Assembly (NCBI GenBank): GCA_963662625.1
Contig: OY759726.1
Span: 1,376,001 to 1,440,000 of the forward strand
From: Nitrosopumilus sp.
Lineage (GTDB): Archaea > Thermoproteota > Nitrososphaeria > Nitrososphaerales > Nitrosopumilaceae
Reading direction: 5' to 3'
Length of the DNA stretch: 64,000 nt
The notes beneath the pieces are model-generated. The model was not told the DNA's origin and searched no databases. It saw nothing but the letters and a program-made list of their open reading frames with translations. The position numbers and the translations under genes are program-made. Shown here in pieces: positions 1 to 64,000 of this stretch (its first letter is position 1; the number at the start of each line of letters is the position of its first letter).

Positions 1-74
1 GGAGGCGCCCGTGGATCCACTGGAAGGACGCGTCGGCGCGCACCAAATATTAGCCGGCGCCGCCAACCTGCGCC

Positions 75-821
75 ATGCCAGACTCGATCGACCTTGCCCC
101 GGACGAAAAGCTGGTAATAATCCCGGACATCCACAACAAGTACGCCGAGGCCGAGGAGATAATCCGGGAGGAGAATCCCGACAGGGTGGTCTTCCTGGGC
201 GACTACTTTGACGGCTCGGGCTACACCCTCGCGGACGCCGCAAACACGGCGGGGTGGCTGGCCGGGTCGCTGCGCCAGAAGGACCGCATACACCTGGTCG
301 GGAACCACGACCTGAACTACATGACGCCCAACCCGGAGCTGAAGTGCAGCGGGTACGATCCGGCCAAGTACGAGGCGATCAGGGGCCACGACATACGGTG
401 GGACGATCTGAGGCTGTTCTGCTGGGCGGGCGACTGGCTCTGCACCCACGCGGGAATGTCAAACCGGTTTTACGAGCAGCAGAAATCCGGCGAGTCCGAC
501 TCGGTGCGGGACGTGCTGGAACGGTCAAGGCGCGACCTTGAAAGCATCCACGACCCGGACTCCGGCCACCCGTTCTTACAGGTGGGGGCGATGCGCGGGG
601 GCGCCTGCACCGTGGGCGGGATAGTGTGGTGCGACTATGGCGAATTCGAGGACATCCCAGGGGTGCGGCAGATCTTCGGCCACACCAGGGACGACGCCGT
701 GCGGCACAAAAAGGCGGGGGGTTCCGAGCACTATTGCATAGACACGGTGCTGAGGCACTATGCGGTGTACCGGGCAGGCGCGATGGATGTCAGGCCGTCC
801 CGGCACGCCGCCGCGCGCTAA
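75..821 (+). CDS. Calcineurin-like metallophosphoesterase
   Basis: Motifs DIH, GDYFD, GNHD, THAG and FGHT in the translated ORF. Confidence 0.85.
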   Translation: MPDSIDLAPDEKLVIIPDIHNKYAEAEEIIREENPDRVVFLGDYFDGSGYTLADAANTAGWLAGSLRQKDRIHLVGNHDLNYMTPNPELKCSGYDPAKYEAIRGHDIRWDDLRLFCWAGDWLCTHAGMSNRFYEQQKSGESDSVRDVLERSRRDLESIHDPDSGHPFLQVGAMRGGACTVGGIVWCDYGEFEDIPGVRQIFGHTRDDAVRHKKAGGSEHYCIDTVLRHYAVYRAGAMDVRPSRHAAAR

Positions 822-834
822 CTCCGGCCGGGAA

Positions 835-1944
835 TCACGCGGTAGTGGCCTGGGGCTGTTCTTTCTGGCCAGGCTTGTCCACGACGCGCTTTTCTCCGCC
901 GGGCTTGTCCACGACGCGCTTTTCTCCGCCGGGCTTGTCCACGACGCGCTTTTCTCCGCCGGGCTTGTCCACGACGCGCTTTTCTCCGCCGGGCTTGTCC
1001 ACGACGCGCTTTTCTCCGCCGGGCTTGTCCACGACGCGCTTTTCTCCGCCGGGCTTGTCCACGACGCGCTTTTCTCCGCCGGGCTTGTCCACGACGCGCT
1101 TTTCTCCGCCGGGCTTGTCCACGACGCGCTTTTCTCCGCCGGGCTTGCCCTTCTTTGATCCCGCCACGAGGTGCTCGTACAGGCTGTATGCCTGCCTCGC
1201 GTCCCGGCTTCCGTGCACTATGGAGCCCACCGCGCGGATCATCGCCACCGGGTGGTCTGACTGCCAGATGTTCCGGCCCATGTCCACCCCGGCCGCGCCC
1301 CCTTGGACGGAGTTGTATGTCAGCTCCAGCGCGTCCTTCTCGGGGATCTTCTTCCCACCAGCTACGATTATCGGGACCGGGCACGACTGCACCACCTTCT
1401 CAAAGCCCTCGCAATAGTACGTCTTCACTACGTGCGCGCCCTGCTCTGCGGCAACGCGGCACGCGAGGGAAAGGTAGCGCGCGTCCTTGCCGAGCTCCTT
1501 CCCCACCGCGGTTACCGCCAGCACGGGCATCCCGTACCGCTCCGCCTCGTTCACGAGCCTCCCCAGGTTCGCCACCGTCTGGTGCTCGTACTTTGAGCCT
1601 ACAAAGATCGACATCGCGACCGCGCTGGCATTTAGCCTTATCGCGTCCTCGACGCTGACGGTGACGTCCTCCCGGGAGAGGTCCCCGCCTATTATGCTCG
1701 GGCCGCCCGAGACCCTCAGGACCATCGGGGTTCCAGTGTTTGCCGGGACGCACGCCCTCTGCACCCCGCGCGTCAGCATCAGGGAGTCGCAGTACTTTAG
1801 CAGCGGCGCCACCACCTTGCCGGGGCTTTCCAGCCTCTCGGTCGGGCCCAGAAAGTACCCGTGGTCGACTGCGAGCATCAGCCCCCGCCTGTCGTGCGGC
1901 TTGATTATCCGCGCCAGCCTGTTCTCCAGTCCCCAGCCCGCCAT
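835..1944 (-). CDS. lsrF: DhnA/LsrF-type class I aldolase/thiolase with C-terminal tandem-repeat tail
   Basis: N-terminus WGLENRLARII, MLAVDHGYFLGP, VKTYY Schiff-base lysine, AGG, GVDMGRNIWQ. Confidence 0.8.
   Translation of the reverse strand: MAGWGLENRLARIIKPHDRRGLMLAVDHGYFLGPTERLESPGKVVAPLLKYCDSLMLTRGVQRACVPANTGTPMVLRVSGGPSIIGGDLSREDVTVSVEDAIRLNASAVAMSIFVGSKYEHQTVANLGRLVNEAERYGMPVLAVTAVGKELGKDARYLSLACRVAAEQGAHVVKTYYCEGFEKVVQSCPVPIIVAGGKKIPEKDALELTYNSVQGGAAGVDMGRNIWQSDHPVAMIRAVGSIVHGSRDARQAYSLYEHLVAGSKKGKPGGEKRVVDKPGGEKRVVDKPGGEKRVVDKPGGEKRVVDKPGGEKRVVDKPGGEKRVVDKPGGEKRVVDKPGGEKRVVDKPGGEKRVVDKPGQKEQPQATTA
871..1147. repeat. Tandem repeat, 9 x 30 bp plus partial copy, encoding (KPGGEKRVVD)n in the aldolase C-terminus
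   Basis: Unit GGGCTTGTCCACGACGCGCTTTTCTCCGCC repeated head to tail from 871 to 1140 with no spacers. Confidence 0.97.
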
Positions 1945-2077
1945 GTTCGATCTTCAAAGAATGGGGCATTTCTTAAGCCTTTCCCACCATGCCAGTCGAG
2001 CGAAACGCGTGCCGGATTGCGGCGGGACGCGTGCCACCGCGCATGCCCAAGGCCCCGCCATCGCGCCCGGCGCGGAT

Positions 2078-3121
2078 TTACGTTTCGCCCGGCTGCCCGG
2101 TGATGACGATCTTCATCGCGTCGCCGCCGACCCTGGCGTGCTCAAACGCCCTCTGGGCCTCCGGGATGGGGTACCTGTGGGTGATCAGCCGCTTCACGCC
2201 TATCCTGCCCGACTCGATGAGGCCCAGGGCCTCCCCGGTGTCGGCGTCAGACGCCGCGTAGCTCGTCCGGATCGTGACCTCCTTGGAGTACACCCTGTTC
2301 ATGTCGAGGTTGATCGTCGCGCCCTTCGACGGGACGCCGAACATCATCACCGAGCCGCCCTTCCGCACCATCCCTATCGCGTCGTCAAGCGCCCGGAGGC
2401 TGCTCGTCGCGACCACGGCCAAGTCCACCCCGAGGCCGCCCGTGGCGTCGGAGACCCTCCCGAACCTGTCCGCGTCGGCTGCGTTCATCGCCCCCGTGAC
2501 CCCGAACCGCCTTGCAAAGTCCAGCCTGAAGTCGTTCACGTCGAGGCAGAACACCTTGGAGAACCGCCTCGCCTGGGCTAGCAGGACGTGCATCATGCCC
2601 GTGGGGCCCGCGCCAAATATGGCCACGGTGCCGCCCTCCCGCGCGCCGCACCTTCCCCACGCCCTGACGCAGCATGCGAGCGGCTCCACCATGGCTGCCT
2701 CCTCGAAGGTGGTGGAGTCGGACAGCTTGAGCACGCCGCCGTGGGCCACGTTCCATTTGGGGACCACGTACCGCTCCGAGAGCCCGCACGGCTGCAGGTT
2801 CGTCTCGTAGTACCTGGGGCACATCGTCTCGCTGCCGTGCCTGCACAGGTGGCACGAGTAGCACGGGACGTGGTGGTGGGTGAACACCCTGTCCCCCTCC
2901 CGGAACTCCGTGACGCCCGGCCCGGCCCCGACGACCGTCCCAGCGGGCTCGTGCCCCAGCCTCATGGACGGGCTGCCGTACTCCCCGAACACCTTCTCGA
3001 GGTCCGATCCGCATATCCCGCAGGCCTGCATCTGCACCAGTATCTCGCCAGGGCCGGGTTCCGGGTCCGGCCCGTCGTCGACTGAAATCACGGAAGGCGC
3101 CTTCACCGTTGCCGTCTTCAC
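2078..3121 (-). CDS. Zinc-dependent medium-chain alcohol/polyol dehydrogenase
   Basis: CGICGSD, GHE, CxxCxxC...C zinc motifs, GAGPTG Rossmann motif; GTG start at 3121 chosen by inspection. Confidence 0.88.
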   Translation of the reverse strand: MKTATVKAPSVISVDDGPDPEPGPGEILVQMQACGICGSDLEKVFGEYGSPSMRLGHEPAGTVVGAGPGVTEFREGDRVFTHHHVPCYSCHLCRHGSETMCPRYYETNLQPCGLSERYVVPKWNVAHGGVLKLSDSTTFEEAAMVEPLACCVRAWGRCGAREGGTVAIFGAGPTGMMHVLLAQARRFSKVFCLDVNDFRLDFARRFGVTGAMNAADADRFGRVSDATGGLGVDLAVVATSSLRALDDAIGMVRKGGSVMMFGVPSKGATINLDMNRVYSKEVTIRTSYAASDADTGEALGLIESGRIGVKRLITHRYPIPEAQRAFEHARVGGDAMKIVITGQPGET

Positions 3122-3177
3122 GACGTAGGGGCGGCGCGGCAACTATTAGGTGTTGCCAAGGGCGTCGCCGCGGCGGG

Positions 3178-3471
3178 CTACACGCCGAGGATCTTCTTGA
3201 GCATGACCCTGTAGTCGACGTCGGTCTTCTCGCTCCCTGCCGCGGGCAGCTCGAACACCAGGGTGGAACTTGCCGCCCGGAGCTTCGTGAGCTCGTCGCC
3301 GATCGACCCGGTGAGGTCGTCGCTTGCAAGGATCAGGCCTATCCCGGAGTCCTCCGCAAGGCGCCTTATCTCCTCTAGGGCCTTCTCCGGGGTGTCGGTG
3401 ATCACGCCCGGGACGCCAGCCAGCTGGAAGCTGGCCACGAAGGACTTGCTGCCCACCGTAAATATCTTCAC
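3178..3471 (-). CDS. atpF: A/V-type ATP synthase subunit F
   Basis: KIFTVGSKSFVASFQLAGV ... LKKILGV pattern, about 97 aa. Confidence 0.85.
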   Translation of the reverse strand: MKIFTVGSKSFVASFQLAGVPGVITDTPEKALEEIRRLAEDSGIGLILASDDLTGSIGDELTKLRAASSTLVFELPAAGSEKTDVDYRVMLKKILGV

Positions 3472-3525
3472 AACGGTGGATCCGCCGCATGTCAATTTAA
3501 CCTTTTTTGGCAGGGGCCGCGGGCC

Positions 3526-4771
3526 CAGTTAAGCGAAATGTACCCGATCCTGCCCCCTCATGGCGGGGGCTTGGGCTCCAGTATCCGGGCCGACTCCAAC
3601 TGGTAGGCGAACGCCCGCTGGGTCATCACGCCGTTCCTGCAACCCCTTCCAGAAAGGACGGCCCGCACCACCACCCACTCGTTGTACGCCAGCAGCGAGT
3701 AGTAGAAGCACAGCATGCGGGCCCCCTCGTCGGCGACCCTGGTCTTGGCCCTCATGGACTCTATAACCCTGTACGACGTCTCGATGCCCCACCTGCGCGG
3801 GTACCCCCTTGCGCTGGCTGCGGGGCGGTTGGTCGCAAACCCGATGTACCGCTCCTCGGGGACGGAGGGATCGTCGCACTTCTTCCTCTCCTCGATCTTG
3901 ATGTGGTACCCCGCGGAGTTCCGCCCCTCGATCGTCACCGGGGACACGCCGGGCCTGGCGTTGCGCGCGAACTCCCGCAGCGCGGCCACCACGTTGCCGG
4001 TGTTCCTGCACGGCATGAGGTACCCGACGCGGGCCCTGTCCAGCGCCCTGATCGTCTCCACCGTGAAGAACTCCCTGTCCAGCAGGACGAGGCCGGGCCC
4101 GATTCCGGCGTCCCGTACCGACCGCAGCGCCTTTTCGACGAAACCAGGCACGGAATCGAACATGTTCACGCGGTACGCGCCCAAAACCAGCGGGTACCTG
4201 CCCCCGACGCACTGGACCGTGATGTACCTCTCGAACAGCTTGGTCCCGTTCTTGCTCCTGGAGCGGGTCAGCCCGGGCCCCGGCGCGGAATCGTAGCGCG
4301 GTATCAGGTGCATGTCGATGGCGATGGAGGGCTTGCGGGGCAGCCTTCCGGCCTTTTTGAGCGCGGCCGCCTGCCTCCCCACGGCGCCGCCGAGGGCATC
4401 CTGGATCCCGGCGCCGCCTGCCCCCCTGAGCGCCGAGGCGAACCACCTGTCCGAGGGGGCCGCCCTGCCGTGCACGGCCTTGGCCGCGTTGGCGCACCCC
4501 CCGACCGACGAGTCCCGGAGCGCGGCCCCAAGCATGCCCCGGTTGAGGGCGTCCACTCCGAACACGGCGTTGCGGCCCGCTGGCCGCATGAGCGGGGCCA
4601 GGAACCCGCGCATGCCGGAGACGACACCCTGATATAGGCGGGGGTCGTTCACCATGTCGCGGCCCTGGCGGGTCTTGTTTCGAGACAATTCAAGTCTTGT
4701 CGGGGCCCATCCCCTGTTGATCTGTTTGGAATTGCGAGAGTTGACTATTTGGTCTACTTTTCGCTTAACTG
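3526..4771 (-). mobile_element. Intact-looking ISH3-family (IS4-like) insertion sequence, 1246 bp
   Basis: Terminal inverted repeats CAGTTAAGCGAAA(T/A)GTA match at 16/17; 5-bp target duplication GGGCC at 3521-3525 and 4772-4776; contains a DDE transposase. Confidence 0.92.
3558..4688 (-). CDS. DDE transposase (ISH3/IS4 type)
   Basis: IAIDMHLIPRYD, LLDREFF and YxxRWGIETSYR motifs; start may instead be the ATG near 4655. Confidence 0.9.
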   Translation of the reverse strand: MSRNKTRQGRDMVNDPRLYQGVVSGMRGFLAPLMRPAGRNAVFGVDALNRGMLGAALRDSSVGGCANAAKAVHGRAAPSDRWFASALRGAGGAGIQDALGGAVGRQAAALKKAGRLPRKPSIAIDMHLIPRYDSAPGPGLTRSRSKNGTKLFERYITVQCVGGRYPLVLGAYRVNMFDSVPGFVEKALRSVRDAGIGPGLVLLDREFFTVETIRALDRARVGYLMPCRNTGNVVAALREFARNARPGVSPVTIEGRNSAGYHIKIEERKKCDDPSVPEERYIGFATNRPAASARGYPRRWGIETSYRVIESMRAKTRVADEGARMLCFYYSLLAYNEWVVVRAVLSGRGCRNGVMTQRAFAYQLESARILEPKPPP

Positions 4772-4814
4772 GGGCCCGGGAAAGGTTGATTTAGCGCGGC
4801 ATGCAACGGGAACC

Positions 4815-5114
4815 ATGGTTGAAATCGACGCCTCTAGGGACGTCTACCTGTTCACCCACGGGAGGGCCGACCTGAAAGACAGGTCAGAGGCCGCCCTGAT
4901 CGCTAACGGCTTTGCGAGGGAGAGGATAGTGATGGCGGTGCCCGACAAGGTGGGATCGGTCGGCGACTACATGGCGATGCTCTGGATGCCGCCAAACCCC
5001 GACCACATAAGGATCCAGCGGATCACCAAGGTGGACGAGGTGGAGCCGGAGGGGATGATCGGCCTGTGGAAGGGCGTGTCAAAGGACGACGTCGACTCGA
5101 TAAAGCTGGACTAG
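4815..5114 (+). CDS. Hypothetical protein
   Basis: Host-like codon usage; ATG at 4815 follows an AT-rich promoter-like segment; the longer ORF start lies inside the IS end. Confidence 0.7.
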   Translation: MVEIDASRDVYLFTHGRADLKDRSEAALIANGFARERIVMAVPDKVGSVGDYMAMLWMPPNPDHIRIQRITKVDEVEPEGMIGLWKGVSKDDVDSIKLD

Positions 5115-5365
5115 CTAAAGCCGGCCCCGAACTTGCTCCCTTTCTGCAGCGGATCGGCAGACGTGTCTGCCTTTTTGAGCTTCCTGTACAGCAGCGTCTC
5201 GTAGACCAGCTGCATGGCGTCCTTCTCGCCCAGTGAACAGTCGGACATGACCTCGTCCCTGTACTTTCGCAGCCTGGACGCGTCCTGCTCGTCGGGGGAC
5301 ACGCCGTCGTGCACCATCATGTTTGCGATGTGCTCGATCTCCCTGTTGCGCCGCCCGTCGTCCAC
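5111..5365 (-). CDS. Small hypothetical protein (DDGRRNREIEHIAN...KFGAGFS)
   Basis: Only the C-terminal part of the 5111..6604 ORF looks protein-like; GTG start with TTATAA about 25 nt upstream. Confidence 0.65.
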   Translation of the reverse strand: MDDGRRNREIEHIANMMVHDGVSPDEQDASRLRKYRDEVMSDCSLGEKDAMQLVYETLLYRKLKKADTSADPLQKGSKFGAGFS

Positions 5366-5415
5366 GGCTGTGGTTGCGCCGCCCCGGTTATAACATGTTC
5401 GAAAGCCGGCCGGCC

Positions 5416-5766
5416 CTACAGGTCGGATATCAGCCCTGCCACAAAGTCCCCGAACTCGGAGTCGTCGAAGCTCACCCTCTCGACCCGCCCCAGCCTCCTG
5501 GCAAGCAGCGCCGAGTCCAGGTGGTAGCACGACTTCCTGCCTTCGGGGATCCCGAAGTAGAAGCCCCGGCACGAGCAGTAGCGGCCGTCTGGGTCGATCC
5601 AGTGCTCCTTGCTCCTCCCGACCACCGTCCACACGGCCCTCCCGCTGGGCCCGAAGTGGTGCATCTTCACCCTGCTCTCCGACACCGCCGACTCCGCCCT
5701 GTCCTCCTGCGCCGTCGGCCCCCCGGCTTCCCGCGCCGCCTGCACTGCCCCGCCCGGATCGCTCAC
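5416..5766 (-). CDS. SWIM zinc-finger protein
   Basis: YCSCRGFYF...CYHL matches CxC-xn-CxH. Confidence 0.75.
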   Translation of the reverse strand: MSDPGGAVQAAREAGGPTAQEDRAESAVSESRVKMHHFGPSGRAVWTVVGRSKEHWIDPDGRYCSCRGFYFGIPEGRKSCYHLDSALLARRLGRVERVSFDDSEFGDFVAGLISDL

Positions 5767-5797
5767 AAGGGTTTAATCCAAAGGCCGCGGTATATCT

Positions 5798-6543
5798 TTG
5801 TTGCAGGCAAGAATCGTCCCCTCGAGGCCCGCGATGGTGCTGGAGGGCAGGAAGAAGAGCCTGGTGGTGGCAGACATCCACATAGGCTTCGAGAGCGGCC
5901 TCGCGGCGGGCGGGATCACCGTCGGGAAGGGCTCCACGGTCGGCCAGGCGGTCTCGGAGCTCTCCGAGATGATACGCGAGGAGAGGCCCGACAGCGTGGT
6001 GCTGCTCGGGGACGTCAAGTCCAGCATCAGGGGCATCGCGAGGCAGGAGTGGGACGACGTGCCGTACTTCCTTGGGAGGATCCGGGAGCAGTGCGACGTG
6101 GTGCTGGTCCCCGGAAACCACGACGCGGGCATCCAGAGGCTGGCACCGGACGGGGTGTCGCTCACCGGCCCGGCGGGGGTGGTGGAGGAGGGCGCGCTGC
6201 TGACGCACGGCCACGCGATGCCGTCCGGAAACTTTTCGCACGTGGACAGGATAATAATGGGCCACGTCCACCCGGTGTTCTTCGAGGACGGCTCCGTGCT
6301 CAACGGGCAGCGCGTCTGGGTCTCGCTGAGGGCCGCGAGGCAGGACATATTCCCGGACCGGTCCGGCGAGCTCGAGGTGACCATAGTGCCGTCGTTTAAC
6401 AGGTATTTTTACGCGGCGCACAAGGGCAGGCGAAGGCGGTCGACGTCCCCGATAATCGAGCGGATCAGGGACGTGGCCTCTGCCAGGATCGTGACGCTTG
6501 ACGGGGACATCATAGGGGACGAGTCCGACCTGGGCCGGGTCCT

Positions 6544-6547
<4 letters not shown>
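5798..6547 (+). CDS. Metallophosphoesterase (PdeM/ICC-like)
   Basis: ADIHIG, LLGDV, PGNHD, THGH and GHVHP motifs. Confidence 0.85.
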
Positions 6548-9793
<3,246 letters not shown>

Positions 9794-9807
<14 letters not shown>

Positions 9808-10966
9808 ATTCAGGTTCCTCCATCATTTTCCTGAGGTCGTCAAAGACGAACTTGCAGTCGTATGGGCCCGGAGACGCCTCCGGGTGGAACTGCACCGCGA
9901 TGCAGTTCCGCGTCTTGTGCCTTATCCCCTCGACCGTCTTGTCGTCTGCGTTCGTAAACCATAAGTCGAATTCCGAGTCGCCAAGCGACTCCGGGGTGAT
10001 CCCGTAGCCGTGGTTCTGGCTGGTGACGTACACCTGGCCGTCCTCCGAGTTGACGCAGGGCTTGTTCTGCCCGCGGTGCCCGTACTTTAGCTTGTACGTC
10101 TGCATGTCCCCGGCTATGCCGATTATCTGGGCCCCGAGGCAGATGCCCAGGGTCGGGACGTCCTCCTCGATCAGGCGCCTCGCAGTCCGTATGGTCTCGG
10201 CGCACTTTTGCGGATCCCCCGGGCCGTTGCTGATCACCACCCCCTTCGGGCCGTGCGACATCACCTCGTCAAACGGCGTGTCCCACGGGAGCTTGACCAC
10301 CCTGTACCCCATGTCCCGTATGTTGCGCAGTATCGCGTTCTTGGCCCCCGTGTCGATCACCACCACCGGCTCCCCGCCGGTGCCGTATGACTGTTCCTGT
10401 CTGGTGGACACGGCGTCCATGAACTGCTCGGAGTCGTAGTGGGGCGCCTCCCGGAGCCGGCCGGCCACCTCGCCGGCGTCGATCTCAGAGTCGGACACGG
10501 CGAGCGCCGCCATCATCACGCCGCCCGTGCGGAGCTTCTTGGTGAGCTCCCGGGTGTCGATCCCCGATATCCCCGGGACGCGCTCGGCGTGGAGCCACTC
10601 GTCGAGCGTCATGGCCAGGTTCCAGTGGCTCGCCGTAAGGGACAGCTCGTGCACCACCATCCCCCTGGCGTGGATCCTGTCGGACTCGAAGAACTCCGGG
10701 ATCCCGTCCGGATCGGCGGCCGCGGGATCCGGCACCCCGTAGTTTCCCACCAGCGGGTACGTCATGGTGAGTATCTGGCCGCTGTACGAGGGATCGGTCA
10801 GCGTCTCCGTGTAGCCCACCATCCCGGTGTTGAAGACGATCTCCCCGAAGACGGTGGTGGGATAGCCGAAGCCCATCCCGTCCAGGACGGTGCCGTCGTC
10901 GAGGATCAGCTTCCCGAACTTGTTTGCTTGAGTTGATTTCCTGGTAGTTATCGTTACCCTCGACAA
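9794..10966 (-). CDS. carA: Carbamoyl-phosphate synthase small subunit
   Basis: GEIVFNTGMVGY, PLVGNYG, SNGPGDP, GICLGAQ, HRGQN, QFHPEASPGP; exact start uncertain. Confidence 0.95.
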
Positions 10967-11034
10967 GTTCGAGTGCTTATGGATTTAAGTTTTTGGAAAG
11001 GCGCCGTATCCCCCGCGGGCAGGATCGCCCCGGG

Positions 11035-12228
11035 CTAGAGGGCGCGGAACTCCTCGCTCCACTTGTGGTACGCGCGGATCATCTCGGTCGAGACGCTGGG
11101 CTTCCTCCTGGCCATGGTCTCCTTAAAGTCCGCGGTGGTGATCTCCCTCGGCTTCTGGGCCTCCTGGCCCTCCACCGGCTCCTGGTAGTCCTTGGAGTTG
11201 AACAGCTCGTGGACGGTCTTGAGGTGCGTCGCCTGGCACACGTCCCTGATGTCGCTTGCGCTGTACCCGTCAAAGATCCTCGCCAGGTCTTCCGTCTTGA
11301 CCCTGCCGTTGACGGCCAGGTCGGCGGTGTACTGCTGGAACAGGCTCTGCCTCGCCTCGAGCGTTGGCAGGGAGACGTAGATCCTCTTCTGGAACCTCCT
11401 GAGGAACGGCCAGTCCAGGCTCCACGGCTTGTTGGTGGCGCCGATCACGTACATCATCAGGTCCTTTCCCTTGCTGTTCACCCCGTCCATCTCCGTGAGG
11501 AACTGGTTCTTGGTCCTGACCTCGCCGCCCACCTCGCTGTTCCTGGAGCCCAGGAGCGAGTCGACCTCGTCCACGAAGAGGATCACCGGCTTTCCCTCCT
11601 TCTCCGCGTAGCGGCGGGCCATCCTGAACAGCTTCGAGACGTTCTTCTCTGCCTCGCCGAGCCACTTGCTCATCATCGACGACGCGTCCACGTTGATAAA
11701 GTAGCCGTCCATCTCGCTTGCGGTCGCCGCCGCCAGCATCGTCTTTCCGGTGCCCGGGGGGCCGTAGAGCAGCATGCCCTTTGGCCACCCGAGCGGGAAG
11801 AGGTCTGGCCTCTTGGTGGGGTACACTATGGACTCGCGCAGGGCGTTCTTCGCGTCCTCCAGCCCTATCACCTCGCTCCAGCTGACGTTGGGCTTTTCCT
11901 TCATCACGAGCTCCTCGAAGTCGTTCTCGTCCTCCTGCCTCTGGACGGATTTTTTCTGCTCTTCGGGGGACGCCTTCGGGTCCACCGCGGGCTCCACCCC
12001 GTGGGACTCCTGGAGCGCCTTTATCCTGTTGTGGTAGGAGGCGCACCTGTCCTTGTATATGGGGTTCAGCTTGCTGTTGGGGTACAGCTGCATCAGCTTC
12101 ACGAGCGCGTCTATGGCGTGCTGGTAGTTGGTGATCGCCATGCCGCGAGCTCCCTGCGAATCGAACTTGATCGCCTCTGACGCGTACTTGCTCGCGGTGT
12201 TTTCCAGTTCCTGCGGTGCCAAACTCAT
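11035..12228 (-). CDS. cdvC: Vps4/CdvC AAA+ ATPase with N-terminal MIT domain
   Basis: MIT-like N-terminus (ASKYASEAIKFD...AITNYQHAI), Walker A GPPGTGKT, Walker B FVDEVD, SRH ATNKPW..LD..FLRRF. Confidence 0.9.
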   Translation of the reverse strand: MSLAPQELENTASKYASEAIKFDSQGARGMAITNYQHAIDALVKLMQLYPNSKLNPIYKDRCASYHNRIKALQESHGVEPAVDPKASPEEQKKSVQRQEDENDFEELVMKEKPNVSWSEVIGLEDAKNALRESIVYPTKRPDLFPLGWPKGMLLYGPPGTGKTMLAAATASEMDGYFINVDASSMMSKWLGEAEKNVSKLFRMARRYAEKEGKPVILFVDEVDSLLGSRNSEVGGEVRTKNQFLTEMDGVNSKGKDLMMYVIGATNKPWSLDWPFLRRFQKRIYVSLPTLEARQSLFQQYTADLAVNGRVKTEDLARIFDGYSASDIRDVCQATHLKTVHELFNSKDYQEPVEGQEAQKPREITTADFKETMARRKPSVSTEMIRAYHKWSEEFRAL

Positions 12229-12299
12229 CCAAACCACCCTTGCCTTGTCTTTCCGATTCGGTTGGTATTCTAATGGGTTAATCTCTGTCGCGGTGTTGG

Positions 12300-12722
12300 T
12301 TAAATTATTTGCACAAGTCCGGCCCCGCCGCGCTCCTGCGCGGGGCCCTTCCCTAGGTCCGACCTGTCCGAGATGCCCGCGTGCAGCTCCCTCACCCTGC
12401 TTATGGAGTCCTCGGCGGCGGCCAGCATCTCCGCAATCTCGTCGTCGACCTCGCCTATCGACTCGCAGGCGTCGCCTATGATGCGGACGAAGCTCCCCAG
12501 CATCTCCTTGGTCTCCTTCCTGTCCTCGTACTTGCACAGCAGGAAGTCCGCGAGGGCGACCACCCTGCCCATGTCCTCCAGCTCCTCGTGGGACAGCCCG
12601 TCTATCTTGCCCAGCTGGATGCCCTCCCTTGAGGCCCTCCTGTCGATCTTCTCAGAGACGCTCCTGACCAGCCCCATCTCCCTTGCAAAACCACCACCGC
12701 GCAAGACGTTCAAGCGGTTCAC
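12300..12722 (-). CDS. Hypothetical helical protein in the cdv locus
   Basis: Coding-like ORF overlapping the upstream gene stop by 4 nt. Confidence 0.65.
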   Translation of the reverse strand: MNRLNVLRGGGFAREMGLVRSVSEKIDRRASREGIQLGKIDGLSHEELEDMGRVVALADFLLCKYEDRKETKEMLGSFVRIIGDACESIGEVDDEIAEMLAAAEDSISRVRELHAGISDRSDLGKGPAQERGGAGLVQII

Positions 12723-13264
12723 CCTTTAAGAAACCCAAGATTACGGTACTGCTTATTTATTTTAGAGTCGGTCATCAATTTTACTTCATCAAGGAAGAGC
12801 GCCGACTCTGAGTTTGAGCGCCCAAAGTCGAACTTCGCGGTGGCTATGATCGCCGAGTCGAGCAGGATGCTTCCCAGGTGGACCGACAGCTCGGACAGCA
12901 TGCGGCTGCAGGCAGGCACCACGTCGTACAGCTGCGCGCTGGCCGTCCTGACCGCGGGGATCGCCGGCGCCAGGATCCCCGGGATGCTCGACACCCCCGA
13001 GATGGATCCCACCCTCCTCCTGATCTGCAGGAGCACCTCCAGCGAGAACGCCACCGCCCTCTCCCTGTCGATCGCCCCCGGCAGCGAGGGGTCGTCGTCA
13101 CCCGACGCCCTTATCAGGCCGCGCGTCGACGCCACGAGCCCCCTCCTCTGCGATCGCAGGTCCTCTATTATCTCGGAGAGCAGCCCCGCCGAGTACTCCA
13201 GGCGGGGGACTATCGTGACTGCGTGGGAGACTCCCCCTCCGACGCCGCCGCATCCTGCAACCAT
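12719..13264 (-). CDS. Divergent ESCRT-III/Snf7-like (CdvB paralog) protein
   Basis: LEVLLQIRRRVGSI...LAPAIPAVR...LSELSVHLGSIL...ESALFLDEV resembles the CdvB core helices; lies two genes upstream of cdvC. Confidence 0.6.
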   Translation of the reverse strand: MVAGCGGVGGGVSHAVTIVPRLEYSAGLLSEIIEDLRSQRRGLVASTRGLIRASGDDDPSLPGAIDRERAVAFSLEVLLQIRRRVGSISGVSSIPGILAPAIPAVRTASAQLYDVVPACSRMLSELSVHLGSILLDSAIIATAKFDFGRSNSESALFLDEVKLMTDSKINKQYRNLGFLKG

Positions 13265-13298
13265 GACCGGTGATCCGGAGAGTCAGTATTTGAGTGCC

Positions 13299-13370
13299 CT
13301 GTAACGAATTTCGCTGTCACCGCAGTTACAGCACGCCGCAGTTACAGTTTTGATTTTTTTTGAGCAGTTA
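13299..13370. promoter_or_regulatory. Repeated GCAGTTACAG-like motifs in a divergent promoter region
   Basis: CCGCAGTTACAG at 13320 and 13336, GCAGTTA at 13364, inverted CTGTAAC at 13299. Confidence 0.45.
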
Positions 13371-13421
13371 TGTAAAGGATTTTGGCTCTCAATTTTACCT
13401 AATGCGGCATGAAGTAAACCC

Positions 13422-14582
13422 ATGGCAAGCGAGCACCATCCAGCTGTGAGCCTCCAGGAGTTCGGCCTGAGCAAGTACGAGTCGCAGGCCTACGTCACGC
13501 TGATCTCCCGGGGGACGGTCTCTGCCAGCGAGCTGGCCTACTACTCGGACCTGCCAAGGACCAAGATCTACCCCACGCTGGCCAAGCTGGAAAAAAAGAA
13601 GCTCGTGGTGATATCCAAGAGCAAGCCCATAATGTGCACGGCCGTGGCCCCGGAGGACGCCTTCGACTCGGTCATCCACGAGCAGATAAACAAGGTGAAC
13701 GCGATGAACACCATGGTCTCCAACCTCAAGAAGGCCAGCGAGGAGAGCCGCAAGTCCCAGGGCTCCGAGGAGAAGAGGTACTTCCACCTGGGCGCGAACA
13801 ACGTGCTGACAAAGCTGCGGACGATGATCGAGGGCTCGAAGTCGTCGATCAGCATCGTTTCCGACCAGTGGGGCCTGGGGCTGCTCGCCGAGTGCAGGCA
13901 GCAGCTGATCTCGGTGATCAGGAGGGGCCTTGACGTGAAGCTGGTGATCCACCCGTCCCAGGTGTGCTCGGAGCCGTTCAGGGGGATCCCGGACGGCGTG
14001 AAGATCAGGACGTCGGACGTGATCCAGAACTGCTTCATCTTTGACGACACCGAGCTCCTGGCCGTGGACAGCAGGGACGGCAAGGGGGCAGTGCTCTCCT
14101 CGGCAGACATCCTGGCCGCAAACCAGCTCAGGGCGTTCGCGAGCGTCTGGAAGAACGCGGCGAGGACGGAGTCGCTGGCGGACATGACAAAGTCGGAGGC
14201 CCAGGAGATCTACAAGATCGTCAGGACCGTGCACGAGGGCGGGCTGCTGCACGTGCTCTCCTCCGTCCCGGCGTCGAGGAAGCCCGAGGTCGACATGCTG
14301 AAACTGCTTGAAAAAAACGGCGTCAACCTAAAGTCGAGGCCGCTCGACGAGATCATCGAGATCGTCGACGCCGTCCAGCAGATGGTGTGCGCCGGCCACG
14401 TCAGCTTCGAGGCTGCCACCCGGAACATCACGATAGAGTCCAGGATAAACGGCGGCCACTCGCTGCCGTGGGTGTCCATCCTCGAGGAATGCCTCCACAA
14501 GAAGGGGTACCGGACGAGGACGCTGTACCAGAACCAGCAGGCCAAGAGCGAGAAGATCCACATCAAGATATCTAAAAACTAA
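13422..14582 (+). CDS. TrmB-family transcriptional regulator
   Basis: LQEFGLSKYESQAYVTL...ASELA...PRTKIYPTL HTH followed by an effector-binding domain. Confidence 0.88.
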   Translation: MASEHHPAVSLQEFGLSKYESQAYVTLISRGTVSASELAYYSDLPRTKIYPTLAKLEKKKLVVISKSKPIMCTAVAPEDAFDSVIHEQINKVNAMNTMVSNLKKASEESRKSQGSEEKRYFHLGANNVLTKLRTMIEGSKSSISIVSDQWGLGLLAECRQQLISVIRRGLDVKLVIHPSQVCSEPFRGIPDGVKIRTSDVIQNCFIFDDTELLAVDSRDGKGAVLSSADILAANQLRAFASVWKNAARTESLADMTKSEAQEIYKIVRTVHEGGLLHVLSSVPASRKPEVDMLKLLEKNGVNLKSRPLDEIIEIVDAVQQMVCAGHVSFEAATRNITIESRINGGHSLPWVSILEECLHKKGYRTRTLYQNQQAKSEKIHIKISKN

Positions 14583-14608
14583 AATCACGCGGGGGCCTCC
14601 CACAGTTC

Positions 14609-15061
14609 GTGATAGAGGAGAGGCTAGAGTCGCTCGGGATCGCGCTGCCCGAGCCCCCGGCACCGGCGGGCTCCTACGTGCCGGTAGTCCGGACGGGGAA
14701 CCTCCTGTTCGTCTCCGGCCAGATCCCGGTGGAGGACGGCAGGGTGAAGTTCACGGGCAGGGTGTCCGAGGACAACCTGGGGGAGGGGCAGGCTTCGGCA
14801 AGGCTGTGCGCGGTCAACGTCCTGGCACAGGTGAAGCGCGAGATCGGCGGCCTTGACGGGGTCTCTAGGATCGTGGGGCTGTCCGGGTTCGTCAGTTCCG
14901 GCCCGGGCTTCGCAATGCACCCCAAGGTCATCGACGGGGCGTCGGACCTGCTCTACGAGGTGTTCGGCGACGCTGGAAGGCATTCCAGGATGGCCGTCGG
15001 CGTCGCGGGCCTGCCGCTTGACGCGATGACCGAGGTAGGGGCCGTAGTCGAGGTCAGCTAG
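14609..15061 (+). CDS. RidA/YjgF/UK114 family protein
   Basis: PAGSYVP, LFVSGQIP, GRHSRMAVGVAGLP. Confidence 0.88.
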   Translation: MIEERLESLGIALPEPPAPAGSYVPVVRTGNLLFVSGQIPVEDGRVKFTGRVSEDNLGEGQASARLCAVNVLAQVKREIGGLDGVSRIVGLSGFVSSGPGFAMHPKVIDGASDLLYEVFGDAGRHSRMAVGVAGLPLDAMTEVGAVVEVS

Positions 15062-16091
15062 GCGGGTTCAGCCTCTTGTTGAACTCCGTGAGGAACTTCC
15101 TGATCTTGTCCTTCGGGACCATGGCGCCGCAGGCCTTGTCGTGGCCCCCGCCGGAGCCGCCCAGGTCGGCGGCCAGGGAGTTGACTATCTTCCCCAGGTG
15201 GACCTTGCAGGACCTGGATCCCCTTATGGAGACGGCGTAGATCCCGTGGTCGACCCGCTCCTTGTATGCCACGCCGACGTCCTTTCCTGACAGGCCCAGC
15301 ACGAAGTTGACCGCCCCGCTCGCCCCGGAGTCGACTATCTCCATGTACCCGAGGTTCTTCATGGTCCTCATCCCCTCCTTGACCTTGGCGATCACCTGGG
15401 AGAGCTTGTCCACCTGGATCTGGGCGAACTCGAACGTGTTGGGGATCTGGTGCGGGAACTTCGACTCGGAAAGCTCCTCCACCAGGTACGCCAGGTATTC
15501 AGGGTCCTTCTGGTGGCCGACTATGTTGTACGTGAGGACGGTGGCGCTGATCAGCACGAACTGCCTGTCGTAAATCTGCAACAGCCTGGATCCGATGGGG
15601 CGGTCCTCCATGTAGTCGGTGACCGCGGCGCACGCCGCTATGAACGACGCGTGGTCCTGCAGCTTTGACTTGAACTTGTTGTATACCTGGACGGTGGTGC
15701 ACTCGTCGACGTCGTGGATCATCTTCACCTTCATGTCCTCGAGCTGCCCGGCGATGCCCTGGTCGATGTCGTGGTGATCCACGTACGTGACCGACACGCG
15801 CTTCTTGCGCAGCGCCCCCACTAGCCCGACGAACTCGTCCTGGTTCTTCTTGCTGAGGCCCAGGTCGCAGATGTACAGGGACTTTAGCTCCGGGTCCTCG
15901 CTCGCCTGCCTGATCGCCTCCATCTGCCCGGGGTAGTCCACCAGCACCGAGTCCCCGCCAAACGCCTGCCTTATCAGGGCGGCGGAACTGATCCCGTCTG
16001 CGTCCTCCTTGTGGGATATGCAGAGCGTCTTGACCCGCTTGCCTGCATGCGGCCTGCCGGAGGCTCCCGCCGCCTTCTTTGACGCGGTCAT
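15054..16091 (-). CDS. DHH/DHHA1 family phosphoesterase
   Basis: DADG, DHH and GGSGGGHDKACGA motifs. Confidence 0.88.
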   Translation of the reverse strand: MTASKKAAGASGRPHAGKRVKTLCISHKEDADGISSAALIRQAFGGDSVLVDYPGQMEAIRQASEDPELKSLYICDLGLSKKNQDEFVGLVGALRKKRVSVTYVDHHDIDQGIAGQLEDMKVKMIHDVDECTTVQVYNKFKSKLQDHASFIAACAAVTDYMEDRPIGSRLLQIYDRQFVLISATVLTYNIVGHQKDPEYLAYLVEELSESKFPHQIPNTFEFAQIQVDKLSQVIAKVKEGMRTMKNLGYMEIVDSGASGAVNFVLGLSGKDVGVAYKERVDHGIYAVSIRGSRSCKVHLGKIVNSLAADLGGSGGGHDKACGAMVPKDKIRKFLTEFNKRLNPPS

Positions 16092-16145
16092 CAATGTCCG
16101 AAAACGACGCGCCCTCATTTAAACCAAGAAAGACGCGGCCCGCGG

Positions 16146-16340
16146 TCAGCTCCCCGTGCCGCGCCCCTTCCTGACGCCCTGCCGGGCCGGCACCGCGGAG
16201 TTGGCGCACGCGTCGTAAAACGGCACCCCGGTCAGCTGCGTCTGCCTGTCGGCCTCCTGGATCTTCCTCAGATCGGGGCCCGACGCATCGAGGATCATGC
16301 CGTCCATTCTCTCGAACAGCCTTCTTTCGGCCGGAGTCAT
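16146..16340 (-). CDS. Small hypothetical protein
   Basis: ATG start preceded by an AT-rich promoter-like tract; shares a motif with the 17727 protein. Confidence 0.55.
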   Translation of the reverse strand: MTPAERRLFERMDGMILDASGPDLRKIQEADRQTQLTGVPFYDACANSAVPARQGVRKGRGTGS

Positions 16341-16566
16341 TTAACTCTTGGTTAAAACCGGCCATTTATGGGCCGGGGTTGCCATATTAGACAATTTGCT
16401 AAGCTTCGTAGACGCGGAGGCCGGCCGCCGCGCGCCGCGCACTGACGGGGGCGGGTCCCGCGGCCCACAGCCTCGGGCACGGGGGCGCCGCGTCTTCCGG
16501 CCCGGCGCGCCCGTCCTGCGGGCCGCGATTGGGAAAATATAATAGAAGATCCCACTGAATACCGCC

Positions 16567-17730
16567 GTGGACACGAAGAACATAGGCCTCCGCGGGATCG
16601 AGGTGGCAGACACGAAGATCTCGAACATAGACGGCAAGAGGGGAAAGCTGATCTACCGCGGATATGACATCCTGGACCTGACAAAAAACTCGACGTTCGA
16701 GGAGACCGCGTACCTGCTGCTGTACGACGACCTGCCCACGAAGAAGCAGCTGAACGAGTTCAAGGCCAACCTGGCCGAGGCGAGGCTGATCCCAAAGCGG
16801 ATGCAGATGAACATGAAGAACTGGAGGAAGGACGCCGACCCCATGGACATGCTCCAGGCGTTCGTCTCCGCGCTGGCGGGGTACTATGACGAGGAGTTTT
16901 CCACGAAGGAGTCGAGCTACGAAAAGGCGATCAACCTGGTCGCGAAGGTCCCGACGATCATAGCAAGCTGGCACAGGATCCGGAACGGGCTGGACCTGGT
17001 GGATCCCGACCCGGAACTTGGCCACGCCGCGAACTTCCTGCGCATGATGTTCGGGGAAAAGCCCGACCCGGAGATTGAGAGCATATTCGACATCTGCCTG
17101 ATCCTGCACGCCGACCACACGTTCAACGCGTCCACGTTCACCGCGAGGCAGGTGGCGTCCACCAGGGCGCACATGTACTCCGCGGCCAGCGCGGCGATCG
17201 GCTCGCTCAGCGGGGAGCTGCACGGCGGCGCCAACACAGAGGTGATGAAGATGCTCCTGGAGATAGGGGACATCCAGAAGGTCGAGCCGTGGATCAAGGA
17301 CTCGATGGCCCGGGGCGAGAGGATCATGGGGATGGGCCACGCGGTATACCGCACGTATGATCCGAGGGCCCAGGTGCTCAAGGAGATGTCGCGGAAGGTA
17401 GCGGCAAAGACGGGGGAGCCGTGGTTTGACATGACCGAGAAGGTCGAGATGACGACGATCTCCGAGATGAAGGAGAGGAAGGGCAGGAACATCTACCCCA
17501 ACGTGGACCTGTACAGCGCGTCGATCTACTACATGATGAAGATCCCGGTGGATCTCAACACCCCGATCTTCGCGATATCGAGGGTGGCCGGGTGGGCCGC
17601 CCACATCATAGAGGAAAAGTTCGCCGAGGCCGCGCCAAAGCCCGCGCTGTACAGGCCAAAGGCGTCCTACGTGGGGAAGTACTGCGGGCCGCAGGGGTGC
17701 GAGTACAAGGCGCTTGACCTGAGGAACTAG
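16567..17730 (+). CDS. gltA: Citrate synthase
   Basis: GLRGI, LIYRGY, HADHTFNASTF, LHGGAN, MGMGHAVY, PNVDLY. Confidence 0.95.
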   Translation: MDTKNIGLRGIEVADTKISNIDGKRGKLIYRGYDILDLTKNSTFEETAYLLLYDDLPTKKQLNEFKANLAEARLIPKRMQMNMKNWRKDADPMDMLQAFVSALAGYYDEEFSTKESSYEKAINLVAKVPTIIASWHRIRNGLDLVDPDPELGHAANFLRMMFGEKPDPEIESIFDICLILHADHTFNASTFTARQVASTRAHMYSAASAAIGSLSGELHGGANTEVMKMLLEIGDIQKVEPWIKDSMARGERIMGMGHAVYRTYDPRAQVLKEMSRKVAAKTGEPWFDMTEKVEMTTISEMKERKGRNIYPNVDLYSASIYYMMKIPVDLNTPIFAISRVAGWAAHIIEEKFAEAAPKPALYRPKASYVGKYCGPQGCEYKALDLRN

Positions 17731-17933
17731 TTGCGCGTGTCCAGCCAGTCGTGGGCCTTGGCGTTTATGTCGTGCCTGTACAGGACCTCGAACACCATGT
17801 CGTAGAACGTGATCCCCTTCTTCCGGGCCTGGTCGTCAAGCCATTTTATGCCGTCTGCCAGCTCGGGGTCATGTTCGGAGAACTCAACCAGCTCGTCGAC
17901 CATCTTTGAAAAAAACCCGTTCGACTCCAGCAT
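17727..17933 (-). CDS. Small hypothetical protein
   Basis: Coding-like (FFSKMVDEL...GITFYDMVFEVL); convergent with gltA with a 4-nt overlap. Confidence 0.65.
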   Translation of the reverse strand: MLESNGFFSKMVDELVEFSEHDPELADGIKWLDDQARKKGITFYDMVFEVLYRHDINAKAHDWLDTRN

Positions 17934-18157
17934 GCATTCAGTTTCCACGCTTTGATCATAAGGGTTGGATTCAAAATATGTAGACAAAAGACCGTTTTTT
18001 GGTTGACAATGGCTAGCGGGCGCGGGCCTCGCGGGCCGGCAGGCGCGGGCCGATCCGCCCTGGGCGCACCGGGCCGGCGCGGCATGCCCGCTCGCGGCCC
18101 GCGGCGATCCCCGCGGATGCTAGGGTTTATTTTGGAGTGCGGAATCCCATGGATCAC

Positions 18158-18799
18158 ATGGCAGGTATAGACAAGGCTGCAATCGCGTTCACGATAGCAA
18201 TAGTGGCCGCAGGCGTAGGAATGGCGCTTTATGGCGAGGGCGTGCAGAGTGCACCGGCCGCCACCGCGCCAGCAATTCCCACGCCGGCCGCGATGCCGGC
18301 CGATGAACCGGAACCGCAGACTGACACGTTTGCGGCGCTGGCCGACAAGGTCAAGGAAGACACCGCAGCGGCAGACGTGTCCGTTGAGGTGGCGCAGGTA
18401 CCGCCCGCGACAGGTACGGAGGAACCCGCGCCCGAAGCCGAGGCCGCACAGGACGCGCCCGAAGCCGAGGCCGCACCGGCACCAGCGCCAGCAGGGCCCC
18501 AAACGGTCACCGTAGACATCCCGGTAGGGACGTCGGTGCCAGGCTGCGAGGAGACCAACGCGTGCTACCTCCCGATGTCCGTCACAATCAACGCCGGCGA
18601 CACCGTGGAATGGGCAAACGTGGACACCGCGGCGCACACGGTCACGAGCGGGCTCCCGTCAAGCGGACCGTCAGGAGAATTCGACAGCAGCCTAATCATG
18701 GTGGACGCGTCATTCGCGTTCACGTTTGACGAGCCCGGCAGCTACGATTACTTTTGCATGGTTCACCCGTGGATGATCGGCGACGTCCAAGTCAACTAG
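18158..18799 (+). CDS. Membrane-anchored blue (type 1) copper/cupredoxin protein
   Basis: N-terminal TM segment, Pro/Ala/Glu linker, HTVTSG and YFCMVHPWM copper ligands. Confidence 0.9.
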   Translation: MAGIDKAAIAFTIAIVAAGVGMALYGEGVQSAPAATAPAIPTPAAMPADEPEPQTDTFAALADKVKEDTAAADVSVEVAQVPPATGTEEPAPEAEAAQDAPEAEAAPAPAPAGPQTVTVDIPVGTSVPGCEETNACYLPMSVTINAGDTVEWANVDTAAHTVTSGLPSSGPSGEFDSSLIMVDASFAFTFDEPGSYDYFCMVHPWMIGDVQVN

Positions 18800-18803
18800 G
18801 AAC

Positions 18804-18820
18804 CTTTTTCTTTTTATTTT
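18804..18820 (+). terminator. Oligo-T terminator after the cupredoxin gene
   Basis: T-rich tract immediately after the stop, between convergent genes. Confidence 0.5.
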
Positions 18821-20400
18821 ACCCGGGCCCTGCGGATGGCCCTGTTGTACGCCACGCCGAACCTGTGCGCCTCGTCGCGCGCGTGCTGCAGGATCCGCAG
18901 CGCCGCCCCCTCCCTCGGCATCGCCACCGGGTCCCTCCTCCCCGGGACGTACACCTCCTCGTTCTCCTTCGCAAGCGAGACGCACGGTATGCCGAGCCCG
19001 AGCGCGCGCAGCGCGTCCAGCGCCGAGTTGAGCTGCCCCCTGCCACCGTCGATCAGGACCATGTCCGGGAGCGCGGCGCCGGCCCCGAGCAGCCCGTAGT
19101 AGCGGCGCCTGACCACCTCGCCTATCATCGCAAAGTCGTCCCTCCCGGAGACGGTCCTTATCCTGAACTTCCTGTACGCGGACTTGTCGGGCCGCCCGTC
19201 CACGAACGCGGACATGGCGCCCACCGCAAAGTCCTCCCCGTGGTTCGAGATGTCAAAGCACTCTATGGTGCCGGGCGCCGCCGGGAGGCCCAGCGCGTCC
19301 TTGAGGTCGGCCAGGCCCGGCTCGCCGCCCATCTCCTGGACCAGCCTGAGGTTCCTCGATATGAGGTCGAGGATCTCCCTCCTCTTCCCCCTCTTGGGCA
19401 GCGTGATCCGCACCCGGAAGCCTGCCTGCTCGGAAAACAGCGCCTCCAGGGCGTCCCTGCCTGCGGGGTACTCGCTTACGACGATGAACCTGGGCAGCCG
19501 GTGGGTGGAATAATACTGGGACAGGAACGTCGAGAACGAGTTGTCGCCGACCAGGTCGAAGGAGAACCTGTCGCTGTCCCTGATGACGCCGTGCACCATC
19601 CGGAAGTTCATCACGACGGCCGACTGGTCCCGCAGCGCGATCCCAAAGTACTCCTCGTCGGAGTTCTTGACGTACTCCATCTTCTGCCCCGTCTGCAGGC
19701 TGCCGAGCCGGGCCAGGGTGTCCCGTATCTCGATCGCCCTCTCGAACTGCCGCATACCCGCCGCGCGCCTCATCTCGCCCTCGAGCTTCTCGGCGAAGAC
19801 CCTCGTCTGGTTCCTGCCCTTGAGCACCCCCTCGAGGGCCTCGACGTGCCCCGCGTAGCTCTCCTGCGCTGACCCGAACTCGCACGGCCCCTCGCAGTTG
19901 CCCAGGTGGTACTCGAGGCAGACCTTCTTTGGCAGGGTCTTGCATATCCTTATCTGGAACGCCTTGCGCAGCGTCCCTATCGTCAGCAGCTTCGAGCTGC
20001 CGTGCGTGAACGGCCCGTAGATCTTCCCCCTCCCCAGGAACTTCCCGTCGCGCGTCCTCCTTGCCACCAGCAGCCGGGGGTACCTTTCGTCGGAGATCCT
20101 CAGGTAGGTGTACCGCTGCTGGTCCTTGAGCTCTATGTTGAACCGCGGCCTGTGCCTCTTTATCATGTTGGACTCGAGGAGGAACGCCTCGCTCTCGTTG
20201 TCGGTCAGGACGAACTCGATCCCGGCTATGCTCTCGACGAGCTTCTGCGTCTTGCGGTTCTGGTTCTTCAGGAAGTACGACCGCACGCGGTTCCTGAGGT
20301 TCTTTGCCTTGCCTATGTATATGGTGCTGCCCGCCCCGTCCTTCATTAGGTAGACGCCCGGCCCCTGCGGGATGCTTACCCGCGACACGTCAAACGTCAT
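18814..20400 (-). CDS. uvrC: Excinuclease ABC subunit C
   Basis: GIY-YIG (PGVYLMK..IYIGKAKNLRNRVRSYF), FDISN, LIDGGRGQL, RDEAHRF; ATG overlaps the uvrA stop. Confidence 0.93.
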   Translation of the reverse strand: MTFDVSRVSIPQGPGVYLMKDGAGSTIYIGKAKNLRNRVRSYFLKNQNRKTQKLVESIAGIEFVLTDNESEAFLLESNMIKRHRPRFNIELKDQQRYTYLRISDERYPRLLVARRTRDGKFLGRGKIYGPFTHGSSKLLTIGTLRKAFQIRICKTLPKKVCLEYHLGNCEGPCEFGSAQESYAGHVEALEGVLKGRNQTRVFAEKLEGEMRRAAGMRQFERAIEIRDTLARLGSLQTGQKMEYVKNSDEEYFGIALRDQSAVVMNFRMVHGVIRDSDRFSFDLVGDNSFSTFLSQYYSTHRLPRFIVVSEYPAGRDALEALFSEQAGFRVRITLPKRGKRREILDLISRNLRLVQEMGGEPGLADLKDALGLPAAPGTIECFDISNHGEDFAVGAMSAFVDGRPDKSAYRKFRIRTVSGRDDFAMIGEVVRRRYYGLLGAGAALPDMVLIDGGRGQLNSALDALRALGLGIPCVSLAKENEEVYVPGRRDPVAMPREGAALRILQHARDEAHRFGVAYNRAIRRARVK

Positions 20401-23216
20401 TTCCGCAGCAACTTTTTGAGGTACCTTCCGGTGTAGCTCCCGGGAGACCTTGACAGCTGCTCCGGCGTGCCGGCGGCCACCACCCGCCCGCCCTCGTCGC
20501 CGCCCTCCGGCCCGAGGTCCACCACCCAGTCCGAGTTCCTGATGACGTCCATGTTGTGCTCGATCACCACCACCGTGTTTCCCAGGTTGACCAGCCTGTT
20601 CAGCACGTCGAGGAGCTTCTGCACGTCCGCAAAGTGGAGGCCGGTGGTCGGCTCGTCCAGGATGTACAGCGTCCTCCCGGTCCCGCGCTTCGAGAGCTCC
20701 GAGGCCAGCTTCACCCGCTGGGCCTCCCCGCCAGACAGCGTGGTGGACGACTGCCCGAGCTTGATGTACCCGAGCCCGACGTCGTATATCGTCTGCAGCT
20801 TCCTCTTGATCGCCGGGACGTTCCCGAAGAACTCCAGGGCCTCGAAGACGGTCATCTCCAGCACGTCTGCCACGTTCTTCCCCTTGTACATCACGGACAG
20901 GGTCTCGGAGTTGTAGCGCTTGCCCTTGCACTCGTCGCACTTCACGTAGACGTCCGAGAGGAACTGCATCTCTATCCGCTTGACGCCGTCGCCGTCGCAC
21001 GCAAAGCACCTCCCGTCGGCGACGTTGAACGAGAACTGCCCCGGCGCGTAGCCGCGCTCCCTTGACAGCTCCGTGCCGGCGTACAGCTCGCGTATCGGGG
21101 TGAACGCCCCGATGTACGTGGCCGGGTTGGAGCGGGGCGTCCTCCCTATGGGGGACTGGTCTATGGCGATCACCTTGTCTATGTCGCCGGCGCCGTCTAT
21201 CCCCCGGTGCCTCCCGGGCCTGGCGTTTGACTGGTAGAAGCGGGCCTCGAGCGACCTGAGCAGGATGTCGTTGACCAGCGTGGACTTGCCGGAGCCGGAC
21301 ACCCCCGTCACCGAGACGAACAGGCCCAGCGGTATCTCCACGTCGATGTCCTTGAGGTTGTTCTCGGCGGCCCCCAGCACCCGCAGCTTCCCGGCGGGCG
21401 CCCTCACCCTGCCTTCCAGCCCGATGGACTCCTTGCCCTTCAGGTAGTCCCCGGTGACTGACCTGTGGCCGTTGAGGATCTGCCTGACCGTCCCCTCGAA
21501 CACTATGCTGCCGCCGTGTATGCCCGCCCCGGGCCCCAGGTCCACTATCCAGTCGGAGCGCCGTATCACCTCCTCGTCGTGCTCCACGACGATCACCGTG
21601 TTGCCGAGGTTCCGCAGCTTGGTCAGCGTCTTTATCAGCCTGGCGTTGTCGCGCTGGTGCAGGCCTATCGTGGGCTCGTCAAGCACGTACATGACGCCGG
21701 TGAGGTTGGAGCCGATCTGCGTCGCCAGGCGTATCCTCTGCGACTCCCCGCCCGACAGCGTGGAGCTGAGGCGGTTGAGCGCCAGGTAGTTCAGCCCGAC
21801 GTTCCTCAGGAACTCCAGCCTCTCCGTTATCTCCTTGAGGATGTCGCGCGCGATGTACCGCTCGTTGTCGGTCAGGCCGAGGCCGGAAAAGAACCCGTAG
21901 CAGTCGTCTATGGACATGTCGCAGACGTCCATTATGCCCCTGCCGTTGATCCTCACCGCGAGGGACTCCGGCCTCAGCTTGTTGCCGCCGCAGGAGTCGC
22001 ACGGCGTGTCCCTCATGAACCCCTTCAGCCACTCCCGCTTCGACTCGGAGTCCGTCTCGGCAAACGAGCGCCGGAGGCTCCCCATCACGCCCCGGAAGGC
22101 GTCGACGCGCTGCCAGGTGGAGCCGCCCGAGTACGACCTGTAGCTGACCTTGATCGGGTCGTCCGTCCCGTGCAGGATCACCCTGAGGTGCTCCGGGCTT
22201 ATCCGCTCGATCGGGGTCATCAGGTCGAAGCCGAACTTGCTGCCCACCGCGCGCAGCTCCTGGCGCCTGAACGAGGAGAACCTCCCGCTCCACGGGACTA
22301 TGGCGCCGTCCAGTATCGACTTTGTCCTGTCGGGTATCACCAGGTCGGCGTCAAACTCCATCTTCACGCCCAGGCCGCTGCATGCCCTGCACATCCCGAA
22401 CGGCGAGTTGAACGAGAAGGTGCGCGGCTCCAGCTCGCCCACCGTCAGGCCGCAGTGGGGGCACGCGTTGTTCTGGGAGAACGTCCTCTCGGACCTTTCC
22501 GAGGACACCACCGCGTCCCCCTTGGACGCCTTGATCGCCGCCTGCACCGCCTCGAACAGCCTGGAGCGCTCGGTCCTGGCGGCCCTTATCCTGTCCACCA
22601 CGATCTCGACCGTGTGCCACTTCTGGCGGTCGAGCGCGGGGACGTCCCCGTCCAGGTCCAGGACCTCCCCGTCCAGGCGTATCCTGGAGTACCCGTCCTT
22701 CCTTACCTGCTCCAGGATCTTCTCGTGGGTGCCCTTCTTCCTCCGTATGATCGGGGACAGCACGAGTATCTTCTGGCCGTCGAACTCCCTGAGCACGGAG
22801 TCGCATATGGTCTCGACCGACTGGCTTGATATCTTCCTGCCGCACGAGGCGCAGTGGGGGATCCCGATGCGCGCGTAGAGCAGCCGCATGTAGTCGTAGA
22901 TCTCCGTGGTGGTGCCCACGGTCGAGCGCGGGTTCTTGCTGGTGGTCTTCTGCTGGATCGATATGGCCGGGGAGAGCCCGTCTATCGAGTCGACGTCTGG
23001 CTTGTCCATCATCTCCAGGAACTGCCGCGCGTACGCCGAGAGCGACTCCACGTACCGCCTCTGCCCCTCGGCGTATATGGTGTCAAACGCGAGCGTGGAC
23101 TTGCCGGATCCCGACAGGCCGCTGATCACCACCAGGCTGTTCTTGGGGATGTCGACGTCGAGGTTCTTCAGGTTGTGGTGGCGCGCGCCGCGGATCCTCA
23201 GCTTACTTTCTGCCAT
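20397..23216 (-). CDS. uvrA: Excinuclease ABC subunit A
   Basis: Two ABC cassettes (GLSGSGKS, GVSGSGKS, LSGGE) and zinc fingers. Confidence 0.97.
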   Translation of the reverse strand: MAESKLRIRGARHHNLKNLDVDIPKNSLVVISGLSGSGKSTLAFDTIYAEGQRRYVESLSAYARQFLEMMDKPDVDSIDGLSPAISIQQKTTSKNPRSTVGTTTEIYDYMRLLYARIGIPHCASCGRKISSQSVETICDSVLREFDGQKILVLSPIIRRKKGTHEKILEQVRKDGYSRIRLDGEVLDLDGDVPALDRQKWHTVEIVVDRIRAARTERSRLFEAVQAAIKASKGDAVVSSERSERTFSQNNACPHCGLTVGELEPRTFSFNSPFGMCRACSGLGVKMEFDADLVIPDRTKSILDGAIVPWSGRFSSFRRQELRAVGSKFGFDLMTPIERISPEHLRVILHGTDDPIKVSYRSYSGGSTWQRVDAFRGVMGSLRRSFAETDSESKREWLKGFMRDTPCDSCGGNKLRPESLAVRINGRGIMDVCDMSIDDCYGFFSGLGLTDNERYIARDILKEITERLEFLRNVGLNYLALNRLSSTLSGGESQRIRLATQIGSNLTGVMYVLDEPTIGLHQRDNARLIKTLTKLRNLGNTVIVVEHDEEVIRRSDWIVDLGPGAGIHGGSIVFEGTVRQILNGHRSVTGDYLKGKESIGLEGRVRAPAGKLRVLGAAENNLKDIDVEIPLGLFVSVTGVSGSGKSTLVNDILLRSLEARFYQSNARPGRHRGIDGAGDIDKVIAIDQSPIGRTPRSNPATYIGAFTPIRELYAGTELSRERGYAPGQFSFNVADGRCFACDGDGVKRIEMQFLSDVYVKCDECKGKRYNSETLSVMYKGKNVADVLEMTVFEALEFFGNVPAIKRKLQTIYDVGLGYIKLGQSSTTLSGGEAQRVKLASELSKRGTGRTLYILDEPTTGLHFADVQKLLDVLNRLVNLGNTVVVIEHNMDVIRNSDWVVDLGPEGGDEGGRVVAAGTPEQLSRSPGSYTGRYLKKLLRK

Positions 23217-25158
23217 CTTTCAACCTGATCTCTTTTTCTAGTCTTTTTATTCTATCGCGGCACTCTATGGCCCGCTCGAAGTCGAGCTCGTCCGAGTACT
23301 TCCTCATCTGCGCCTCCAGGCCGGCCACGTCGGCCTTCAGGTCGTGCGACGACTTTATCTTCGAGTCGTCCAGGGACGCCACCTGCTCTGGCACCGGCTT
23401 GGTTATCGTCCGCGGCGTGATGCCGTGTTCCCTGTTGTACAGGATCTGCTTCTTCCTGCGCCGCGCGGTCTCCTCCATCGCGTTCCTCATGGACTGGGTC
23501 ACGGAGTCGGCGTACATGATGACCGAGCCGTTGGAGTTGCGGGCGGCCCTGCCGAACGTCTGGATCAGGCTCGTGAAGTTCCTCAGGAACCCCTCCTTGT
23601 CGGCGTCCAGGATGGCGACGAGGGACACCTCGGGTATGTCCAGGCCCTCCCTGAGCAGGTTTATCCCCACCAGCACGTCGAACTCGCCCAGGCGCAGCTG
23701 CCTTATCAGCTCGGTCCTCTCCAGCCCCTCTATCTCGGAGTGCATGTACCTCACGCGGACCTGCTTCCTGGAGAGGTACTCTGCCAGGTCCTCGGCCATC
23801 CGCTTGGTCAGCGTGGTCACCAGGACGCGCTCGTCCCTCCCGGCCCTGGCCGATATCTCCCGGATGAGGTCGTCCATCTGGCCCCCCGTGGGCCTAGTCT
23901 CCACCACCGGGTCGAGCAGCCCTGTCGGCCTCACCACCTGCTCGGCGATCCTCTCTGACACCCTCCTCTCGTACCCGGACGGGGTGGCCGACACGAACAG
24001 CGCGTTCTTGATGTAGCCCTCGAACTCCTCGAACTTGAGCGGCCTGTTGTCGTACGCGCTGGGAAGCCTGAACCCGTACGTGACGAGCTCCTTCTTCCTG
24101 GAGTGGTCGCCCTTGTACATCCCGTGCAGCTGGGGCAGCGTCACGTGCGACTCGTCCACCACCAGCAGGTAGTCGTCGCCGAAAAAATCCATCAGGCAGA
24201 ACGCCTTCTGCCCGGGCTTCCTGCCGTCAAAGTGCCTGGAATAGTTCTCTATGCCGGAGCAGTACCCAAGCTCCTCTATCATCTCGAGGTCGTAGTTCGT
24301 CCTCGTCTCCAGCCTCTGCCTTTCCAGCTCGCTGAGCTGCGGGAGGCGACCCTCCAGCTCGTCCCTGATGGACGCCACCGCCCTGTCCCGCACGTCCCTG
24401 GCGACCAGGTAGTGCTTTGCCGGGAATATCCTCATCTGGGACACCCTGCGCTTCTCCGCCATGGATACGTGGTCGAGCAGCGCGATGCTCTCCACCTCGT
24501 CGCCGAACATGGATATCCTGACGACGTCCTCCGAGTACGCCGGGACCACGTCCAGCGTGTCGCCCCTCACCCTGAAGTTCCCGGGAGCCGGCTCCGTGTC
24601 GTTCCGCTCGTACCTGGCGTCGACGAGCCTCCTGATCAGGTCCTTCCGGGGGATCTCGCCGCCCTGCCTCACCGTGATCGACAGGTCCTTCCAGTCCTGC
24701 GGGTTGCCCAGCGAGTAGATGCACGACACCGTCGAGACTATGATCGTGGGCTCGCCCGACAGCAGCATCGCGGTGGCCTCCAGGCGCAGCTTCTCGATCT
24801 TCTCGTTGACCTGGGTGTCCTTCTCGATGTAGGTGTCTGTCTGCGGTATGTAGCTCTCAGGCTGGTAGTAGTCGTAGTATGACACGAAATACCCCACGTT
24901 GTTCCTGGGGAAGAACTGCTTCAGTTCGGCGTACAGCTGGGCCGCCAGGGTCTTGTTGTGCGATACCACCAGCGCGTTCTTCCCGGTCCTGGCCACCACG
25001 TTCGCCACCGTGAACGTCTTGCCGCTCCCGGTGACGCCCAGCAGCGTCTGCACGCTGCCCCTGTCCACGCCGCCGACCAGGGCGTCTATCGCCTGGGGCT
25101 GGTCGCCCGTGGGGGCGAACTCCGAGTGCAGTTCAAACCTCGCGCCGTGCCGCAACAC
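23203..25158 (-). CDS. uvrB: Excinuclease ABC subunit B
   Basis: GVTGSGKT, YYDYYQPE, DESH, GINLLREGLD, C-terminal UVR domain. Confidence 0.97.
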   Translation of the reverse strand: MLRHGARFELHSEFAPTGDQPQAIDALVGGVDRGSVQTLLGVTGSGKTFTVANVVARTGKNALVVSHNKTLAAQLYAELKQFFPRNNVGYFVSYYDYYQPESYIPQTDTYIEKDTQVNEKIEKLRLEATAMLLSGEPTIIVSTVSCIYSLGNPQDWKDLSITVRQGGEIPRKDLIRRLVDARYERNDTEPAPGNFRVRGDTLDVVPAYSEDVVRISMFGDEVESIALLDHVSMAEKRRVSQMRIFPAKHYLVARDVRDRAVASIRDELEGRLPQLSELERQRLETRTNYDLEMIEELGYCSGIENYSRHFDGRKPGQKAFCLMDFFGDDYLLVVDESHVTLPQLHGMYKGDHSRKKELVTYGFRLPSAYDNRPLKFEEFEGYIKNALFVSATPSGYERRVSERIAEQVVRPTGLLDPVVETRPTGGQMDDLIREISARAGRDERVLVTTLTKRMAEDLAEYLSRKQVRVRYMHSEIEGLERTELIRQLRLGEFDVLVGINLLREGLDIPEVSLVAILDADKEGFLRNFTSLIQTFGRAARNSNGSVIMYADSVTQSMRNAMEETARRRKKQILYNREHGITPRTITKPVPEQVASLDDSKIKSSHDLKADVAGLEAQMRKYSDELDFERAIECRDRIKRLEKEIRLKDGRK

Positions 25159-25202
25159 ACGGGATCCTCGCGGACTGAATTTAAAGCAATGTCGCGGCGC
25201 GG

Positions 25203-25835
25203 CTACCAGGACGGCTCGTCTACCATCCTGACGCCGTCCCCGGCCACCTCGAAGCCCATGATCTCCAGCGTGGCCCTGGCCCCGGGGGAGCCCCTCGCGA
25301 GGATCTTCTGCGCCAGGGCCGCCCTGTCGCGCCGGGAGCGGTTCTGGCCTATCTTGTACTTGCCGTGGATCGTCTCGGGCACCAGCTTGATCACCGCCAC
25401 CGCGTCCAGGACCCTGGACCCGGGGCCCACCGGCTCGTAGCGCCCCTCGGGCTGGTATTTCCGCATCAGGCCGTTCAGCGCCGACGCCTTCTCGCCCCTG
25501 TCGGCCACGACCGACGCGGCCCCCTTCATGACGACGCTGACGTACAGCGTGTCCGCAAGCGAGGCGTCGCGCGGATCCTCAAAGTATGACGGGAGGAACT
25601 CCAGCTCCCTGTCCACCTCGAAGCCCGCCCTGGGGTTCCTGGCGATGTTGTCCAGCTTCTCGCCGCGGACGTGGGAGTGCATGTATACCGCGCCGTCCAG
25701 GAAGGCAAAGTTCATCGGTATCACCTGCGGGTAGCCGTCCCCGTCGATGGTGGCTATCCGCCCCACGTGTTCCTGGTGGAGGAACTCCCTTATCCTGTCC
25801 TGGGACTTTATCCGCAGGGCAGACGTCAGCCGCAA
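25203..25835 (-). CDS. Pyridoxamine 5'-phosphate oxidase-like / NimA-type flavin-binding protein
   Basis: VGRIAT...YPQVIPMNF...YMHS...GEKLDNI, YVSVV, GKYKIGQN; TTG start inferred. Confidence 0.8.
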   Translation of the reverse strand: MRLTSALRIKSQDRIREFLHQEHVGRIATIDGDGYPQVIPMNFAFLDGAVYMHSHVRGEKLDNIARNPRAGFEVDRELEFLPSYFEDPRDASLADTLYVSVVMKGAASVVADRGEKASALNGLMRKYQPEGRYEPVGPGSRVLDAVAVIKLVPETIHGKYKIGQNRSRRDRAALAQKILARGSPGARATLEIMGFEVAGDGVRMVDEPSW

Positions 25836-25869
25836 TAACGGGCAGGCCGCGCGCATCACTATTAAACCA

Positions 25870-26080
25870 AGCTGGGGGAGACTGGCACGTCGTCAGATCC
25901 ACAACATGTGGCAACTGCGCCTGGATGGTAGCGTGGATGATGCCGCGGCATGACTACGTCCAGCACGCGTCAGGCCCCATGCAGCCACAGCAGGGAAGGT
26001 GGCGATGGGGCAGGCGCGTGGCCATGCGGCGCGCCCCGCGGTGCCTTCGGGAGTGGGATCCGACACATTTCACTTAACCG
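25870..26080 (+). mobile_element. Degraded end of an ISH3-like element
   Basis: GGATCCGACACATTTCACTTAACCG (26056-26080) matches the reverse complement of the terminus at 3526 at 20/25; left boundary approximate. Confidence 0.55.
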
Positions 26081-26126
26081 CGTTTTCCAAATGGTTCATA
26101 TAACACAGCCTGTCTAGGCATGCGGT

Positions 26127-27104
26127 TTGCCTGTGAAAACACTACTGCTCCTAGCTATGGTGCTAGTTACGTCAGGAATTGCATCTGCAGCACCCGTGCA
26201 TGCACAGGGGCAACAGGACGCGTCCACCGATTTCACAACAAACATAATCAAATGTCAAAAAGACAGCTGGAATGACTATGAATTACAGTATTCAATCACG
26301 AACAATACGCCCCGTGCAGTAGAAAATATGTGGGTGACATACCTGCTGGCTGACTCCGAGGGCAGCGTAGTAAACGTGCGTTCCGATAACTTACTTTATG
26401 GCTTGAATCTCCAACCAACTCAAACTGCCTACAAGAGCGACTATGCGGGATTCTCTATAACCACGCCCGGCTATGACTGTAAAATAACCATCCAAAGTGT
26501 AGAGTATAAGGACATGGCGCCGCCACCCACAGACTGTGATCCTTCATATCCCGACGTGTGCATTCCGTCACCCCCGCCCGACTTAGACTGTCATGACATC
26601 GCATACGCTAACTTTAAGGTTGTGGGAAATGATCCCCATGATTTTGATGGGGATGGCGACGGCACCGGATGTGAAACAAGCGTGGTGGACGTAATAAACG
26701 CCCTCACGCAAAGGATCGTCTCACTTGAGGGCCTGATAGCGGATCTTACGGCACGAATAGCCGCACTTGAAACAGGCACAACCGCACCGCAGACATTGGT
26801 TACCGGAACCGTGTTTAGGGATGCCAACGGCAATGGGATCATGGATGCGGACGAAAGTGGGTTATCTGGGGTTGGAATGGTGGCAGTAGGCCTGGCCGAC
26901 CCGAACAACCCCTCCAGAACAACCACGGATTCGGAGGGCAGATATTCTTTTAAAGCGAAACCCGCGCCTGCAACAACATTGATACAAACCACGGTGTCCA
27001 CAGTCAACCTTACGCTTACCACCGACTGGTATACGTACGCAAGCCCACAAGAAGGCACAACCGTGACATTTGACATTGGGTTCAGGCACTGGACCGGGCC
27101 ATGA
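26127..27104 (+). CDS. Secreted modular protein: signal peptide, Ig-like segment, Excalibur-like Cys/Ca-binding motif, coiled coil, SdrD-B-like domain
   Basis: CDPSYPDVCIP...DLDC...DGDGDGTGCE; GTVFRDANGNG; visibly lower GC than neighbours. Confidence 0.75.
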   Translation: MPVKTLLLLAMVLVTSGIASAAPVHAQGQQDASTDFTTNIIKCQKDSWNDYELQYSITNNTPRAVENMWVTYLLADSEGSVVNVRSDNLLYGLNLQPTQTAYKSDYAGFSITTPGYDCKITIQSVEYKDMAPPPTDCDPSYPDVCIPSPPPDLDCHDIAYANFKVVGNDPHDFDGDGDGTGCETSVVDVINALTQRIVSLEGLIADLTARIAALETGTTAPQTLVTGTVFRDANGNGIMDADESGLSGVGMVAVGLADPNNPSRTTTDSEGRYSFKAKPAPATTLIQTTVSTVNLTLTTDWYTYASPQEGTTVTFDIGFRHWTGP

Positions 27105-27390
27105 CCTTCCAAAATAACTTAGTCGGTACTGCTAGCATGATCCTGTAGGTGTGACACGCGCGGCCGCCGGGCCGCAAGCAGGCCACAGCGTGGGTGCCGG
27201 TGCGGTGCCGCATCATGGAGGAAAGCGGCCTGCCCGCGCCCCCGCTGCAAAATCTGGGGGGTGCGGGCGGACACGCTACTGGCGCAGGAACTCCAACGCC
27301 GCGCGGCGCATCCCCCGGTACGCCATGAGGGGCGGCTCGCCGTGCTGGGTTGGCGGGAAGGGCGTCCGAGGGCTTGGTGACTTCTGACCG

Positions 27391-27408
27391 GCGCACTTTC
27401 AACTGCTT
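27391..27408. mobile_element. Possible degraded ISH3 terminal repeat
   Basis: GCGCACTTTCAACTGCTT versus GTACATTTTCAACTACTG (reverse complement of the 51594 end), 13/18, with 4 of 5 mismatches T>C or A>G. Confidence 0.35.
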
Positions 27409-27454
27409 GGCTCCGCCGCGGAAACCGCGCGCGGGGGCCGCGGCCCCCGGGCTG

Positions 27455-28552
27455 TCACTTCCTGGCCTTTTCGCGCAGCACCGGCATCACGCTGCTGGCA
27501 AACTTGTCGATCGATCCAAAGTAGTTCTTGCCCCAGAACCTGATCACGAAGTGGTTCACCCCAGCGTCCATGAACCTCTCGAAGGTCGGTATCACGTCGT
27601 CGGGCGTGCCCACGGCGGTGGACGAGCGCGCCACGGGCTCCGGGATCTTCGTCGCCGCCTCCCTCATCTTCACGATCCAGTCCTGGTTGGACATCGAGTA
27701 CTCAGTAAAGTACTTCCTGAAATCAAAGCCCTCGATCTCCTTCAGCCCGTGCACCCTGAGTATCTCGGGCTTGAACAGGCTCACCTTCACCGCCTCCTTC
27801 ATCCTTGCCCACGACTCTTCGGCGTCCTCCGAAAAGTAGACGTCGATGTCGAGCGCGTACTGGAAGCTGTCCTTCTCCTCCTGCGTCCTGCCGGCCTCGT
27901 CCATGGCCTTCTGGATCTGCCTGGCGTGGTCCTCGAACAGTTCCGGGGTATACCCTATCGGCAGCCACCCGTCGCCCAGCTTCCCGGTAAGCGCGAGCGT
28001 GCGCTTGCCGCCAGACGCCATGTACGTCGGGGGCCGCGGCTTCCTGATGGGCGGGGCCTGCAGGCACGCGCCCTTCAGCTGGTAGTATTTCCCGTCATAG
28101 TCGACCGTGTTCTTCGGGGTCGACCCGTACAGCGTGTGTATGGTCTCGATCTGCTCCTCCCACTTCGAGACCGGCTTTTCGAACGGGATGCAGAACTCCT
28201 TGAGGTTCTGGGCCTCCCCCGCGCCTATCCCGAGGATGGCCCTCCCCTTCGATATCCTGTCAAGCGTGATCGCGGCCAGCGCTATGTTCGACGGGTGGCG
28301 CCTGATGGCGTCGGTCACGCACGTCCCGATCTCCACGTTGTTGGTAACTGCCGCGATGGCCGAGAGCATCACCCACGGGTCCAGGACTATGGCGTTGGTC
28401 CACTGCGGCACGTTCGTGTGGTCCATGTAGAATATGGAATCGTACCCAGTCTTGTCCGCAAGCATGCACGCGGTGAGTATCTGGTCCTCCGTGTACCCGG
28501 CCCTTGCCACGTTGAGCCCGTTCTGGATGCCGAACTTTATGCCGCCTGCCAT
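27455..28552 (-). CDS. LLM-class (luciferase-like, probably F420-dependent) oxidoreductase
   Basis: GYDSIFYMDH, LDPWVMLSAIAA, LDRISKGRAILGIGAG, GDGWLP. Confidence 0.88.
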   Translation of the reverse strand: MAGGIKFGIQNGLNVARAGYTEDQILTACMLADKTGYDSIFYMDHTNVPQWTNAIVLDPWVMLSAIAAVTNNVEIGTCVTDAIRRHPSNIALAAITLDRISKGRAILGIGAGEAQNLKEFCIPFEKPVSKWEEQIETIHTLYGSTPKNTVDYDGKYYQLKGACLQAPPIRKPRPPTYMASGGKRTLALTGKLGDGWLPIGYTPELFEDHARQIQKAMDEAGRTQEEKDSFQYALDIDVYFSEDAEESWARMKEAVKVSLFKPEILRVHGLKEIEGFDFRKYFTEYSMSNQDWIVKMREAATKIPEPVARSSTAVGTPDDVIPTFERFMDAGVNHFVIRFWGKNYFGSIDKFASSVMPVLREKARK

Positions 28553-28654
28553 GTAACATTACGGTAAATTTCTAGGTAAATAAGTTTAAGTCCAGGCGTG
28601 AGGGCCGCGCGATCCGGCGCGCCGTGGCGGAAACGGAAAAACGCGCGCCGGGAT

Positions 28655-29599
28655 TCAGAGGTTGCCGGCCTTGATGTCCTCTAGGCACCTCACCACGTCC
28701 TCCTTGGTGATCGGGACCGGGTTGGGATCCAGGTGGCCCCTGTCTGTCATCACCACGTCGGCGGCCTCGTGCACGTCTGCCTTGAGATCAAGCCTGTCGA
28801 AGCCGAGCTTCCCCATGGCCTCCTTGAACCGGTCGTAGAAGACGGACTTGTTGTGCCTGTGCGCCACCGTGGTGCAGGAGGACAGCGAGTAGCCGTGCGG
28901 TATGCCCTCGTTTGAGAACGCGTAGGACAGCGCGTGCCCCAGGGTGGTGGAGCAGTTGCCAAAGCCCATGCCGGACAGCATCGAGCCGTACGGGTACATC
29001 TCGGGCTTGTCGTTCATTATGGCGTCATACAGGATGTCGAACGCCGTCTTGCACAGCGTCCTGGTCAGGTCGTTGCCGAGCTTGCTGTCGTAGCCCTCCG
29101 TCGCCTGCGCGCACGCGTCGCACACGGAGTTCTTGATGACCTGCTCGGGGGTGCCAGACATGAAGTACGAGTCCACGACTGCCATGTCGGCCATGAACCT
29201 GTCCTCGTGGAGGAGCTTCTTCTTGCCGTCGAACTTCAGCACGCAGTAGGTGGTCATCTCGGCCCCGGTCCCGAACGTGGTCGGTATCAGGATCTTCTCC
29301 TTCTTCATCTCGGGCGCGGCGTACTTTACCACGTCCATCGAGCTCCCGCCACCGAGCCCGATCAGCACCGACGGGTCCCTCTCCTTGAACTGCGAGATGA
29401 CTGCGTTGACGTCGTCGATCGACGGCTCCGGCGTCACCTTGTCGTACAGCATGTAGTCCTGGATCCCCATCTTGGCAAGCCACTTGTCGGAGAGCTCCGG
29501 CGGCACCGTGGTCACCACCAGGGCGTTCCTGGGGTACTCCGTCTGGCCCAGCGCGTCCTCCCCGAAGTTGATGACCTTGGGAATTCGCACGGTATCCAT
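28655..29599 (-). CDS. Iron-containing alcohol dehydrogenase, likely malonic semialdehyde reductase of the thaumarchaeal 3HP/4HB cycle
   Basis: GLGGGSSMD, IPTTFGTGAE, GHALSY, HG metal ligands; specific function assigned from recalled similarity to the Nitrosopumilus enzyme. Confidence 0.75.
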   Translation of the reverse strand: MDTVRIPKVINFGEDALGQTEYPRNALVVTTVPPELSDKWLAKMGIQDYMLYDKVTPEPSIDDVNAVISQFKERDPSVLIGLGGGSSMDVVKYAAPEMKKEKILIPTTFGTGAEMTTYCVLKFDGKKKLLHEDRFMADMAVVDSYFMSGTPEQVIKNSVCDACAQATEGYDSKLGNDLTRTLCKTAFDILYDAIMNDKPEMYPYGSMLSGMGFGNCSTTLGHALSYAFSNEGIPHGYSLSSCTTVAHRHNKSVFYDRFKEAMGKLGFDRLDLKADVHEAADVVMTDRGHLDPNPVPITKEDVVRCLEDIKAGNL

Positions 29600-29653
29600 G
29601 GATCAGTGGCGTCATTGATTATTATTATATCTTGCATTGGCGGGTGCATATGC

Positions 29654-30931
29654 ATGATTATCCGGAATTTCTCGGATCTCGCGACGTCCGGGAGGCGGCG
29701 GAAGTGCCTGGAGATCCTGGAGGCGGGGCTGGCGGCGGCCGATCCCGCGGGCATCCTGCCCAGGTACGTCAAGAGGACGCACATAGACGCCGGCGGGAGG
29801 CGGATCGACCTGCCCGGGTACTCCGGGGTCTACACCGTGGCGTTTGGCAAGGCGGCCGACTCCATGACCCGGGCGGTCAACGCGGCAGCCCCGGTGCGCG
29901 CCGGCGTCATAGTGATGCCCAGGGGCTCCAGGTCGCTGATCCTGGGGAGGAAGTTCAAGATATTCAACGCCGGCCACCCCCGGCCGGACGGGACCAGCGT
30001 GAGGGCCGCAAGGGAGACGGTCAAGTTCCTGCGCAACAGGAGGCACGGGGACCTGGTGGTGTTCCTGGTGTCGGGCGGCGCATCGGCCCTCCTCGCGATG
30101 CCAGACGGCGTGGCCCTCGACGACAAGATCCGGGTCACCGACCTCCTGCTGCGGTCCGGCGCCACGATCCGGGAGTTCAACTGCGTCAGGAAGCACCTCT
30201 CGGGGATAAAGGGCGGCAGGCTGGTCGCGGGCCTGAAATGCCACGCGGTCGCCCTCGTGATGTCCGACGTCGAGGGCGACGACGTCTCGACGATAGCCTC
30301 GGGGACCACGTCGATGGATCCCACCACGTTCCAGGACGCGGTGGACGTCATAAGGAAGTACGGCCTGCAGCGGAGGATCCCGCCGGAGGCGTGGGGGGTG
30401 CTCGAGGACGGGCTGTGCGGGAGGCGGCCCGAGACCCCGAAGGAGGGGTCCGTGCCACACCACGTCGTAGCCGGCAACGGCACCTGCCTGGACGCGATGC
30501 GCCGGAAGGCCGGGGAGCTGGGCTACGAGGCAGACACGATCCGGGTGTCCGGGGACATCAAGGACGCCGTAAGGGAGGTGGCCGGGAGGATCCCCCAGGA
30601 GGAGGGCAGGTGCCTGCTGTTTGGCGGGGAGACCACCGTCAGGGTCCTGGGCAGGGGGATGGGGGGAAGGAACCACGAGATGGTCCTGCGGCTGCTGAAG
30701 AACTCGCAGAGGTGCAAGAGGGTGGCCATCGCGTCGATCGGCACCGACGGCATCGACGGCAACACGCCGTTCGCGGGCGCAATAACCGAGAACGTCAGGA
30801 CGGACCCGGAGGCCATAAAGGGGTTCCTCAGGGACAGCGACTCCGGGAGGTTCTTCCAGAAGCAGAACGCAAACATCTCCACTGGCCCCACCCACACCAA
30901 CCTGATGGACATCGGGGTGGTGCTGAGGTGA
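29654..30931 (+). CDS. Glycerate 2-kinase (MOFRL/DUF4147 family)
   Basis: FGKAA, GHPRPD, LVSGGASAL, VRKHLSGIKGG, GGETTV, GTDGIDG, TGPTHTNLMD. Confidence 0.9.
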   Translation: MIIRNFSDLATSGRRRKCLEILEAGLAAADPAGILPRYVKRTHIDAGGRRIDLPGYSGVYTVAFGKAADSMTRAVNAAAPVRAGVIVMPRGSRSLILGRKFKIFNAGHPRPDGTSVRAARETVKFLRNRRHGDLVVFLVSGGASALLAMPDGVALDDKIRVTDLLLRSGATIREFNCVRKHLSGIKGGRLVAGLKCHAVALVMSDVEGDDVSTIASGTTSMDPTTFQDAVDVIRKYGLQRRIPPEAWGVLEDGLCGRRPETPKEGSVPHHVVAGNGTCLDAMRRKAGELGYEADTIRVSGDIKDAVREVAGRIPQEEGRCLLFGGETTVRVLGRGMGGRNHEMVLRLLKNSQRCKRVAIASIGTDGIDGNTPFAGAITENVRTDPEAIKGFLRDSDSGRFFQKQNANISTGPTHTNLMDIGVVLR

Positions 30932-31069
30932 GCCCAGCGGGAGCCGCTTTAAACGCCGCTTAAAAACGGGGCCGCGGTTCAACGGACGTTTGGGAAACGT
31001 CCAGCCACGCGGCCATGTTTAATGCAACGCGCCGGCGGGCTTGAAATACCACGGCCGCGCACTATTCCC

Positions 31070-31162
31070 ATGGCAAGGATGATCGAGGACGACTGCGGGG
31101 ATCCCTCGTGCGGGTGCAGGCGCCACGCCACGCGGTCCAGAAGGGGGAGCGTGAGGGGGTAG
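31070..31162 (+). CDS. Putative 30-aa Cys/His microprotein (MARMIEDDCGDPSCGCRRH...)
   Basis: ATG about 20 nt after TTGAAATA; its stop abuts the Lrp start at 31163; below the ORF-track size cutoff. Confidence 0.45.
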   Translation: MARMIEDDCGDPSCGCRRHATRSRRGSVRG

Positions 31163-31408
31163 TTGGAGGTAGCATACGTGCTCGTCCAGTGCGACCTGGG
31201 ATCCGAGGAGGACGTCATCCGGCAGATAATGGAGATCGGCGACGCGAGGGAGGTCAGGGGGACGTACGGCATATACGACGTGTTCTGCAAGGTGGAGTCA
31301 GAGTCCACCGAGGCGCTCAACGAGGCGATCACCAACAGGATCAGGAAGATCCCGAAGATAAGGTCGACCATAACGCTGCGCTCCATCCCGTCGCAGGGGG
31401 GAAGGTGA
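31163..31408 (+). CDS. Stand-alone Lrp/AsnC ligand-binding (RAM) domain protein
   Basis: AYVLV, GTYGIYDVFCKVE, IRKIPKIRSTITL. Confidence 0.85.
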   Translation: MEVAYVLVQCDLGSEEDVIRQIMEIGDAREVRGTYGIYDVFCKVESESTEALNEAITNRIRKIPKIRSTITLRSIPSQGGR

Positions 31409-31409
31409 C

Positions 31410-31646
31410 GTGCTCGAGAGGCAGTTTGACGCGAGCCTCCTGTACAACAGGATAGTGCACTACTACGTCGACAAGAAGGGCCTCACGAAGGAGAGGGCAA
31501 ACGCCATCGCCCAGGCAGTGGTGCTGAGGGAGTCCCAAAGGAGGATCTGCAAGGGCGGCGACTGCGGGCACTTTTCGCACGACCACCTGAGGAACTCCGG
31601 GGCGTGCCTGGTGCAGGGCTGCGGCTGCGGCGGGTTCTCTAGGTAA
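31410..31646 (+). CDS. Small protein with C-terminal Cys/His zinc-binding motif
   Basis: ICxxxxCGHxxxxH...CxxxxCxC. Confidence 0.7.
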   Translation: MLERQFDASLLYNRIVHYYVDKKGLTKERANAIAQAVVLRESQRRICKGGDCGHFSHDHLRNSGACLVQGCGCGGFSR

Positions 31647-32619
31647 AGTCGTCAAGCGAGACCCCGTCGAGCGGCCGCGCGCTGATCCCCAGCCCGCGCA
31701 GCGACTGCGCGAACTCCTCGACGAACCCGTGGACGGTGTACACCTGCTCGGCGCCGGAGGCCACCACCATGTCCACCAGCTCCGGGAAGTCGCAGTGGTC
31801 GCTCAGCGGGAACGTATAGTCGGCGCCCCTGCCGAACGCGAACCTCTTGGACTGCGCCCACCCGCTAAAGCCGATCGTCACCGCGCCGTACCCCCCGCGC
31901 ATCTCCGAGAGGAACCTGCTCCTTGACGGCATCATGGGGGCGATCATCATCCACGGCTTCTTCTCTAGCAGCCCCCTTTCCATGGCCTCCGAGTGGCCCG
32001 TCCCCCCCGGCAGGGGGATCCCGAGCCTCTGGTGGAGCGCGTTCACCCGCATCACCGAGTCGTGCAGGTACAGGGGCCCCCAGTGCCCGAAGAGCTGGGT
32101 CAGGGTCTGGGCCTTGCCCAGCGAGTACCCGAGCAGGATCACGGGTATCCCCCTGCCGTACAGCCCGGACACCAGCTCGTTCACGCGCCTCTGGACCTCG
32201 GCCGTCCCCGGGAACACGAACTCCGGCAGCCCGAAAGTGCACTCGGTGATGAGCGTCTTGCACCTGGGGACCCTGGCGCCCCTGAGGAACCCGCGGTCGC
32301 GAGTGCAGATGTCGCCGGTATAGAATATGCCGTCGAAGAGGAGCCCCCTTGCCCCCAGCACGTGCCCCGTGTCCACCAGGGAGAAACCGTCCAGCCGCTC
32401 GACGTGGCCCCGCATGTCTACCCCGCGTAGGCCGGCGATCTCGGCGGTCTCCCGCGACGCCAGTATGGTCCCGCCGGTCCTGGACGGGAGGTGGTCGGAG
32501 TGGGCGTGGGACACAAAGTGCACGTCCCCGGCGCCGGCGTTCCTGGGATCCAGGCGCACCCGCCTGCCGTTGGGGGTGCACAGGATGCCGTTTTTTGTCA
32601 TCCGGACGGGGCCTGCCAA
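31639..32619 (-). CDS. Metallo-beta-lactamase fold (beta-CASP-like) nuclease
   Basis: SHAHSDH, GHVLG, YTGD, ECTFGLP, LSDHCDF, VHG. Confidence 0.85.
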   Translation of the reverse strand: MAGPVRMTKNGILCTPNGRRVRLDPRNAGAGDVHFVSHAHSDHLPSRTGGTILASRETAEIAGLRGVDMRGHVERLDGFSLVDTGHVLGARGLLFDGIFYTGDICTRDRGFLRGARVPRCKTLITECTFGLPEFVFPGTAEVQRRVNELVSGLYGRGIPVILLGYSLGKAQTLTQLFGHWGPLYLHDSVMRVNALHQRLGIPLPGGTGHSEAMERGLLEKKPWMMIAPMMPSRSRFLSEMRGGYGAVTIGFSGWAQSKRFAFGRGADYTFPLSDHCDFPELVDMVVASGAEQVYTVHGFVEEFAQSLRGLGISARPLDGVSLDDFT

Positions 32620-32677
32620 TGCCAGACAGGGCTAGCGGATTTGATATAAATTGCCGGATTTGCCAAGTATTGACCAG

Positions 32678-33295
32678 TTGCTAAATCTGGGGATTTTGAT
32701 TTCGGGTCGCGGGAGCAACATGGAGGCCATCGTGAGGTCCGCGAGGGACGGCGGCATCCCGGCCAACCCCGCGGTGGTGGTGTCAAACAGGCCCGACGCG
32801 GCGGGGCTGGGCGCCGCGGAGCGCCTGGGCGTCAGGACGGCGGTGGTCGAGAGCAGGGGGTTCGGGGGGAGCAGGCAGGAATACGACCGGCTGGTCGCCG
32901 ACGAGCTTGCGAGCAACGGGGTCACCCCGGATGGAGGGCTCGTGTGCCTGGCGGGGTTCATGAGGATACTGGGCCCCGAGTTCGTCAGGACGTACAAAGG
33001 CAGGGTGATCAACGTGCACCCGGCGCTGCTGCCCGCGTTCCCGGGCCTGGACGCCCAAAGGCAGGCCCTGGACTACGGAGTCAGGTATTCGGGCTGCACC
33101 GTCCACTTTGTGGATCCCGGGGTCGACACGGGGCCCATAATCCTGCAGGAGGCAGTCGAGGTCCTGGAGGGGGACACCGTGGAGGCGCTGTCCGAAAGGA
33201 TCCTTGCAAGGGAGCACGTGGCGTACCCGGAGGCGGTGAGGCTGTTCGCGCTGGGCAGGCTCAGGGTCTCCGGGCGCAGGGTGATCGTAGGCTGA
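32678..33295 (+). CDS. purN: Phosphoribosylglycinamide formyltransferase
   Basis: ISGRGSNM, LAGFMRIL, NVHPALLP, GCTVHFV, DTGPII. Confidence 0.95.
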   Translation: MLNLGILISGRGSNMEAIVRSARDGGIPANPAVVVSNRPDAAGLGAAERLGVRTAVVESRGFGGSRQEYDRLVADELASNGVTPDGGLVCLAGFMRILGPEFVRTYKGRVINVHPALLPAFPGLDAQRQALDYGVRYSGCTVHFVDPGVDTGPIILQEAVEVLEGDTVEALSERILAREHVAYPEAVRLFALGRLRVSGRRVIVG

Positions 33296-33308
33296 TCCCG
33301 GGGGCGCG

Positions 33309-34640
33309 CTAGCCCCCGAGGAACGCGCCGATCTTCGGCAGGCACAGGAGCGAGCTGTGCGCCGCCGAGTCAGTCCCTATGCCGTAACTCACGGTCGAGT
33401 CCCCCACGAAGTACAGCCCCCGCACGCCGGGCGCCTCGTGGGGCGCCTTTGACTTCCACACCAGGCCCGGCCCCTTTGCCACCGACTCCACCAGGCTCCA
33501 CGCCATGGGCCTGTCCCAGAGCAGCGCCTCCCTGAAGCCCGGGTAGATCGAGGAGATCTCGTCCTTCATCCTCTCCGTGATCTCCCTTATCCTCGCGGGA
33601 TCCGCTGCGTCCGCCGCCGACACGGGGGTGCCCGACATCATCAGGTGCTCCCCCGGCGGGGACACCGACGGCGCGATGTTTGAGATGAAGAAGATGCCCT
33701 TCGCGGCATAGTCGCCCACCGGAAAGACCACCTGCCTCGTGTCGATCCGCCTGTCCAGCGCGAAGTGGGCCTCCACCACCGCCGTGGTCCTGTCCAGCCC
33801 GTTTATCCTGTCGACGAACCCCCCGTCGAAGGTGCCCTCCCCGAACAGGCGGTTTACCGCCTGGTATGCGGGCAGGGACACCACGACGCACCTGGAAGGG
33901 AGGAACCCGCCGTCCTCCAGCACGATCCCCTCGACCCGGGACCCGCTCACCCTCACGGACCTGACCGGCGACCCGAGGCGCACCTCGCCGCCGTTTGCCA
34001 CGACGTAGCGCGCCAGCGCCTTGGATATCGCGTCGTACCCCCCGTCGCCGGGGTACGCGAACTCGCTCGTCCCTCCCCTGAAGGGGTTGGCGCGGATCAT
34101 GGTCCTTGCAAACTCGCCGAGGGACACGTGGTCCGCGGTGTCCGCAAACGCCAGCATGCATACGGCATCGAAGAACGCGCCGGCGCTGGGGTCGAGGTTC
34201 TGCGTGATCTCGTCCAGCGCCCTGCCGTCCCACTCCTCGGCCTTTTCCATCGACGCGAAGGCCATGGGCAGCAGTATCCTCAGCAGGGCCAACCTGCTTG
34301 CGAACGGGATCATCGACAGCCTGAGGAGATCCGCGATCCCCCTGGGGTACCTGTGGAAAGCCGCGCCGGAATAGAACGCGATCCTGTCCACCTTGGCGAG
34401 CCTGACGTCTGACTCTATCCCGAGCTTCTTGAGGACCTCGAAGACCGCCGACTTCTTGTAGAACGGCATTATGTGGAAGCCGTTGTCCAGGATGTGGTTC
34501 CTGAACGTGGTGGATGCCGTCCTCCCGCCCACCCTGCCTGCCTTCTCGAACACGCTCACGGCGTGCCCGTCCCTTGCAAGCAGCGCCGCGGTTGTCAGCC
34601 CCCCGACGCCGGCCCCTATGACGAATACCCGGTCGCCCAC
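33309..34640 (-). CDS. FAD-dependent oxidoreductase (phytoene desaturase/amine oxidase family)
   Basis: IGAGVGGL...FEK...VGGR, DNGFH, LYFVGDS. Confidence 0.85.
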   Translation of the reverse strand: MGDRVFVIGAGVGGLTTAALLARDGHAVSVFEKAGRVGGRTASTTFRNHILDNGFHIMPFYKKSAVFEVLKKLGIESDVRLAKVDRIAFYSGAAFHRYPRGIADLLRLSMIPFASRLALLRILLPMAFASMEKAEEWDGRALDEITQNLDPSAGAFFDAVCMLAFADTADHVSLGEFARTMIRANPFRGGTSEFAYPGDGGYDAISKALARYVVANGGEVRLGSPVRSVRVSGSRVEGIVLEDGGFLPSRCVVVSLPAYQAVNRLFGEGTFDGGFVDRINGLDRTTAVVEAHFALDRRIDTRQVVFPVGDYAAKGIFFISNIAPSVSPPGEHLMMSGTPVSAADAADPARIREITERMKDEISSIYPGFREALLWDRPMAWSLVESVAKGPGLVWKSKAPHEAPGVRGLYFVGDSTVSYGIGTDSAAHSSLLCLPKIGAFLGG

Positions 34641-34743
34641 GTGTTTACGACGCCGGGTCGGTATTTATAGGCGGGACGGGATCGGCGGCTAGTGCCTAAT
34701 GGCGGCGGGCCGGGGATCCGCCGCGCGCAGGCCGGAAGAATCA

Positions 34744-34840
34744 TGGTGGACCGGGTGGGATTCGGACCCACGACCTTTGCGGGGGCTTTTCCCCTTACGC
34801 AGTGTGAGTGCGTCATCCTAACCGACTAGACTACCGGTCC
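34744..34840 (-). tRNA. tRNA-Val(CAC) with a 20-nt non-canonical intron at about position 44/45; CCA encoded
   Basis: Acceptor stem GGACCGG/CCGGTCC, anticodon stem ACGCA/TGCGT with loop CTCACAC, T stem GTGGG/CCCAC. Confidence 0.92.
34776..34795 (-). other. tRNA intron with relaxed BHB motif
   Basis: UGCG-UA^A-GGGG-AAAAG-CCCC-CGCA-AA^G; removal restores the AGGUC variable loop and a 77-nt tRNA. Confidence 0.85.
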
Positions 34841-34905
34841 GACAACACTATGGCAGGGGTGTTTTTTTGTCTTTAGTTTCGGCCCGGAACCGCCGGAGGG
34901 CGGCG

Positions 34906-35073
34906 CTACTTCTTGATGCCCATGTTCCTGTTCTTGAGCCTCAGGTACGGGTTCCTGCACTTCCTGCACCGGGAGGCGTTCACGTCGTTCCTGCACCCGC
35001 AGTTGAAGCAGATCTTCATCACCAGCCTGGCGCCCTGCGCTATCCTCTTCTTCTCGGGGTCGGTTATCGGCAT
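34906..35073 (-). CDS. rpl40e: 50S ribosomal protein L40e
   Basis: Manual translation MPITDPEKKRIAQGARLVMKICFNCGCRNDVNASRCRKCRNPYLRLKNRNMGIKK; absent from the ORF track. Confidence 0.92.
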   Translation of the reverse strand: MPITDPEKKRIAQGARLVMKICFNCGCRNDVNASRCRKCRNPYLRLKNRNMGIKK

Positions 35074-35103
35074 GGCTGTCCTCCCTGCTGCCTCTCTTTT
35101 ATT

Positions 35104-36021
35104 CTAATCGGATTTCACCATCTTCCCCGCTAGCAGGATCGACACCTCTGCCGGCCTCTTCGCCACGGGCACGTTTGCCTTGTTGAACATGGATATCTTG
35201 GACTCGGCCGAGCCGTACGTCCCCATGACTATGGCCCCGGCGTGCCCCATCCTCTTCTCCTTGGGGGCGGCCCTGCCCGCGATGTACGCCACCGTCGGCT
35301 TTGCGAACCCCGAGTCGATTATCCTCTGGGCCAGGATTTCCTCGGAGTCGCCCCCTATCTCGCCTACCACCACGAGCCCCTCGAGGTCAGGAACGTCCCT
35401 TACCATCTCGAACGCGTCGATGAGCCTCGTCCCGTTTATGGGATCCCCGCCTATCCCGATCGTGATTGCCTGGCCGAACCCGGCGCTGCTCAGCGCGTCG
35501 GCTATCTCGTAGAGCAGCGTGCCGCTCTTTGAGATCAGCGCGACCCTCCCTGCCTTGAACGGCGAGGCCGGCATTATGCCGATCTTGATCAGCCCGGGTA
35601 TCATGATCCCCGGCGTGTTGGGGCCGATCACTGTGGCGCCCTTCTCCCTCGCAAGGGCCACCACCTGCATGGTGTCCCTCACCGGGACGTGTTCCGGGAT
35701 CGCCACCAGGAGCTTTATCCCGGCCTCCAGCGCCTCCCTCGCGGCGTCCAGGAAGAACCTTGCCGGGACGAACACCGCCGATATCCTGGCGCCCGTGGCG
35801 TCCACCGCCTCCCGCACGGTGTCGTATACCGGGACGGAGTCGCCGAACTTCTGCCCCCCCTTGCCCGGGGTCACGCCGGCCACGACGTTGGTGCCGTACT
35901 CGATCATGTTCTTGGTGTGCAGCGAGCCGTACGCGCCGGTCATCCCCTGGACTATCACGCCCTTCTTCCCGTAGTCGGGATCCCCGGGGCTGCCCCTCAG
36001 GAGCTCGAACACGCCGGTCAT
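35104..36021 (-). CDS. sucD: Succinyl-CoA synthetase alpha subunit
   Basis: VQGMTG, GVTPGKGG, IGPNTPG, SKSGTL, GIGGD, MGHAGA phospho-His. Confidence 0.95.
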   Translation of the reverse strand: MTGVFELLRGSPGDPDYGKKGVIVQGMTGAYGSLHTKNMIEYGTNVVAGVTPGKGGQKFGDSVPVYDTVREAVDATGARISAVFVPARFFLDAAREALEAGIKLLVAIPEHVPVRDTMQVVALAREKGATVIGPNTPGIMIPGLIKIGIMPASPFKAGRVALISKSGTLLYEIADALSSAGFGQAITIGIGGDPINGTRLIDAFEMVRDVPDLEGLVVVGEIGGDSEEILAQRIIDSGFAKPTVAYIAGRAAPKEKRMGHAGAIVMGTYGSAESKISMFNKANVPVAKRPAEVSILLAGKMVKSD

Positions 36022-37124
36022 CCCCTCGTCCCCATAACTGCCGCGTTTATGGCCTCCTCGACGGAGTCGTAGATGCTCGTCCTCGAGTCCCGCAGCATCT
36101 CCCTCGCCCTGTCGGACTCGGCCCCCTTGAGCCTCGAGAATACCGGGACGTCGATGACGCCGTCGGCGTACGCCTTCAGGAACGCCTCCGCGACCACAGT
36201 GGTCTTCACTATCCCGCCGTACAGGTTCACCAGTATCCCCCGGACCCGGCCCATGTTGCCTATTAGCTTCAGCGCCTCGTACACGGACTCGGTGGTGGCC
36301 CCGCCCCCCACGTCCAGGAAGCACGCCGGCGTGCCGCCGTTGTCCGACAGCATGTCCAGCGTGGACATCACGAGGCCCGCGCCGTTTCCCACCACGGCGA
36401 TGTCGCCGTCAAGCTCGACCAGCGAAAAGCCGCTCTTGGCGGCCCTCTCCTCCACCTGAGAGGCCTCCTGGTACTTTTGCAGCTCGCCGTGCCTGAAGTT
36501 GCTGTTGTCGTCCGTCACCATCTTCCCGTCAAGCGCCACCAGCGAGCCGTCCTGCATCACGGCAAGCGGGTTTATCTCCACGAGCTCCGCCTCCTTCTCG
36601 ACTGCCAGCCTCGACAGCCTCAGCAGCATGTCCGCAAAGTCGCCCGCGGACCTGCCCTCCAGCCCGATCTCCCCGGCGACCTCCCCGGCCACGTCCTCCG
36701 GGACGTCTCCGAGCCCGACGTCCCTCACCGTCTGGTTCTTGACCGACTCGATGTCCACCCCGCCCTCCGAGGACGCGATGACGGTGTAGCGCCTCTTCGA
36801 GCGGTCGAGGAACAGCGACAGGTACAGCTCCCCCTTGACGTCGGCCATCTTTTCTAGCAGGACCGCCCTCGCGGCCTCGCCCTTTATCCTGAGGCCCAGC
36901 ACCTGCGGGAACTTCAACTCGAGCTCGTCGGCGTTCCTGCACACCTGGATGCCCCCTGCCTTGCCCCTGCCGCCCACGGGGACCTGTATCTTTGCCACCA
37001 GCGGGTAGCCGAGCTCCGCTGCGTGCGCCCTTGCCTCCTCCATGCCGTGGCACGCCCTGCTCGGCAGCAGCGCTATCCCGTACTCCCCGAACAGCTCCTT
37101 TGCCTGGTATTCCAGCAGACGCAT
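36018..37124 (-). CDS. sucC: Succinyl-CoA synthetase beta subunit
   Basis: LLEYQAKELF, GGRGKAGG, EINPL, GNGAGLVMSTLD, FLDVGGG. Confidence 0.95.
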   Translation of the reverse strand: MRLLEYQAKELFGEYGIALLPSRACHGMEEARAHAAELGYPLVAKIQVPVGGRGKAGGIQVCRNADELELKFPQVLGLRIKGEAARAVLLEKMADVKGELYLSLFLDRSKRRYTVIASSEGGVDIESVKNQTVRDVGLGDVPEDVAGEVAGEIGLEGRSAGDFADMLLRLSRLAVEKEAELVEINPLAVMQDGSLVALDGKMVTDDNSNFRHGELQKYQEASQVEERAAKSGFSLVELDGDIAVVGNGAGLVMSTLDMLSDNGGTPACFLDVGGGATTESVYEALKLIGNMGRVRGILVNLYGGIVKTTVVAEAFLKAYADGVIDVPVFSRLKGAESDRAREMLRDSRTSIYDSVEEAINAAVMGTRG

Positions 37125-37164
37125 TCAGTGTCACTGCCCATTATGGCATTTATTAACCATGGCG

Positions 37165-37494
37165 TCATTTCAGGCTCTCCTCGAGGACGTCGATCGTCTC
37201 CAGGAACCTGTCCCTGCTCTTCCTCCGCAGGACCCGGGGAAACTCGTCCAGCGCGAAGACCCGCTGCTGGTGGAAGCTCGGGGGCGTGACGCCCCCGGAC
37301 GTGACCAGCTGCTCGATCACGTGCCCCCCAGTTAGGGTGCAGACGATCTCCTCGTACGATCCGTCCTCCTCCTCCAGCGTCTGCCTGTACAGCACTATCG
37401 GCCTGTTCGTCTTGGCGGCGATGCCGGATCCCCTCCTCAGCAGATCGGTCAGGTGCTTGACCTGCCACGCGTCGAGGCTGATCTGCTTTACCAT
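37165..37494 (-). CDS. Hypothetical protein
   Basis: Coding-like ORF with upstream TATA-like element. Confidence 0.7.
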   Translation of the reverse strand: MVKQISLDAWQVKHLTDLLRRGSGIAAKTNRPIVLYRQTLEEEDGSYEEIVCTLTGGHVIEQLVTSGGVTPPSFHQQRVFALDEFPRVLRRKSRDRFLETIDVLEESLK

Positions 37495-37549
37495 GGATCC
37501 CTTGCGTTTTTTTTCTATTTAACGGTGAAATGCGGCCGGACGGCCCGGG

Positions 37550-38137
37550 TCAGGCCATGTCGAGCGCCCTGGAATGCTTCCTCGTGTGGGGCCTCTCCCC
37601 GGAGTGCCTCCTCCGCATGTGGCCCGACGGCCTGCCGTATAGCAGCTCGAGGAACCACGACTCGTGCTCTATCTCCTCAGCCAGGATGTCCTTCGCTATG
37701 TCGTACGTCGCGGGATCCTTCCCGTGCGTCATGCTGCAGATCTTGTCCCAGTTGACGATTGCGCCCTGCTCGGCCTTGAGGCACTTCTTTAGTATGGCCT
37801 TGTGGTCCGTGGGCTTTGCCGGGAGCTGCAGGAACTCGCACCCAGACATCCTGATGAACTCGGTGGCGTCGTTGGGGAGGGATCCGCCCAGCTGGTAGAT
37901 CCTCTCGATGCACGACTCGAAGTGGCTGAGATCCTCCAGCCTGGCGTCCTCGATGATCCCCTTGAGCCCCTCGCCCTCCATGCCGGTGCAGTGCGCCCGG
38001 AGGTTGGTGAAGTAATAGTACGCGGTAAACTCCACCGCCGCGTTCTTGACGAGCTCGCCGACCAGCGCCTCGACGTCCACCCCGTTCTTCCTCAGGACGT
38101 TGATGCCTACCACGTTCGGGCCCTTCGCTCTTGCCAC
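37550..38137 (-). CDS. dps: Dps-like (DpsL) ferritin-superfamily protein
   Basis: EFTAYYYF, EDARLEDLSHFE, AEQGAI, ILAEEIEHESWF, GRPSGH. Confidence 0.85.
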   Translation of the reverse strand: MARAKGPNVVGINVLRKNGVDVEALVGELVKNAAVEFTAYYYFTNLRAHCTGMEGEGLKGIIEDARLEDLSHFESCIERIYQLGGSLPNDATEFIRMSGCEFLQLPAKPTDHKAILKKCLKAEQGAIVNWDKICSMTHGKDPATYDIAKDILAEEIEHESWFLELLYGRPSGHMRRRHSGERPHTRKHSRALDMA

Positions 38138-38191
38138 CCCCTACCTGCGGGGCGCGTTGTAATAAAAATATCGCAATCCGCGCCGGGCGGC

Positions 38192-41100
38192 TCACTCCAC
38201 CGATATCCTGATCTTCAGGCCGTCGACGTCCTCGTCCTTGTACTCCCTGCACGATCCCCCAAAGTCGACCTTCCTCACCCTTACCAGGAACGCCAGGTCC
38301 CCGGCCATCTCCCTGACCATCCCCAGCGACTCGTCGTCCAGGCCCAGCACCGACGCGGTGTCGAGGACGTCGGTCGGGTCGTACCCCCTCTCCTTTCGCA
38401 GCTCCTGCAGCCTCCTGGCGATGTCCTTGACCAGGCCGCGCGCCGTCATCTCCCTGCTCCTGGCGGTGGACACGAACACCGTGCACCCGTCGCGGCTTGC
38501 CGCCGCGTAGCCCTGCGCGGCCTCGAAGCCCACCTCGAAGTCGCCGGCGTCGAGGGTGATCTCCCGGCCGCCCACCTCGAACGCGTACCGCGAGTCCCGC
38601 CGCAGCGCCGAGACGATCTCCCCGGGGTCGGTCCCGGAGAACGCGTCGGCCAGCCCCGCCATGCGGTCCTTGGCCTTGGGGCCCACCTTCTTCCTGTCCA
38701 GGCCCACCACCGGCCTTGCCGGCAGCCCGAGCCCCGCCATCTCCGCCACCTGCCCGAGGCCGTCCGCCTCCCGGGTCTCGAAGACGGAGAACCTCTCCAC
38801 GTTGAGCCGGGACCTCAGCAGCCCCGAGAGGGACTCCAGCTTGCCCTTCTCCCCGGCGCCGACGCATATCAGCGCCTCGTCAAGCGGCCACCTCCTCTTC
38901 AGCCTGCCCTTGGTCCTCGCGGCCCACGACGCCGACACCGCGACGTTCATGACGTCGAAGGCCTCCTCGACCCCGGCGTCCACCATGTCTTCCACGTACT
39001 CCGGCCAGCTCTCCAGCAGGATGGACTCCTTGCCGGGGAACGCCGCCTGGTAGAGGTACTCGCTGGTGAACGGGCAGACCGGGTGGATGAGCACGTCGAG
39101 CGTCCTTAGCACGTGCGCCATGACGGCGTAGATCGCGAGCCTCCTGTCCCTCTTGGACTCGTCCTCGTCCCACAGCTCCGCCTTGGTGACCTGGACGTAG
39201 TCCTGGCTCAGGCAGTTGATGACGTAGTCGTCCACGGCACGTGCCGCCTCGTGGAACCGGCACGACCCGAACCCCTCGGTGGCCTTTCGCACAAGGCCCT
39301 GCAGCTTTGAGAGCAGCCAGACGTCGGGCGGCCCCAGGAGCCCGTTTTCCCGCGCCCACGCGACGGTGTGCGAGCCGCCAAAGCCGTCGTACCGGCTGTT
39401 CTGCGTGAAGTAGAGGTGCAGGTTGTACAGCGTGTTCACGATCTGGTACGGCCTCGACATCATCTCGTCGGTGCTGAACCGCAGCGGCTCTATGGGGCTC
39501 GCCTTCCACACGAAGTAGAGCCTCACGAGGTCCGCCGGGTACCTGGCGAGGAGGTCCGCGCCGTCAATCACGTTGCCGAGGCTCTTGCTCATCTTCCCCC
39601 CCTTCTCGTCCAGGACGTGCCCCTGGAACAGGAACGCCCGGTACGGCGGGGACGCCCCGCCGCTCAGGATCACGTTCTCGATGAGCAGGGTGTACGCCCA
39701 CCCCCTGGTCTGGTCGATCCCCTCGGTGAAGAACGGCGCCGGGATCGACCCGGAGTACTCCTCGTCGGTCAGGGAGGCAAACGGCGCGGCGCCGCTGTTG
39801 TGCCACGTGTCCAGGACGTACTCCTCCCTTGCCGTGTCAGTCCCCCCGCAGTGCCTGCACCTTACGGCGATCCTGTCGATCCAGGGCCTGTGGAGCTCGA
39901 AGCCGGGGCCGTCCGGGAGGCTGGCCGCCGCGTCCACGATCTCCTTCCTGGTGAAGAACCAGCTCCGCTTCCGGCACCCGCCGCACGTCCACACCGGGAG
40001 CGGGCACCCCCAGAACCTCTCCCTCGAGATGCACCACGGGTGCCTCTCCCCCACGATTCCGAGGAACCTGTTCCTCGGCTGGTCAAAGTAGTACTCCACG
40101 CCTGCCGCCGCGTCCACCGCCCTGTCCCCCAGCCTGTCCAGCTTGTAGAACCAGCCCTTCCTCGCCAGCCACACTATCGGGTGGCCCGACCTCCAGCACA
40201 GCGGGTACTTGTGCCTTATCCTGCCGATCCTGACCAGCGCCCCGCGGTCCCTCAGGTCCTCGACCACCCTCCCGTCCGCGTCCCTGACGAACATGCCCGC
40301 GTACCTGCCGGCCTCCCCCGTGAACCTCACCTCGTCGTCTATGGGGCTGAACACCGCGACGCCCCTCCTGTTTGCGATGCCGATGTCCTCCTCGCCGTTG
40401 GCGGGGGACAGGTGCACGATGCCGCTCCCGGTGGCGGCGTCCACGAACCCCTCGGCCACCGCCACGTGGAAGTTGTCCCCCCGCGCTAGCTCTGCCAGTC
40501 CCGGGACGACGTCCAGGAGCGGGTGGGCGTACTTCTTCCCCTCGAAGTACGATCCCTTGACGGTCCTCTCCACCTCGTATTCCGCCACCCCGGCCTCCTC
40601 CATGAACCCCTCCAGCCTGGCCCTCCCCACGACCCACGACTCGCCGCCCACCCTGGCAAAGACATAGTCCTCGTCGGGCTTGAGCCCCACCATCGCGTCG
40701 GTCACCAGCGTGAACGGCATCGTGGTCCAGACGATCAGGAACGCGTCCTCGTCCCTGAGCCTGACCTTGTAGTACAGCGACGGGTCGCTGACCTCCCCGT
40801 AGCCCTGGTTTACCTCGGCGTGGCTCAGCGACGTCTGGCAGCTCGGGCAGTACGCGATCACCGTAAAGTCCTCCTCGAGTATCCCGCCCTCGAGCGCCCT
40901 CCTCAGGACCTGCCACTCCCTCTCGATGAAGCCGTCGCGGTACGTCCAGTACGCCCTGTCGTGGTTGAACGACACGCCGAGCAGCCCGTCCACCTCGACC
41001 CACTTTGAGTTGAACCTTTCCACTATGTCCTTGCACTCGCGCACCAGCCTCTCGATGCCGACGCTCCGCGCCACCTCGGACTTTCCGCCCTTGATCCCGA

Positions 41101-41389
41101 GCTCCTTTTCCGCCTGCAGCTCCACCGGGAGACCCTGGGTGTCCCACCCCCCGTTGAAGGTGACCTCCCTGCCCTGGAGGGTGTTGAACCTGTACCACAG
41201 GTCCTTGATCACCCTGCCGCGGAGGTGGCCCGCGTGGGGGACCCCGTTCATGGTGGGGGGGCCCTCGATGAACATGATCTTCTCGGTCCTGCCCGAGTCG
41301 CGGATCCGCCCCTCCACGCCGGCCCGCCTTGAGTGCTGCCTGACTTGCTCCTCGATCTTCTTGGCGTCGAACTTGGGGGCCAGATCCAT
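38192..41389 (-). CDS. ileS: Isoleucine--tRNA ligase
   Basis: EGPP..NG.PHAGH, GWDTQGLPVE, WTTMPFTL, WCISRERFWG, EGIDQTRGW, KMSKS. Confidence 0.96.
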   Translation of the reverse strand: MDLAPKFDAKKIEEQVRQHSRRAGVEGRIRDSGRTEKIMFIEGPPTMNGVPHAGHLRGRVIKDLWYRFNTLQGREVTFNGGWDTQGLPVELQAEKELGIKGGKSEVARSVGIERLVRECKDIVERFNSKWVEVDGLLGVSFNHDRAYWTYRDGFIEREWQVLRRALEGGILEEDFTVIAYCPSCQTSLSHAEVNQGYGEVSDPSLYYKVRLRDEDAFLIVWTTMPFTLVTDAMVGLKPDEDYVFARVGGESWVVGRARLEGFMEEAGVAEYEVERTVKGSYFEGKKYAHPLLDVVPGLAELARGDNFHVAVAEGFVDAATGSGIVHLSPANGEEDIGIANRRGVAVFSPIDDEVRFTGEAGRYAGMFVRDADGRVVEDLRDRGALVRIGRIRHKYPLCWRSGHPIVWLARKGWFYKLDRLGDRAVDAAAGVEYYFDQPRNRFLGIVGERHPWCISRERFWGCPLPVWTCGGCRKRSWFFTRKEIVDAAASLPDGPGFELHRPWIDRIAVRCRHCGGTDTAREEYVLDTWHNSGAAPFASLTDEEYSGSIPAPFFTEGIDQTRGWAYTLLIENVILSGGASPPYRAFLFQGHVLDEKGGKMSKSLGNVIDGADLLARYPADLVRLYFVWKASPIEPLRFSTDEMMSRPYQIVNTLYNLHLYFTQNSRYDGFGGSHTVAWARENGLLGPPDVWLLSKLQGLVRKATEGFGSCRFHEAARAVDDYVINCLSQDYVQVTKAELWDEDESKRDRRLAIYAVMAHVLRTLDVLIHPVCPFTSEYLYQAAFPGKESILLESWPEYVEDMVDAGVEEAFDVMNVAVSASWAARTKGRLKRRWPLDEALICVGAGEKGKLESLSGLLRSRLNVERFSVFETREADGLGQVAEMAGLGLPARPVVGLDRKKVGPKAKDRMAGLADAFSGTDPGEIVSALRRDSRYAFEVGGREITLDAGDFEVGFEAAQGYAAASRDGCTVFVSTARSREMTARGLVKDIARRLQELRKERGYDPTDVLDTASVLGLDDESLGMVREMAGDLAFLVRVRKVDFGGSCREYKDEDVDGLKIRISVE

Positions 41390-41453
41390 ACTGCTGTTGT
41401 GTCCGGGCGTGGCATTATAAAGCTAGATTGGGCGCGCGCCGCCCGGCCGGGGC

Positions 41454-42017
41454 CTAGGCCCCCGCCGTCTCGTAGACGCCGTCCTCGGTGACTATCCAGT
41501 CTATGGCCTGGTCGCCCCCGCGCCGCGGGATGTTCCGGACCACCTGCTTTTCGAGGATCGGCGTGATCGTGACTGCCCCGCTTCCAGCCAGGAACCTGTC
41601 GTAGAACCCGTGGCCGTACCCGAGCCTCGTCCCGTCCGGGGACATCCCCACTGCCGGGACCAGGATGACGTCCAGGGCCCCAGCTGCCGGGCACCTGTCC
41701 CTGGGCTCCATGGTCCCGAAACTGCCGCCCTCCAGGCTTGCAAAGTCCGTAATCTCCCTGAACTCCATGCCCGACCCGACCACCTTGGGGAGTGAGACCT
41801 CCCTGCCCGAGCTGAGCAGCTCCTGGATTATGTCGCGCGTGGGAATCTCGCTGCCGATCTGGTAGTAGAGGCCGATCCTCCCTGCCCCCCTGTACGCGGG
41901 GATCTCCCTCAGCCTGGCCCGGATCTTCCCGGCGGCGATCTCCAGCATGTCCCCCGACGTGCGGTCCCTCCTCTCCAGCAGGAGCCTCCTCAGGGAGTCC
42001 CTCTGGCTACCCGCCAA
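41454..42017 (-). CDS. 5-formyltetrahydrofolate cyclo-ligase
   Basis: DVILVPAVG...RLGYGHGFYDRFL, DWIVTE. Confidence 0.9.
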   Translation of the reverse strand: MAGSQRDSLRRLLLERRDRTSGDMLEIAAGKIRARLREIPAYRGAGRIGLYYQIGSEIPTRDIIQELLSSGREVSLPKVVGSGMEFREITDFASLEGGSFGTMEPRDRCPAAGALDVILVPAVGMSPDGTRLGYGHGFYDRFLAGSGAVTITPILEKQVVRNIPRRGGDQAIDWIVTEDGVYETAGA

Positions 42018-42870
42018 TCCGACTGGCCAGCGACGCAGCGGTGACGGTGTTCTTCAGCAGCATTGCCACCGTCATCGGGCCGACCCCCCCAGGTACCGGC
42101 GTCGCAAACGACGCCTTTTGTATTATCTCGTCATAATCCGCATCCCCCACGAGCCTTCCCCCGAGGCGGGATATCGCCACGTCGATCACCACCGCCCCGT
42201 CCTTTATCATCTCCGGCGTGAGCGTGAACCTCGCCCTGTCACCGACCGCGGTGATCACGACGTCGGCCCCGGCGCACAACCCCTCCAGGTTCTCGGTCTT
42301 GGAATGGCACGTGGTCACGGTCGCGTCCTGCCGGAGGAGCAGGTGGTAGAGCGGCTTCCCGACCAGGCCGCTCCGGTTGATCAGGACGACGCTCTTCCCG
42401 CGCAGCCCGATCCCGTGGTAGTCGAACATCTCCATCACGCCCAGCGGCGTGCATGCCACCAGGGCGGCCTTCCCCATGGACAGCAGCCCGACGTTGTGCG
42501 GGGTCAGGCCGTCCACGTCCTTGACGGGGGATATCCTCGAGGCGGTCGCGAACTCGTCGAGCTGGCCGGGGAGCGGGATCTGCACCAGGATCCCGTGCAC
42601 CAGCGGGTCGCCGTTCAGCCCGTCTATCACCGAGTTCAGCTGGTCCTGCGTGGCCCACGCGTCAAGCCTGTGGTCCCTGGTAGTGATGCCGGCCTCCCCG
42701 CACGCCCTGTGCTTGTTCCTGACGTAGGTGGCAGACGCGGGATCGTCCCCCACGAGCACTGTCGCCAGGCAGGGGTCGACGCCCTGCGACTTTAGCTGCT
42801 CCACTGCCCCCCTTACCCTGAGCTTCACCGACTTGGCGATCTCGTTTCCGTCAATCCTGGTTCCTGCCAT
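42007..42870 (-). CDS. folD: Bifunctional methylene-THF dehydrogenase/cyclohydrolase
   Basis: YVRNK, HGILVQIPLP, KDVDG, CTPLG, TPVPGGVGPMT. Confidence 0.95.
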   Translation of the reverse strand: MAGTRIDGNEIAKSVKLRVRGAVEQLKSQGVDPCLATVLVGDDPASATYVRNKHRACGEAGITTRDHRLDAWATQDQLNSVIDGLNGDPLVHGILVQIPLPGQLDEFATASRISPVKDVDGLTPHNVGLLSMGKAALVACTPLGVMEMFDYHGIGLRGKSVVLINRSGLVGKPLYHLLLRQDATVTTCHSKTENLEGLCAGADVVITAVGDRARFTLTPEMIKDGAVVIDVAISRLGGRLVGDADYDEIIQKASFATPVPGGVGPMTVAMLLKNTVTAASLASRIGG

Positions 42871-43014
42871 GGGGTTTGTTCCAGCATGCCGATATTAAAC
42901 CCCTTGACATCGGGATTCCGCTCCCGCGCCTCGGGCAGGGCGCCGCGCCCGGGCCGCGCCCAGCCGGGCGGGCCCGCGGGAAAGAAAGTTATGTGGCCGC
43001 CTTCCAGGGAAGGC

Positions 43015-43299
43015 ATGCTAGTGGTGATCACGGACGTCAGGATCAGGCCGGAAGCGGTCGACGACTTCAAGAGGTGGTTCTCGGAGTCAAACGGCGTGCT
43101 GTCAAAGTTTGGCGGGTTCGTCTCGCGCAGGCTGCTCGAGTCGGGGGACGGCCGGCACAGGATCATGGTGGAGTTTGAGGACATGGAAAAGTTCACGGCG
43201 ATGCGCCAGAGCCCCGAGCACGAGCGGCTCCATTCCGAGGCGGTGCGGTTCATGGACGGGGCTCCGTCGCCCACGCTATACCGAGTGGTAGCGCAGTGA
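43015..43299 (+). CDS. Antibiotic biosynthesis monooxygenase (ABM) family protein
   Basis: GGFVSRRLL...VEFEDME...SPEH dimeric barrel pattern. Confidence 0.75.
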   Translation: MLVVITDVRIRPEAVDDFKRWFSESNGVLSKFGGFVSRRLLESGDGRHRIMVEFEDMEKFTAMRQSPEHERLHSEAVRFMDGAPSPTLYRVVAQ

Positions 43300-43300
43300 C

Positions 43301-43621
43301 ATGAGGCCGGACCACTCCGTCGACAGGTACGTCGACAGGCTGCGCAGGGGGGACTCGTGCTTCCACACTTTCATCGACAGGCCTGGCCTGGCGGCGGGCG
43401 TCCTCGTCCTGGCCCCGGGGGAGGATGACCCGCAGGGGCCGCATGACTCCGACGAGGTGTATTTCGTGGTGAGGGGGGACGGCTTCCTGGAGATCGACGG
43501 CAGGGACCACGGGGTGTCCGCGGGCATGGCGTTCTTCGTGGCAGCCGGCGCCCCGCACTCTTTCCACGGGAACTCCGAGGAGCTGGTCGCGGTGTACTTC
43601 TTCGGCGGGCGGGGAGCCTAG
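43301..43621 (+). CDS. Cupin domain protein
   Basis: QGPHDSDEVYFVVRG ... FVAAGAPHSF. Confidence 0.85.
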   Translation: MRPDHSVDRYVDRLRRGDSCFHTFIDRPGLAAGVLVLAPGEDDPQGPHDSDEVYFVVRGDGFLEIDGRDHGVSAGMAFFVAAGAPHSFHGNSEELVAVYFFGGRGA

Positions 43622-43761
43622 CGCCAGGGCCGCGGCCGGCGGTTTCCCGCGGCGGGGCCAGCTACCCGTGCTTTTTCCTCCTGTACATCATCGGCTTTTC
43701 ATCCGGCCCGTCGTCAAACTCGCGGATTATCCTTGGGAACATGGAGGTGTCCTCGGACAAC

Positions 43762-44190
43762 TCATATCCCCCCCGCCCTGTCGGGGCGGAACGCCGGGAC
43801 GCCCGCAAGCCCGCAGGCAGTCAGGAGCATCCTGTCAAACGTCAACAGCACGTAGCTCTTCATCCGGCAAAGTGCCAGGATGACGTTATCGCCCCCGTGG
43901 CACAACCGGTACCGCGAGGTGATGGATTCCGCGGCATCCCTGTGGCTGCCGTCGGTGGGGGACACCTCCACCCTCCTCCCGACGAGCCTCGCTATCCTGG
44001 GTACCACGTAGTCGGCGTCAAGCCCGCGGACCCTCCGCACCTCTTCGAGCACCACGTCGCAGAGGACGATGCAGGCATGCTTGCCGCGGAGCTGGGCCCG
44101 GAGCCTGCCTGCCAGGCCCTTCTTCTCAATCAGGTCGATTACCACGCACGAGTCGAGTGCTATCCGTACTTGCCGTTCCATGGTTGTCAT
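43762..44190 (-). CDS. PIN-domain protein (putative ribonuclease)
   Basis: ALDSCVVID, VVLEEV, GDNVILA, LLTFD acidic tetrad. Confidence 0.8.
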   Translation of the reverse strand: MTTMERQVRIALDSCVVIDLIEKKGLAGRLRAQLRGKHACIVLCDVVLEEVRRVRGLDADYVVPRIARLVGRRVEVSPTDGSHRDAAESITSRYRLCHGGDNVILALCRMKSYVLLTFDRMLLTACGLAGVPAFRPDRAGGI

Positions 44191-44217
44191 GGGCGGCCAA
44201 AATTAATATATAACATC

Positions 44218-44245
44218 ATAATAGTATGCATACTGATTATACTAT
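44218..44245. promoter_or_regulatory. Palindromic operator candidate between the divergent PIN and DUF6293 genes
   Basis: Perfect 12-bp palindrome AGTATGCATACT (44223-44234) with ATAAT/ATTAT flanks; second inverted pair ATAGTAT/ATACTAT. Confidence 0.5.
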
Positions 44246-44246
44246 C

Positions 44247-44987
44247 ATGAGTAAAATGCACCTGCGCATACACGTGGCCCCCGTAGGGTTTGAGATAGAC
44301 CGCATCGTGCTGTCGGCAAAGAAGAGGAGGGCCGACAAGGTGTACCTACTGATGCACAAGAACCCCTCCGAGGACAAGGCGGGCCCCTTTTTGGACAAGA
44401 TCCGATCCCAGCTGAAGAGGGCGAAGATCGAGTCGGACACGGAGTTCCACGACCGCCTCGACCTGTTTGAGATAATCAAGTCGATAAAGCAGATAATAGA
44501 GAGGGAGGCTGGAAACAACGTCTACGTGAACCTCGCCTCGGGTTCCAAGATCCAGGCAATCGCCGGGATGATGGCGTGCATGATGTTCAACGAGCAAAAG
44601 AATGTATTCCCGTTCTACGTCGAGGCGGAGAAGTACCACAGTTCCGACAGGCAGCAGCTGTCGTCGGGCATCAAGGAGCTGATCGATCTCCCCTCGTACG
44701 AGATCCAGAAGCCGGAGCAGAAGCACGTCGAGGCCCTGAGGATAATAGGGGAGAACGGCGGCAGGATGACCAAAAAGCGCATGGCGGAGCTCGCCGACGA
44801 GGGCGGGCTGATCTCGGTGAACGCGGAACGGGAGAACTACTCCCAGGCCCGGTTCGCGAGCCTCGACAAGAACATAATACAGCCCCTGCTCACCCACTGG
44901 AAGTTCATCGAGGAGGAGAAGATCGGGAGGACCCGGTGGATCAAGATGACGCAGGAGGGCAGGAACGCCGCCAAATTCCTGATCTGA
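44247..44987 (+). CDS. DUF6293/HFX_2341-like protein (CARF-like Rossmann domain plus wHTH)
   Basis: IHVAPVGFEIDRIV, ADKVYLL, VYVNLASGSKI, C-terminal winged helix (MTQEGR). Confidence 0.75.
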   Translation: MSKMHLRIHVAPVGFEIDRIVLSAKKRRADKVYLLMHKNPSEDKAGPFLDKIRSQLKRAKIESDTEFHDRLDLFEIIKSIKQIIEREAGNNVYVNLASGSKIQAIAGMMACMMFNEQKNVFPFYVEAEKYHSSDRQQLSSGIKELIDLPSYEIQKPEQKHVEALRIIGENGGRMTKKRMAELADEGGLISVNAERENYSQARFASLDKNIIQPLLTHWKFIEEEKIGRTRWIKMTQEGRNAAKFLI

Positions 44988-45012
44988 TGCGCGTGCCGCA
45001 GCTCCGGCCTTT

Positions 45013-45414
45013 TCAGGAATAGTACGCCTTGAACCCCTTGTCGGTGGGGTATATCTCGACCTTTGGGCCCATGATGCCCTGCTTCTGGCGGACTGCCAGC
45101 ATCCCGTCCTTTTCCAGGTCGCCGAGTATGGCGTCAAGCTCGTCGCTTCCGAGCCCGGTGTTCTTTTGGACGTCCTCAAACGTCTTGAAACCGCGGTTCA
45201 GCGAGCCCAGTACGAGCATCCTCGGCGTGCGCCGGCCCGACTCCGGCGTGGGCTTTTCGTGCTGGTCCTGGGACTGCCGGGGCCTACCTTCCGGGGGACT
45301 ACCGGGGGCCCCGCCCCCGGCCCTCCTCTTGGCCATCGCGCGCTGTATGACGCGCACGAGCGGGATCATCATGAAAATCGCAAGATAAAGCCACACGTAG
45401 TTTGCGTCCATCAC
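45013..45414 (-). CDS. Membrane-anchored winged-helix protein
   Basis: N-terminal hydrophobic helix; TFEDVQKNTGL..ELDAILGDLEKDG...PTDKG. Confidence 0.65.
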   Translation of the reverse strand: MMDANYVWLYLAIFMMIPLVRVIQRAMAKRRAGGGAPGSPPEGRPRQSQDQHEKPTPESGRRTPRMLVLGSLNRGFKTFEDVQKNTGLGSDELDAILGDLEKDGMLAVRQKQGIMGPKVEIYPTDKGFKAYYS

Positions 45415-45759
45415 ATGCCATCCGCGAGTATAAAATAAATCTGTTCACACGGGCCGTGCGCCTGCCGCGTGCGGGGGCGGCATGCATCTTTTGGAACCCG
45501 CATCCCAGGCACCAACGATCTGGGCGCGCGTTACTGCGGCATAACGCGCAGGCCCGGGCATAGATCACTGGGGATCTTGGCGTGCGTGGCTGGCAGCACG
45601 GCGCGCATTTTATGTATATATAAATACTCGTTAGCCGGTTAACAGGGTGATATTCCCCATGCGGTACAAAAATGATGACTGGAAACGCGTTAATGGCCAG
45701 GCGCCCCCCGCTATGCACCGCGGCGGATCTCATCCGCATGCTGGGGAGGTGCGCGGGCC

Positions 45760-48700
45760 ATGTTGAAACCCGCCCCCGGCATTGCGATCGCGGTGATGGC
45801 GGCCGCAGTCATCGCGTCGTCCGCGGTTCTGGCAGTGGCCGGCGACAGCCTGGCATACGCCGACGGCGTCCTCCCGCTCGCGTCCACGGTGGAGATCGAC
45901 GGCACGGCCATAAGCGACCTCGCGGACACGAGCTTCGGCCTCTCGGCCGACGTCATCGGGGACCTTGACGGCAACGGGGTACCAGACATCGCGGTGGGCG
46001 CGCCTAGCGTCCACGGCAGCGCCGGTACCGGCAACCTGTACGTCCTCCTGATGGATCCCGGACCCGTGGTCATCAGCACCATCCAGATCAACGGCGACAC
46101 GCCAAACGTGCCCGCCATGAGGGAGGGAGCCCGCTTTGGAAGCTCGGTGGCGGCGCTGGGAGACCTCGACGGCGACGGCAGCCCGGACGTCGCGGTCGGC
46201 GCGCCCGACCAGCTCATGGGCAGCGTGGGCACCGGCGACCTCTACGTGATCTTCCTCAACCCCGACGCGACAGTGAAACGCACGGTCCTGATCAACGGCT
46301 CCGTCGCCAACGGCCCCTCGCTGGAGGTGGGCGACAACTTTGGCGCGTCGGCGGCCAACATAGGCGACCTCGACGGCGACGGTAACGCCGACGTCGCAGT
46401 AGGCGCCCCCAACAGCTACTACTTCAGCCTGGTGACGGGCGACCTCCACGTACTCTTCCTCAATTCCGACGGCACCGTGAAGCGCACCGCCGAGATAAAC
46501 GGCTCCACGCCCAACGGCCCCGCGATTGAGCCAAGCGACAACTTCGGGGCCTCGGTGGCCGCCACCGGCGACCTGGACTCCGACGGCGTCCCCGACTTTG
46601 CGGTAGGGGCGCCGCGCAACCTGGGCAACACGACCAGCACGGGCAGCCTGTTCCTCATGTTCATGAACCCCGACGGGACGGTAAAGCGCACCGCGGAGGT
46701 CGTCGGCCAGAGGTCAGACGGCTCCCCGCTGGCAAACGGGGACCACTTCGGGGTCTCTGCCACAGGCATGGGCGACATCGACGCCGACGGCACGGCGGAC
46801 ATCGCGGTCGGCGCCACCGGCACCTCTGTCGGCGGCGTCCCCACGGGAACCCTCTACATGGTGCTCCTTAACCCCGACGGCACCGTAAAGCGGGCCGTCG
46901 AGATAAACAGCCAGACGCTCAACGGTCCTTCATCCCTCATACCGTTCGGCTACTTTGGGATATCGGTGACCAACCTGGGCGACCTCAACGGCGACGGCAC
47001 GGCGGACATCGCGGCCGGCACGTTCTCCGACGAGCCGTTCTACCTGATGTACATGGGCCCCGGCGGCACCGTGCTGAGGACGGTCGAGCTGACCAGCACG
47101 TCCATCGGGATACCTTCGGTAGTCCCGGTGAACCACTTTGGGGCCGCCGTCGCCAACCTGGGCGACCTCGACTCTGACGGCGTGGCCGACATGGCCGTCG
47201 GCGCCCCCGGCTCGTTTGCGGGAGGGATAAGCACCGGGGACCTATTCATCCTGTTCATGAACCCAGACGGCACCACAAAGCGCACGGTCCAGATCAACGG
47301 CGAGACGCCAAACGGCCCCCTGCTCGTGGCAAGCGGCAGGTTCGGCACGTCCGTAGAGGCCATGGGCGACATGGACGGCGACGGCGTCACCGAAGTGGCG
47401 GTGGGCTCCCCGCTCAGCTTCGTCGACGGCGTCAACACGGGCACCCTGCACGTGCTCTTCCTGAACCCGGACGGCGCCGTGAAGCGTACCGCCGAGATCA
47501 ACGGCTCCTCCCCCAACGGCCCCCAGCTGACGTGGAACGACCTGTTCGGCTCGTCGGTGGCGAACCTCGGCGACCTTGACGGCGACGGCGTCACCGACAT
47601 GGCCGTCGGCGCCTCCGATCACCACCACTTTGCCACGAGCCCGGGCGACCTGTACATCATGCTCATGAACTCCGACGGCACCGTCAAGAGGACGATGGCG
47701 ATCAACGGCGACACCCCCAACGGCCCGTCGGTCGCCCCGGGAGACCTCTTCGGGATCTCGGCCGAGAACATCGGCGACCTTGACGGCGACGGCGTCATAG
47801 ACCTGGCGGTGGGGGCGACGGGCCACCTTAGCAGCCCCGCCAGCGTCGGGGCAGTGCACATACTGTTCATGAACCCCGACGGCACCGTCAAGCGCACCGC
47901 CGCGATCGACTCCGCGACCCCCAACGGCCCGTCACTCGTACTGGGGGACAAGTTCGGCACGTCCGTGGCGGGCCTGGGAGACCTCGACGGCGACGGCGTC
48001 ACCGAGATCGCGGTAGGGGCGACCGGCAGATTCCTGGGAGGAATCAGCACGGGAGACGTCTACGTGCTATTCATGAATCCCGACGGCACCGTCAAGCGCA
48101 CCGCCGAGATCAACTCCGCGACCCCCAACGGGCCGTCCCTCGTGGAGAGGGGCTACTACGGGTTCTCGGCGGCAAGCATGGGAGACCTCGACGGCGACGG
48201 CACGATAGAGCTGGCAGTGGGCGCGTCGGGCTCCTCCAAGGTGTTCATCTCGTCTGCGTTCACGACCGCCCCGTCCCCAGAAGACCGCTTTGTCACCACT
48301 TGGGAGACCCGGGCCCCAGGCGAGTCCGTCACCGTCCCGGTGGGCGGTGCCGCCGGCAGCTACACGGTAGACTGGGGAGACGGAACGTTCACCACGCACC
48401 GGGGAGACGCAGTGCACGCATACGACTCGCCCGGGACGTACACCGTGCAGGTGTACGGTGACTTTACCAGGATCTACCTGGGAGGCGACCCCGTCAACGC
48501 CGCCAAGCTGCGTTCCATAGAGCAGTGGGGCAGCACCTCGTGGGGCACGATGGAGAGGGCGTTCCAGGGCGCGACCGGCATGGTGTATAACGCCACAGAC
48601 GCCCCGGATCTCTCCCGGGTCACCGACACGTCATTCATGTTCTTCATGGCGTCTGCCTTCAGCGGCGACGTCTCCTCCTGGGACGTCTCCGGCGTCACCG

Positions 48701-50274
48701 ACATGTCGGGCATGTTCGCCTTTGCGTCCTCGTTCAACCAGACCCTGGACTCCTGGGACGTCTCGTCCGTGACCAACATGTCCTCCATGTTCTCAAACAC
48801 GTCCTTCAACCAGCCGCTCAACTCCTGGGACGTCTCGTCCGTGACCAACATGTCCTCCATGTTCACGCGCAACCCCTCGTTCAACCAGCCCTTGGACTCC
48901 TGGGACGTCTCGTCCGTCACGGACGCCTCGTCCATGTTCTCCATAGCCCGATCGTTCAACCAGCCCTTGGACTCCTGGGACGTCTCGTCCCTGACCAACG
49001 CGTCCTTCATGTTCGCCGTCGCCACGTCCTTCAACCAGCCGCTCAACTCCTGGGACGTCTCGAGCGTCACCGACATGTCCGACATGTTCGCAGGCGCCGC
49101 CTTCTTCAACGGCGACGTCTCGGCCTGGGACGTCTCGAGCGTCACCGACATGTCCTTCATGTTTTCTGGCACGGCCATCAACCAGCCCATCGGCTCCTGG
49201 GACGTCTCCTCCGTCACCGACATGTCCTTCATGTTCATCTTTGCCGACTACTTCAACCAGCCGCTCAACTCCTGGGACGTCTCCTCCGTCACCGACATGT
49301 CCGACATGTTCCACTTTGCCTCCTCCTTCGACCAGGACCTGGGGGACTGGTACGTGGTGCCGGCCGACACCATGGTGAACAGCGGCAGTACCATGGTCAC
49401 CACCATAACGGCGCAGAACCCGTTCCTTGACGGCCAGAACCCCGCGTACAGCGTCGCTCCGGGCGGGGACGGGGACCTGTTCGAGGTGTGCGGCAACGTC
49501 CTGATGTCGGCGTCCCCCGAGTACTCCAAGCACTCATACGACATCACCATAGTGTCAGACGGCGGCTTCGCGCCACCCAACTCCGCGGGCGTGACGGTTA
49601 CCGTGGGCGGCGTAGCCGCCAGCAACGCGGGCATGGTGACGGGAACCGTGTTCACGGACTCCAACGGCAACGGCGTGCGCGACGCCGGCGAGCCAGGCGT
49701 CAGGGGCTACACGATGTACGCCATAGACCTGACGAACCCGCAGGTGGTCATGGAAGCGGTCACGTGCTCGGACGGCACGTACTTGTTTGACGGCCTCACG
49801 CCGTCCGAGACCACGCTGGTGCAGACCACGTACTTCCCGTTTGACACCACCATCACCACGGGGCCGTTCTACGCGTACGTGCAGCCTGCAGTCGGCACGC
49901 CGGCTACGTTCGACGTCGGGTTCAGGCCCGTGGCGCCGTCGGAGGCCGTGACGCTCGACGTCACCGCGTACGCCGACTCCAACTCCAACGGCGCGCTTGA
50001 CGAGGGCGAGCCGGCGATACCTGGCGTGACGGTGACCGTGTACACGTACGCCACCAACGAGCTGGACTCCGTGACCACCGGCCGGGACGGCACGGCAAGC
50101 AAGGCCGACATCGCCCCGGCCGACTTCCTGGCGCAGGTGGTGATCCCGCAGGGCTACGCCGCGGCGACGTCGCCGGCAGACCCGTCATCGGGCATCGCGG
50201 GCGCGCTCACCGTGTCCAACCCGGCGCCTGGCTCCAGCGTCTCAATGACGGTGGGCCTGGCCCCGGCTTCGTGA
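45760..50274 (+). CDS. Large secreted surface protein: 12 FG-GAP repeats, PKD-like domain, about 10 DUF285 (BspA-like) repeats, cadherin-like and two SdrD-B-like domains
   Basis: Signal peptide, FG...GDLDGDG..DIAVGAP repeats, VDWGDG, [20 protein letters not shown] repeats. Confidence 0.9.
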   Translation: MLKPAPGIAIAVMAAAVIASSAVLAVAGDSLAYADGVLPLASTVEIDGTAISDLADTSFGLSADVIGDLDGNGVPDIAVGAPSVHGSAGTGNLYVLLMDPGPVVISTIQINGDTPNVPAMREGARFGSSVAALGDLDGDGSPDVAVGAPDQLMGSVGTGDLYVIFLNPDATVKRTVLINGSVANGPSLEVGDNFGASAANIGDLDGDGNADVAVGAPNSYYFSLVTGDLHVLFLNSDGTVKRTAEINGSTPNGPAIEPSDNFGASVAATGDLDSDGVPDFAVGAPRNLGNTTSTGSLFLMFMNPDGTVKRTAEVVGQRSDGSPLANGDHFGVSATGMGDIDADGTADIAVGATGTSVGGVPTGTLYMVLLNPDGTVKRAVEINSQTLNGPSSLIPFGYFGISVTNLGDLNGDGTADIAAGTFSDEPFYLMYMGPGGTVLRTVELTSTSIGIPSVVPVNHFGAAVANLGDLDSDGVADMAVGAPGSFAGGISTGDLFILFMNPDGTTKRTVQINGETPNGPLLVASGRFGTSVEAMGDMDGDGVTEVAVGSPLSFVDGVNTGTLHVLFLNPDGAVKRTAEINGSSPNGPQLTWNDLFGSSVANLGDLDGDGVTDMAVGASDHHHFATSPGDLYIMLMNSDGTVKRTMAINGDTPNGPSVAPGDLFGISAENIGDLDGDGVIDLAVGATGHLSSPASVGAVHILFMNPDGTVKRTAAIDSATPNGPSLVLGDKFGTSVAGLGDLDGDGVTEIAVGATGRFLGGISTGDVYVLFMNPDGTVKRTAEINSATPNGPSLVERGYYGFSAASMGDLDGDGTIELAVGASGSSKVFISSAFTTAPSPEDRFVTTWETRAPGESVTVPVGGAAGSYTVDWGDGTFTTHRGDAVHAYDSPGTYTVQVYGDFTRIYLGGDPVNAAKLRSIEQWGSTSWGTMERAFQGATGMVYNATDAPDLSRVTDTSFMFFMASAFSGDVSSWDVSGVTDMSGMFAFASSFNQTLDSWDVSSVTNMSSMFSNTSFNQPLNSWDVSSVTNMSSMFTRNPSFNQPLDSWDVSSVTDASSMFSIARSFNQPLDSWDVSSLTNASFMFAVATSFNQPLNSWDVSSVTDMSDMFAGAAFFNGDVSAWDVSSVTDMSFMFSGTAINQPIGSWDVSSVTDMSFMFIFADYFNQPLNSWDVSSVTDMSDMFHFASSFDQDLGDWYVVPADTMVNSGSTMVTTITAQNPFLDGQNPAYSVAPGGDGDLFEVCGNVLMSASPEYSKHSYDITIVSDGGFAPPNSAGVTVTVGGVAASNAGMVTGTVFTDSNGNGVRDAGEPGVRGYTMYAIDLTNPQVVMEAVTCSDGTYLFDGLTPSETTLVQTTYFPFDTTITTGPFYAYVQPAVGTPATFDVGFRPVAPSEAVTLDVTAYADSNSNGALDEGEPAIPGVTVTVYTYATNELDSVTTGRDGTASKADIAPADFLAQVVIPQGYAAATSPADPSSGIAGALTVSNPAPGSSVSMTVGLAPAS

Positions 50275-50444
50275 GCGCGGGGCAGTATCCACCATATGGC
50301 CCGCGCGGGCTGATCGCCGACGATCGGCCCGGAGCGCGGCCCCAGTAACCATATGTGTCCCGAAAGAAGCCGGTTTCAGACGGTACCTGCCATAAGCGCG
50401 CCAGGAAGCAAACAAACAGACTGCCTGCCCCGGCAAGGAAGCGC

Positions 50445-51532
50445 ATGAAGGCTTCCGGGGCGGGGAACCAGTGCACGGACGGCTGGGAGTACTTCGTGGG
50501 GACTGGCCTGCACAAGGAATTCATGCAGGTGGCGGTGATGGGTCGGGATGGGGAAGTGGTCTGGAACAGGCGGACAGGGCCCGGGCCGGAGACCGTCAGG
50601 AGGGAGTTCTCCGCGATGCCGGAGAACGCGAGGCACGTCCTGGAATCCTCGTCGGTGTGGTACGGGGCGTGCAGGCTGCTCAGGGACGAGATGGGGCTGG
50701 ACGTGGTGCTCTCCAACCCCCTGGCGACGCGGCCCGTCGCCCAGTCCAAGAAGACCGACAAGGCGGGCGCGGCGGTCCTGGCGGACCTGCTCCGGGGCGG
50801 GTACGTCGCGACGTGCCACGTCCCGGACGGGGAGACCGCGCGGGAGAGGCAGCTGGTGAGGTACCGGGCAAGGATGGTGCGGGAGAGGACGCGCTTCAGG
50901 AACCTGGCGCGCGGGATACTCCTGCAAAGGTGGGCCAGGATCCCCGGGACGCCGTTCTCGCGGGCGTGCGCGCGGGAGCTGCGCGGGCTGGGGGACCGGG
51001 GGACAGGCAAGCGCCCCAGGACCACCGGGTTCCCGGGCGGGGACATCGCCGACTGCGACGCCAGGATCAGGGATGCGGCGGGCGGGAACGGGAACGCCCG
51101 GCTCCCCACCACGATTCCCGGCGTGGGCAACGTCACCGCGCCGGGGCTGGCGCCGGGGACCGGGGACGTATCCAGGTTCGGCGACACGGGCCGCATGGCG
51201 TCTTACTTCGGGCTGGTCCCGTCGGTGAGGAACTCCGCCGGCACCGTGCACCACGGCCGCATGACCAAGGCGGGGGCGCCGCTGGTGCGGCACCTGCCGG
51301 CGGAGGCGGTGATAGCGCGCGTGACCGTGGCGGCCAGGAAGGGGCCGCCCACCCCGATCAGCGCGTTCTGCCACAGGATTGCAGGGAAGCGGGGGGATCC
51401 AAGGCAAGGGTGGCGGCCGCCGCCAAGATGCCGGGGATCGCGTTCTGGATGCTGAAGAAGGGGATTGACTTTGAGACGTGCCTGGTGGAGGGCAGGAAGG
51501 GCACGGCGCGCGGTGAGAGGCGCGGGGCATGA
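50445..51532 (+). pseudogene. IS110-family transposase pseudogene
   Basis: Degenerate motifs GTGLHK (expected GIDLHK), KTDKAGA, TIPGVG, SYFGLVP..RNSAG; frameshift at the G run 51391-51396. Confidence 0.85.
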
Positions 51533-51593
51533 ACGCGGGCTGCATCATGGTTAGGGACTTGTGCGTTCGAACTATGGGATTCGATGCCCGACC

Positions 51594-52919
51594 CAGTAGT
51601 TGAAAATGTACCCCCGCGGGGCGCCGGCCGGCGTGTCTTGGCCCGATCCGTGAACGTTTTGGACAGAAAAACCAACGGGTCAGGCGCACCTGCCATCCAT
51701 CGTGTACCACCAAAACGAACCACGGGGGCACCGGCTTGAGGTGGCGGGCAAGGCGTTTAAAACGTTGCCACGGCTGCTTGGGAAGGCGGGCATCAGGTTC
51801 TCGGGCCGGCACGACGCCGCGTGCGGCACGGCCGGCCCCGTGCGCGTGCCGGTACCGGCGTGCGGGAACCGCTCGTGCGCGTCGGGCGCCGCCGGGGCGC
51901 TCGCCGTGCGCCACGGGCCCCGCCGCGTGCCGTCGTCGGCGTGGTTCCTGTCCAGGACAGGGGGGGCGTGCCGGGACCCCGGCACCATGGAGGGCAGGTG
52001 CAGGGACGCCCTGCGCTCCACGGTGCGCGGGGCCCGTCGCGCCGGGATCATCGTGGGGGGGGGGGCGTCCCACGCCGTGGCCCCGGCCTGCCGCCCGATG
52101 CCCAGGCACGGCAGGAACCCCGCCACCGGGGGGGAGCAGCTGGTGCGCGCGAGGCACGGGAACGGGACGCCGCGCTCCGAGGGGCACGCCGCCGCCAAGG
52201 TGGCGGGCGGGCCGGGGCCGGACCCGGCGCGCGGGCCCAAGAAGGGGAGCAGGGGGGCCGGAATCGTGCGCGGGCTGCCGCGTGACTGCGCTGGCGCGGG
52301 CGTCCGCCCGGGGCCGGTCCTGCCGGGCCGGGGCTTCTTCCCGGCAGGGGCCGTCGGGGAGCTGTCCGGGCCGGGCCACGGGCTCACCATGCCCGCGTCG
52401 CGGACGGCCGGCGCGAAGGGGGCCGTGGGGGAGCACGCGCGCGGGGAGAGGGCCGCGGCGTCCCCGCACGCCCGGCGCCCCGGGACGGGAGGGCCAGGGA
52501 GCCGTCCGCCCTGGCGATGGTCCCGAAGGAGGGCGGGGACGGGCGGGGCCCGGGGGACGCGCAGGAGGGGCACCTGGCGTACGCCACCAACGCCGGCGCC
52601 GGCAGGGCGGTCCGAGCCGCCGACGTCCCCGACGGGCACGGGAAGGGGCGGGGCACGGGGACGCTGAGAAGGCCGGGTCCAGGACCACCGGCACGAACCC
52701 CTCAGTCAGGACGTTCATGTTCTTCATGGCGCTGGTCATGCACGACCCGTGGATGATCTCGGCGGAATGGTCCGCCGGGCGGTGCGGGAGGCGCGGCACC
52801 GCCCCGGTCCGGCTGGCGATCATGCTGGAGTACGTGGCGAGGCTGGCCGCGTGCGCGGCGTATGGCGGCCGGGCCTGGCCCAACCAGGCGTCTGCCGGCT
52901 AGTACATTTTCAAGTACTG
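51594..52919 (+). mobile_element. Degenerate ISH3-family IS with pseudogenised transposase
   Basis: TIRs CAGTAGTTGAAAATGTAC and CAGTACTTGAAAATGTAC (17/18); internal frames align with the 3558-4688 transposase (PSSAWF, NGT, PVLPGRGFF, LTMPA, AYATN); no exact target duplication. Confidence 0.85.
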
Positions 52920-53270
52920 GGCCCACCACGCCGGCACGTGTCAGGCCTGCCACCTCACTGGCAGCCACGGCGCCGGACGGCGGGAGGCTCTCGTGGAATG
53001 GCCTCCTTGCGCTTCAGCGCGGCGTTCTGCCCTGCCGTGGCTTGGGAGGGGCAGGATCAAAGCGTAGCGATCTAGATTTGTGGATTATTTGCGTAAATTT
53101 GCCTGATCACGTGCCGTCCGACGCTAGTCTACATATAAATATGAGGATTAATCATGTCTAACGAGACTAATGATTTGTAATTGCATTGGTGTACACGAGC
53201 GATCATGTGATCCATTGCGCGTCATGGCGTTTTGCACAAATTTTTATCCGCGTAGGGGCATGTGTCTGTC

Positions 53271-56200
53271 ATGTTGAAAATGACCCCCGGCATGGTTGTC
53301 GGCATAATGGTGGCCGTAGTTGCGGCATCCTCCGCGGTGATGGCCGCGCCGTACGCGGGCACGGCATACGCCGACCATGCCAGCCCTGTGTCGTTCACAT
53401 CCACCGTGAAGATCGACGGGATTGCCATAAGCGGCGGGGCCTTCAGCTACGACACCACCTTTGGCGTCAGCATAGCAAGCATCGGAGACCTCGACGGCGA
53501 CGGCACGGCCGACATCGCGGTGGGCGCGTCCGGCTCCTCGGCCTGTCGTACGTGCACTGGGATCGTGTACGTACTGTTCATGAACGCCGACGGCACCGTA
53601 AAGAGTTCGGCCACGATTGATGGCGATGCCCCCAACGCCCCGTCCTTGGATGTGGGAGACCGCTTCGGCGTCTCCGTGACGGGCCTAGGCGACCTCGACG
53701 GCGACGGCACGAACGACATCGCGGTGGGCGCGTCCGGTCACATACGCGGTGGTGTCGGCACAGGCGACACGTACATACTCTTCATGAACTCCGACGGAAC
53801 GGTAAAGCGCACTGCAACGATCGGCTCGCAGACGCCCAACGGTCCCGCGCTGGCCACAGACGACAAGTTCGGCTCGTCCGTGGTAAGCCTAGGCGACCTC
53901 GACGGCGACGGCACGACCGACATCGGCGTGGGCGCGCCCGGCCATTACCAAGACGACGTAAACACGGGCGACTTCTACGTAATCTTCCTCAACTCCGACG
54001 GAACGGTAAAGCGCACGACCGCGATCGACGGAACGACCCCCAACGTTCCTTCGTTGCCCGGAGACGGCAACTTTGGGCAGGCTGCGACAAGCCTCGGCGA
54101 CCTCGACGGCGACGGCACGACCGACATCGCGGTGGGCGCGCCGGGAGATGATGCCGACACCATAGGTACGGGAGACGTGTTCGTCATCTTCCTGAACCCA
54201 GACGGCACCGTAAAGGGGACGGCCAACCTCGACGGCGATACCCGAAACGTTCCCACGCTGGCGGGAGGCAGCCACTTTGGCAATGGCGTGGCGAACGCCG
54301 GCGACCTCGACGGCGACGGCACGACCGACATCGCGGTGGGCGCGCCGGGGATATTCACCCGGGCAGATCTCGCTGGTCAAGTTTACCTGTTGCTAATGAA
54401 CCCCGACGGCACCGTAAAGGGGACGACCACGATAGATGACGGCACGCCCAACGGCCCGTCCCTGGACGCGGGTGACCACTTTGGGTATTCCATTGCGGGA
54501 CTCGGCGACATCGACGGCGACGGCGCGGCGGAACTTGCCGTAGGCACGTACGGCGATGACACCGTCCACATAATATCCATAAGCGACGCGGCCTCTGCAG
54601 GCGACGGCCTGGTAAAGAACACGGGCGAGATTCAGGGCCGTACCATCGTACCCCCCTCTGCAGAAAATGACAACTTTGGGTGGGCCGTTGCAGGCATAGG
54701 AGACCTCGACGGCGACGGCACGACCGACATCGCGGTGGGAGGACCTGGCCGCTTCGTGGGAGGATCAGACCTGGGCGAGGTATATGTCCTGCTCATGAAT
54801 TCGGACGGCACCGTAAAGGCCAAGGCCAAGATCGACGGCGACGCGCCAAATGTCCCAGCACTGGAGATAGGCGACCGCTTTGGCTCGTCCGTCACGAGCC
54901 TCGGAGACCTCGACGGCGACGGCACGACCGACATCGCGGTGGGCGCGCCGGGGCATGTCTTGGGCAGTTCTAGCACGGGCTACGTATACGTCATGTTCCT
55001 AAACCCAGACGGCACCGTAAAGAACACTGTAAGGATAGACGGTAGCACGCCTAACGGCCCCGGGCTGGCGTCAGACGACCGCTTTGGCGAATCAGTCACG
55101 AGCCTCGGAGACCTCGACGGCGACGGCACGACCGACATCGCTGTGGGCGCGCCGGGCCATACCACCCGCGGCGCCAACACCGGCGACATGTACGTGCTGT
55201 TCATGAATTCGGACGGCACCGTAAAGGCCACGGTAAAGATCAACGCTGACACGCCAAACGGCCCAGCACTGGAACCCGGCGCACGCTTTGGCTGGTCCGT
55301 GGAAAACGTCGGCGACATCGACGGCGACGGCACGAACGACATCGCGGCAGGCGCGCCAGGGCATTCCGTCCGTGGAAACTCCACGGGCTCCATGTACGTC
55401 ATGTTCATGAACTATAACGGTACAGTAAAGAACACTGTCACGATAAACGGCGCGTCGGCCAACGTGCCGGCCTTGGCTGGTGGCGAACGCTTTGGGGCCG
55501 AAGTGGCAAGCATGGGCGACCTTGACCGCAACGGCGTCCCGGACATCGCGGTGGGCGCGCCGGGTCACATCATAGGCCCGCCGGGCAAGGAGTCGATCTA
55601 CGTGCTGTTGATGAACTCAGACGGCTCGGTAAAGCGCACAGGCATAGTTGACGGCAACACGCCAAACGGCCCAGTCCTGATTCCCGGCGAGCGCTTTGGC
55701 GCGGCCATTAGCAGCATAGGCGACCTCGACGGCGACGGCAACATGGATGTGGCGATGGGGGCACACGCATCGGGCTCCGTCTACATCGCGTACACGACGC
55801 CGACGTACGCATACGGCCATCCCGTGTCTGTCCTGTCCGTCGACACGTTTGACAGTGTCGCTGTAGGCGGCGGTGTTGTAGGAGTAAATAACACGTTTGG
55901 ATGGTCCATGGAAAGCATAGGCGACCTCGACGGCGACGGCGTCGGTGAGATTGCCGTGGGATCAACGGGTGCCCTAGCTTGTAACTGCACGGGCGAACTG
56001 TACATCATGATCATGAATTCAAACGGCACGATAAAGGGAACGCTTACCATCAACGGTGACACGCCCAACGTTCCGGCACTGGATATTGGCGGGAACTTTG
56101 GCGCGTCCATAGCAAGCCTCGGCGACATCGACGGCGACGGCGCGCTCGACATCGCGGTGGGCGCTCCCGGCAGCCTGCTAGGGGATCAGGGCACCGGCGA

Positions 56201-59200
56201 CCTGTTCATCCTGTTCATGAACGTTGACGGCACGGTCAAGCGCACGTCGACTATCAACACTTGGACTCCAAACGTCCCCACGCTGGCCACAGGGGCCCAC
56301 TTTGGCATGTCAGTGGAGAACATAGGCGACATCGATGGCGACGGCACGGTAGACATCGCGGTGGGTTCGACAGGCCGCATTACGAGCATGCTGGATACCG
56401 GCGACCTGTACATCCTTCTCCTCAAGCCCGACGGCACGGTGAAGAAGACGGTCAAGATCAACGATCAGACGCCCAACGTCCCCGAACTGCCAAAGGGATC
56501 CTACTTTGGATTTTCTATTTCAAGCTTGGGCGACCTTGACGGCGACGGCACGGTAGATCTTTCGGTGGGTGCGCCCAACAATCCCGCCGACCCCGCTGTC
56601 ACCGGCGACCTTTACATCCTGTTCATGAACTCGGACGTCACGGTAAGGGACACTGTCAAGATAAGCGCCGGGACGCCCAACGGCCCCGCGCTAACCGGAG
56701 GCGACTACTTTGGGATCTCTGTCCAAAACATAGGCGACATTGACGGCGACGGAACCACCGACATCATGGCTGGCGCGCCAGGCAGTGTGACCAGGGTGTC
56801 CGACACTGGAAGAATATACCTCATGCTCATGAACTCAGACGGCACCATAAAACGGACTAGCGTGATAGACGGGCAGACTCCCAACGGCCCTTCGCTGGAC
56901 GCCGGTGATCACTTTGGGTGGTCTATTGTAAGCCTCGGCGATACTGACGGCGACGGCGTGACCGACGTTATGGTCGGCACTGCCGGAGACGATTCCGTGC
57001 ACATCCTGTTCATGAATAACGGGGGAACCGTGAAGGGCTCCATCGAGATCCCATCACAGGCCGTCGTATCATTTAACCTGGTAAGCGACCAGTTTGGGTG
57101 GTCGACAAGCGCCATCGGCGACCTCGACGGCGACGGCGTCACCGACATCGCGTCGGGCGCGCCGGAACGTTCCATTGAGGGGGTCAACACGGGCAGCCTG
57201 TACATCCTGTTCATGAACGCCGACGGTACAATGAGGGAGACTGCGGAGATCAACGGCGGCAACACCTCCGGCCTCTCGCTGGTGTCCAACGACAGGTTTG
57301 GGGAGAGCGTGGAAGGACTGGGCGACCTCGACGGCGACGGCGTCACCGACATCGTGGTGGGCGCGCCCGGGAATGCCTTCAGTCCAGTCGACACGGGCAA
57401 CGCGTACGTATTATTCATGAACGCCAACGGCACGGTAAAGCAGGCGATCACCATCAACGGCAGCACCCCCAACGGCCCCGCACTCGATCCAAACAACAGG
57501 TTTGGAGAGTCTGTGGCCAACCTCGGCGACCTCGACGGCGACGGCACGATCGACATCGCCGTAGGCGGATCGGGAAATTTCCTGAGCAACACTGACACGG
57601 GAGACGTATTCATCCTGTTCATGAATTCCGACGCGACGGTGAACAAGACCATGGCGATCAACGACCAGACGCCGAACGGCCCGGCACTGACAGGGGGCGA
57701 CCGCTTTGGCAACGCCGTAGTAAACCTCGGCGACCTCGACGGCGACGGCGTCACCGACATCGCGGCGGGCGCGCCCGGGAATGCCTTTACCAGCGTGGAC
57801 ACGGGATCCGCGTACATCATGCTCATGAACTCAGACGGCACCGTAAAGGGTACCAGCGTGATCAACGGTCAGCTGCCCAACGGACCCGTACTCGGGGGCG
57901 GAAACCACTTTGGTGCCTCGCTGGCCAACCTAGGAGACCTTGACGGCAACGGCACCACCGACATTGCCGTGGGCGCCCCGAGCCGTGCAGCCGGCGGTGC
58001 GGGAATGGGCTACATGTACCTGCTGTTGACGAACCCCGACGGCACGATAAAGAGCACCACGGAGATCAGCGGTTCGAGCCCCAACATGCCCACGCTCGGG
58101 GATGTGGATCGTTTCGGCTCGTCAGTGGCCAGCATCGGCGACATCGACGGCAACGGCGACGTTGACTTGGCCATAGGCGCGCCCCTCTCGTCCAAGCTTT
58201 ACGTAACGTACCTGTCCACGTCCGAAAGCCGGTTCGTAACCACCTGGCAGACGACCATTCCGGGAGAGTCGATAAGCATCCCAGTAGGCGGCGCAACGGG
58301 CACCTACACCGTAGACTGGGGAGACGGGAACGCATCCATGCACAGCGGCGACGCACTCCATGCTTACAGCGCCCCCGGGACCTACACCGTGCAGATCTCA
58401 GGCGACTTTACGAGGATAAGCCTCGGTGACGATCCCAACAACGCCGCCAAGCTGCGCTCCATAGAGCAGTGGGGCACAGCCGGCTGGACATCAATGCAGT
58501 CTGCCTTCAAGGGGGCGGCCAACATGGCATACGGGGCGACCGACACACCGGACCTCTCCGGCGTCGCCGACACGTCATTCATGTTCAGCGGCGCGTCATC
58601 CTTCAACGGGGCCATCTCCTCCTGGGACGTCTCGTCGGTCACCAACATGTCCGGCATGTTCGCCGACGCCGCATCCTTCAACCAGTCCCTTGGCTCTTGG
58701 GACGTCTCGTCGGTCACCGACACGTCCGGCATGTTCAGCGGCGCGTCATCCTTCAACCGGTCCCTCGACTCCTGGGACGTCTCCTCCGTCACCTATGCGT
58801 CCGGCATGTTCTCCCGCGCCGCCTCCTTCAACGGCGACATATCCACCTGGGACGTATCCTCCGTAAACGACACGTCCGCGATGTTCTTCCGCGCCGCCTC
58901 CTTCAACGGCGACATATCCACCTGGGACGTCTCGTCGGTCGCCTACATGTCCGGCATGTTCTCAAACGCGTCCTCCTTCAACCAGCCGCTGGCCACCTGG
59001 GACACCTCCTCCGTCACCGACGCGTCCTCCATGTTCGCCGGCGCCGCCTCCTTCAACGGCGACATATCCACCTGGGACACCTCATCCGTCACCGACGCGT
59101 CCTCCATGTTCGCCGGCGCCGCCTCCTTCAACGGCGACATATCCACCTGGGACACCTCCTCCGTCACCGACGCGTCCTCCATGTTCGCCGGCGCCGCCTC

Positions 59201-61466
59201 CTTCAACCAGCCCATCGGCTCTTGGGACACCTCCTCCGTCACCGACATGAGTGGGATGTTCGCCGACGCCGCCTCCTTCAACCAGTCCCTCGGCTCATGG
59301 GACGTCTCCTCCGTAAACGACACGTCCGGCATGTTCTGGAACGCGCCCGCCTTCAACCAGCCGCTGGCCTCCTGGAACGTCTCGTCGGTCGCCTACATGT
59401 CCGGCATGTTCTCAAACGCGTCCTCCTTCAACCAGCCGCTGGCCACATGGGACACCTCCTCCGCCACCGACATGAGTGGGATGTTCTCCAGCGCGTCCTC
59501 CTTCGACCAGCCGCTGGCCTCCTGGGACGTCTCGTCGGTCGCCTACATGTCCGGCATGTTCTCAAACGCGTCCTCCTTCAACCAGCCGCTGGCCACCTGG
59601 GACACCTCCTCCCTCACCGACGCGTCCTCCATGTTCAGCGCCGCCACCGCCTTCAACGGCGACATATCCTCCTGGGACACCTCGTCGGTCACCGACATGT
59701 CCCTGATGTTCTCCGATGCCCCCGCCTTCAACCAGCCGCTGGCCACCTGGGACACCTCCTCCCTCACCGACGCGTCCTCCATGTTCAGCGGTGCGTTCTC
59801 CTTCAACCAGCCCCTGCCCACCTGGGACACCTCCTCCCTCACCGACGCGTCCGGCATGTTCGCCCTTGCCTACACCTTCAACGGCGACATATCCTCCTGG
59901 GACACCTCGTCGGTCACCGACATGTCCTGGATGTTCTTCAACGCGATCTCCTTCGACCGGCCCATCGGCTCCTGGGACACCTCGTCGGTCACCGACATGT
60001 CCCACATGTTCGATGACGCCTACGCCTTCAACGGCGACATCTCCTCCTGGGACACCTCGTCGGTCACCGGCATGTCCTGGATGTTCTTCGGCACGCTGCA
60101 GTTCAACCAGCCCATCGGCTCCTGGGACACCTCCTCCGTCACCGACATGTCGCTCATGTTCTCAAACGCGGACTCCTTCAACCAGCCCATCGGCTCCTGG
60201 GACGTCTCCGGCGTCACCGACATGTCGGGCATGTTCTCGGGCGCCCTCGCATTCAACCAGGACATCTCCTCCTGGGCCGTCTCGTCCCTTGACGACGCGT
60301 CCTTCATGTTCGCCGGCGCACCCGCCTTCAACCAGCCGCTGGATCCATGGGACGTCTCGAACGTGGCCGACATGTCCTACATGTTCTACCGCGCCATATC
60401 CTTCAACCAGCCCATCGGCTCCTGGGACGTCTCCGGCGTCACCGACATGACCGACATGTTACACTTTGCGTCGTCATTCGATCAGAACCTGGGCAACTGG
60501 TACGTGGTGCCGGCCGACACCAGGGTCAACGCCGGGACCACCCTGGTCACCACCCTCATGGCGCAGAATATGTTCCTTGACGGCCAGGGCCTGTCATACA
60601 GCGTGGCTCCGGGCGGCGACGGGGCCATGTTCGAGGTCTGCGGCAGCTACCTGAAGTCCACGTCGCCATCTTACTCCGAGCCCTCCTATGACGTCACGAT
60701 ACTGTCCGAAGGCGGGTTCGCGTCGCCAAATTCCAAGACCGTGACGGTAACGGTGGGAGGCGACGACGGCACCGGCACCGGCGGCGTCGACGCGCCGATC
60801 TCCCCGGCCGGCGGCGACACCGCCATGGTCACGGGAACCGTGTTCACGGACGCCAACGGCAACGGCATGCGCGACGCCGGCGAGCCCGGCGTCAGGGGCT
60901 ACACGATGTACGCCATAGACCTGACGAACCCGCAGGTGGTCATGGAGGCGGTCACGTGTTCCGACGGCACGTACTTCTTTGGCGGCCTCACGCCGTCCGA
61001 GACGACGCTGGTGCAGACCACGTACTTCCCGTTTGACAGCACCATAACCACCGGGCCGTTCTACGCGTACGTGCAGCCTACGGCGGACACGCCGGAGACG
61101 TTCGACGTCGGGTTCAGGCCCGTGGCGCCGTCGGAGGCCGTGACGCTCAACGTCACCGCGTACGCCGACTCCAACGCAAACGGCATGCGCGACGCGGGCG
61201 AGCCGACGATACCTGGCGTGACGGTAACCGTGTACACGTACACCACCAACGAGCTGGACTCCGTGACCACCGGCCGGGACGGCACGGCAAGCAAGGCCGA
61301 CATCACCCCGGCCGACTTCCTGGCCCAGGCGGTGATCCCGCAGGGCTACGCCGCGGCGACGTCGCCGGCAGACCCGTCATCGGGCATCGCGGGCGCGCTC
61401 ACCGTGACTGCCCCGGCGCCTGGCTCCAGCGTCTCCATGGTGGTGGGCCTGGTTCCGTCCAGCTAG
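53271..61466 (+). CDS. Giant secreted surface protein: 24 FG-GAP repeats, PKD-like domain, about 25 DUF285 repeats, cadherin-like and two SdrD-B-like domains
   Basis: Same architecture as 45760-50274; ATG at 53271 (MLKMTPG) parallels MLKPAPG. Confidence 0.9.
58550..60500 (+). repeat. 75-bp-period coding repeat array (DUF285)
   Basis: Recurrent TCCTTCAAC...TGGGAC(G/A)...ATGTTC units, some nearly identical at DNA level; boundaries approximate. Confidence 0.9.
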
Positions 61467-61763
61467 TCCTGACGGCAGCCGAGTGGCGTGGCTTTGCACC
61501 CAGCACAATACGGGCGGCGTGCGATCATGCGTTGCGGCCGATCGCGTGCCTGAACAACGTCGGCAGTATCCGGTACGGCACGCCACAAGGGCGGGGCAGT
61601 ACGACGTGGCATGGCTGTTCCCGACGCGGGCGGGGTTGCGCCGCGGCTCGCAGGAACGGCGGTGCCGGCCTGCCACGGCGGTGGGGATGCGGGAGGGCCG
61701 GCCGCCGGGCCAGTCACGCAAAAGGCGCCGGCGCAATGCCCGAGGCCGCGGCCCGGCCGCCGG

Positions 61764-63044
61764 TCAGATCCCCTCGGACGCCCTGATGATCTCCCTGATG
61801 TCCTGCCTGGTGTGGGCGTTTGAGATCGCGCCCAGCTTGCCCGGCAGGAAGAATATGCCGTCACGCGCTATCATCTTAAAGTGGTACCTGGAGAGCGCCC
61901 CCGTGTCGCACCCTGCTGCCTGCGCCGCATTTGTGACGTCTGCCCCGTCGGTAAAATGCGTCATGAACAGCGACCCCATTCCGGTCACCACCGCCTTCCC
62001 GTCGAGGGCCCGCGCCAGCCCCCCCCTCGCCATCTCCCCGAGCGAGTTGATCTTGGAATAGACGGATCCCGACCTCAGCTCGTCCAGCGTGGCGAGTCCG
62101 GAGACCATCGATGCCGGGTGCGCCGAAAACGTCCCGCCGCCCACGTAGCTCCTCTCGGACTTCTTCCTTCCGGTGGTGTCCGCGTGCGCCATCACCTCTT
62201 CCTTGCCGCACATCACGCCGATCGGCATCCCGCCCCCGACGATCTTCCCGAGAGTCACGATGTCGGGATCCAGCCCCATTTCCTGGTACATGCATCCAAA
62301 CCTGAACCTGAACCCCGTCACGATCTCGTCCAGCATGAACAGCGAGCCGTTCTTCCTGCAGAACTCCTGCACCCCCGCGAGGTAGTCTGCCTCCGCCGGG
62401 ATGCACCCGCCGCCGCCGAGCACCGGCTCTATGATCACCCCGGCCAGGTCGGCGGCGTGCCTGCCCAGCACCCCCAGCGTCCCCTCCAGGTCGTTGTACG
62501 GCACGGAGACGATGCTCCTGCCGCCTACCAGCCCCGCGCTCTCGGGTTCGGAGAAGGGCCAGTTTACGGTCTTTAGCAGGTCCGACGTATACCCGTGCCA
62601 CCCGCCCTCCACCTTCGCGATCACCCTGCGCCCGGTGGCCGAGCGGGCAAGCCTCACCGCGTACATGGTGGCCTCTGTCCCGGACGTGACGTAGCGTATC
62701 TTCTCGGCCACCGGGACCGCCTTCGATATGGCCTCGGACAGCGCGACCGTCTGCTCGTTGACAGTGCCGTACATCCAGCCCCTCTTCACCTGCCTCCCAA
62801 GCGCCTCCCTTACGGCCCTCGGGCCGTGCCCCAGGATCAGGGCCCAGTGCCCCATCCAGTAGTCCGTATACATGTTAGAGTCCACGTCCACCAGGCTTTT
62901 TCCTGCCGACGACTCGACCACGAACGGGTAGGGATCAAAATACCTCACGTTGTGGGAGACGCCGTTCACGTGCAGCCTGGCAGACCTTGCAAACAGCCTG
63001 GCAGACTTGGGCGTCTTCTTCCTGTACAGCGCGGCATAGTCCAA
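61764..63044 (-). CDS. hemL: Glutamate-1-semialdehyde 2,1-aminomutase (class III aminotransferase)
   Basis: [42 protein letters not shown]; TTG start inferred. Confidence 0.85.
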
Positions 63045-63141
63045 GGGCGATCTCTGTTGGCGGATCTGTAATTTTAACCCTGACGTGCCCAAAAACGCGC
63101 CCCCAGGCGGCTTCCGGGACCGCCGGACGGCGCCAGCGTCA

Positions 63142-63200
63142 CGGGGTTTTTATAGGAGATCGCCGGATCGGGCCAGGATTAGGCATGGTTTATATGGATT
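63142..63200 (+). promoter_or_regulatory. Candidate rRNA operon promoter(s)
   Basis: TTTTTATA near 63146 and TTTATAT near 63189, upstream of the 16S leader. Confidence 0.45.
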
Positions 63201-63401
63201 TGACTTCCTTTAATCATTGCATACGTAACGCAATAGGCGGCGTCCGTGATGAAGTATGGCATTGCGCCATTTTGTGATTCACGGGCCTCCAGTTACGCAT
63301 ACAAAATGAGGGTCTGACCAACCGGTCAGATCTGAAGTGTGAAGATTATGTGCATCTGTCAATTCCTAGACGACTAGTACGTCAATAATCAGAAAGATCA
63401 G

Positions 63402-64000
63402 AATCCGGTTGATCCTGCCGGACCTGACTGCTATCGGATTGATACTAAGCCATGCGAGTCATTGTAGCAATACAAGGCAGACGGCTCAGTAACGCGTAGT
63501 CAACCTACCCTATGGACGGGAATAACCTCGGGAAACTGAGAATAATGCCCGATAGAACATTATGCCTGGAATGGTTTATGTTCCAAACGATTCATCGCCA
63601 TAGGATGGGACTGCGGCCTATCAGTTTGTTGGTGAGGTAATGGCCCACCAAGACTATTACAGGTACGGGCTCTGAGAGGAGTAGCCCGGAGATGGGTACT
63701 GAGACACGGACCCAGGCCCTATGGGGCGCAGCAGGCGAGAAAACTTTGCAATGTGCGAAAGCACGACAAGGTTAATCCGAGTGGTTTCTGCTAAAGGAAC
63801 CTTTTGTCGGTCCTAGAAACACCGACGAATAAGGGGTGGGCAAGTTCTGGTGTCAGCCGCCGCGGTAAAACCAGCACCTCAAGTGGTCAGGATGGTTATT
63901 GGGCCTAAAGCATCCGTAGCCTGCTCTGTAAGTTTTCGGTTAAATCCATGTGCTCAACGCATGGGCTGCCGGGAATACTGCAAAGCTAGGGAGTGGGAGA
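63402..64000 (+). rRNA. rrs: 16S rRNA, 5' part (archaeal, Nitrosopumilaceae-like), truncated by the window end
   Basis: TCCGGTTGATCCTGCCGGAC, CCCTATGGGGCGCAGCAG, GTGTCAGCCGCCGCGGTAA. Confidence 0.98.

Follow-up and report, generated by a model that had tools for sequence, protein, structure and literature searches.

The 20 nt that interrupt the tRNA-Val(CAC) gene of this Nitrosopumilus genome are, with a probability of about 0.85, a protein-spliced archaeal intron at tRNA position 44/45, with a short insert in carB as a second substrate of the same enzymes and with a likeness between the two that stems from their architecture. Both inserts lie in the stretch of 64,000 nucleotides analysed here (the window), which belongs to a genome of one contig with 1.86 Mb and 63.4% G+C. 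The case is built from the anatomy of the two sequences, their conservation and covariation, the genes of the splicing enzymes and the logic of the reading frame; that tRNA-Val and carB RNAs are cleaved and ligated, and exactly where they are cut, is predicted from these. As read from its sequence, the tRNA-Val insert belongs to the ordinary non-canonical BHB introns and is kept within a single family, and the carB insert is a credible, rare protein-gene intron.

Anatomy of the two inserts

ARAGORN finds a single tRNA in the 64-kb window, a tRNA-Val(cac) on the minus strand (Table 1), and only one tRNA-Val(CAC) gene is present in the whole genome. The Rfam tRNA model (RF00005) matches 34747..34840 with 57.4 bits (E 9.5e-10, model positions 1-71), and its alignment contains a single insertion of about 20 nt on the 3' side of the anticodon arm. 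The minus strand reads ...ACGCA-CUCACAC-UGCG-UA|A-GGGG-AAAAG-CCCC-CGCA-AA|G-GUC-GUGGG... in this region. The parsing offered by the initial annotation, with 20 nt inserted at 44/45, agrees exactly with the minus-strand sequence.

In the canonical archaeal BHB (37/38 geometry), each bulge is cut behind its second base. In the pre-tRNA, the 3' strand of the anticodon stem, UGCG, would pair with CGCA of the intron and not with its usual partner, forming a 4-bp central helix that is flanked by the bulges UA|A and AA|G and accompanied by the GGGG/CCCC inner hairpin and a 2-bp outer helix. Since this central helix competes with the anticodon stem, the precursor would have to refold. The heteromeric splicing endonuclease would cut both bulges, and RtcB would join the exons into a 77-nt tRNA whose variable loop reads AGGUC; the carB insert would be processed by the same endonuclease and ligase. 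The BHB signal is defined by 3-nt bulges and a 4-bp helix in the cited passages of PMC6379350, and the tRNA-Val site has the 4-bp central helix, the two 3-nt bulges, the flanking helices h and h' and a normal tRNA after excision.

The insert string that was quoted for carB has one match on the minus strand, with 0 mismatches (0 of 100 shuffles match), and the layout of its parts is the same as in the tRNA-Val insert, as had been stated. It lies in frame between ...KIGEAGE and FDYSGSQ..., where it splits the conserved motif GEAGE|FDYSG, and it forms the bulges AA|A and AG|U, the helix GGCG/CGCC and the hairpin GCCG/CGGC. Its removal joins GAA to UUU and restores GEAGE-FDYSG. Beyond the insert, in exon 2, the first Pfam CPSase_L_D1 domain is matched only from profile position 21 on. 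In the carB pre-mRNA, a conserved coding sequence is interrupted, excision would restore its frame, and a 4-bp helix, both 3-nt bulges and the inner helix are present.

The claim that both inserts lack a well-formed outer helix holds for carB but not for tRNA-Val. No conserved outer helix was found in carB outside GGCG/CGCC, and the one in its energy-minimum fold is lost in relatives with A for the G of this genome; the carB insert is a relaxed HBh' form, without the outer helix of the strict definition. The outer helix h of tRNA-Val consists of two pairs, AC/GU (A-U and C-G), that are invariant in 19/19 relatives, and the longer outer helix of its energy-minimum fold is lost where relatives have A instead of the pairing G.

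Table 1. Window positions of the tRNA-Val(CAC) and carB features, with predicted exon and intron limits.
Feature	Position	Strand	Basis
tRNA-Val(CAC) gene, including intron and encoded CCA end (34746..34744)	34744..34840	-	ARAGORN; Rfam RF00005
tRNA-Val 5' exon, tRNA positions 1-44	34796..34840	-	Rfam alignment; predicted cut set by the bulge rule; intronless orthologues with AGGUC variable loop
tRNA-Val putative 20-nt intron, A-GGGG-AAAAG-CCCC-CGCA-AA	34776..34795	-	Sequence; same place in 19/19 aligned relatives
tRNA-Val 3' exon, tRNA positions 45-76	34744..34775	-	Rfam alignment
tRNA-Val central helix H, exon strand UGCG (tRNA 39-42, the 3' strand of the anticodon stem)	34798..34801	-	Pairs with 34778..34781
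tRNA-Val central helix H, intron strand CGCA	34778..34781	-	Covariation, 19 sequences
tRNA-Val inner hairpin h' (GGGG, AAAAG loop, CCCC)	34782..34794	-	Both-side changes at all 4 pairs, 19 sequences
tRNA-Val 5' bulge U-A|A, predicted cut after 2nd base	34795..34797	-	Unpaired in BHB model; cut from canonical 37/38 geometry
tRNA-Val 3' bulge A-A|G	34775..34777	-	Unpaired in BHB model; cut from canonical 37/38 geometry
carB putative mini-intron, A-GCCG-CUAAAA-CGGC-CGCC-AG, 21 nt, in-frame TAA	9712..9732	-	Sequence; conserved and covarying in 23 aligned relatives
carB central helix, exon strand GGCG (codons Gly-Glu)	9735..9738	-	Pairs with 9714..9717; 95.5% of cells paired; intron strand alone varies
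carB exon 1 (…LPRNESLSKLLVLGSGAIKIGEAGE)	9733..9807	-	Start uncertain: CTG 9807..9805 or GTG 9774..9772
carB exon 2 (FDYSG… to stop), 1055 codons and stop	6544..9711	-	Reading frame; Pfam

Some further observations concern the surroundings of both genes. Beside carB stand carA, a Vps4-like ATPase and a 497-aa frame that has no match in Pfam; no homing endonuclease was found among these neighbours. A look-up of RNA runs that contain window positions 9000-10500 found none. Contigs of unrecorded kind from three runs of one study span the carB insert with no differences and no joint; they are possibly the source of the window itself and so are not independent. It is noted that carB exon 1 has neither ATG nor TTG where its relatives start ((M/L)PKNESLKK...), the homologous codon being CTG (9805-9807, minus strand), with the carA stop 11 nt further downstream. 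Among 24 relatives that were examined, four (L074, L078, L082 and L083) likewise have no ATG, GTG or TTG in the carB exon 1 frame. In the tRNA-Val T loop, UCCGAAU, a C replaces the expected U55 (window position 34765, minus strand), and all 18 aligned relatives have T there. A 55-aa zinc-ribbon frame (CxxC...CxxC) that looks like a small ribosomal protein lies just upstream of tRNA-Val at 34906-35073 on the minus strand.

Resemblance and taxonomic range

The range of the two inserts was surveyed in 401 genomes of the order, the window's genome included; the named CarB loci identify this order as the ammonia-oxidising Nitrososphaerota. The counts include genomes G283 (family f1) and G272 (f15), and dropping these shifts any family count by at most 1. 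With a pattern specific to the exon sequences of this gene, the tRNA-Val intron was found in 88/401 genomes, all of them in family f1 (87/112 without the window's genome), and in 0/288 elsewhere. A looser Val(CAC) pattern, which covers 151 genomes, again places the intron in f1 only and finds intronless genes in G007 (f1), in 7/9 genomes of f4, in 2/24 of f10 and in 1/2 of f18; no tRNA-Val(CAC) gene was found in f15 by pattern search. The intronless f4 genes (8 matches, one genome having two) carry AGGTC in the variable loop, which agrees with the product predicted for a cut at 44/45. G007, the single intronless f1 genome seen, has TGGTC at this place. A Val(CAC) gene with a different insert, of 13 nt at 43/44, was seen in family f9 (G091:C5:11810-11853), where a GCUG strand of its own pairs to CAGC.

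The carB site itself was found in 333/401 genomes. An insert pattern of 12-42 nt occurs there in 231/401, spread over ten families and absent from nine, and these counts are upper bounds, as the upstream GGNGAR of an intronless gene can match. The pattern is present in 73/112 genomes of f1, 9/9 of f4, 40/97 of f10, 2/4 of f13, 98/111 of f15 and in the one genome (1/1) of each of f2, f3, f8 and f11; it is also recorded in 4/13 of f7, where the matches listed resemble false hits or other genes. Each of the two introns thus occurs without the other, the range of carB being the wider. Genus g14 gives an example, with the tRNA-Val intron in 44/47 genomes and the carB insert pattern in at most 14/47.

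The initial annotation saw in the shared features of the two inserts a hint of intron transposition from tRNA to mRNA. These features are generic. A BHB is made, in order, of the outer helix, a 4-nt exon strand, a bulge of two exon bases and one intron base, the inner helix with its loop, a 4-nt intron strand, a bulge of two intron bases and one exon base, and the outer helix again. It follows from this geometry that every minimal intron is built from a single base, a hairpin, a stretch of four bases and a final two, which are exactly the features that were listed as shared. The global identity of the tRNA-Val and carB introns is 0.62 (0.61 with flanks), and random pairs of the same architecture and composition reach it in 935 of 5000 trials (1299 of 5000 with flanks). 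The carB intron is closer to the D-loop intron of tRNA-Arg(CCU), at 0.67, so that the comparison with the tRNA introns of the genome, which had been recommended as a check, leaves tRNA-Val at chance level and not even nearest to carB; this test covers six introns under a simple null model.

It is nevertheless possible to construct a shared descent, in which a mini-intron moved in either direction into an NGCG-NA site that pairs with the CGCN strand, and we regard this as unlikely. In both introns, NGCG-xA|A stands upstream, the first hairpin pair is G-C, the loop is rich in A, and a CGCN strand is followed by AA or AG at the end; their 3' parts also converge in some relatives, with CCGCAAA in both. 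Transposition of tRNA introns has also been proposed for the Thermoproteales, where the need for a BHB is thought to define the targets, as put in the cited part of PMC4090602. These similarities are set against an identity that 19% of random pairs of the same architecture attain and that the Arg-CCU intron exceeds, and against the different ranges described above, including the carB pattern in f4, where Val(CAC) is intronless in 7/9 genomes, with the caveat that the Val(CAC) gene of f15 was not located by pattern. Short introns soon lose the traces of common descent, so that similarity at chance level is still compatible with a shared origin. In any transfer, carB would be the older partner, which disfavours the direction from tRNA-Val to carB in particular, and the proposed transposition is not borne out by these comparisons. 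The Thermoproteales case likewise involves BHB introns that spread to motif-forming sites; it rests on very similar introns in different tRNAs, according to the same passages of PMC4090602, whereas for tRNA-Val and carB the likeness is no greater than the architecture requires, and the taxonomic ranges differ, each intron being found without the other.

A broader form of this idea, to which we give a rather slight chance, would treat the mini-introns of ammonia-oxidising archaea as one mobile pool across RNA classes. The older and widespread carB intron, or a similar tRNA intron, would seed NGCG-NA sites, the 44/45 intron in tRNA-Val of the Nitrosopumilaceae would be one of the copies, and introns would pass between protein and tRNA genes by way of the endonuclease and ligase that serve both, reverse splicing being one example of a route. 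The resemblance of the tRNA-Val and carB introns is best read as a shared architecture that fits the same cutting enzyme, and not as the result of copying.

The carB insert as a probable protein-gene intron

The insert is present in 20/20 fetched carB relatives, and in 23/23 aligned rows once three from other families are added. Over these 23 rows, 97.7% of 176 cells in the BHB are paired, and 0/500 shuffles reach the observed covariation score. The hairpin has compensatory changes at 3/4 pairs. In the central helix, variation is confined to the intron strand (G-C to G-U), which is the expectation for an exon strand constrained by Gly-Glu codons. The insert is 21 nt long in 16 rows, 22 nt in four, 20 nt in two and 26 nt in one, so that 7/23 shift the frame, and all 16 inserts of 21 nt carry an in-frame stop. 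With a stop or a frameshift in each copy, no allele can be read through. The claim that carB carries an intron is thereby supported by comparative evidence that is independent of tRNA-Val, namely the 23 rows with their covariation, lengths and stops and the split domain.

There is a very small chance that the insert stays unspliced, with carB translated from a downstream start (GTG at 9597), read by stop bypass or in decay. An open frame of 1017 aa does run from 9597, and exon 1 lacks an ATG or TTG at the start position of its relatives. However, exon 1 of each relative codes for the conserved KILVLGSGAIKIGEAGE, and a start at 9597 would lose FDYSG together with the first 20 or more positions of the domain profile. 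Simple read-through is excluded by the insert lengths of 20, 22 and 26 nt, and the hairpin is kept by compensatory changes. Decay is disfavoured by the persistence of the insert in hundreds of genomes.

The distribution of the insert was also followed in named CarB loci. The closest named relatives of exon 2, with 77-87% identity over 137 aa, are from Nitrosopumilus, Nitrosopelagicus, Nitrosotenuis, Nitrosarchaeum and Cenarchaeum. An insert is present at the carB site in 31/80 named loci, and one incomplete locus has a similar look; all are thaumarchaeal, and the genera represented include Nitrososphaera, Nitrosocosmicus, Nitrosarchaeum, Nitrosotenuis and Nitrosotalea. The lengths are 20-22 nt in the Nitrosopumilaceae-type loci and 21-52 nt in Nitrososphaeraceae and Nitrosocosmicus. 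Among the latter, L084, L086, L087, L090, L095, L100, L104-L106, L116 and L117 have inserts of 26 to 52 nt with an AT-rich middle. The gene is intronless in Bathyarchaeia, in Nitrosocaldus, in several Nitrosopumilus records and in all bacteria among the named loci, and in such relatives GAR-TTY is read directly at the site. One Aenigmatarchaeota record (L140) has an insert of about 22 nt elsewhere in carB, LGSGA|...|KIGEAGE, about 40 nt upstream of FDYSG, and its GE|FDYSG site is uninterrupted.

A genome-wide scan for further mini-introns in coding sequences had also been suggested. The strict mini-BHB scan, which is blind to relaxed helices and to inner parts longer than about 28 nt, gives 23,366 matches in the 1.86-Mb genome, so that the shape of the motif is in itself no evidence and the case for carB rests on conservation and covariation. 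After open-frame and coding-score filters, 43 matches remain in which removal of the insert would connect two open, coding-like frames that it closes; an earlier and looser filter had left 81 candidates, mostly gene junctions. Pfam was applied to 14 of the 43, comprising the 11 best by coding score with an open frame on both sides, two lower-ranked ones and carB. The scan recovers carB as the only one of these 14 that splits a domain, and yields no further case among the 13 others. Five of these are plain gene junctions (ATP-sulfurylase, PGM/L7Ae, Hsp70/DnaJ, PALP and Usp), and eight gave no informative Pfam match.

The carB insert resembles the cbf5 intron of Desulfurococcales and Sulfolobales, which is likewise a BHB inside a protein gene, handled by the tRNA-splicing machinery, with a patchy range and lineage-specific loss, as described in the cited portions of PMC2738675. 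It differs in the gene and in the lineage, which here is that of the ammonia-oxidising Nitrososphaerota, and it is much shorter, with 20-22 nt in the family and up to 52 nt in Nitrososphaeraceae. Splicing of cbf5 has been proven experimentally (PMC2738675, in the same portions), whereas that of carB is predicted from the sequence; the cbf5 gene of the present genome is intronless. By 2009, no archaeal pre-mRNA splicing besides that of cbf5 had been confirmed, according to the passages cited from PMC2738675. No report of a carB intron was found in full-text searches of the article literature. If spliced, carB would follow cbf5 as the second family of protein genes with an intron of the tRNA type, and its intron would be conserved in a large share of the ammonia-oxidising archaea, which are globally important nitrifiers. 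Some of their named genera have members in culture, which makes the carB claim directly testable. It should be mentioned that gene callers which place the carB start beyond the insert miss the conserved N-terminus.

The probable tRNA-Val substrate and the predicted splicing enzymes

When 41 related genomes were searched at the DNA level, 20 of them had full-length tRNA-Val matches, and 19 sequences (L001-L019) were aligned. L020 and G001 were left out as incomplete matches, the former lying at a contig end, and so were an additional copy in G013 and a match at 71% in G006. The insert is found at the same place in 19/19 aligned relatives. In the BHB model, 99.5% of 189 pair cells are paired, compared to 88.8 ± 1.3 in shuffles, none of which (0/500) reaches the observed value, and the pairing falls to 30-55% when the partners are slid by ±1 to 3 columns. 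Both-side (compensatory) changes occur at 5/10 pairs, with a covariation score of 0.312 versus 0.106. All four pairs of the central helix hold in 19/19 sequences, and the outermost one switches from UA to AU or GU; as it tracks the changes at tRNA position 39, it ties the intron strand to the exon. The h' helix has 3-4 bp, and each of its four pairs shows compensatory changes. The columns of the two 3-nt bulges, UA|A and AA|G on opposite strands, stay unpaired throughout the alignment.

That the 20 nt stay in the mature molecule, as an additional variable-region arm that would make the tRNA-Val class-II-like, is scarcely credible: ARAGORN does give the gene without a marked intron and GGGG/CCCC would make a stable variable-region hairpin, but CGCA covaries with anticodon-stem position 39, which is sensible only if the helix forms transiently during processing, both 3-nt bulges are preserved, and the intronless orthologues have a plain 5-nt variable loop. 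We know of no class-II tRNA-Val.

As a spliced intron, the tRNA-Val insert would be similar to the non-canonical BHB introns in pre-tRNAs of Crenarchaeota and Thaumarchaeota, which are short, lie outside 37/38 (at sites such as the D-loop, the anticodon stem and the variable region), have 3-nt bulges and a 4-bp helix and occur in hosts with broad-specificity endonucleases, as characterised in the cited parts of PMC6379350 and PMC5829648. There is no essential difference, and the tRNA-Val(CAC) intron at 44/45 would be one more case of this kind.

Genes for the corresponding enzymes are present. The genome encodes two tRNA_int_endo (PF01974) paralogues, with 104.8 and 86 bits, and an RtcB ligase with 584.7 bits. 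The paralogue of 180 aa has its best matches among crenarchaeal catalytic chains (3p1z_B, 2cv8_A, 3ajv_B and 2zyz_B, E 1e-36 to 1e-43). Its alignment to 3p1z_B is gap-free through the Crenarchaea-specific loop, GYYGKPIGIPKPKP, where lysines occupy the places of both K44 and R46. This loop and its residues, K44 and R46 in A. pernix, confer broad specificity according to the sections cited from PMC3241643. The paralogue of 188 aa is without the triad His by reading of its sequence, and it gave no match to solved beta chains at an E of 1e-5 or better, alpha-type and fused chains being matched instead; we infer that it may serve as the structural subunit of the endonuclease. Like the crenarchaeal broad-specificity enzyme (PMC3241643, same sections), the enzyme of this genome would have two paralogous subunits, of which the catalytic one aligns over its full length and has basic residues at the K44 and R46 positions. 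Unlike in the crenarchaeal enzyme, the second paralogue here is unmatched to solved beta chains.

Other introns in the genome point in the same direction. Rfam gives 44 tRNA matches, and Rfam together with reading by eye was preferred to ARAGORN, which, when introns were allowed, called many false genes whose introns ran to hundreds of bases. By eye, at least five further tRNA mini-introns of the same anatomy were read in the sequences. They include the D-loop intron of tRNA-Arg(CCU), A-GCCG-UC-UGGC-GCGC-AA (17 nt), a 15-nt D-loop intron in a CAT tRNA, and two introns in tRNA-Gln(CUG), one of 18 nt in the D-loop and one of 15 nt in the anticodon loop. The statement of the initial annotation that this cell must process such minimal substrates is well founded in the sole Val(CAC) gene, these mini-introns, the two endonuclease paralogues and RtcB. 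Since the only tRNA-Val(CAC) gene carries the insert, the cell would have to cut and rejoin a 20-nt BHB substrate, which makes the carB insert credible as an intron. The tRNA-Val intron is routine in itself, and its value would lie in this in-genome proof of principle for the processing of a 20-nt BHB substrate.

Two other tRNA genes of the genome have unusual features. At G000:C1:635127-635227 on the minus strand, there is a second tRNA-Phe(GAA)-like gene with a 14-nt anticodon-loop intron and an 18-nt variable region that contains a 4-bp hairpin (GUGU/ACAC), around which no BHB was found. A tRNA-Trp(CCA) at G000:C1:548138-548287, seen by ARAGORN only and labelled Gln by it, has one or more long inserts with box C/D-like motifs (UGAUGU and CUGA).
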